Assembly (NCBI GenBank): GCA_002430405.1
Contig: DJBM01000032.1
Span: forward strand, 861 to 28,839
Length of the DNA stretch: 27,979 bases
Reading direction: 5' to 3'
Source: Actinobacteria bacterium UBA5976
GTDB taxonomy: Bacteria > Actinomycetota > Actinomycetes > S36-B12 > UBA5976
Shown: in pieces, positions 1 to 27,979 of the stretch
How positions within the stretch are numbered: position 1 is the stretch's first letter
How the letters are laid out: every line of letters starts with the position of its first letter
Made by a program: the position numbers and the translations under genes
Notes under the pieces: model-generated
The model's database searches: none
What the model was told of the DNA's origin: nothing
What the model saw: the letters and a program-made list of their open reading frames with translations, nothing else

Positions 1-1677
1 GACACAATGCGCGGTGGAAAATTTCAGAATAACTGGCGCATGGCCGAACTACATGCCAAGGAATCCCCAGATCGGGTTTGGGAACTTGAAACTTATGGTG
101 CGCTTTTTGACAGAACTCCAGAAGGCAAAATTAGCCAAAGAAACTTTGGTGGACACGAGTATCCACGTCTAGCTCACGTCGGTGACCGCACTGGCTTGGA
201 ATTAATTCGCACCATGCAGCAAAAAATTGTTTCATTACAGCAAGAAGACTTTGCTGAAACCGGTGACTACGAATCAAAAATCAAAGTTTTTGCAGAATTA
301 ACAATCACGGAAATTCTTAAGACTGACGGCAAAGTTTCTGGCGCACTTGGATACTGGCGCGAATCTGGTGAGTTCGTAGTATTCGAAGCTCCAGCCGTTG
401 TTCTAGCAACCGGTGGCATTGGCAAATCCTTCAAGGTAACTTCCAACTCATGGGAAGGTACCGGCGACGGTCACGCCCTAGCTCTTAAAGCTGGCGGAAA
501 CCTAATGCACATGGAATTCATTCAGTTCCATCCAACTGGCATGGTTTGGCCACTTAGCGTTAAAGGCATCTTGGTAACGGAATCTGTACGAGGTGATGGT
601 GGCGTTTTACGTAACTCAGACGGCAAACGCTTCATGTTTGACTACATCCCACCGGTTTTCGTAAAGCAATATGCAGATACTGAAGAAGAAGCCGATCGCT
701 GGTACACCGATCCAGATAACAATCGTCGTCCGCCAGAACTTTTGCCCCGCGATGAAGTTGCTCGTGCGATTAACTCTGAAGTTAAAGCCGGCAGAGGTTC
801 CCCGCACGGTGGTGTATTCCTAGACGTTTCAACGCGACTAGCTCCAGAGGTAATTAAGGCTCGCCTGCCATCAATGTGGCATCAGTTCAAGGAACTTGCT
901 GACGTGGACATCACCAAGCAAGCCATGGAAGTTGGACCTACTTGCCACTACGTAATGGGTGGCGTACAGGTGGAACCAGACACGGGTGCAGCAACAGGAG
1001 TGCCAGGATTATTTGCAGCTGGCGAAGTTGCTGGCGGTATGCATGGCTCAAACCGTCTAGGTGGAAACTCTCTATCTGATCTTTTGGTATTCGGACGCCG
1101 CGCTGGCGTTGGAGCGAGTGAATATGTAACTGCACTTGGATCCAAACCAAAGTTGGCGCAAGCTGAAATCGATCGCGCATTAGCTTCTGCGCTTGCACCT
1201 TTTAAGGGTGATAGCAAAGAAAACGCTTACGCAGTGCATTATGAACTTCAACAAATGATGAACGACTTAGTCGGCATCATTCGGGTAGGCGCTGAAATGA
1301 AAGAAGCGATTGAAAAACTAGAGACCATGAAAGAGCGCGCAAAACACGTGAGCGTTTCTGGTGACACAAAGTTCAATCCAGGTTGGCATATTGCGCTTGA
1401 CCTGATGAACATGTTGCTTGTCAGCGAAGCGGTTGCCAAGTCAGCCATGGAACGCGAAGAATCTCGTGGTGGACACACTCGCGATGACTTCCCAACTATG
1501 GATCCAAAGTGGCGAGCAATCCATGTCATTACGTCATGGGACGGTTCAAAGGTAAGCACCAAGCGCGAATCATTGCCGCCAATGCCAAAGGAATTGGCTG
1601 GACTGTTCGACGTTGAAGAATTAAAGAAGTACCTGCTGCCAGAAGAACTTGCGCAGCTTGGAATGGGAGGCAACTAA
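1..1677 (+). CDS. sdhA: Succinate dehydrogenase/fumarate reductase flavoprotein subunit (actinobacterial Sdh1, Rv0248c-like); 5' end lies outside the window
   Basis: Frame is open from base 1 (DTMRGGKFQNNWRMAELHAKE). Flavoprotein motifs QFHPTG, TESVRGDGG, HYVMGG, HGSNRLGGNSL, ESRGGH. The N-terminal FAD-binding GxGxxG is missing, so the gene is truncated by the window edge. Confidence 0.95.
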   Translation, partial: DTMRGGKFQNNWRMAELHAKESPDRVWELETYGALFDRTPEGKISQRNFGGHEYPRLAHVGDRTGLELIRTMQQKIVSLQQEDFAETGDYESKIKVFAELTITEILKTDGKVSGALGYWRESGEFVVFEAPAVVLATGGIGKSFKVTSNSWEGTGDGHALALKAGGNLMHMEFIQFHPTGMVWPLSVKGILVTESVRGDGGVLRNSDGKRFMFDYIPPVFVKQYADTEEEADRWYTDPDNNRRPPELLPRDEVARAINSEVKAGRGSPHGGVFLDVSTRLAPEVIKARLPSMWHQFKELADVDITKQAMEVGPTCHYVMGGVQVEPDTGAATGVPGLFAAGEVAGGMHGSNRLGGNSLSDLLVFGRRAGVGASEYVTALGSKPKLAQAEIDRALASALAPFKGDSKENAYAVHYELQQMMNDLVGIIRVGAEMKEAIEKLETMKERAKHVSVSGDTKFNPGWHIALDLMNMLLVSEAVAKSAMEREESRGGHTRDDFPTMDPKWRAIHVITSWDGSKVSTKRESLPPMPKELAGLFDVEELKKYLLPEELAQLGMGGN

Positions 1678-2432
1678 TGGGTTACTTAGCATCGATGCGA
1701 ATTTGGCGCGGTAACAGCGAAGCCGGTCAACTTGAACAACACAAAGTTGAAGTTGGCGAAGGCGAAGTTGTACTCGACGTAATTCATCGTCTCCAGGCAA
1801 CCGAAGCACCAGATCTAGCGGTTCGTTGGAACTGCAAGGCTGGTAAGTGCGGATCTTGTAGTGCTGAAATCAACGGCAAGCCAAGCCTTATGTGTATGAC
1901 TCGGATGAATACTTTTGCTGAAGACGAGGAAATCACGGTAACCCCACTTCGCGCCTTCCCGGTTATCAAGGACCTTGTTGCAGACGTTTCATTTAACTAC
2001 AAGAAAGCTCGCGAGATTCCAGCTTTCAAGGGCCCGGAAAACCTAAAACCAGGCGAGTACCGCATGGAACAAATCGATGTCCAGCGCAGCCAAGAGTTCC
2101 GTAAGTGCATCGAATGCTTCTTGTGCCAGGACACTTGCCACGTTATCCGTGACCATGAAGAAAACAAAGAATCGTTTGCTGGACCTCGGTTCTTCATTCG
2201 TCTTGCTGAACTCGACATGCATCCGTTGGACCAACTTGATCGGAAGCGCGATGCTCAAGAAGAGCACGGTCTTGGAATGTGCAACATCACCAAGTGCTGT
2301 ACTGCAGTGTGCCCAGAACACATCAAGATCACTGACAACGCAATCATTCCAATGAAGGAACGCGTTGTGGATGAGAAATATGATCCGCTGGTATGGCTAG
2401 GACGCACAATCGGACGACGTAAAGCGGACTAA
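1677..2432 (+). CDS. sdhB: Succinate dehydrogenase/fumarate reductase iron-sulfur subunit (Rv0247c-like)
   Basis: Cys clusters NCKAGKCGSC, CIECFLCQDTC and CNITKCCTAVCP. ATG overlaps the sdhA stop (TAATG). Confidence 0.95.
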   Translation: MGYLASMRIWRGNSEAGQLEQHKVEVGEGEVVLDVIHRLQATEAPDLAVRWNCKAGKCGSCSAEINGKPSLMCMTRMNTFAEDEEITVTPLRAFPVIKDLVADVSFNYKKAREIPAFKGPENLKPGEYRMEQIDVQRSQEFRKCIECFLCQDTCHVIRDHEENKESFAGPRFFIRLAELDMHPLDQLDRKRDAQEEHGLGMCNITKCCTAVCPEHIKITDNAIIPMKERVVDEKYDPLVWLGRTIGRRKAD

Positions 2433-2441
2433 CCTCTACGT

Positions 2442-4019
2442 ATGGGGATAACACAGTCAGGGCTACCAATTGATCCGGTTTATGGACCGCAGTCACGCGA
2501 TGGCTGGGATCCAGCAGCTGAGTTAGGCGAGCCTGGCGCATTTCCATACACACGCGGTGTCTATCCCTCGATGTACACGGGGCGACCGTGGACTATGCGT
2601 CAATATGCAGGCTTTGGCACCGCTGCTGAATCTAACGAGCGTTATCACCAACTACTTGCCGCTGGCACAACTGGCTTAAGTGTGGCTTTCGATCTACCAA
2701 CCCAGATGGGCTATGACTCCGATCACCAACTTGCCCAAGGTGAAGTTGGCAAAGTTGGGGTCGCAATTGACACAGTTGACGATATGAAGGTGCTATTTAA
2801 TGGCATTCCGCTCGATCAAGTTTCAACTTCGATGACTATTAATTCACCAGCAGCAACTTTACTTTTGATGTATCAATTGGTCGCTGAAGGTGAAGGCATT
2901 TCTGGATCGGCGCTAAATGGCACAATTCAAAATGATGTGCTCAAGGAATACATTTCGCGGGGAACTTACATTTATCCGCCAGCACAGTCACTGCGCCTAA
3001 CGACAGATATTTTTGCCTATTGCGCAAAAGAAATTCCGCGCTGGAACACCATTTCTATTTCTGGATATCACATGGGTGAAGCAGGTGCTACTCCTGCGCA
3101 AGAAATCGCATTTACCCTCTCTAACGGAATTGAATATGTTCGGGCGGCAATTGCTGCTGGAATGCAAGTTGATGATTTTGCGCCTCGACTCGCTTTCTTC
3201 TTTGTTTCGCGCACCACGCTGCTAGAAGAAGTTGCCAAATTCCGAGCAGCGCGCCGGATTTGGGCGCGCGTAATGAAAGATGAATTTAAAGCGGTCAACC
3301 CAAAAAGCCAGATGTTGCGCTTTCATACCCAGACTGCTGGAGTTCAATTAACTGCGCAACAACCCGAAGTTAATCTGGTTCGCGTTGCTGTTCAAGGATT
3401 AGCTGCTGTCTTAGGTGGAACTCAATCTCTTCACACAAATTCTTTTGATGAAGCGATCGCTCTTCCAACGCAAAAAGCAGCCCGGTTAGCACTTCGCACC
3501 CAACAAGTACTGGCGTATGAAACTGACATAACTGCAACCGTGGATCCATTTGCTGGTTCGTATGTAGTTGAGGCTTTGACTGATGAGATTGAGGTTGAGA
3601 TTCTGCGCCTGATGGGCAAAGTTGAAGAATTTGGCGGCGCAACTAAAGCAATTGAAGTTGGTTTTCAAAAAAATGAAATCGAAACTTCGGCATACGACTA
3701 CGCACTGCAAATCGATAAAGGCGAGCGGATAATTGTTGGAGTTAATAAATTCGCAATTGATGTTGAAGAGAAGTACGAACCACTTCGGGTAGATCCAGCC
3801 ATTGGGGAGCAGCAAGTAGCTCGCTTAGCTGCGATTCGTGCTTCGCGCGATAACACCGAGGTCGCGCGCGCTCTTGGCGCAATTAAAAAAGCGGCCGAGT
3901 CCACTGATAATTTGATGTACCCAATGAAGCAAGCCCTTGCTGCGCAAGCCAGTGGCGGCGAAGTTGCTGATGCGTTACGCGAAGTCTGGGGCCGATATAG
4001 CCCGCCAGACATTTTCTAG
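2442..4019 (+). CDS. mcmA: Methylmalonyl-CoA mutase-family catalytic (N-terminal) subunit lacking the B12-binding domain
   Basis: Motifs [56 protein letters not shown]. No DxHxxG domain. TAACCT lies 6 nt before the ATG. Confidence 0.92.
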
Positions 4020-4023
4020 ATCG

Positions 4024-4119
4024 AAATTACTACTTAATTTCCAACTAGCTTACTTTGCTGGAAATTACTACTTAATTTCCAGCAGGCTTATCGTGACCTA
4101 AATTACTACTTAATTTCCA
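4024..4119. repeat. Three exact copies of the 20-bp repeat AAATTACTACTTAATTTCCA at a 38-bp period, with two unique 18-bp spacers
   Basis: Copies at 4024-4043, 4062-4081 and 4100-4119. Internal dyad AAATTA-ctact-TAATTT. The middle copy extends to a perfect 12-bp stem (4056-4067 with 4073-4084). Confidence 0.95.
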
Positions 4120-5872
4120 TCAGTTCAGTTCCCGTTGCGACTGTTGCTCCAACTTCAGCAGTTAAGCCAGTGATAATTCCTGCCTTATGAGCAGTGAGCG
4201 GTTGTTCCATTTTCATCGCTTCTAAAACAATAATGAGATCACCTTGGGCAACTTCTTGCCCTTCTGTTACCGCAATTTTTACGATTGTTCCCTGCATTGG
4301 GGCTACTACTGAATCCCCGCTACCTGCCGCGCCAGATTTTTTGTTGATTTTGCGCGCTGGTTTCTTCGCGCTACCGGCCGAACCGATCGACATATCAGAA
4401 GGCAGAATTACTTCGATGCGTCGCCCATCAACCTCAACTGTGATTGGAGTGCGCTGCGAAGTTTCAGCCAGATCACCAGCAGCGCCAGCGAACGCAGGGA
4501 TTGTGTTGTTGAACTCGGTCTCAATCCATCGAGTGTGGACAGTAAATGGCGCGCTTGGATCAGCTGGCGCAAATGCCGGGTCACTCACAACTGCCCGGTG
4601 GAAAGTAAGTGCAGTAGCAATGCCATCGATTTCAAATTCCGCAAGTGCCCTGCGGGAACGTTCAAGGGCTTCTTGGCGATTTCGGCCAGTAACTATGAGT
4701 TTTGCAAGTAACGAATCAAAATTACCGCCAATTACATCGCCTTTTTCAAAACCTGCGTCTAATCGAATTCCTGGTCCACTTGGCGGATTCCAAAGCGTTA
4801 ATGAACCTGGGGCTGGCAAGAAACCGCGTCCTGGATCTTCGCCATTAATTCGAAATTCTATTGAGTGACCACGAAGCTCTGGATCGTCATATCCGAGTAC
4901 TTCACCTTGGGCAATTCGAAATTGTTCGCGCACTAAGTCAATACCAGCAACTTCTTCTGAAACCGGATGCTCAACTTGAAGGCGAGTATTTACTTCTAAG
5001 AATGAAATTGTGCCATCTAGGCCAATCAAGAATTCACACGTTCCCGCGCCAACGTATTTGGCTTCCTTCATGATGGCTTTGCTTGATGAATACAGTTCAT
5101 CAATTTGGGACTGCGAAAGGAATGGCGCTGGGGCTTCTTCGACAAGTTTTTGATGTCGACGTTGCAACGAACAATCGCGCGTTGAAACAATTACTACGTT
5201 GCCGTGCTCATCAGCCAAACACTGTGTTTCAACGTGACGCGGGTTGTCTAAATAACGCTCGACAAAACATTCGCCTCGACCAAATGCAGCAACTGCCTCA
5301 CGAACAGCGGATTCGAACAACTCAGGAATTTCTTCTAAGTTACGTGCCACCTTTAGGCCACGACCACCACCACCGAATGCTGCCTTAATCGCGATTGGCA
5401 ATCCATGTTCTTTGGCGAATGCCACAACCTCACTGCTGTCTTTTACGGGATCTGGAGTTCCCTGAACTTGCGGAGCGCCGGCGCGCGCAGCAATGTGACG
5501 CGCCGAAACTTTGTCACCTAAGTCGCGAATTGCTTGTGGCGGGGGACCAATCCAAATCAAGCCAGCCGAAATAACGGCTTGGGCAAAGTCGGCATTTTCA
5601 GATAAAAATCCATATCCAGGGTGAACTGCATTTGCGCCAGATTTTTTCGCTGCATCAATTAATTTTTCAATAACTAGATAGCTTTCAGCAGCTGAACTGC
5701 CACCGAGGGCAAACGCCTCATCTGCAACTTTTACATGCAGAGCATCACGATCGGGATCAGCGTAAACCGCCACACTTGCTATGCCAGAATCGGCGCAGGC
5801 ACGTGCCACTCGGATTGCGATTTCGCCACGATTTGCAATCAGTACTTTTTCAATCTTTCGATTGGCGCCCAC
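4106..5872 (-). CDS. bccA: Acetyl/propionyl-CoA carboxylase alpha subunit (biotin carboxylase fused to BCCP; AccA3/BccA type)
   Basis: [51 protein letters not shown] and the biotinylation motif EAMKM. GTG start with AGGGAG upstream. Confidence 0.95.
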
Positions 5873-5920
5873 GTAAACTCCCTGAATTTCAAGACTTAAG
5901 TAATTAGTTAACTAAGTCTA

Positions 5921-6538
5921 TTAGTCCCAAAGTTGGGTCCATTCAATGCTCATGTCCATGGCAAATTCGCGCAGAAGTGCCAGAGATATCCCGCCTACTG
6001 CTGGACTATCACCACTCATTCGAGTTATAAATGCGGCGCTTTTTCCTTCGTGCGTGAATCCACCTGCGACTGCTAACGGCTCACCAGTTGCAACATAGGC
6101 AGATATTTCGGCATCAGAGATGTCGGCGAATTCAACTTTTGCACCGGCTACGCCAGATCTCACTTCGCCCGTAACTAAATCTTTAACCCAGTGTCCGGTG
6201 TGAAGGTACCCTGACTTGCCACGCATTTCTTTCCAGCGCTCGATGGCAATCTCTGGAGTTCCCGGTTTACCCAGAGACTGCCCAGCAAATTCCAGCATTG
6301 AATCTGCGGCAATAACTAGTAGTGCGCGATCCTGCGTGACCGTGATATTTTCGCAAACGGACTCCCCTTTAGCTTTCGCTAAAGCGATGCACAAATTCTC
6401 GGTATTGATCGGCGAAAGTTTGGCCGTTAGTTCATCTTCATCAACGTGACTAACTTGAACCAATGGTGTGATGCCCGCATTTTTTAAAAGGGAATAGCGC
6501 GAGATAGAGGCTGATGCCAGTAAAACTGTGCGAGACAT
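5921..6538 (-). CDS. maf: Maf family nucleotide pyrophosphatase
   Basis: VLLASAS..R..LL, ADSMLE, GKP, YVATGEPLAVAGGF. Start moved from 6589 to ATG 6538 (MSRTVLLASAS) to avoid overlapping the epsilon gene. Confidence 0.88.
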   Translation of the reverse strand: MSRTVLLASASISRYSLLKNAGITPLVQVSHVDEDELTAKLSPINTENLCIALAKAKGESVCENITVTQDRALLVIAADSMLEFAGQSLGKPGTPEIAIERWKEMRGKSGYLHTGHWVKDLVTGEVRSGVAGAKVEFADISDAEISAYVATGEPLAVAGGFTHEGKSAAFITRMSGDSPAVGGISLALLREFAMDMSIEWTQLWD

Positions 6539-6555
6539 ATGCGATACGTGCTGAT

Positions 6556-6771
6556 CTAGTAAGGATGTGGCAGCGCAGAACGACGCCAAGTGCCAGGACC
6601 GTGCTCAAATGATTTACGAACGCTTCGATGCGGGGCATTCCATTCAGGGCGCAGTGAATTGCTCGACTTGGTCTGTGCGTTTAGCGCAGCTTGCGCCGTG
6701 ATAACCATAATCACGGCAGCAAGTTCTTGTGGATCAGGCACACCTTTAACAACTTTGAAATCCTGGCTCAC
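6556..6771 (-). CDS. pccE: Acyl-CoA carboxylase epsilon subunit (PccE/AccE)
   Basis: [14 protein letters not shown] at the N-terminus and a W-containing basic tail. 4-nt overlap with the carboxyltransferase stop, which is the usual position for this gene. Confidence 0.85.
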
Positions 6772-8357
6772 AGCGGGATGTTTCCATGCTTTTTAGGAGG
6801 AAGAATTTGTCGTTTACCGCGCAGCGAGCGAAGCGCCTTTACAACGCTTACTCGAGTTTCATGAGGCAAAATTACCCGATCTATATATCCGCGTTCAGCG
6901 GCGACGTAAGGATTTGCAAACTTATCGTCGTACTCTTCCAAAAGGCGAGCGCGTTCTTCCTCGGGCCTCTTAGCGTCAGCTAGTTCTTTACGGTACAAAA
7001 CGTTAACTGCTCCTTGCGATCCCATTACTGCAATCTGAGCACTTGGCCAAGCTAAGTTGATGTCGGCTCCGAGGTGCTTGGAGCCCATGACGTCGTAGGC
7101 GCCGCCATAAGCCTTGCGAGTAATTATTGTCACGAGCGGCACAGTTGCTTCTGCATATGCGTAAAGCAACTTAGCGCCACGACGAATAATTCCTTGCCAT
7201 TCTTGGTCAGCGCCTGGCAAGAAGCCTGGCACGTCAACCAAAGTAATAACTGGAACATTGAAAGCATCACAGGTTCTAACAAAACGAGCCGCTTTCTCAC
7301 TGGCATCAATATCGAGTGTGCCTGCAAATTGCATCGGCTGGCTGGCAACTAACCCAACAGGTCGTCCTTCCACTCGGCCGTATCCACAAATAATGTTTGG
7401 CGCAAACATACTTTGAGTTTCTAGGAACTCACCGTCATCAACGATTACCTCAATAACTTTATGCATGTCGTAAGGCTGATTTGGTGAATCGGGAATGATT
7501 GTGTCCAAAGTTTGATCATGCTCGGAAATTTCTAGATCCGCTTCAATTTCAACGTAAGGCACTTCATCCATATTGTTGCTTGGTAAAAATGACAATAAGT
7601 TTTTAACGTAATCCAGCGCATCATCTTCATCGGTAGCCATGTAATGGGCAACACCTGATTTAGTGTTGTGTGTTCTTGCGCCGCCTAAGTCTTCGAATGC
7701 AACTTCTTCACCAGTTACCGTCTTGATTACTTCTGGTCCAGTAATGAACATGTGTGAAGTTTGATCGACCATGACAATAAAGTCAGTGAGAGCTGGAGAG
7801 TAAACTGCGCCACCTGCACAGGGCCCCAGCACAAGTGAAATTTGAGGAATTACTCCAGATGCATGTGCATTACGCTTAAAAATTTCACCATACAAACCCA
7901 GAGACACAACGCCTTCTTGAATGCGTGCACCACCAGAATCATTTATCCCGATCATAGGAACACCGGTTTTCAGTGCAAGGTCCATAATTTTGCAAATCTT
8001 TTCACCGAATACTTCGCCAAGTGAGCCACCGAACACTGTGAAATCCTGTGCAAAAACACAAACTTGTCGGCCATCAATAGTTCCGTAGCCAATAATTACG
8101 CCATCACCATATGGACGTGTTTTTTCTAAACCAAAGTTATGCGACCGGTGACGAACTAAACCATCAATTTCTTGGAACGAACCTTCGTCTAAGAGTCTTT
8201 CGATACGCTCCATGGCAGTTAGCTTGCCTCTAGAGTGCTGTTTTACTGCAGACTCAGCCTGCCGTATTACCGCATCCTCACGTCGATTTTCCAAATCTGC
8301 AATTTTTCCTGCAGTGGTGTGGATATCAACGGCCTTCTTGGCTTTATCGGCGCTCAC
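6768..8357 (-). CDS. pccB: Acyl-CoA (propionyl-CoA) carboxylase carboxyltransferase beta subunit (PccB/AccD5 type)
   Basis: [37 protein letters not shown]-terminal [13 protein letters not shown] Shine-Dalgarno before the GTG. Confidence 0.95.
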
Positions 8358-8395
8358 TGTTTCCTCCGTACTAGTCCTTCGCCTACCCTAGCGAT

Positions 8396-9217
8396 GTGGC
8401 TAAAAAAGATTTGAGACAACCGCATCCAGCGCTTGATCCTGCTCTTATATTAAGCGAGTTAGCTAAGGGAACCTCAAACTGGCGCGATGTAACAGTACTT
8501 TCTCAAGTCACGTCCACAAATGACGTAGCTCTTGCTCGATTGCAGGAATTCCCAGATGCGCAAGTCTTTGTGGTCACCGCTGATGAACAATTGGCTGGCC
8601 GAGGAAGATTGCAAAGAGAATGGACTAGTCCATTCGGTGCTGGCATTGCCTTAAGCATCGCAATTCCAACCATGCTCCTTAGTTGTCCTATCGCCGCCAT
8701 CCCACTGGTAGTCGGTGTGGCTGTTAACACTTGCTTACTTCGGGAAAACGTAGCTGCAAAATTGAAATGGCCAAATGACCTAATGATTGTGAAGGAATCT
8801 GGTGAATTCGCAAAAGTTGGTGGGATTCTCGTGCAACTTCAGGTTGACCACGTTGTTATCGGAATCGGAATAAACGTTAACTTAGATTTGGCTGAGCTTC
8901 CGACAGAATTTGCAACCTCACTTGCACTTGCTGGAAAAAAGATTCAAAGAGAAAAACTGATTGCACAAATTGTATGTGAACTTGAAATAGCAACCAAGAA
9001 TAATTTGGAAAATTGGCATGACCAATATATCTCCATGAGTTGCACACTAGGCAATCAAGTAAAGGTGACGAACTTAAAACAAGAATTACTCACTGGACTA
9101 GCAAAATCAATCACGACCTCGGGCGCCCTGATACTAGAAACAGAAAATGGCCCAATTGAGATAATTACTGGAGATGTTACAAGTTTACGATCCAAAGAAT
9201 CTGCGATTATTGATTAG
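8396..9217 (+). CDS. birA: Biotin-[acetyl-CoA-carboxylase] ligase
   Basis: STND, EQLAGRGR..REW, KWPND, KVGGIL, GIGINV. Divergent from pccB. Confidence 0.93.
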   Translation: MAKKDLRQPHPALDPALILSELAKGTSNWRDVTVLSQVTSTNDVALARLQEFPDAQVFVVTADEQLAGRGRLQREWTSPFGAGIALSIAIPTMLLSCPIAAIPLVVGVAVNTCLLRENVAAKLKWPNDLMIVKESGEFAKVGGILVQLQVDHVVIGIGINVNLDLAELPTEFATSLALAGKKIQREKLIAQIVCELEIATKNNLENWHDQYISMSCTLGNQVKVTNLKQELLTGLAKSITTSGALILETENGPIEIITGDVTSLRSKESAIID

Positions 9218-9672
9218 TTTTGTTCGACAGTCGCTTCTTGCGCTGGAAATACCCAGTTGTGATAACCCCAGAAACGGAACATAGTTCCTAAAATTAGACC
9301 TACGAAGTTTGCGCTGATGTTATCGGCCAAAGCACTTTCATAACCCAACACATAATGACTTATCCAAAGGCACGACAAAGCAATTACCATGCCAATCACA
9401 TTGAAGACAAAAAACATGGTGTACTGGCGTCGAATCGTTGATCGGCTACGCTCCTTGAACGTCCAATGACGATTGCCTACAAATGCGAAGGTTGTTGCCA
9501 CAAGAACACTCAGGACTTTAGCAGTTAGCGGCCGGTCGAAAAGCACACCTTCACCACCTGCGAAACGTAAAAAATTGAAAATAACTAGGTCAATCAGGAA
9601 GGCAATAAAGCCAATCACACCAAATTTTCCGAGCTCGTTTCGCAAGTTTGCTATCAGATTTTTTAATTTCAC
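9214..9672 (-). CDS. GtrA family membrane protein
   Basis: KFGVIG..AFLID, FVGNRHWTF, FRFWGY..WVF and four hydrophobic segments. GTG 9672 preferred over ATG 9678 because TAATCT lies exactly 6 nt upstream of it. Confidence 0.8.
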   Translation of the reverse strand: MKLKNLIANLRNELGKFGVIGFIAFLIDLVIFNFLRFAGGEGVLFDRPLTAKVLSVLVATTFAFVGNRHWTFKERSRSTIRRQYTMFFVFNVIGMVIALSCLWISHYVLGYESALADNISANFVGLILGTMFRFWGYHNWVFPAQEATVEQN

Positions 9673-9795
9673 CTCCATAGATTAGCCAATGTTCAGGGCG
9701 ATTACGAGTATGGGTGTCTTGATATGCCCAGAGTGCGGTAAATTTGGGTTTCGAAGCAATTTCATAACCTGCTTTATCCGCTAAGGAGCTTTGCT

Positions 9796-10473
9796 ATGAG
9801 CCAGCGCATATTGGTCATTGAAGATGATCAATCGATCGCTGAAATAGTTGGAATCTTACTTAGAGGCGAAGGATTTGAAGTTTCATATTGTGCCGATGGA
9901 CTTCAAGCAATGAACGCATTCACCACGGTGCTTCCAGATCTGGTTCTCCTTGATCTCATGCTTCCCGGACAAGATGGCATAGACGTATGCCGCGCAATTC
10001 GCAAAACTAGTGGGGTACCGATTGTGATGCTGACTGCGCGCAGTGACACCCAAGATATTGTCACGGGCTTGGAGTCTGGCGCTGATGACTACATTGTAAA
10101 ACCAATTAAGAATGAGGAGCTGCTCGCGCGAATTTGCGCCAGACTTCGCACAATTGAAATTCCAAAAGAAAATGAAATTTCAGTAGGAGATTTAGTTATC
10201 GACATTGCTGGACACAGCGTCAAACGTGGTAATACTTCTATTTCGTTAACGGTTCTTGAGTTTAAATTACTTCTGACTTTAGCTAAGCGACCATGGCAGG
10301 TATTCTCTCGCGAAACGCTATTAGAAGAAGTTTGGGAATATCAGCACTCAGCAGACACTAGATTGGTGAATGTTCACGTACAACGCCTCCGCGCAAAAAT
10401 TGAGTTAGACCCAGAGAATCCACAGGTTGTAGTAACAGTACGCGGTGTTGGTTACAAAGCAGGGCTTACTTAA
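9796..10473 (+). CDS. mtrA: Two-component response regulator MtrA
   Basis: LLDLMLPG receiver domain. MtrA-typical PWQVFSRE..LEEVW, ADTRLVNVHVQRLRAK, TVRGVGYKAG. AAGGAG Shine-Dalgarno. Confidence 0.95.
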   Translation: MSQRILVIEDDQSIAEIVGILLRGEGFEVSYCADGLQAMNAFTTVLPDLVLLDLMLPGQDGIDVCRAIRKTSGVPIVMLTARSDTQDIVTGLESGADDYIVKPIKNEELLARICARLRTIEIPKENEISVGDLVIDIAGHSVKRGNTSISLTVLEFKLLLTLAKRPWQVFSRETLLEEVWEYQHSADTRLVNVHVQRLRAKIELDPENPQVVVTVRGVGYKAGLT

Positions 10474-10476
10474 CTC

Positions 10477-12030
10477 GTGAGCGCATTGGCTCAATTTGGA
10501 TTTTCGCTGGCTACAACTTGGCGAAAAAATCTACAACTTCGCCTTGTTACCATCACAATTCTTATATCCACAACAGTTTTAAGCATCGTAGGAATACTTT
10601 TAGTAAATCAGGTCACGACTGGGTTATTGGAAACTAAACAGCAAAGTTCCATAGCCGAAGCCACAGCAGCAAGACTTGAAGTTCAACGTTTGCTCGATGC
10701 AGCAGATGCGGGATTGGTAGCTCCCAACAGCACCCGAATTGTAGATTCAGTGATTACCGCACTGGCGATTCGATCTGGCTCACCAGGACTCTATGATGCC
10801 TTATTTCTAAGTGACCCAGACTTAGTTGGGGCCCCAGAGCGTGGTACTGAATTAATCTCCCAAGCATCAATACCCGAGGCACTGCGTAGTGCAATCACCG
10901 AACGTGACAGGCAGGCGTGGGCATACGGAACTTTAGTTTACGAAGGTGGCGTAACTAAACCAGGGTTAATTGTCGGGTCTCCAGTGACAATCCCACGAGT
11001 AGGTGCCTATGAACTGTATTTACTCTTTCCTCTTGATAAAGAGCAAAAGACCATCGATTTGATTCGACGGGCTGTTTCCATAACTGGAATTATTCTGTTG
11101 ATAGGTTTAGCGATTCTTGCTTGGTTCGTAACTTCGCGTGTGACCGAACCAGTTCGCGAAGCCGCCCAAATTGCAGATCAAATTGCATCTGGCGATTTAG
11201 ACCAGCGAATGCAAGTGCGAGGCGAGGATGATATTGCTCGTCTTGCTGGCTCAGTCAATGAGATGGCAGCTAGTTTGCAGCGACAAATTGTTCGCCTTGA
11301 GACTCTTTCGCAATTGCAACAACAATTTGTCTCCGATGTATCTCACGAATTGCGCACACCATTAACTACGGTACGAATGGCAAGTGAAATGATTTACGAT
11401 GCCCGTGGTAATTTCGATCCAGACATGGCTCGCTCGGCAGAACTCCTGCGAAACCAAGTAGACCGATTCGATATTTTGCTAAGTGACTTGCTTGAGATGA
11501 GTAAAATTGATGCTGGCGCATCACCACTTATTTTTGGTGCGGTGGATTTAGCTAAATTGACAGAAACGCTTTTACAAGAGGCGAACCACATCGCGCGAGA
11601 GCACAGCACATCATTTAATTATTCAGGAACATCAAATGCCTTAGTGTTTGCCGACCATCGAAGGGTTTCGCGAATTATTCGAAACTTATTAGTAAATGCA
11701 GTTGAGCATTGTGAAGGTTCCACTATCGATGTTCAGGTCGCAACCAATGAATCCTGTGTATCAATTTCTGTTCGAGATCATGGTCAGGGAATTGCAGAAG
11801 CAGACATCCCTCGAGTTTTTGGTCGGTTTTGGCGAGCAGATCCAGCGCGGCCTCGCACCCTCGGCGGCACTGGTCTTGGCCTTTCTATTTCGGCGGAAGA
11901 CGCAGAACTTCATGGTGGCAAGATTGACGTTTGGGGTTTGCCCGGCAAAGGCGCACAATTCGTCTTATCGTTGCCAAAAACCCAAGAGGGTAAAATCACC
12001 CAAGTTGCAATTTTGGCAGGTGCGCCATGA
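10477..12030 (+). CDS. mtrB: Sensor histidine kinase MtrB
   Basis: Two TM segments, HAMP domain, H-box VSHELRTPLT, NLLVNA, DHGQG, GGTGLGL. Lies between mtrA and lpqB. Confidence 0.93.
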   Translation: MSALAQFGFSLATTWRKNLQLRLVTITILISTTVLSIVGILLVNQVTTGLLETKQQSSIAEATAARLEVQRLLDAADAGLVAPNSTRIVDSVITALAIRSGSPGLYDALFLSDPDLVGAPERGTELISQASIPEALRSAITERDRQAWAYGTLVYEGGVTKPGLIVGSPVTIPRVGAYELYLLFPLDKEQKTIDLIRRAVSITGIILLIGLAILAWFVTSRVTEPVREAAQIADQIASGDLDQRMQVRGEDDIARLAGSVNEMAASLQRQIVRLETLSQLQQQFVSDVSHELRTPLTTVRMASEMIYDARGNFDPDMARSAELLRNQVDRFDILLSDLLEMSKIDAGASPLIFGAVDLAKLTETLLQEANHIAREHSTSFNYSGTSNALVFADHRRVSRIIRNLLVNAVEHCEGSTIDVQVATNESCVSISVRDHGQGIAEADIPRVFGRFWRADPARPRTLGGTGLGLSISAEDAELHGGKIDVWGLPGKGAQFVLSLPKTQEGKITQVAILAGAP

Positions 12031-13724
12031 ACCTAAAAGTGAAGATGAGCATCCTCTTCTTGTCTTTGACACTCTCTGGTTGTGGTGGCATTCCAAAATC
12101 CAGCGAAGTATTTTTTGGTGAAGTTATATCCGATGACATAACTTCGCAATCTGTGCGAGTTATTGCTCGGCCACCAAGCGTTGGGATGTCGCCCGAAGCA
12201 ATTGTTCAGGGCTTCTTGGATGCCTGCGCTGATCCAGCGCAGGACTATGGCATTGCCCGACAATATCTAATGACAGATTCTGCAAGTTCTTGGAACCCAG
12301 AAGCAGGTATAGAAATTTATGATGCCAGCACCATGGAAATTTCAGGAGAGGCTCCAAATCTGGTAGCAATTGCAACAAAGCAGGGAAATATTTCAGATGC
12401 CGGAAAATACACGAGTTCTGACCCTGGCGACCAAACTTCCAGCGATTTCGAATTAGTGCAGGACGATTTGGGGGAATGGCGAATTTCCAAACTAAAAAAT
12501 GGCATTTTGCTTACCAGCGGCGACGTCGATAGATCTTTTAGAAGTTTTCCAATCTACTTTTTTGACACTTCATTAACATCTTTAGTTTCGGATTCAATTT
12601 TGGTTCCAGTAAGTAGATCTGGAGCAGCAACTTCATTGGTGCGATCATTACTTGCTGGCCCATCTCCTTATTTATCACCTGTGGCCGTTACAGCATTTCC
12701 TGTTGGTACCACGCTTACGTATGGGTCAGTTCCTATTGTTGATGGCGTGGCACAAGTTGATTTATCCAAAGAGATTTTGGGAGCAGATGAAGCGACCAGG
12801 CGCGCGCTATCAGCTCAGTTAGTTTGGACACTCAGCGTGTTACCAAACGTTTCTGGCGTGGAAATCTCCGTCTCAGCGCAGCCCTTCGTTTTAGCAAATG
12901 TGGGAGACATCCAAAATGTGTCCGATTGGTCGATATTCTCCCCGCTACCGGATGCGCAAACGCGTACCCTAAATGTAATTCGTCGAGAAAACTTGGTTGT
13001 CGTTGGTGATGACTCAGAAGTGGTTCGGGCTGTTGCGCCGACTTCTTTGCTGTATGGCTCAGCAAGTCCAAGTGGTTCAAAAATTGCTGCAGTCACTTCC
13101 GATCTGAAGTCATTGCTGATAGCACAATTTGATTCACCTACATTCACGTTGTTAGCCCAAGGCGACGAGATTTCCCGGCCTTCTTGGGATAATTCGGGTC
13201 GAATATTTTTTGCAGAATTCGGGCAAGGCGTCACAGAAATATCCGAAGACGGAACTCTCAGAATTGTCAGGGCAGATGAGTCTTCGTCAGGAACGACCAC
13301 CCAAATAAAGCAAATAGAAGTCGCTGCTGACGGGGTAAGGGTGGCTGTTGTGTTCTCGAATGGAGTTGTTGATGAGCTTGCAATTGGAGCGATTTCTCGA
13401 ACAGATACTACAACCAGAATTATCGGACTTCATAGAATTGAGCGGTCAATTACACAAGTTCGAGATATTGTCTGGAGCACACCTACCTCGATCGCTGCAC
13501 TTGCCTCAGATCCTCTCGGTGGTGAACTACTTTTTGATATTTCGCTTAATGACGGAAAAGTAAGCACTCGGAGTTCGCCAGTTGGTTCCATAACGCTTGC
13601 AGTCGATGGCTCGGGCAAGATTTTTGTCGCTGTAGTAGATGGTGCAAAGCAAGTGATTTACCAACAGAACGGATCCTCTTGGATTGAAATCACGCAGGGA
13701 ACTGGAGCATTTTTTACCCGCTAG
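12027..13724 (+). CDS. lpqB: Lipoprotein LpqB (GerMN domain plus beta-propeller)
   Basis: Lipobox LSGC, IVQGFL, LLAGPSPYL, AQLVWTL, DGVRVA. Third gene of the mtrAB-lpqB operon. Confidence 0.9.
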   Translation: MNLKVKMSILFLSLTLSGCGGIPKSSEVFFGEVISDDITSQSVRVIARPPSVGMSPEAIVQGFLDACADPAQDYGIARQYLMTDSASSWNPEAGIEIYDASTMEISGEAPNLVAIATKQGNISDAGKYTSSDPGDQTSSDFELVQDDLGEWRISKLKNGILLTSGDVDRSFRSFPIYFFDTSLTSLVSDSILVPVSRSGAATSLVRSLLAGPSPYLSPVAVTAFPVGTTLTYGSVPIVDGVAQVDLSKEILGADEATRRALSAQLVWTLSVLPNVSGVEISVSAQPFVLANVGDIQNVSDWSIFSPLPDAQTRTLNVIRRENLVVVGDDSEVVRAVAPTSLLYGSASPSGSKIAAVTSDLKSLLIAQFDSPTFTLLAQGDEISRPSWDNSGRIFFAEFGQGVTEISEDGTLRIVRADESSSGTTTQIKQIEVAADGVRVAVVFSNGVVDELAIGAISRTDTTTRIIGLHRIERSITQVRDIVWSTPTSIAALASDPLGGELLFDISLNDGKVSTRSSPVGSITLAVDGSGKIFVAVVDGAKQVIYQQNGSSWIEITQGTGAFFTR

Positions 13725-13798
13725 GTTCACAGCTGCAAGCAGTCCACACAGCCTAGAAATAAATTGCAATCAAATTAAAAAATTACCAAGATTTTTAG

Positions 13799-14419
13799 GT
13801 GTCAATCTTTGGCGAACTTTTGTTTACACCGCAATGTATTTCTTGTGCGCGGTTAGGCAAAGCATTGTGTCTTGCATGCCTTGGGTCACTAAAACCATTT
13901 TCCACTCAGCGGTTTTTGGGAATATCCCGTACTTATTGCGCTGGAGAGTATTCAGGTTGGTTGCGGGAAACTCTAATAACTTACAAAAACGGCAACGTGA
14001 GCGTCGCACCCGCGCTGGCACAAATCCTGCTACAAACTTTGGAAACCTGGCTGGTCAATGTTCCATTGCAAATTATTCCGATACCGAGTTCAAGAGCGAA
14101 GAATCACTTGCGAGGGTATGACTCGATATCAAAGTTGTGCGCCGAAATGTTGCAGCAGAAAAGAGACCTACAGGTTACCCAGGGTGCACTCTATTTGGGA
14201 CGTGAAGTTCGGGATCAAGTTGGCTTAGATGCTCGCCAACGGCAGGCAAACCTTTCTGGCGCATTTACTGCGAGGCACAGATTAAGTGGCACCGTAGTGC
14301 TAGTAGACGACGTAACTACGACTGGCGCCACACTTACTAACGCTGCCAAAGCCCTTCGAATTGCAGGAGCGCAATCCATTTTTGCCATCGCTTTGTGTGG
14401 TTCACCAGATAACAGGTAA
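13799..14419 (+). CDS. comF: ComF family phosphoribosyltransferase-like protein
   Basis: CxxC...CxxC zinc ribbon, PIPSS...RGYD, RQANLSGAF, LVDDVTTTGAT. Usual position after lpqB. Confidence 0.9.
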   Translation: MSIFGELLFTPQCISCARLGKALCLACLGSLKPFSTQRFLGISRTYCAGEYSGWLRETLITYKNGNVSVAPALAQILLQTLETWLVNVPLQIIPIPSSRAKNHLRGYDSISKLCAEMLQQKRDLQVTQGALYLGREVRDQVGLDARQRQANLSGAFTARHRLSGTVVLVDDVTTTGATLTNAAKALRIAGAQSIFAIALCGSPDNR

Positions 14420-14422
14420 TCT
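14417..14422 (+). promoter_or_regulatory. Predicted -10 element TAATCT for the raiA-motif RNA (TSS about 14429)
   Basis: TANNNT hexamer 6 nt upstream of A14429, the base just before the closing stem. Same spacing as at many gene starts in this window. Confidence 0.55.
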
Positions 14423-14429
14423 TCAACTA

Positions 14430-14693
14430 TGGCGCCCACCCGGGTCCGTGATTGCATAGCAAAGTGAGTGCTTCGAAGTTGTTTTGCTATAAGCCGATGC
14501 CAGCCGCAGGCTAAGCGGTCCACGTAAGACGACTTTTGGTCGTTGAGCACGGTGCGGTTTAGAAGTAAGACCTGCCTGTACTTTGATCCAGATGGTCAAA
14601 ATCTACAGCGAGGGTTAGTAGTAGCGATTGACGCTGCAAAAGCTCCAGCAGGCGAATGTGGGGTCGAAAATCAGGTCGGACGGGTGGGTGTCA
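14430..14693 (+). ncRNA. raiA-motif non-coding RNA
   Basis: Conserved blocks recognised from recalled family members: AAGCCGATGCCAGCCGCAGGC, GGTCCACGTAAG, TGAGCACGGTGCGGTTTAGAAGTAAGACCTGCC, CCAGCAGGCGAATGTGGGGTC. Closing stem TGGCGCCCACCCG (14430-14442) pairs with CGGGTGGGTGTCA (14681-14693), with G-U pairs. It lies directly downstream of comF, the known context. No covariance model was run. Confidence 0.9.
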
Positions 14694-14788
14694 CTTCTTT
14701 GCAAAACCGATAACTCGTGACCGATGCAATCACATTTAGTGTGCCCGCTATGTTTAAAGTAACTTCCAAATAGAGCAAGGTGTGAGTT

Positions 14789-15988
14789 TTGAGCGAAAAA
14801 CAAATACTTGAAAAACAAGATTTTATTTTCAAGGCAATGCCGCTATTTTTCGTTGCAATGACGCTTCGACCGTTAACCACTTCCGTCGGACCAGTGTTAC
14901 CGGAAATCCGGGAAGATTTTGGTTTGAGCGCAACTGCCGGCTCGCTACTTAGCACTTTGCCAATTTTGATGTTTGGTCTTGGCGCGCTGTTAGTTCCACG
15001 ATTACTTCACAGAGTGAGTCCGAATAAAGCCGTCACCCTGAGTTTGCTGGCTTTAGCAATTGGTGGGAATTTGCGTTTACTACCTTTTGTTGTGGTGCTA
15101 TATCTGGGAACCATCATTATCGGTTTAGGAGTAGCCGTTGGAAACATAGTTCCATCGTTAATTACCCGCCGCGACTTTCCAACTCGGATAGGTGGAGTCA
15201 TGGGAATGGTTGCGGGTGCCATTTCTTTCTCCGCAGCTGTTGCTGCGTTAATAACATATCCCTTGGCTACACAGCTTGGTTCTTGGCGCGAAGCACTAGC
15301 CGTGTGGGCAATTCTGCCTTTGCTTGTTTTTATCATTTGGCAGCTATATCGAAACCCAAATACTAAAGATGAACCATTATCGACACCGCACAATATGAAA
15401 GCGTTACTTCGTAACCCACTTGCTTGGAGCCTGACTTTTTATTTTGGATTTCAATCTATAAATTTTCATTCCATGAATACCTGGCTGCCGACTATTCTGC
15501 GCGAAGCAGGAACTGATCCAGTAACCGCTGGTAACCAACTCGCATTACTAGTTTTGATCGGTCTACCAACTGGTTTGTTCGTACCTCCAATGGCGGCAAG
15601 ATTCACTTCGCAAGTTGGATTATGTGTTGGATTCGTTGCCATTTTTGCAGTTGGACTTGTAGGGATTTATAGCTTTGCAATTTATGGATTGTGGCCAGCT
15701 GCAACTTGGCTTTGGGTATTTCTCTTAGGAGTCGGCTTAGGATCCTCATTTCCATTGGCCTTAACTTTGGTTTTACTGCGTTCCGGAAGTCCGGAAACAT
15801 CCCGAGATTTGGGATCCTTCATGCAAGGTGGCGGCTACATAATTTCTGCAACCGGTCCATTAACGATGGGATATCTTCGCGACGTCACAAATTCTTGGTC
15901 AGCTGCATTAATTGCACTTGGGGTTGCGCTATTAATACAGTTAATTTCTGGCGTGATAGTTTCTCGGCCAGTGAGCATTCACGAATAG
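14789..15988 (+). CDS. MFS transporter, CynX/YeaN-like
   Basis: LRPLTTSVGPVLPEIREDFGLS, about 12 hydrophobic segments, WLPTIL, QGGGY.I.A.GP. The TTG start is uncertain. Confidence 0.8.
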   Translation: MSEKQILEKQDFIFKAMPLFFVAMTLRPLTTSVGPVLPEIREDFGLSATAGSLLSTLPILMFGLGALLVPRLLHRVSPNKAVTLSLLALAIGGNLRLLPFVVVLYLGTIIIGLGVAVGNIVPSLITRRDFPTRIGGVMGMVAGAISFSAAVAALITYPLATQLGSWREALAVWAILPLLVFIIWQLYRNPNTKDEPLSTPHNMKALLRNPLAWSLTFYFGFQSINFHSMNTWLPTILREAGTDPVTAGNQLALLVLIGLPTGLFVPPMAARFTSQVGLCVGFVAIFAVGLVGIYSFAIYGLWPAATWLWVFLLGVGLGSSFPLALTLVLLRSGSPETSRDLGSFMQGGGYIISATGPLTMGYLRDVTNSWSAALIALGVALLIQLISGVIVSRPVSIHE

Positions 15989-16056
15989 TTCTCTGCTTCA
16001 CTTTTGGCACGATTTTCTATAACTAAGTTTTGTAATTAAAGAGGTACTATCCCAAT

Positions 16057-16572
16057 ATGGCAAAAGAACAAAAATATGAAGTCGTTGCTAATTTTGCTGG
16101 GTTTGAACTCAGAAATTATGACGAATGTGTACTTGCTGATGTAAAAGTCAGGGCAGATTTTGAAAAAGCGGGTAGCGCTGGATTTGGAACATTAGTTGGA
16201 TACATTGGTGGCCAAAATCAACCGAACACAAAAATCGCGATGACGGCGCCGGTAATTCAAGAACCAACTGCTGATGAGCACATTGTGAGTTTTGTGATGC
16301 CAAGTGAAATTGATAAACACTCGGCGCCTAAACCAACCAATAGTCGAGTGTCACTTCGGTTCATGCCACAAGAGTTAGTTGCAGTAGATCGATTCACCGG
16401 TCGTTGGACAAGCGCAAGTTACCAGGAACGTGTCTCAAAATTGTTAATCGCAATTGCCGCCGCTGGCTATCGAGCCGCTGGCAATGCTAGATTTGCGCGA
16501 TTTGATCCACCTTGGACCCCTTGGTTTATTCGCAGAAATGAAATCCATATCCCTGTTGCCCCATTGGCGTGA
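16057..16572 (+). CDS. SOUL family heme-binding protein
   Basis: FELRNY, LVGYIGGQN, KIAMTAPV, SFVMP, ARFDPPWTPWFIRRNEI. Confidence 0.88.
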   Translation: MAKEQKYEVVANFAGFELRNYDECVLADVKVRADFEKAGSAGFGTLVGYIGGQNQPNTKIAMTAPVIQEPTADEHIVSFVMPSEIDKHSAPKPTNSRVSLRFMPQELVAVDRFTGRWTSASYQERVSKLLIAIAAAGYRAAGNARFARFDPPWTPWFIRRNEIHIPVAPLA

Positions 16573-16613
16573 TGTACTTTCGCATAATGTTTGTTCACCT
16601 GAAACAATGAAGT

Positions 16614-18677
16614 GTGCCTAATCGCCTGATTGATTCAACTTCGCCCTATTTGTTGCAGCATGCTGAAAATCCAGTTGACTGGTTTCCATGGGGCGAGCAG
16701 GCGTTTGAACTAGCAAAAGCTCGGGATGTACCAATTTTTCTCAGCGTTGGTTATAGCGCTTGTCACTGGTGTCATGTTATGGCACATGAAAGTTTTGAAA
16801 ACCCAGATGTAGCTGCCTTGATGAATGAAAACTTTGTAAACATCAAAGTTGATCGTGAAGAACTTCCTGCTGTTGATTCGCTGTACATGGAGGCAACGCA
16901 GGCGATGACAGGACATGGCGGTTGGCCCATGTCCGTTTGGTTAGATCATGATCGCCGCCCATGGTACGCCGGAACATATTTTCCGTCTCGTCCCTCACAT
17001 GGCATGCCATCGTTTTCCCAAGTTCTGTTAGCACTAACTGATACTTGGCATAAAGAACGTGATCGAGTTGGTGATTCAGCGTCACGAATAATGGAGCACT
17101 TGGGTTCACGAAATGAGTTGCTTGGTGATGCAACATCTGATTTCACTCGGAAAGACATTGAACTGGCATTGCAAAGTGCCATTGATTCTCTTTCGTCCTC
17201 CTTTGATCCAATTCATGGCGGCTTTGGCCAGGCGCCAAAATTCCCACCCGCTCTCGTTTTGGAGTTTTTGATTCGAAGCCAGTCACTTCAGATTCTTGGG
17301 TTGCAAGATATTGACCCTCGCGTCATGGAGATGTTAGAAAAAACCTGCGATGAAATGGCGCGTGGGGGAATGTACGACCAACTCGGTGGTGGCTTTGCCC
17401 GATACAGTGTCGATGCAACTTGGACTGTGCCGCATTTTGAAAAAATGTTATATGACAATGCCCAACTACTTTCTGTTTACGCCCATTTGTATCGATTAAC
17501 GGGAAGTGAGTTAGCACTTCGAGTAACCACTGAAACAGCTGAATTTTTACTACGAGAAATGCGAACGCCAGAAGGTGGGTTTGCTGCCGCACTTGATGCC
17601 GACAGCATTGAGGAAAGTTCCGGTCATTCCCACGAAGGAGCGTTCTATGCCTGGACGCCAGATCAACTCATAGCCGCACTTGGAATTACGGATGGAACTT
17701 GGGTAAGTCAACTTTGTAACGTGAGCGAGCAAGGCACTTTTGAGGACGGTAAATCAGTCTTAACTTTGCATAGTGATCCAGATGACTGGCCGCGTTGGCT
17801 TACGATTCGAGAAAAGCTTCTGGAAATTCGAAATAGCCGTCCGCGACCAGGTCGCGATGACAAAGTCGTAGCCAGTTGGAATGGCCTTGCAATTCGCGCA
17901 TTGGTTGATGCTGGAAGTATCTGTGATCGCCAAGAATGGATAGCGGCGGCAACCCAAGCGGCGCATTTGTTAGCCCAAACACATCTTGGCGCTCATCCGT
18001 CTCATCCAAATCGGTTAGTTCGAGTATCTCGAGATGCAAAACCTGGCCTACATGCACTTGGCATCCTAGAAGATCAAGCATTGGTTGCCAGCGGATTCTT
18101 ATCACTTGCGCAAGTTCATGGAGATGATTCTTGGCGAAACTTAGCCGGTTTATTGCTAGAAGATATTCAAGCTCATTTTCAACAGGGAAATGGTTTAGCT
18201 GACACTGCTGATGATGTACCACCTGTTGCGAACGAAGTAACCACAAGGCAAGTTGATCCAACCGATAACGTGACACCATCTGGTTGGGCAGCCACACTTG
18301 ATGCAGCCATTACTTATTCAGCGCTTTCTAACGACCAACAACTTCGGGAATGGGCAGAGCGTTTAATGCCTGCGTTAATTCCGCTTGTTAGTACTCATAC
18401 TCGCTTTGCAGGTTGGAGTGGATCAGTACTTGCAATGTGGCTAGATGGTCCGCGTGAAGTTGCATTGGCAGCTTCGGCTGATTCTGATTTCAAAAAACTA
18501 GTTGTACTTGGCACATCGCCCGGCTTAGTTTATGCCTGGAATCATGATCAGCCATTGTTGCAAGGTCGAGCCAAACAAAATGAAGCAGATACTGCGTTTG
18601 TTTGTCGGGGATTTGTCTGCCAAGCACCAATAACAAGTGCCGAAGAATTTAAAAAAGCAATTGGCTGGAAAACCTAA
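16614..18677 (+). CDS. Thioredoxin domain-containing protein, YyaL/SPATA20 family (Rv1084-like)
   Basis: NRL...[64 protein letters not shown]-terminal AFVCRGFVC. Confidence 0.9.
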
Positions 18678-19450
18678 ATTCCAAATCTGCGATTTCGCGC
18701 TGCATACGAACGTACTGCCCGCAAGAAGTCGATTTTACGAAAATTAGGCCAATAAGCTTCACAAAAATAAAACTCTGAATGCGCGCTTTGCCACAGCAAG
18801 AAACCACTAAGTCTTTGCTCACCGGAAGTTCGAATTACTAGATCTGGATCAGGCTGACCCTTTGTATATAAATGTGACGCGATGTGCTCAATGGTTATCG
18901 CCGAGGCCAGCTCATCAAGAGTTTTTCCGGCAGCAGATTGCTCCTGCAGTAGGGATCGAACTGCGTCGACAACTTCTTGTCGTCCGCCATAGCCAACCGC
19001 TACGTTGACTAAAAGTCCTTTAACCTTCTGGGTTTGAGTCAGCGCTTTAGTTAATGCAATTTTTGTTCGTTCTGGCAATGCCTCCATTGCACCCACTGGA
19101 TGGATTTGCCAGCGATTAGTTTGTGCGAGTGATGCCACCGTTTCTTCAATAATTTCTAATAAGGCATCAAGTTCATCAGGATCGCGGGCAAGATTGTCGG
19201 TTGAAAGTAACCAAAGCGTGACAACTTCAACGCCTAACTCTTCACACCACCCCAAAAATTCAGCTATCTTTTCGCCACCAGCGCGATGCCCAAACGCACT
19301 TGTAGAGCCCATTTCGGCAGCCCAACGTCGGTTGCCATCGAGAATTACGCCAACATGTGCGGGAAGCTGATCACTTGGCAGATTTGAAGTTAGGCGGTGA
19401 CCATAAAGGTCATATGCAACCTCACCAAGTAAAGTGCGCATTTTTCCCAT
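18674..19450 (-). CDS. uppS: Isoprenyl transferase (cis-prenyltransferase, Rv1086-like short-chain type)
   Basis: [54 protein letters not shown]. Start set at ATG 19450 (TAATCT 7 nt upstream); ATG 19441 is the alternative. Confidence 0.9.
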
Positions 19451-19633
19451 GCGCCCCAGATTAGTAGGTCTTATTGAAACGTTCCACACACCTGCTGTTA
19501 TTTTGTAGTTTATCTAGGTGTCATGTGGATTGCGGCGTGGCTGACGCTGGCAAAAGTATCCAAGGAATACGGTCAAGAGTATCGGGCAAGTCCGATCCTT
19601 CCCACGGATAAATCTGAAAATGTGGGTAATCGT

Positions 19634-20941
19634 ATGACTGAATCGAACACTCAAAGGCGCACTTACGTACTTGATACAAGTGTTTTGTTATCAGATCCGA
19701 GTGCATTGTTTCGATTCGATGAACATGAGGTTGTGATTCCAATTGTTGTGATCACAGAATTAGAATCCAAGCGCACCCACCCAGAACTTGGATACTTTGC
19801 TCGATCTGCATTACGAAGTCTTGATGATTTGCGAATTAAACATGGTCGACTAGACGCGCCATTGCCTATCGGCGAACATGGTGGACTACTTCGAGTAGAA
19901 CTCAATCACACCAACTCAGATATCCTGCCCGCTGGATTTCGCCTTGGTGACAATGACACCCGAATTTTAGCTATCGCGCGCAATCTTGCCGAAGAAGGTT
20001 GCGATGTTGTTTTAGTGAGTAAAGATTTGCCACTTCGAGTCAAAGCTTCTGCTGTGGGTTTAGAGGCAGAAGAATATCGCGCAGAAACCGTGCCTTCCAG
20101 CGGTTGGACTGGAATGACAGAAGTAGTTGTGACTGGCGCCGAAATTGACGATCTTTACGCCGAAGAAATTATTGATCACGAGAGTGCGCGAGAACAACCC
20201 TGCCACACCGGCGTGGTACTTTCCAGCGACCGGGGTAGTGCACTGGCTCGTGTGACCCCAGATAAAAGATTGCAGTTAGTTCGCGGTGATCGCGAAGCAT
20301 TTGGTCTACATGGTCGAAGTGCGGAGCAGCGAATTGCCCTTGACGTTTTACTGGATCCAGAAATTGGAATAGTTTCTCTTGGTGGCAGAGCTGGCACTGG
20401 CAAAAGCGCGTTAGCGCTGTGCGCTGGCTTGGAAGCAGTAATGGAACGTAGACAACATCGTAAAGTTGTCATTTTCCGACCACTATATGCAGTCGGTGGT
20501 CAGGAATTGGGTTACCTGCCTGGTAGTGAAAACGAAAAAATGTCACCCTGGGCGCAGGCAGTTTTTGACACCCTTTCCGCATTAACCTCTGCTGATGTAA
20601 TTGATGAAATTTTAGAGCGGGGAATGCTTGAAGTCTTACCGCTAACCCACATTCGTGGCAGGTCTCTTCATGACACTTTTGTAATCGTGGATGAAGCACA
20701 ATCCCTTGAGCGAAATGTTTTACTTACCGTCCTTTCGCGCATTGGCAAAGACAGCCGAGTTGTTTTAACACATGATGTAGCCCAGCGTGACAACTTGCGG
20801 GTAGGTCGACATGACGGAGTGGTTGCAGTTGTCGAAAAATTAAAGGGACATCCACTATTTGCGCACGTTACTTTAACGCGCTCAGAACGATCTCCAATTG
20901 CAGCCTTAGTAACAGAAATGCTAGAAGACTTACCTGCCTAA
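19634..20941 (+). CDS. phoH2: PhoH2: PIN RNase domain fused to PhoH ATPase/helicase
   Basis: [23 protein letters not shown], Walker [30 protein letters not shown] 19634 preferred because the in-frame 37-aa extension from 19523 shows no PIN similarity. Confidence 0.92.
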
Positions 20942-20981
20942 CGGATGATCTTTAATTGGTTTTCCTGAGATAGCTTACGGG

Positions 20982-22646
20982 TTAGGCGGGTGGGCCAACT
21001 GAAATGTTCAAGGTAACAGGACGCAGAGTTTCAGCATAAAAATCATTTCCTTTGTCATCAACGATTACAAAGGCTGGAAAATCCTTAACTTGGATTTTCC
21101 AGACTGCTTCCATACCCATTTCTGGAAAATCTAAAACTTCAACTTTAGTTATGTTGTCTTTAGCTAACCGAGCTGCTGGACCACCAATTGAGCCAAGATA
21201 AAAACCACCGTTGTCTTGACACGCTTTAGTGACTGCCTTACTTCTATTTCCTTTTGCAAGCATGACGTAAGAGCCACCGGCTTTTTGGAAGCGATCCACG
21301 TAAGCATCCATCCGCCCAGCAGTTGTTGGGCCAAATGAGCCAGACGCATAACCTTCGGGAGTTTTTGCTGGGCCGGCGTAGTAAACCGCATGATCTTTAA
21401 AGTACTGCGGAAGCTCTTCCCCGCGATCTAGCATTTCCAAAATTTTGGCGTGCGCAAGATCCCGAGCCACGATTAAGGACCCTGTTAACGAGATGCGAGT
21501 CTTTACTTCAAGACCAGAAAGTACTTTACGGATTTGATCCATCGGCTGATCTAGATTGATGTTGACGACGTCTTCAGCAAAGTGTTCAGCAGTAACCTCT
21601 GGCAGAAAACGTGCAGGATCTTTTTCAAGTGCTTCAATGTAAGCACCAGTTGCATCAATCTTGACAATTGCTTGTCGGTCTGCCGAGCAAGAGACTGCAA
21701 TGGCAATTGGGCACGATGCTCCGTGACGCGGTAATCGGATCACGCGCACATCGTGGCAGAAGTACTTACCACCAAACTGCGCTCCAATTCCAAAACTTTG
21801 TGTGAGTTTAAGAATTTCAGCTTCCATTTCCAAGTCGCGATACCCATTTCCATCAGGACCACCACTTGTGGGAAGAGTATCTAAATATTTTGTACTAGCT
21901 AATTTTGAAACTTTTAATGCATACTCCGCGCTAGTGCCACCGACAACAATTGCCAAGTGGTAAGGCGGGCAAGCGGAGGTTCCAATCAATCTGAGCTTCT
22001 CATCCATAAATTGCAAGAAACTTGCCTTGTTAAGTACCGCCTTAGTTTCTTGATACAGGAAGCTCTTGTTTGCGCTTCCGCCACCTTTGGCTATGAATAA
22101 AAGTTCGTAACTATTTTCGTGACCGGGTTTAGTGTCTGAATAAATCTCAATCTGGGCTGGCAAGTTATCACCAGTATTTTTTTCATCCCACATGTTTAGC
22201 GGCGAAAGTTGAGAATATCGCAGATTTAATTTTTGGTAAGCCTGATAAATTCCGCGACTAAGTGATTCCTCATCAGGTCCCGTGGTAAGCACCTGCGAAC
22301 CGCGCTTTGCTGAAATAATTGCTGTTCCAGTGTCTTGGCACATGGGTAAAACCCCACCAGCTGCAATATTTGCATTCTTCATTAAGTCAGTTGCAACAAA
22401 CCGATCATTGGGTGAGGCAGTTGAATCATCGATGATGCTACGAAGCTGCTCCAAATGACTGGTGCGTAAGTAATGGGAGATGTCATGAATTGCTTCGTAA
22501 GCAACTTTCTCAAGAACGCTAGGTTCGATGTTTAGAAAAGTTCGGTCCCCGATGGTTGTGGTTGAGATACCTTCCGTTGTTACTAAACGAAACTCCGTGG
22601 GATTTTCCGCCAGCGGAAGGATTTCGGTGTAGTTAAACGAAGTCAT
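20982..22646 (-). CDS. fumA: Class I (Fe-S) fumarate hydratase
   Basis: [50 protein letters not shown]. Confidence 0.93.
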
Positions 22647-22749
22647 ATTCCTAGCCTATTCCTAAGTTTGGAGCCAGCACTGCGCAAGGATCGCAGCTAG
22701 CTCCCAAAGTGGCTGCGCGATCTCTCATTAAACAGTGCAATATAGAGCA

Positions 22750-23313
22750 ATGGCTAGCCGCAAACCTCGAGGTCGAGAGACTGCATGGGACATGATTTTG
22801 TCCATGGCAGCCGTAATAGGAACAGTTGGCGTGATCATGTTGTTGGCATGGCGGCCGCAACAAGAAATTGTGCAAGCCATCGACTATCCAGCAGCAGTTG
22901 AAACTGCCAAACTTTCTCAAATTTGGCCAATATCTGTGCCGGACAAAATACCGCAGGGCTATCGAGCTACAAGCGCCAGATTTGAACCCGAGTCTTATGG
23001 TGAGGTCGGTGATGTTAGATGGCTAGTTGGCTTTCAAACGCCAGCTGGTGAATACATATCTATTTGGCAAAGTGATGGCCCTAAGCGAAAAGTAATCGCG
23101 ACCGCCACTAACGATGCACCTTGCGAGAGTACTGAGTTGATTACGAACGCAAAGACGGCGATCGCTACAACTTGGCAAAAGTGTGAAACTGACAAACCAC
23201 TTACTCGGGCCTACGTTCAAACTAATGGTGAGGTTACAACCGTGGTAGGCGGAACAGTGCAGTGGCCAGAATTGCTGAAATTTACTGAGTCCTTAGAACC
23301 GGTTAGTCCGTAG
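22750..23313 (+). CDS. DUF4245 family membrane-anchored protein (Rv1100-like)
   Basis: RGRETAWDMILS followed by one TM segment, P..IPQGYRATSAR, W.VGFQTP, TVVGG. Syntenic position next to xseAB. Start set at ATG 22750. Confidence 0.75.
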   Translation: MASRKPRGRETAWDMILSMAAVIGTVGVIMLLAWRPQQEIVQAIDYPAAVETAKLSQIWPISVPDKIPQGYRATSARFEPESYGEVGDVRWLVGFQTPAGEYISIWQSDGPKRKVIATATNDAPCESTELITNAKTAIATTWQKCETDKPLTRAYVQTNGEVTTVVGGTVQWPELLKFTESLEPVSP

Positions 23314-23314
23314 T

Positions 23315-23539
23315 ATTAAGCCATGCCAAAAGACGAACTTTCATATGAGGCCGCTAAATCTCAATTAGACGAGGTGGTAGCACTCCTTGAAGATAAAGAC
23401 ATCCCACTTGATGACATGGTAAAACTTTGGGAACAAGGGGAAAAGCTAGCCGCGATTTGTGAAGCAAAACTTGCTGGCGCTAAATCGCGTCTAGAGGCAC
23501 TTCGACCTGCCACAAAGAATGACTCAGACGAGGCTTAAT
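23315..23539. repeat. 8-bp inverted repeat ATTAAGCC (23315-23322) / GGCTTAAT (23532-23539) bracketing xseB
   Basis: Read directly from the sequence. The left arm abuts the xseB ATG; the right arm covers both the xseB and xseA stop codons. Confidence 0.9.
23323..23538 (+). CDS. xseB: Exodeoxyribonuclease VII small subunit
   Basis: LSYEAA..QLDEVV..LE...PLDD...LWEQGEKL...C...L..A pattern, 71 aa. Confidence 0.92.
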   Translation: MPKDELSYEAAKSQLDEVVALLEDKDIPLDDMVKLWEQGEKLAAICEAKLAGAKSRLEALRPATKNDSDEA

Positions 23540-24758
23540 CTGCTGAAATTTCAGCACTAGTTTCACCATCAGCAAATCGGATTTTTACTGAAGTACCTGC
23601 CGGTACGGAATTAACCGTACGTACGATTTCGCCGCCTTTTGTCCGGACAATTGCAAAACCACGCTCAAGGGTTCCTTGCGGTGAGAGTGCTCGTAAAGTG
23701 GCTGACGCACCCTTAATGTGTGAGCTTTCTAATTTTATGAAATTCAAAACTTGAACATAAATAGATGTTCTTATTGTGCTGTTATCTTTGCGCCGTTGCT
23801 CAATCAATGTTGCAGGCGAAGCTAAAGCAGGTCGATTTCTAGTTAGTTCAAGTTGTTGTTCTAGGCGATGCAGGTTTGTTAAAACTAAAGTTCGGATTCT
23901 GGCCCAAGAATTTCGTAAGTCTGCGATTTCCTGTAAAACGTCGGGAACAATCTTGCGCGCAGCATCTGTGGGCGTTGAGGCCCGATAATCAGCAACGTAA
24001 TCAATTAACGGCCGATCTTCTTCGTGTCCTATCGCTGCCACAACGGGTGTGCTAACACTTGCTACCACTCGAATCAGCGATTCGTCGCTAAAGGGCAATA
24101 AATCTTCAAATGCCCCACCACCGCGAGCAATAACAATTACGTCGATATCACTTATGGCATCAAGTTCAGTTAGTGCGGCGCTCACCTGTCTGACACAATT
24201 CACACCTTGCACTGCCACCTCACGTACTTCAAATTGCACATCTGGCCACCGTCGTTTCGCATTTTCAATGACGTCATGCATCGCGTCGCTACCTTGGCCA
24301 CATATCAACCCAATTCGTCTCGGCAGAAACGGCAATGGCTTCTTTCGATCTTCATTGAAAAGTCCTTCGGCAGCCAACATATTGCGCAATGCCTCCAGCC
24401 GAGCCATTAACTCGCCAATTCCAACGGCGCGCAGCTGCAGCACTTTGAACTGCATAGATCCTCGCTTGGCCCACCAATCAGCTTTTACTTGAGCTAGAAC
24501 CCGAGTGCCCTGTTGCGCACTTGTTGCCAAGGATTCCATCACGCCAGAAGCAACATAAAGTGAAAGTGATACGTCTCGATCAGTGTCTCGAAGGGATAAG
24601 TAGGTAAGGCCTTTACGCGGATTTACCTCTGCCAACTGGCCTTCAACCCAAATGGTTCCAAGCCGCGCTATGTATTCCCCAATCATGGTGGAAACCGAAT
24701 GAACAGCCAATGGGCTTTCAGGTGCTTGCCCAGGCTTGCTGGTTTCGATCTCATCCAT
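23535..24758 (-). CDS. xseA: Exodeoxyribonuclease VII large subunit
   Basis: [49 protein letters not shown]. Start moved to ATG 24758 because the longer ORF would overlap ispH. Confidence 0.93.
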
Positions 24759-24817
24759 GGATCTATTGTGCCCAATGCCGCAACGCAAGTGTGGGCGATC
24801 TGGTTTACGATAGAGCA

Positions 24818-25783
24818 GTGAGCCAAACGCAGCGCAAAGTTCTATTAGCAAAACCCCGCGGTTATTGTGCGGGCGTAGACCGCGCGGTAGAGACTGTGGA
24901 AAAAACACTCGCGTTGCATGGCGCCCCAATTTACGTCCGCAAAGAGATAGTCCACAACAAGTTCGTGGTAACTGAACTTGAAGCAAAAGGCGCCATTTTT
25001 GTTAATGAGACCGATGAAGTTCCAGAAGGCGCAACGGTAGTTTTTAGCGCACATGGTGTTTCACCTGCTGTCCATGACCAAGCAGCACAACGAAATTTAA
25101 AGACAATTGATGCGACCTGTCCACTAGTTACAAAAGTTCATGCCGAGGCACGCCGGTTTGCCCAAGACGATTATCAAATTTTGTTTATTGGACACGAAGG
25201 CCACGAAGAAGTTGAAGGCACAATGGGTGAAGCGCCCAAGAACATGACATTGGTAGATGGCCCAGCTCACGTCCAAGACATTGAAATTGATCCAAGCCGT
25301 CCAGTTGCGTGGCTATCCCAGACCACTTTGTCAGTTGATGAAACTCTAGAAACTGTCGATAGATTACGCACCAAGTTCCCCCAGTTATTAGACCCACCAA
25401 GTGATGACATTTGCTACGCCACTCAAAATCGTCAAAAAGCTGTGAAAGAAATATCAGATAAATGTGAACTCATGATTGTTGTTGGCTCAGCAAATTCATC
25501 AAACACTGTTCGATTGGTGGACGTAGCAATTGAGGCAGGCGCAAAAGCGGCTTATCGCGTGGATTTCGCTTCTGAGATTAACGAAGAATGGCTTTCTGGG
25601 GTAACGACCGTTGGGTTGACCAGTGGCGCATCTGTGCCAGAGATATTGGTCAATGGGGTGCTCACTTGGCTAGCCCAGCGCGGCTTTTCTGACGTTGAAG
25701 AAGTAGAAACTATTGAAGAGCATTTGCAATTCGCGCTACCGCCAGAATTACGTAGAGATATTAAGGCTGCCGGCCGCGCCTAA
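24818..25783 (+). CDS. ispH: 4-hydroxy-3-methylbut-2-enyl diphosphate reductase
   Basis: [61 protein letters not shown] 24818 has TACGAT 6 nt upstream. Confidence 0.95.
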
Positions 25784-26171
25784 AAATTGATATGGCTGCA
25801 CTTACTGCAGTCGCACCGAGAATCCACCAAGCATGCATTGCTAAGCCGTAAGACAAATGCAGAATCTGTTCGCGGATAAAAGATCCGCCGCGCATTGGAG
25901 CTAGTTGTCCAACAGTGAGCAGCGAAATAACCCAAGCCAACGGGGTAATCCAGATACCAGATTGATAGTCGGAAGTTCGAACACTCAGCGCTGCTGTAAT
26001 TCCACCTACCAGCATTCCAAGGTCAGAAATCAGTCCAATATTTCCGTTAATCAAAATATCCAATGCCATCACAACCATCATGATGAAAGGCGTCAAAATA
26101 ATTACGCCCGGATAAGTCCAGCCAACATTTGCGGGAACCATCTCAGCTGTGCGCTTTGCGGAAATCTGCAT
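25761..26171 (-). CDS. Membrane protein, DUF6542-like (Rv1111c position)
   Basis: Four hydrophobic segments. Lies between ispH and ychF as in other actinobacteria. TACCTT 6 nt before the ATG. The family call rests mainly on synteny. Confidence 0.6.
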
Positions 26172-26237
26172 GCCTCTAAGGTATCTGGTTACTGGGGTGT
26201 CGCAGGAGCACCTGGGTTACCTCTACGCTTAGATTCC

Positions 26238-27311
26238 ATGGCCCTAACTATTGGAATCGTTGGTTTACCGAACGTTGGTAAATCCACATTATTTAATGCA
26301 TTAACAAAAAATAATGTTTTGGCGGCCAATTACCCATTTGCCACAATCGAACCAAACACCGGCGTAGTAGAAGTCCCAGACGCGCGACTGCCCGTTTTAT
26401 CTGGAATTTTCAATTCGGAGCGAATTCTGCCGGCAACCGTAACTTTTGTGGACATCGCTGGAATTGTTCGCGGCGCGAGTGAAGGTGAAGGACTGGGAAA
26501 TAAATTCTTGGCCAACATTCGCGAGTCAGAAGCCATCTGTCAGGTTATTAGAGCATTTAAAGATCCTGATGTAGTTCATGTTGATGGTGCGATTTCACCA
26601 AAAGATGACATTGAAACAATTAACACCGAATTAATTTTGGCAGACATGCAGACCTTAGAAAAAGTGATGCCAAGATTATTGAAAGAATCACGCCTCGATA
26701 AAGCTAAGGCAGAAGCATTGGCTACTGCAGAGCAAGCGGTTGAGATTTTGAACTCAGGTAAAACTATTTTCGAATCAAAATTAGATTATGAACCAATTCG
26801 GGAACTATTTTTGCTAACTGCAAAACCATTTATCTACGTATTTAATTTAGACGAAGAAGAACTTGTCGATGTGGAACTCAAAAAATCACTTAGTGCATTA
26901 GTTGCTCCAGTTGAAGCAGTGTTTATGAATGCCAAGCTGGAAGCTGAACTTGGCGATTTGCCAGCTGATGAAGCACTTGATCTGTTGCAATCTGTTGGTC
27001 AAAATGAAAGTGGAATTTCCATACTTTCTCGCGTGGGATTTAAAACCCTAGGTTTACAAACTTATTTGACGGCTGGCCCAAAGGAGTCACGCGCTTGGAC
27101 TATCCCAGTTGGAGCCACTGCTCCAGAGGCAGCAGGAGTAATTCACACCGACTTTCAAAAAGGATTCATAAAAGCCGAGATAGTGGCTTTTGCTGACTTA
27201 GTATCAGCGGGATCTGTTGCGCAAGCAAAAGCGAATGGAAAAGTCCGCATGGAAGGTAAAGATTACGTCATGGCCGATGGTGACGTTGTCGAATTTCGCT
27301 TTAACGTTTAA
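26238..27311 (+). CDS. ychF: Redox-regulated ATPase YchF (Obg family)
   Basis: GIVGLPNVGKSTLFNALT, NYPFATIEPN, DIAGIV, GEGLGNKFL, IHTDFQKGFI, DGDVVEFRFNV. True start is ATG 26238, not 25905. Confidence 0.96.
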   Translation: MALTIGIVGLPNVGKSTLFNALTKNNVLAANYPFATIEPNTGVVEVPDARLPVLSGIFNSERILPATVTFVDIAGIVRGASEGEGLGNKFLANIRESEAICQVIRAFKDPDVVHVDGAISPKDDIETINTELILADMQTLEKVMPRLLKESRLDKAKAEALATAEQAVEILNSGKTIFESKLDYEPIRELFLLTAKPFIYVFNLDEEELVDVELKKSLSALVAPVEAVFMNAKLEAELGDLPADEALDLLQSVGQNESGISILSRVGFKTLGLQTYLTAGPKESRAWTIPVGATAPEAAGVIHTDFQKGFIKAEIVAFADLVSAGSVAQAKANGKVRMEGKDYVMADGDVVEFRFNV

Positions 27312-27383
27312 CGAGCCACTGCGCCCGATAGCAACAAACTTGTTGGTGATCAAACGAGACATTTCACAACTAGAATAAGGACA

Positions 27384-27979
27384 GTGACCCAAACTGCTGT
27401 TCGCAACGACCTTCGAAATGTTGCAATTATTGCCCACGTTGACCATGGAAAAACCACTCTGGTAGATGCCATGCTTTGGCAATCCGGTGCTTTCCGGGCA
27501 AATCAAGATGTCAATGACCGAGTCATGGATTCCATGGATCTTGAGCGGGAAAAAGGAATCACGATTCTGGCTAAGAACACCGCAGTGCGATACAACGGAC
27601 CTTCGGCGCAAGAGGGTGGCGTAACCCTCAACATTATTGACACCCCTGGTCACGCTGACTTTGGTGGCGAAGTTGAGCGCGGCCTGGAAATGGTGGATGC
27701 GGTCGTTCTCCTGGTTGATGCAAGCGAAGGCCCACTGCCACAAACTCGTTTCGTGTTGCGCAAAGCTCTCCAGAAGCGACTTCCAGTAATTCTATTAATT
27801 AACAAAGTTGATCGCCCGGATGCTCGTATTGCCGAAGTAGTCGATGAAACTTATGAATTGTTTTTTGATTTAGATGCTGACGAAGAACAAATTCAATTTC
27901 CAATTATTTATGCATCAGCCAAAGCTGGCAGGGCTTCGTTAAAACGTCCCGTAGATGGTGGGATGCCAGAGGAAGAAAA
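27384..27979 (+). CDS. typA: Translational GTPase TypA/BipA; 3' end lies outside the window
   Basis: Absent from the ORF track because it has no stop in the window. Translated by hand from GTG 27384: [65 protein letters not shown]. Confidence 0.95.

Follow-up and report, generated by a model that had tools for sequence, protein, structure and literature searches.

Between the convergent genes for a methylmalonyl-CoA mutase large chain and an acyl-CoA carboxylase alpha chain (here 'bccA') lie three identical copies of a 20-mer, separated by two spacers of equal length and different sequence. The question raised by this locus is what kind of array it is, and how its repeats stay identical while its spacers do not. 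All coordinates given here are positions in the window, the whole 27,979-nt stretch of DNA that was analysed. G000 denotes the genome it comes from, other G numbers denote relatives and L042 to L045 are metagenome contigs. The G000 assembly comprises 1.31 Mb in 148 contigs, is 62% complete and has a GC content of 46%. The nearest named record to the carboxylase is from a 'Candidatus Nanopelagicales' MAG (86% amino-acid identity); the host genome is a member of the Nanopelagicales (acI-type). The remaining genes of the window are all housekeeping genes.

The 20-mer, R (AAATTACTACTTAATTTCCA), occurs in three exact copies (R1 to R3, Table 1) with a period of 38 bp; with four C and no G its GC content is 20%. 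The 18-bp spacers A (ACTAGCTTACTTTGCTGG) and B (GCAGGCTTATCGTGACCT) are identical at 8/18 positions and have GCTTA in common. On the forward strand the mutase gene ends in TTC TAG (stop at 4017-4019) and is followed by ATCG, R1, spacer A, R2, spacer B and R3. Tandem Repeats Finder (TRF) reported a period of 38, 2.6 copies and a score of 126. Sequence and TRF together bear out the sequence-only reading on the identity of the three copies, their GC content, their period and the dissimilar spacers. The open reading frame likewise confirms its observation that the third copy supplies the end of bccA, since ATG GAA ATT AAG TAG on the minus strand lies inside R3. That reading had also called the 20-mer palindromic. 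The arms AAATTA and TAATTT do indeed flank a 5-nt loop, CTACT, and the palindrome is therefore a partial one.

Table 1. Features of the mutase/bccA junction in window coordinates. MFE, minimum free energy (kcal/mol) of the forward (+) and reverse (-) strand.
Feature	Position	Strand	Remarks
Methylmalonyl-CoA mutase large chain gene	2442..4019	+	525 aa; Pfam PF01642, E 7.7e-218
Repeat copy R1, non-coding	4024..4043		4 nt past mutase stop; 7-bp hairpin GAAATTA/TAATTTC; MFE -6.0 (+), -9.5 (-)
Spacer, type A	4044..4061		3' end GCTGG lengthens R2 stem; same type in L044
Strongest hairpin of the array, centred on R2	4056..4084		MFE -16.3 (+), -15.6 (-)
Repeat copy R2	4062..4081		
Spacer, type B	4082..4099		orthologous in G020, G015, G014 and L043
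Repeat copy R3	4100..4119	-	bccA stop TAG (4106-4108) and codons M E I K; hairpin down to 6 bp; MFE -1.0 (+), -4.0 (-)
Acyl-CoA carboxylase alpha chain gene, 'bccA' (biotin carboxylase and BCCP domain)	4106..5872	-	588 aa; Pfam CPSase_L_D2, Biotin_carb_N, Biotin_carb_C, Biotin_lipoyl

A search for R at up to three mismatches returned exactly three sites; none of 100 dinucleotide shuffles contained three or more. When the search was extended to the whole of G000 at the same tolerance, R was found nowhere else and is thus confined to a single locus, so that it does not represent a dispersed repeat family. The spacers had no further copy in G000 at up to two mismatches. The suspicion that assembly had multiplied one true copy is contradicted by three observations. 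All 60 words sampled from 3800-4400 were present in 12 DNA runs from 6 studies. Contigs of two runs from different studies (the source sample possibly among them) covered the array with 0 differences. Arrays of two and three copies were also found in independent relatives with diverged flanks.

Copy number and origin of the repeated unit

The genus was searched (41 species genomes) with a 17-mer part of R at up to one mismatch. The array was present in four of these genomes, with three copies in G000 and G020 and two in G015 and G014. An exact-match scan of metagenome contigs added four further loci: L042 and L045 have one copy, L043 has two and L044 three. The search of genome and relatives that the sequence-only reading had suggested for the 20-mer therefore gives one locus in G000 and one, two or three copies in its relatives. 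In the one-copy contigs only 10 nt separate the two stop codons. The spacers of G020, TCAGGCTTATCGTGAACG and TCAGGCTTACCGTGATCG, differ at 2/18 positions and its repeats at 1/20. Each G020 copy is followed by TCAG, which makes the unit 38 bp, including CTG ATG GAA ATT AAG TAG. Both spacers of L044 are of the A type of G000 and differ at 3/18. In these two recent duplicates the divergence of repeat (1-2/20) and spacer (2-3/18) is about equal, as expected of recent neutral duplicates.

A tree was constructed from 630 flanking bases. In it, all eight sequences of the array clade (the array bearers together with the two one-copy contigs) group as a single clade (100/100). Within that clade the neighbour of the one-copy forms is G020 with its three copies (88/92; an unresolved trifurcation in the drawing), and G000, with spacers A and B, pairs with L044, with two A spacers (83/84). 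B-type spacers are present in both subclades. This placement of the one-, two- and three-copy forms requires that units were gained or lost four times or more. Contigs from two RNA libraries (X14 and X15, freshwater metatranscriptomes) represent one-copy relatives, 90-99% alike, and skip from 4023 to 4100; they span the mutase gene into bccA and are uninformative on transcript ends, on strand and on whether a single transcript is involved. The existence of one-copy relatives, with such bridging contigs in RNA libraries, indicates that the array is dispensable. Transcription in these relatives may pass through the lone hairpin.

When a one-copy junction is duplicated in tandem, the only source sequences are the mutase end at its left and the bccA end at its right. 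The left half of the duplicated unit corresponds to the final codons of the mutase gene with its stop (about 4006-4019), followed by ATCG (4020-4023). We modeled the spacer as a chimera in which TCAG, taken from the side of bccA, is joined to the 14 nt that close the mutase end, a stretch comprising the final codons, the stop and the 4 nt leading up to R; together with R this gives 4 + 14 + 20 = 38. Spacers were compared with this chimera using 20000 shuffles per spacer. The G015 spacer matched it at 12/18 positions (43/20000 shuffles as good), the G014 and L043 spacers at 11/18 (242/20000 and 313/20000), spacer B of G000 at 10/18 (772/20000) and the second spacer of G020 at 9/18 (1711/20000); the rows are related and do not constitute independent tests. 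The fit of the B-type spacers identifies the unit as the whole convergent junction and the spacers as decayed pseudo-ends of the mutase gene. The spacers are related to one another, orthologous across species and not foreign DNA.

Spacer A did not fit the junction model significantly (8-9/18; 6255/20000 shuffles reached 8/18). We note that it differs from spacer B at 10/18 positions, though its bearers, G000 and L044, are close relatives of genomes that have only B. The branch is too short for point mutation to account for this difference. Spacer A is either an old paralogue lost by the other lineages or the product of another route.

The array is thus a locus-specific minisatellite, produced by head-to-tail duplication of the whole 38-bp convergent junction, and its copy number (1, 2 or 3) rose and fell among close relatives. 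As a variable repeat it is of an ordinary kind, and it is not a guide-RNA or defence array. Mycobacterial MIRU-VNTR loci are intergenic tandem repeats of variable copy number that take in gene ends, and the intergenic tandem repeats of Ehrlichia ruminantium are reportedly 'of actively variable copy number'. As in such VNTRs and minisatellites, units of tens of bases lie head to tail between genes, derive from local sequence and leave both flanking genes intact, and their number varies among close relatives. The units are homologous over their full length (over 38 bp in G020, and likewise in L044), and copy number differs at the same locus across the eight related sequences. Local ancestral sequence accounts for the B-type spacers (9-12/18), but not for the A type. 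The array differs from VNTRs in being very short, with at most three copies, and in having as its unit a whole convergent junction, of which the hairpin half is conserved like coding sequence and the other half decays.

In most other members of the genus one or two genes, a PLP-dependent decarboxylase and a pyridine nucleotide-disulphide oxidoreductase, lie between the mutase gene and bccA. Searches of G020, G015 and G014 found no such decarboxylase, and G000 has just a 31%-identical paralogue. Its absence from the array clade indicates that a deletion brought mutase and bccA stop to stop. Where the decarboxylase is present, some 90 nt of non-coding sequence between it and the mutase stop are strongly conserved (L040:1022-1110, and at the same place in L035, L036, L037 and L038). 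This stretch gave no Rfam match; it may be an undescribed leader or riboswitch.

Folding and conservation of the 20-mer

R folds into a hairpin with the arms GAAATTA and TAATTTC around the loop CTACT. Pairing continues into the flanks (GATCG ahead of R, CCATC behind it), which lengthens the stem to 11 bp with one mismatch, and in L043 the extended stem is perfect. The middle copy of G000 has a perfect 12-bp Watson-Crick stem (4056-4067 with 4073-4084, loop 4068-4072); R1 and R3 are weak. From the mutase stop to the hairpin of the middle copy the distance is 36 nt, and from the bccA stop it is 21 nt. Of 16 copies, 13 fold more stably as the bccA-sense strand than as its complement, through G-U pairs, which points to RNA rather than a DNA cruciform.

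Five lineages have the gene-proximal B spacer in common, and conservation was assessed across them. The interior, non-coding R varies at 1/20 columns and the B spacer at 8/18, compared with 71/107 flanking third codon positions and 18/214 first and second positions (Fisher's test, interior R vs third positions p 2e-7, vs spacer p 0.0067); this is a comparison of few lineages, which are related to each other. Ascertainment does not explain the conservation of R, since four of the five lineages were found by flanking homology and not by the repeat. The interior R has thus been kept almost unchanged, and the mutase end, where it was copied into the interior, has degenerated into the 'spacers'. 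The non-coding arm of the bccA copy itself and its synonymous sites are also invariant in the array clade. The sequence-only reading had argued that simple tandem duplication would not keep repeats identical while spacers diverge. That argument does not hold: G020 and L044 display plain 38-bp duplications with nearly equal spacers, and purifying selection on the hairpin accounts for the difference between repeat and spacer, with conversion by the coding copy as a possible other cause of the identity of R.

Within the 38-bp clade the stem is invariant and hence uninformative on compensation. A sister clade, which has kept the oxidoreductase beside bccA, carries a different unit at the bccA end (GAGATCAAGTAA AACTTGATC AATACCCATK) with a period of 31 bp. 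Four copies are present in G051, three in G012, two in six genomes and one in five; the arrays are located at L051:1-278 (G051) and L010:1400-1520 (G012), and also in L006, L008, L009, L011, L046 and L047. The stem GATCAAGT/ACTTGATC spans the bccA stop codon. Compensated variants of it occur in G050 (GATTAAGT/ACTTAATC) and G021 (AATTAAGT/ACTTAATT). All 8/8 pairs are always paired (100%) and two of them have changed on both sides, a result equalled by 12/500 shuffles (8 sequences, 5 distinct rows). Compensatory change of the kind that marks a conserved RNA hairpin is therefore present, in 2/8 pairs and five distinct rows, and in this small sample it appears that pairing, not sequence, is what is kept. 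One idea is that the 31-bp unit would likewise join the bccA end to the oxidoreductase end (AACTTGATCAA vs AACTTAATTCAA).

A consensus terminator scan gave no site in 4020-4120 and no excess over shuffles in 1-12000. The stem of R is A/T-rich and is followed by no U-tract; it lacks the G+C-rich stem and U-tract of a canonical intrinsic (L-shaped) terminator. A permissive Rfam scan of 3500-4700 returned three hits only, all far below thresholds. R does share its position with bidirectional intrinsic terminators: in the more distant genus members G052, G003 and G016 a canonical GC-rich one with flanking A-/T-tracts stands directly after the bccA stop. R differs from these in its A/T-rich stem of 6-12 bp, in having no flanking A-/T-tracts, in overlapping the stop codon and in being tandem.

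REP elements and BIMEs form dispersed families of hundreds of copies and are linked to RAYT transposases. Like R, those of enterobacteria are short, imperfectly palindromic sequences that lie, frequently in little groups, at the 3' ends of genes or between convergent ones, and have been proposed to act as transcript-end hairpins. Unlike them, R occurs at one locus in three copies of the same orientation, one of them coding, and no Y1 transposase was found in G000.

Candidate function and alternative explanations

We consider it probable, though by no means certain, that the locus is a copy-variable duplicated junction whose conserved hairpin R is a putative element of transcript 3' ends, acting as terminator and/or stabiliser. 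Stacked hairpins for two convergent transcripts had been one of four readings offered from the sequence, and it is the one that we favour. We infer that R is a transcript-end hairpin; such a function is probable, and the structure and origin of the array are well explained.

The proposed mechanism starts from a unit that comprises the end of the mutase gene (final codons and stop), a further 4 nt and the hairpin R, in which lie the bccA stop and the last four to five codons of that gene. R would act mainly on bccA-sense RNA and, being palindromic, on mutase-sense RNA as well. It would terminate transcription weakly and/or hold up 3' exonucleases where the junction is too tight for a normal terminator. 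Overlapping one stop and lying 4 nt after the other, a single R would be masked by terminating ribosomes on both strands. An interior copy would be clear of the ribosome, so that duplication would yield a hairpin free to fold; in G000 the middle copy has become the strong one, with its 12-bp stem. The E. coli terminator tR2 is reported to be almost wholly repressed by the ribosome a few bp after a stop codon and to attain maximum activity beyond about 30 bp (PMC4824070). REP elements are a known parallel for hairpins that reduce read-through and stabilise the mRNA upstream: a preprint describes REP325 as a partial terminator and mRNA stabiliser, with REPs between convergent genes accompanying higher expression of both (10.64898/2026.03.23.713779). 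The extra copies of R may be useful or just tolerated.

The main alternative is that the array is a neutral slippage repeat. Duplications that span both stops leave both genes whole and would be tolerated, and the interior copies would have no function; their identity would then be due to recurrent contraction and re-expansion, or to conversion from the coding copy. The variation between one and three copies over short branches, the existence of one-copy relatives and the like decay of repeat and spacer in the recent duplicates of G020 and L044 are all in keeping with this, as are several other gene-end arrays in the compact G000 (median convergent gap 24.5 nt). Slippage, however, shifts whole 38-bp units and should homogenise the spacers as much as the repeats, yet the orthologous B spacer is variable at eight of its columns and the adjacent interior R at one. 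The invariance of the non-coding arm and synonymous sites of the gene copy, and the spacer flanks that lengthen the middle stem of G000 to 12 bp, also speak against neutrality. We regard a purely neutral repeat as possible but rather unlikely.

Sites 38 bp apart for a sequence-specific DNA-binding protein (an operator, a nucleoid protein or a partition-like system) would account for the dyad symmetry, and for the conservation of all 20 positions of the interior copies, including the 5-nt loop, which is more than a bare hairpin needs. This explanation is improbable. The 20-mer is present at one locus only in G000 (up to three mismatches), at two gene ends rather than at a promoter, its stem extensions vary from copy to copy, one-copy relatives exist, and the sister clade retains the pairing but not the sequence. 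The operator or nucleoid-protein interpretation of the sequence-only reading thus finds no support.

Nor does its suggestion that the 3' end of bccA bears the scars of repeated integration; in this explanation, which we judge very improbable, a mobile element would have entered and left the site several times, and the repeats would be reiterated att sites. It is true that the repeated part is the 3' end of a gene and that the array clade is without the two genes lying between mutase and bccA elsewhere in the genus. These two, however, are metabolic genes of an ordinary kind, and no repeat adjoins them towards the mutase gene; the window contains no integrase or transposase, a search for the Y1 transposase (PF01797) found none in G000 (62% complete), the period is a constant 38 bp and it is the junction that gave rise to the spacers.

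The last reading, a miniature guide-RNA array of CRISPR-like or TIGR-like type with spacers against foreign DNA, has next to no probability left: it shares with CRISPR and TIGR arrays the regular repeat-spacer geometry only, and its spacers are paralogous, orthologous across species and host-derived from the mutase end, with a repeat of just 20 bp of which one copy is coding. The spacers do have exact 18-mer matches in 1 and 3 viral contigs, but these lie in unrelated contexts, do not extend and are about as many as a rough estimate predicts by chance. TIGR-Tas arrays are accompanied by a Tas effector with a Nop domain. The sequence-only reading was correct that no cas, tas or recombinase gene is in the window, and this extends to the genomes searched: neither Cas1 (PF01867; positive controls responded) nor Nop (PF01798) was found in G000 (62% complete), G020 (94% complete), G015, G014, G051 or G012. 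A false lead is thereby removed, the 'spacers' being decayed copies of a gene end.

Hairpins and arrays at other gene ends

A crude ORF call gave 170 convergent gene pairs in G000, with a median stop-to-stop gap of 24.5 nt. The 117 testable convergent junctions had a mean z of -1.50, compared with -0.54 for 234 coding controls, and z was below -2 in 27% of the junctions and 8% of the controls (Mann-Whitney p 1.6e-5). Roomy junctions carry bidirectional terminators built of A-tract, GC-stem and T-tract; tight junctions carry stop-codon hairpins. As G000 uses canonical terminators elsewhere, R would be a poor terminator at best.

TRF applied to the whole of G000 identified at least six additional arrays (periods of 31-66 bp) in which the unit includes or adjoins the end of a gene, in most cases its stop codon; a hairpin is present in most of them. 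On contig C25:507-596 (L150:358-447) a 37-bp unit is present in 2.4 copies, and its palindrome, GAATTTAATTAAATTC, covers the stops of two other convergent genes. Relatives have at this locus a single hairpin (GCAAGAATTT..AAATTCTTGC) over the stop, or in G015 a diverged two-copy form; in G051 and G011 the hairpin is compensated (GCAAAAGAATTT..AAATTCTTTTGC). The array on contig C131:14448-14611 (L151:349-512) has 4.4 copies in two alternating variants. Further gene-end arrays are found at C129:307-386, C137:6764-6855, C29:8901-9082 and C74:3107-3173. The repeating of gene ends seems to be a habit of G000. Our literature search on Nanopelagicales intergenic tandem repeats and on tandem duplication at convergent genes found neither the locus nor the habit described.

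A tentative extension, which we hold to be rather unlikely, is that in very compact genomes duplication of a stop-to-stop junction would be an adaptive route to a bidirectional transcript-end signal, the freed interior copy being kept and strengthened by selection. Such a route would explain why the bccA end is repeated in two forms (38-bp and 31-bp) and why arrays occur at other gene ends. If the interior copies do act as terminators or stabilisers, they would illustrate how compact genomes gain transcript-end signals without intergenic room. The comparison of R with its spacers is in any case a natural experiment, in which, following a single duplication, one half of a unit decays at about the silent-site rate and the other is conserved like first and second codon positions. 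It marks a stop-codon hairpin as the selected element in a streamlined freshwater actinobacterium that is unstudied at the bench.

Elsewhere in the window a biotin-protein ligase gene (8396-9217, forward strand) and a GtrA-family gene (9214-9678, reverse strand) have stops that overlap by 4 nt (9214-9217); a gap of -4 is common among the convergent pairs of G000.

Follow-up and report, generated by a model that had tools for sequence, protein, structure and literature searches.

Our analysis of the window, the whole 27,979-nucleotide stretch of DNA under study, made it highly probable that it carries a full-length raiA/ModT RNA that is expressed from its own promoter, acts in trans, and was kept after at least three deletions of hpf. 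The host, a freshwater actinobacterium of the acI type, belongs to a Nanopelagicales genus and has a streamlined genome; its genome (G000) is a 1.31-Mb assembly of 148 contigs, 61.6% complete, in which the window (46.8% G+C) is contig C130. A contig of the genus's type, 24 kb long (L085, CAMBGF010000013.1), was found in a MAG record titled ‘Bifidobacterium breve’; the LpqB encoded there is 79% identical to that of the window, and the organism label looks mistaken.

The RNA and its genomic setting

The Rfam raiA model RF03072 matched positions 14435–14688 (+) with 150.3 bits (E = 9e-38) against a gathering score of 101.3 bits, and the match covered model positions 1–209 of 209. In the Rfam search of the G000 assembly, the RNA was present as a single copy. 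The original prediction had named a raiA-motif RNA and asked for this model as a check, and the result agreed with it: the window RNA is a full-length raiA-motif (ModT) RNA and belongs to the actinobacterial, P2-containing type. Taking the covariance-model match, the fold, and the genus alignment together, the complete RNA including its extended closing stem P1 spans approximately 14430–14693 (+).

The closing stem had been predicted to have 13 bp and was found in that form, with 14430–14442 pairing with 14681–14693; the MFE fold closed the RNA with 12 of these 13 pairs (14430–14441). Across 31 genus sequences, 12 pairs of P1 were kept, the sole exception being one non-standard A-G pair in one sequence, and compensatory changes occurred in 4 of these 12 pairs. 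Compared with the Rfam model, P1 was longer by 3 conserved bp in the genus and by 5 bp in the window sequence. The three extra pairs (G-C, G-U, and C-G; window 14431–14434 with 14689–14692) were kept in 31 of 31 genus sequences.

He et al. 2026 (PMC12968392) define a conserved core and a P1 with GU and GGU bulges, report that the length of P1a is conserved in the raiA family, and place a linker, UUAGA(C/A)GUAA, between PK1 and P6. The P1 bulges (P1a/P1b/P1c) were present in the window RNA, the 5' strand reading CCCACCCGG-GU-CCG and the 3' strand ...AUCA-GGU-CGGACGGGUGGG, and the positions of the bulge region were invariant or covarying in the 31 genus sequences. The conserved single-stranded linker UUAGAAGUAA (14559–14568, +) fits the published consensus and was unchanged in 29 of the 31 sequences, the other two each differing at one base. 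Core strings of the raiA motif were conserved in the Rfam alignment of the window RNA, which also contained a 35-nt insertion relative to the model (14457–14491, +) that folds as a hairpin, a P2-type peripheral stem, with compensatory changes at alignment columns 28–35 and 57–65. Peripheral stems were also present in the P5–P8 region, and within the genus the peripheral stems varied in sequence and length. The closest structural parallel is Ns-raiA, the highest-complexity subtype with P2, which was solved by cryo-EM (PMC12968392). The window RNA resembles it, in a comparison that is sequence-based here, in the P2-type hairpin, the P5–P8 peripheral stems, the P1a/P1b/P1c bulges, and the linker.

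The RNA lies 10 nt behind comF, the usual place of the raiA/ModT family (RF03072; Weinberg 2017, PMC5737381), with which it also shares the full model, the P1 bulges, the core strings, and the linker. Upstream, the gene order is MtrB-like kinase, LpqB, and ComF-family protein. The ComF-family phosphoribosyltransferase gene (13799–14419, +) was recognized by Pfam Pribosyltran and had TIGR00201 comF as its best NCBIfam match, covering the full profile at a score below the cut-off; wherever a genus locus extended far enough, comF preceded the RNA. Downstream, a CynX/NimT-like MFS transporter gene (14789–15988, +; 289.9 bits to its best family, below the cut-off) is followed by genes for a SOUL protein and a DUF255 thioredoxin-like protein. 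The gap between the end of comF at 14419 and the start of the MFS open reading frame at 14789 measured 369 nt, where about 370 had been predicted, and the CynX-like MFS proved to be the next gene as foreseen, at that sub-threshold score.

Probable promoter, transcript ends, and expression

The RNA very probably has a promoter to itself, marked by a TANNNT box, the pattern typical of actinobacterial -10 elements. The sequence TAATCT (14417–14422, +), which overlaps the comF stop codon TAA, is of this type and would be the promoter of the RNA; it ends 6 nt before A14429, the predicted transcription start, in agreement with the -10 element originally proposed. A TANNNT box was found in 32 of 32 genus genomes checked. 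In 31 of them it preceded the Rfam start by 10–13 nt; in the other (G006) it lay 19 nt before an RNA start that was itself taken from a partial BLAST match. The sequence flanking the box was not conserved across the genus. A scan of 14300–14900 returned no -35 element, no full sigma-70 promoter, and no canonical terminator, and because that scan was negative the promoter claim rests on the conserved TANNNT box. The predicted promoter was thus upheld as very probable through its -10 box, but not through a -35 or sigma-70 match.

The RNA would begin at about A14429 and end at or shortly after the T-rich tract CTTCTTT (14694–14700, +), a possible 3' end signal of non-canonical type directly behind P1. 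This tract had been predicted as a U-rich tail; its position and the genus-wide enrichment of T over the 10 nt that follow P1 (5.0 on average vs 2.7 expected) agreed with that description, but it is not a canonical terminator. Sequence 3' of P1 did not align across the genus.

RNA libraries contained the RNA as a short stretch of coverage, as has been seen for raiA/ModT elsewhere. A search with 13800–15990 identified 13 RNA runs, each sharing 7–11% of words, and contigs from four runs of four studies were compared with 14100–15000, the other 9 runs (7–8% of words) being left out. Together, these contigs covered 14437–14715, and they show presence rather than ends, strand, or level. One contig of 252 nt was identical to 14437–14688, and another of 264 nt spanned 14451–14714. 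Some contigs ran 20–35 nt past the T tract, those of relatives reaching 14714–14715 and beyond, and read-through toward the MFS gene may occur given this extension. The four runs contained no contig on the comF or MFS flanks within 14100–15000, where absent coverage is not evidence.

The RNA could alternatively have no promoter of its own and be cut from an lpqB-comF transcript, the conserved TA...T then being nothing other than the comF stop. We consider this unlikely, and it nevertheless accounts for several observations: in all genomes, the distance from the comF stop to the Rfam start was 8–30 nt (about 5–6 nt less to the extended start), a mere 10 nt separate comF from the start of the window RNA, in 24 of 32 genomes the comF stop codon itself supplied the TA of the box, and no -35 element was detected. 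Among the other eight genomes, the comF stop was called elsewhere in six and the box was still kept, one (G050) had a short contig without a comF open reading frame, and in one (G056) a second box did lie on the comF stop. Where the comF stop lay elsewhere, the boxes read TACGGT, TAGCGT, TACCTT, and TACCGT, and the TANNNT pattern held its position. Moreover, hpf-bearing relatives had an ATG or GTG 6–7 nt after the box, which is the actinobacterial leaderless layout. Transcription from the TANNNT box is the reading that we retain.

Deletion of hpf and retention of the RNA

Genomes of 41 species of the genus were searched with the PF02482 profile for hpf and with RF03072 for the RNA. Of these 41, 33 contained the RNA and 7 contained hpf, PF02482 being without a match in the other 34. 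Ten genomes of 90–98% completeness carried the RNA and had no hpf anywhere (G001, G003, G011, G020, G022, G044, G045, G046, G047, and G054). Wherever both occurred, hpf was the gene immediately 3' to the RNA, both in the genus (G009, G013, G016, G017, and G052) and in other families of the order, and these relatives encode a bona fide HPF/YfiA. Four layouts after the RNA were seen in gene maps covering 35 genus loci: hpf in 5 genomes, MFS on the same strand in 20 (window included), an opposite-strand gene and then MFS in 3, and a different opposite-strand gene in 5.

A tree of MtrA, MtrB, LpqB, and ComF (1519 columns), rooted with three hpf-bearing genomes of other families, placed hpf at the base and required three changes of state, in the window's 22-species clade, in G047, and in G003. 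Apart from the missing hpf, G003 had exactly the same gene order as its sisters G016 and G052, which carry the gene. In this reconstruction, hpf was shown to have lain ancestrally directly 3' of the RNA and to have been deleted at least three independent times within the genus, with the RNA retained each time; it was this deletion that made the MFS gene the neighbor of the RNA.

The original prediction had been that the RNA stayed with comF when hpf moved away. Its first half stood, as the RNA lies beside comF, but hpf was deleted rather than moved, being absent even from 98%-complete relatives. The proposed check for hpf in the full genome was run, and PF02482 had no match in the G000 assembly, a negative that is weak alone at 61.6% completeness, so that the absence of hpf from G000 itself rests on its relatives. 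The predicted absence of both hpf and secA from the window held: secA was on contig C55 of G000 and, in the genus, on contigs other than that of the RNA locus.

An hpf gene that relocated and still sits in the unassembled part of G000, with the RNA merely remaining beside comF, would fit a negative search in an incomplete assembly of 148 contigs. It is very improbable in view of the relatives: PF02482 exceeded the cut-off in none of the 20 genomes with the comF-RNA-MFS layout, which include G011 and G045 (98% complete, in 8 and 10 contigs) and G001, G020, G044, G046, and G054 (91–94% complete), and in every hpf-bearing genome hpf adjoined the RNA or comF and was never elsewhere.

Deletion of hpf also bears on whether the RNA regulates its downstream neighbor. 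The RNA is better read as free-standing than as an hpf regulator, which is what had been proposed, since it was kept after repeated hpf loss and its downstream gene is variable; no co-oriented gene was constant behind it across the genus, the next gene being hpf, MFS, or, in 8 genomes, an opposite-strand gene. A cis-acting, riboswitch-like leader of the MFS mRNA has some features in its favor, namely the shared strand, the short interval between P1 and the MFS start (about 95 nt), the lack of a canonical terminator between the two, the RNA-library contigs that extend beyond the T tract, and the Rfam classification of RF03072 as ‘Cis-reg; riboswitch’. We nevertheless give it only a very small probability. 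The MFS gene became the neighbor only through hpf deletion, the RNA was equally conserved in the 8 genomes with an opposite-strand next gene, and no terminator-like site that could serve as an expression platform was detected between the RNA and MFS. Published work on C. acetobutylicum points the same way, as trans complementation was demonstrated and a riboswitch role argued against (Soares 2024, PMC10861870). A free-standing RNA is therefore the reading carried forward here.

The hpf-bearing relatives revealed a second layer at this locus. An ATG or GTG located 6–7 nt after the TANNNT box and followed by an open frame was found in 5 of 5 genus members with RNA and hpf (G009, G013, G016, G017, and G052; loci L045, L053, L054, L060, and L066) and in 5 of 6 outgroups (loci L079 and L081–L084). 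The frame ran stop-free through the whole RNA for 99–136 codons, with 0 stops in the hpf-bearing genus members. Its stop met the hpf start as TAATG in G009 and as ATGA in G017, overlapped the hpf start in G033, G016, G052, and G035, and lay 6 to 34 nt before it in G038, G013, and G026. Dinucleotide shuffles gave P = 0.02–0.14 per sequence for a stop-free frame, values that we do not combine, as the lineages share ancestry. In hpf-less genomes, the start codon was mostly gone and the frame contained 1–7 stops, many of which came from a 1-nt indel that places conserved motifs in frame. Exceptions were found on both sides: start and frame were intact in G053, and the frame was open with the start lost in G047 and G054, all without hpf, and the frame was closed in outgroup G027, which has hpf. 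In the window, the frame comparison identified a relic of 12 codons (14429–14467, +), from the ATG at 14429 to the TGA at 14465–14467. After each hpf deletion, at least some of the genomes in the lineage lost the start or acquired stops in the frame, and the fold was kept. This decay of the frame after hpf loss suggests why RNA and hpf so often adjoin. Among the papers listed in our literature search, none joined the raiA motif with leaderless translation, uORFs, or coupling.

Coding potential of the window RNA itself was considered and rejected, as stops occurred in every frame (2 in frame 1 and 6 in each of the other frames).

The reverse case was found in two sister species, G008 and G042 (95% and 97% complete), which have hpf and no Rfam raiA match. 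Their comF-hpf spacer of 166–168 nt contains a TACGGT box with a start codon 6 nt later and a 99-nt core-less element (L064:6525–6647, +, in G008; L065:6933–7029, -, in G042), in which a 12-bp P1a-like stem closes two hairpins and shows one compensatory change between the species. The frame through the element stays open for 36 or 47 codons and closes 37 nt or 2 nt ahead of the start of hpf. The element looks like a raiA locus from which the core was deleted. An assignment as a minimal raiA subtype was rejected, as the spacer between comF and hpf in G008 gave no Rfam match even with E allowed to reach 10.

In G008 and G042, mtrB and lpqB are likewise absent from the interval that separates the response-regulator gene from comF, and the window's LpqB had no match anywhere in these two genomes. 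Absence of the RNA core coincides here with absence of MtrB-LpqB, in what amounts to a single evolutionary event.

Fold and frame thus each appear to be losable alone, in few independent events, and this fits two functions on one transcript. We tentatively propose, as a possibility that falls short of being likely, that the Actinomycetota raiA locus produces one transcript with two separable functions: a trans-acting RNA independent of HPF, c-di-GMP, and sporulation, and a leaderless frame that would pass ribosomes on to hpf.

The comparison across the genus indicated that the RNA is under purifying selection in a compact genome, as had been suggested. RNAalifold predicted 69 pairs from the 31 genus sequences, 17 of which showed compensatory changes, counts that are not independent events, as the sequences are kin. 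Identity of the RNA to the window copy was 77–97% across the genus, and the neighboring proteins in the same genomes were only 39–73% (ComF) and 38–79% (LpqB) identical to those of the window. Full-length Rfam scores of 141–157 bits were obtained in every genus lineage with the RNA, and one match clipped by a contig start scored 114.6 bits. Decay of the RNA into a functionless relic after hpf loss has next to no probability and is already largely refuted, for although its ancestral neighbor is gone and the frame through it has gathered stops, its full-length scores lie far over the cut-off in every lineage, its helices are maintained by compensatory changes, its conservation far exceeds that of the neighboring proteins, RNA libraries contain it, and genuine decay, with neither core nor Rfam match, has the different appearance of G008 and G042.

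Mode of action and comparison with known systems

A stand-alone, trans-acting reading of raiA RNA has already been published (Soares 2024; Lence 2024), and raiA RNA without raiA behind it is common. Among 887 loci, comFC was upstream in 74% and raiA downstream in 66% (Soares 2024, PMC10861870). The C. acetobutylicum RNA is independent, abundant, and trans-complementing, and is followed by gntR (PMC10861870); C. difficile ModT is an independent, abundant, trans-acting transcript with short and long isoforms that exerts its effect via c-di-GMP (Lence 2024, PMC11706538). Neither of these experimental models has raiA behind the RNA (PMC10861870, PMC11706538), and the window locus is like them in this respect, with MFS in the place of gntR in C. 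acetobutylicum and of the PTS antiterminator in C. difficile. The trans-acting reading of the original prediction was right in direction, but its novelty was overstated, as the same had been published for both clostridial models. New here are the repeated loss of hpf from whole genomes, the mostly absent GGDEF, the decay of the frame, and the reverse case.

The window RNA differs from its clostridial counterparts in its host, a non-sporulating, genome-streamlined freshwater actinobacterium, and in that hpf is missing from the whole genome, on the evidence of relatives, and not just from the locus. The GGDEF domain (PF00990) was not found in 9 of 10 genus genomes tested (G000, G001, G008, G009, G011, G014, G017, G042, and G045), G016 being the only one that has it. 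Most genus members tested are apparently unable to make c-di-GMP, and the c-di-GMP route of C. difficile ModT is inapplicable to them. These planktonic bacteria are not known to sporulate. Our literature search found no paper on Nanopelagicales and hibernation.

The raiA/ModT RNA is widespread and, where it has been measured, highly abundant. The phenotypes reported so far (sporulation, aggregation, c-di-GMP level, and stationary-phase entry) all come from Clostridia. Because the RNA was retained after genome-wide loss of hpf, its conserved function must be independent of HPF, and because no GGDEF was found in most members tested, that function must there be independent of c-di-GMP synthesis as well. 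The genus keeps the RNA without hpf, mostly without diguanylate cyclase, and without sporulation, and its retention under all three conditions narrows the core function to something independent of them.

The hpf-bearing relatives invite comparison with the leaderless short open reading frames at the head of mycobacterial operons and with translational coupling (bioRxiv 10.1101/834739; PMC12548453). The box, the ATG or GTG, the frame, and a stop near hpf are shared with these layouts. The frame here differs in that it crosses a large, conserved, structured RNA rather than a short unstructured leader, and that of the window ends after 12 codons and has no hpf behind it.

In the mechanism that we propose, the locus would give rise to a stable, structured, trans-acting RNA, most likely assembled with KhpA/KhpB-type KH-domain proteins into a ribonucleoprotein. 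These proteins may bind at the exposed UUAGAAGUAA linker, a putative site, and the conserved P1 arm could serve as another contact surface. The transcript would have an additional role in hpf-bearing relatives, as a leaderless open frame coupled to hpf translation, a layer that seems to have decayed in the window. The linker UUAGA(C/A)GUAA has been proposed as a KhpA-KhpB binding site (PMC12968392), and binding was reported at micromolar affinity, for clostridial proteins only, which bind many RNAs (He et al. 2026, PMC12968392). A search for candidate partners found KhpA (79 aa, 75 bits) in G001, G011, and G045, and not in G000. A KhpB-like KH protein was present in 5 of 5 genomes tested, G000 included; it was recognized by its KH domain alone, Jag_N (PF14804) having no match in the 5 genomes. 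The streamlined genus leaves a small gene set in which to search for partners of the RNA, and KhpA/KhpB are still present in it.
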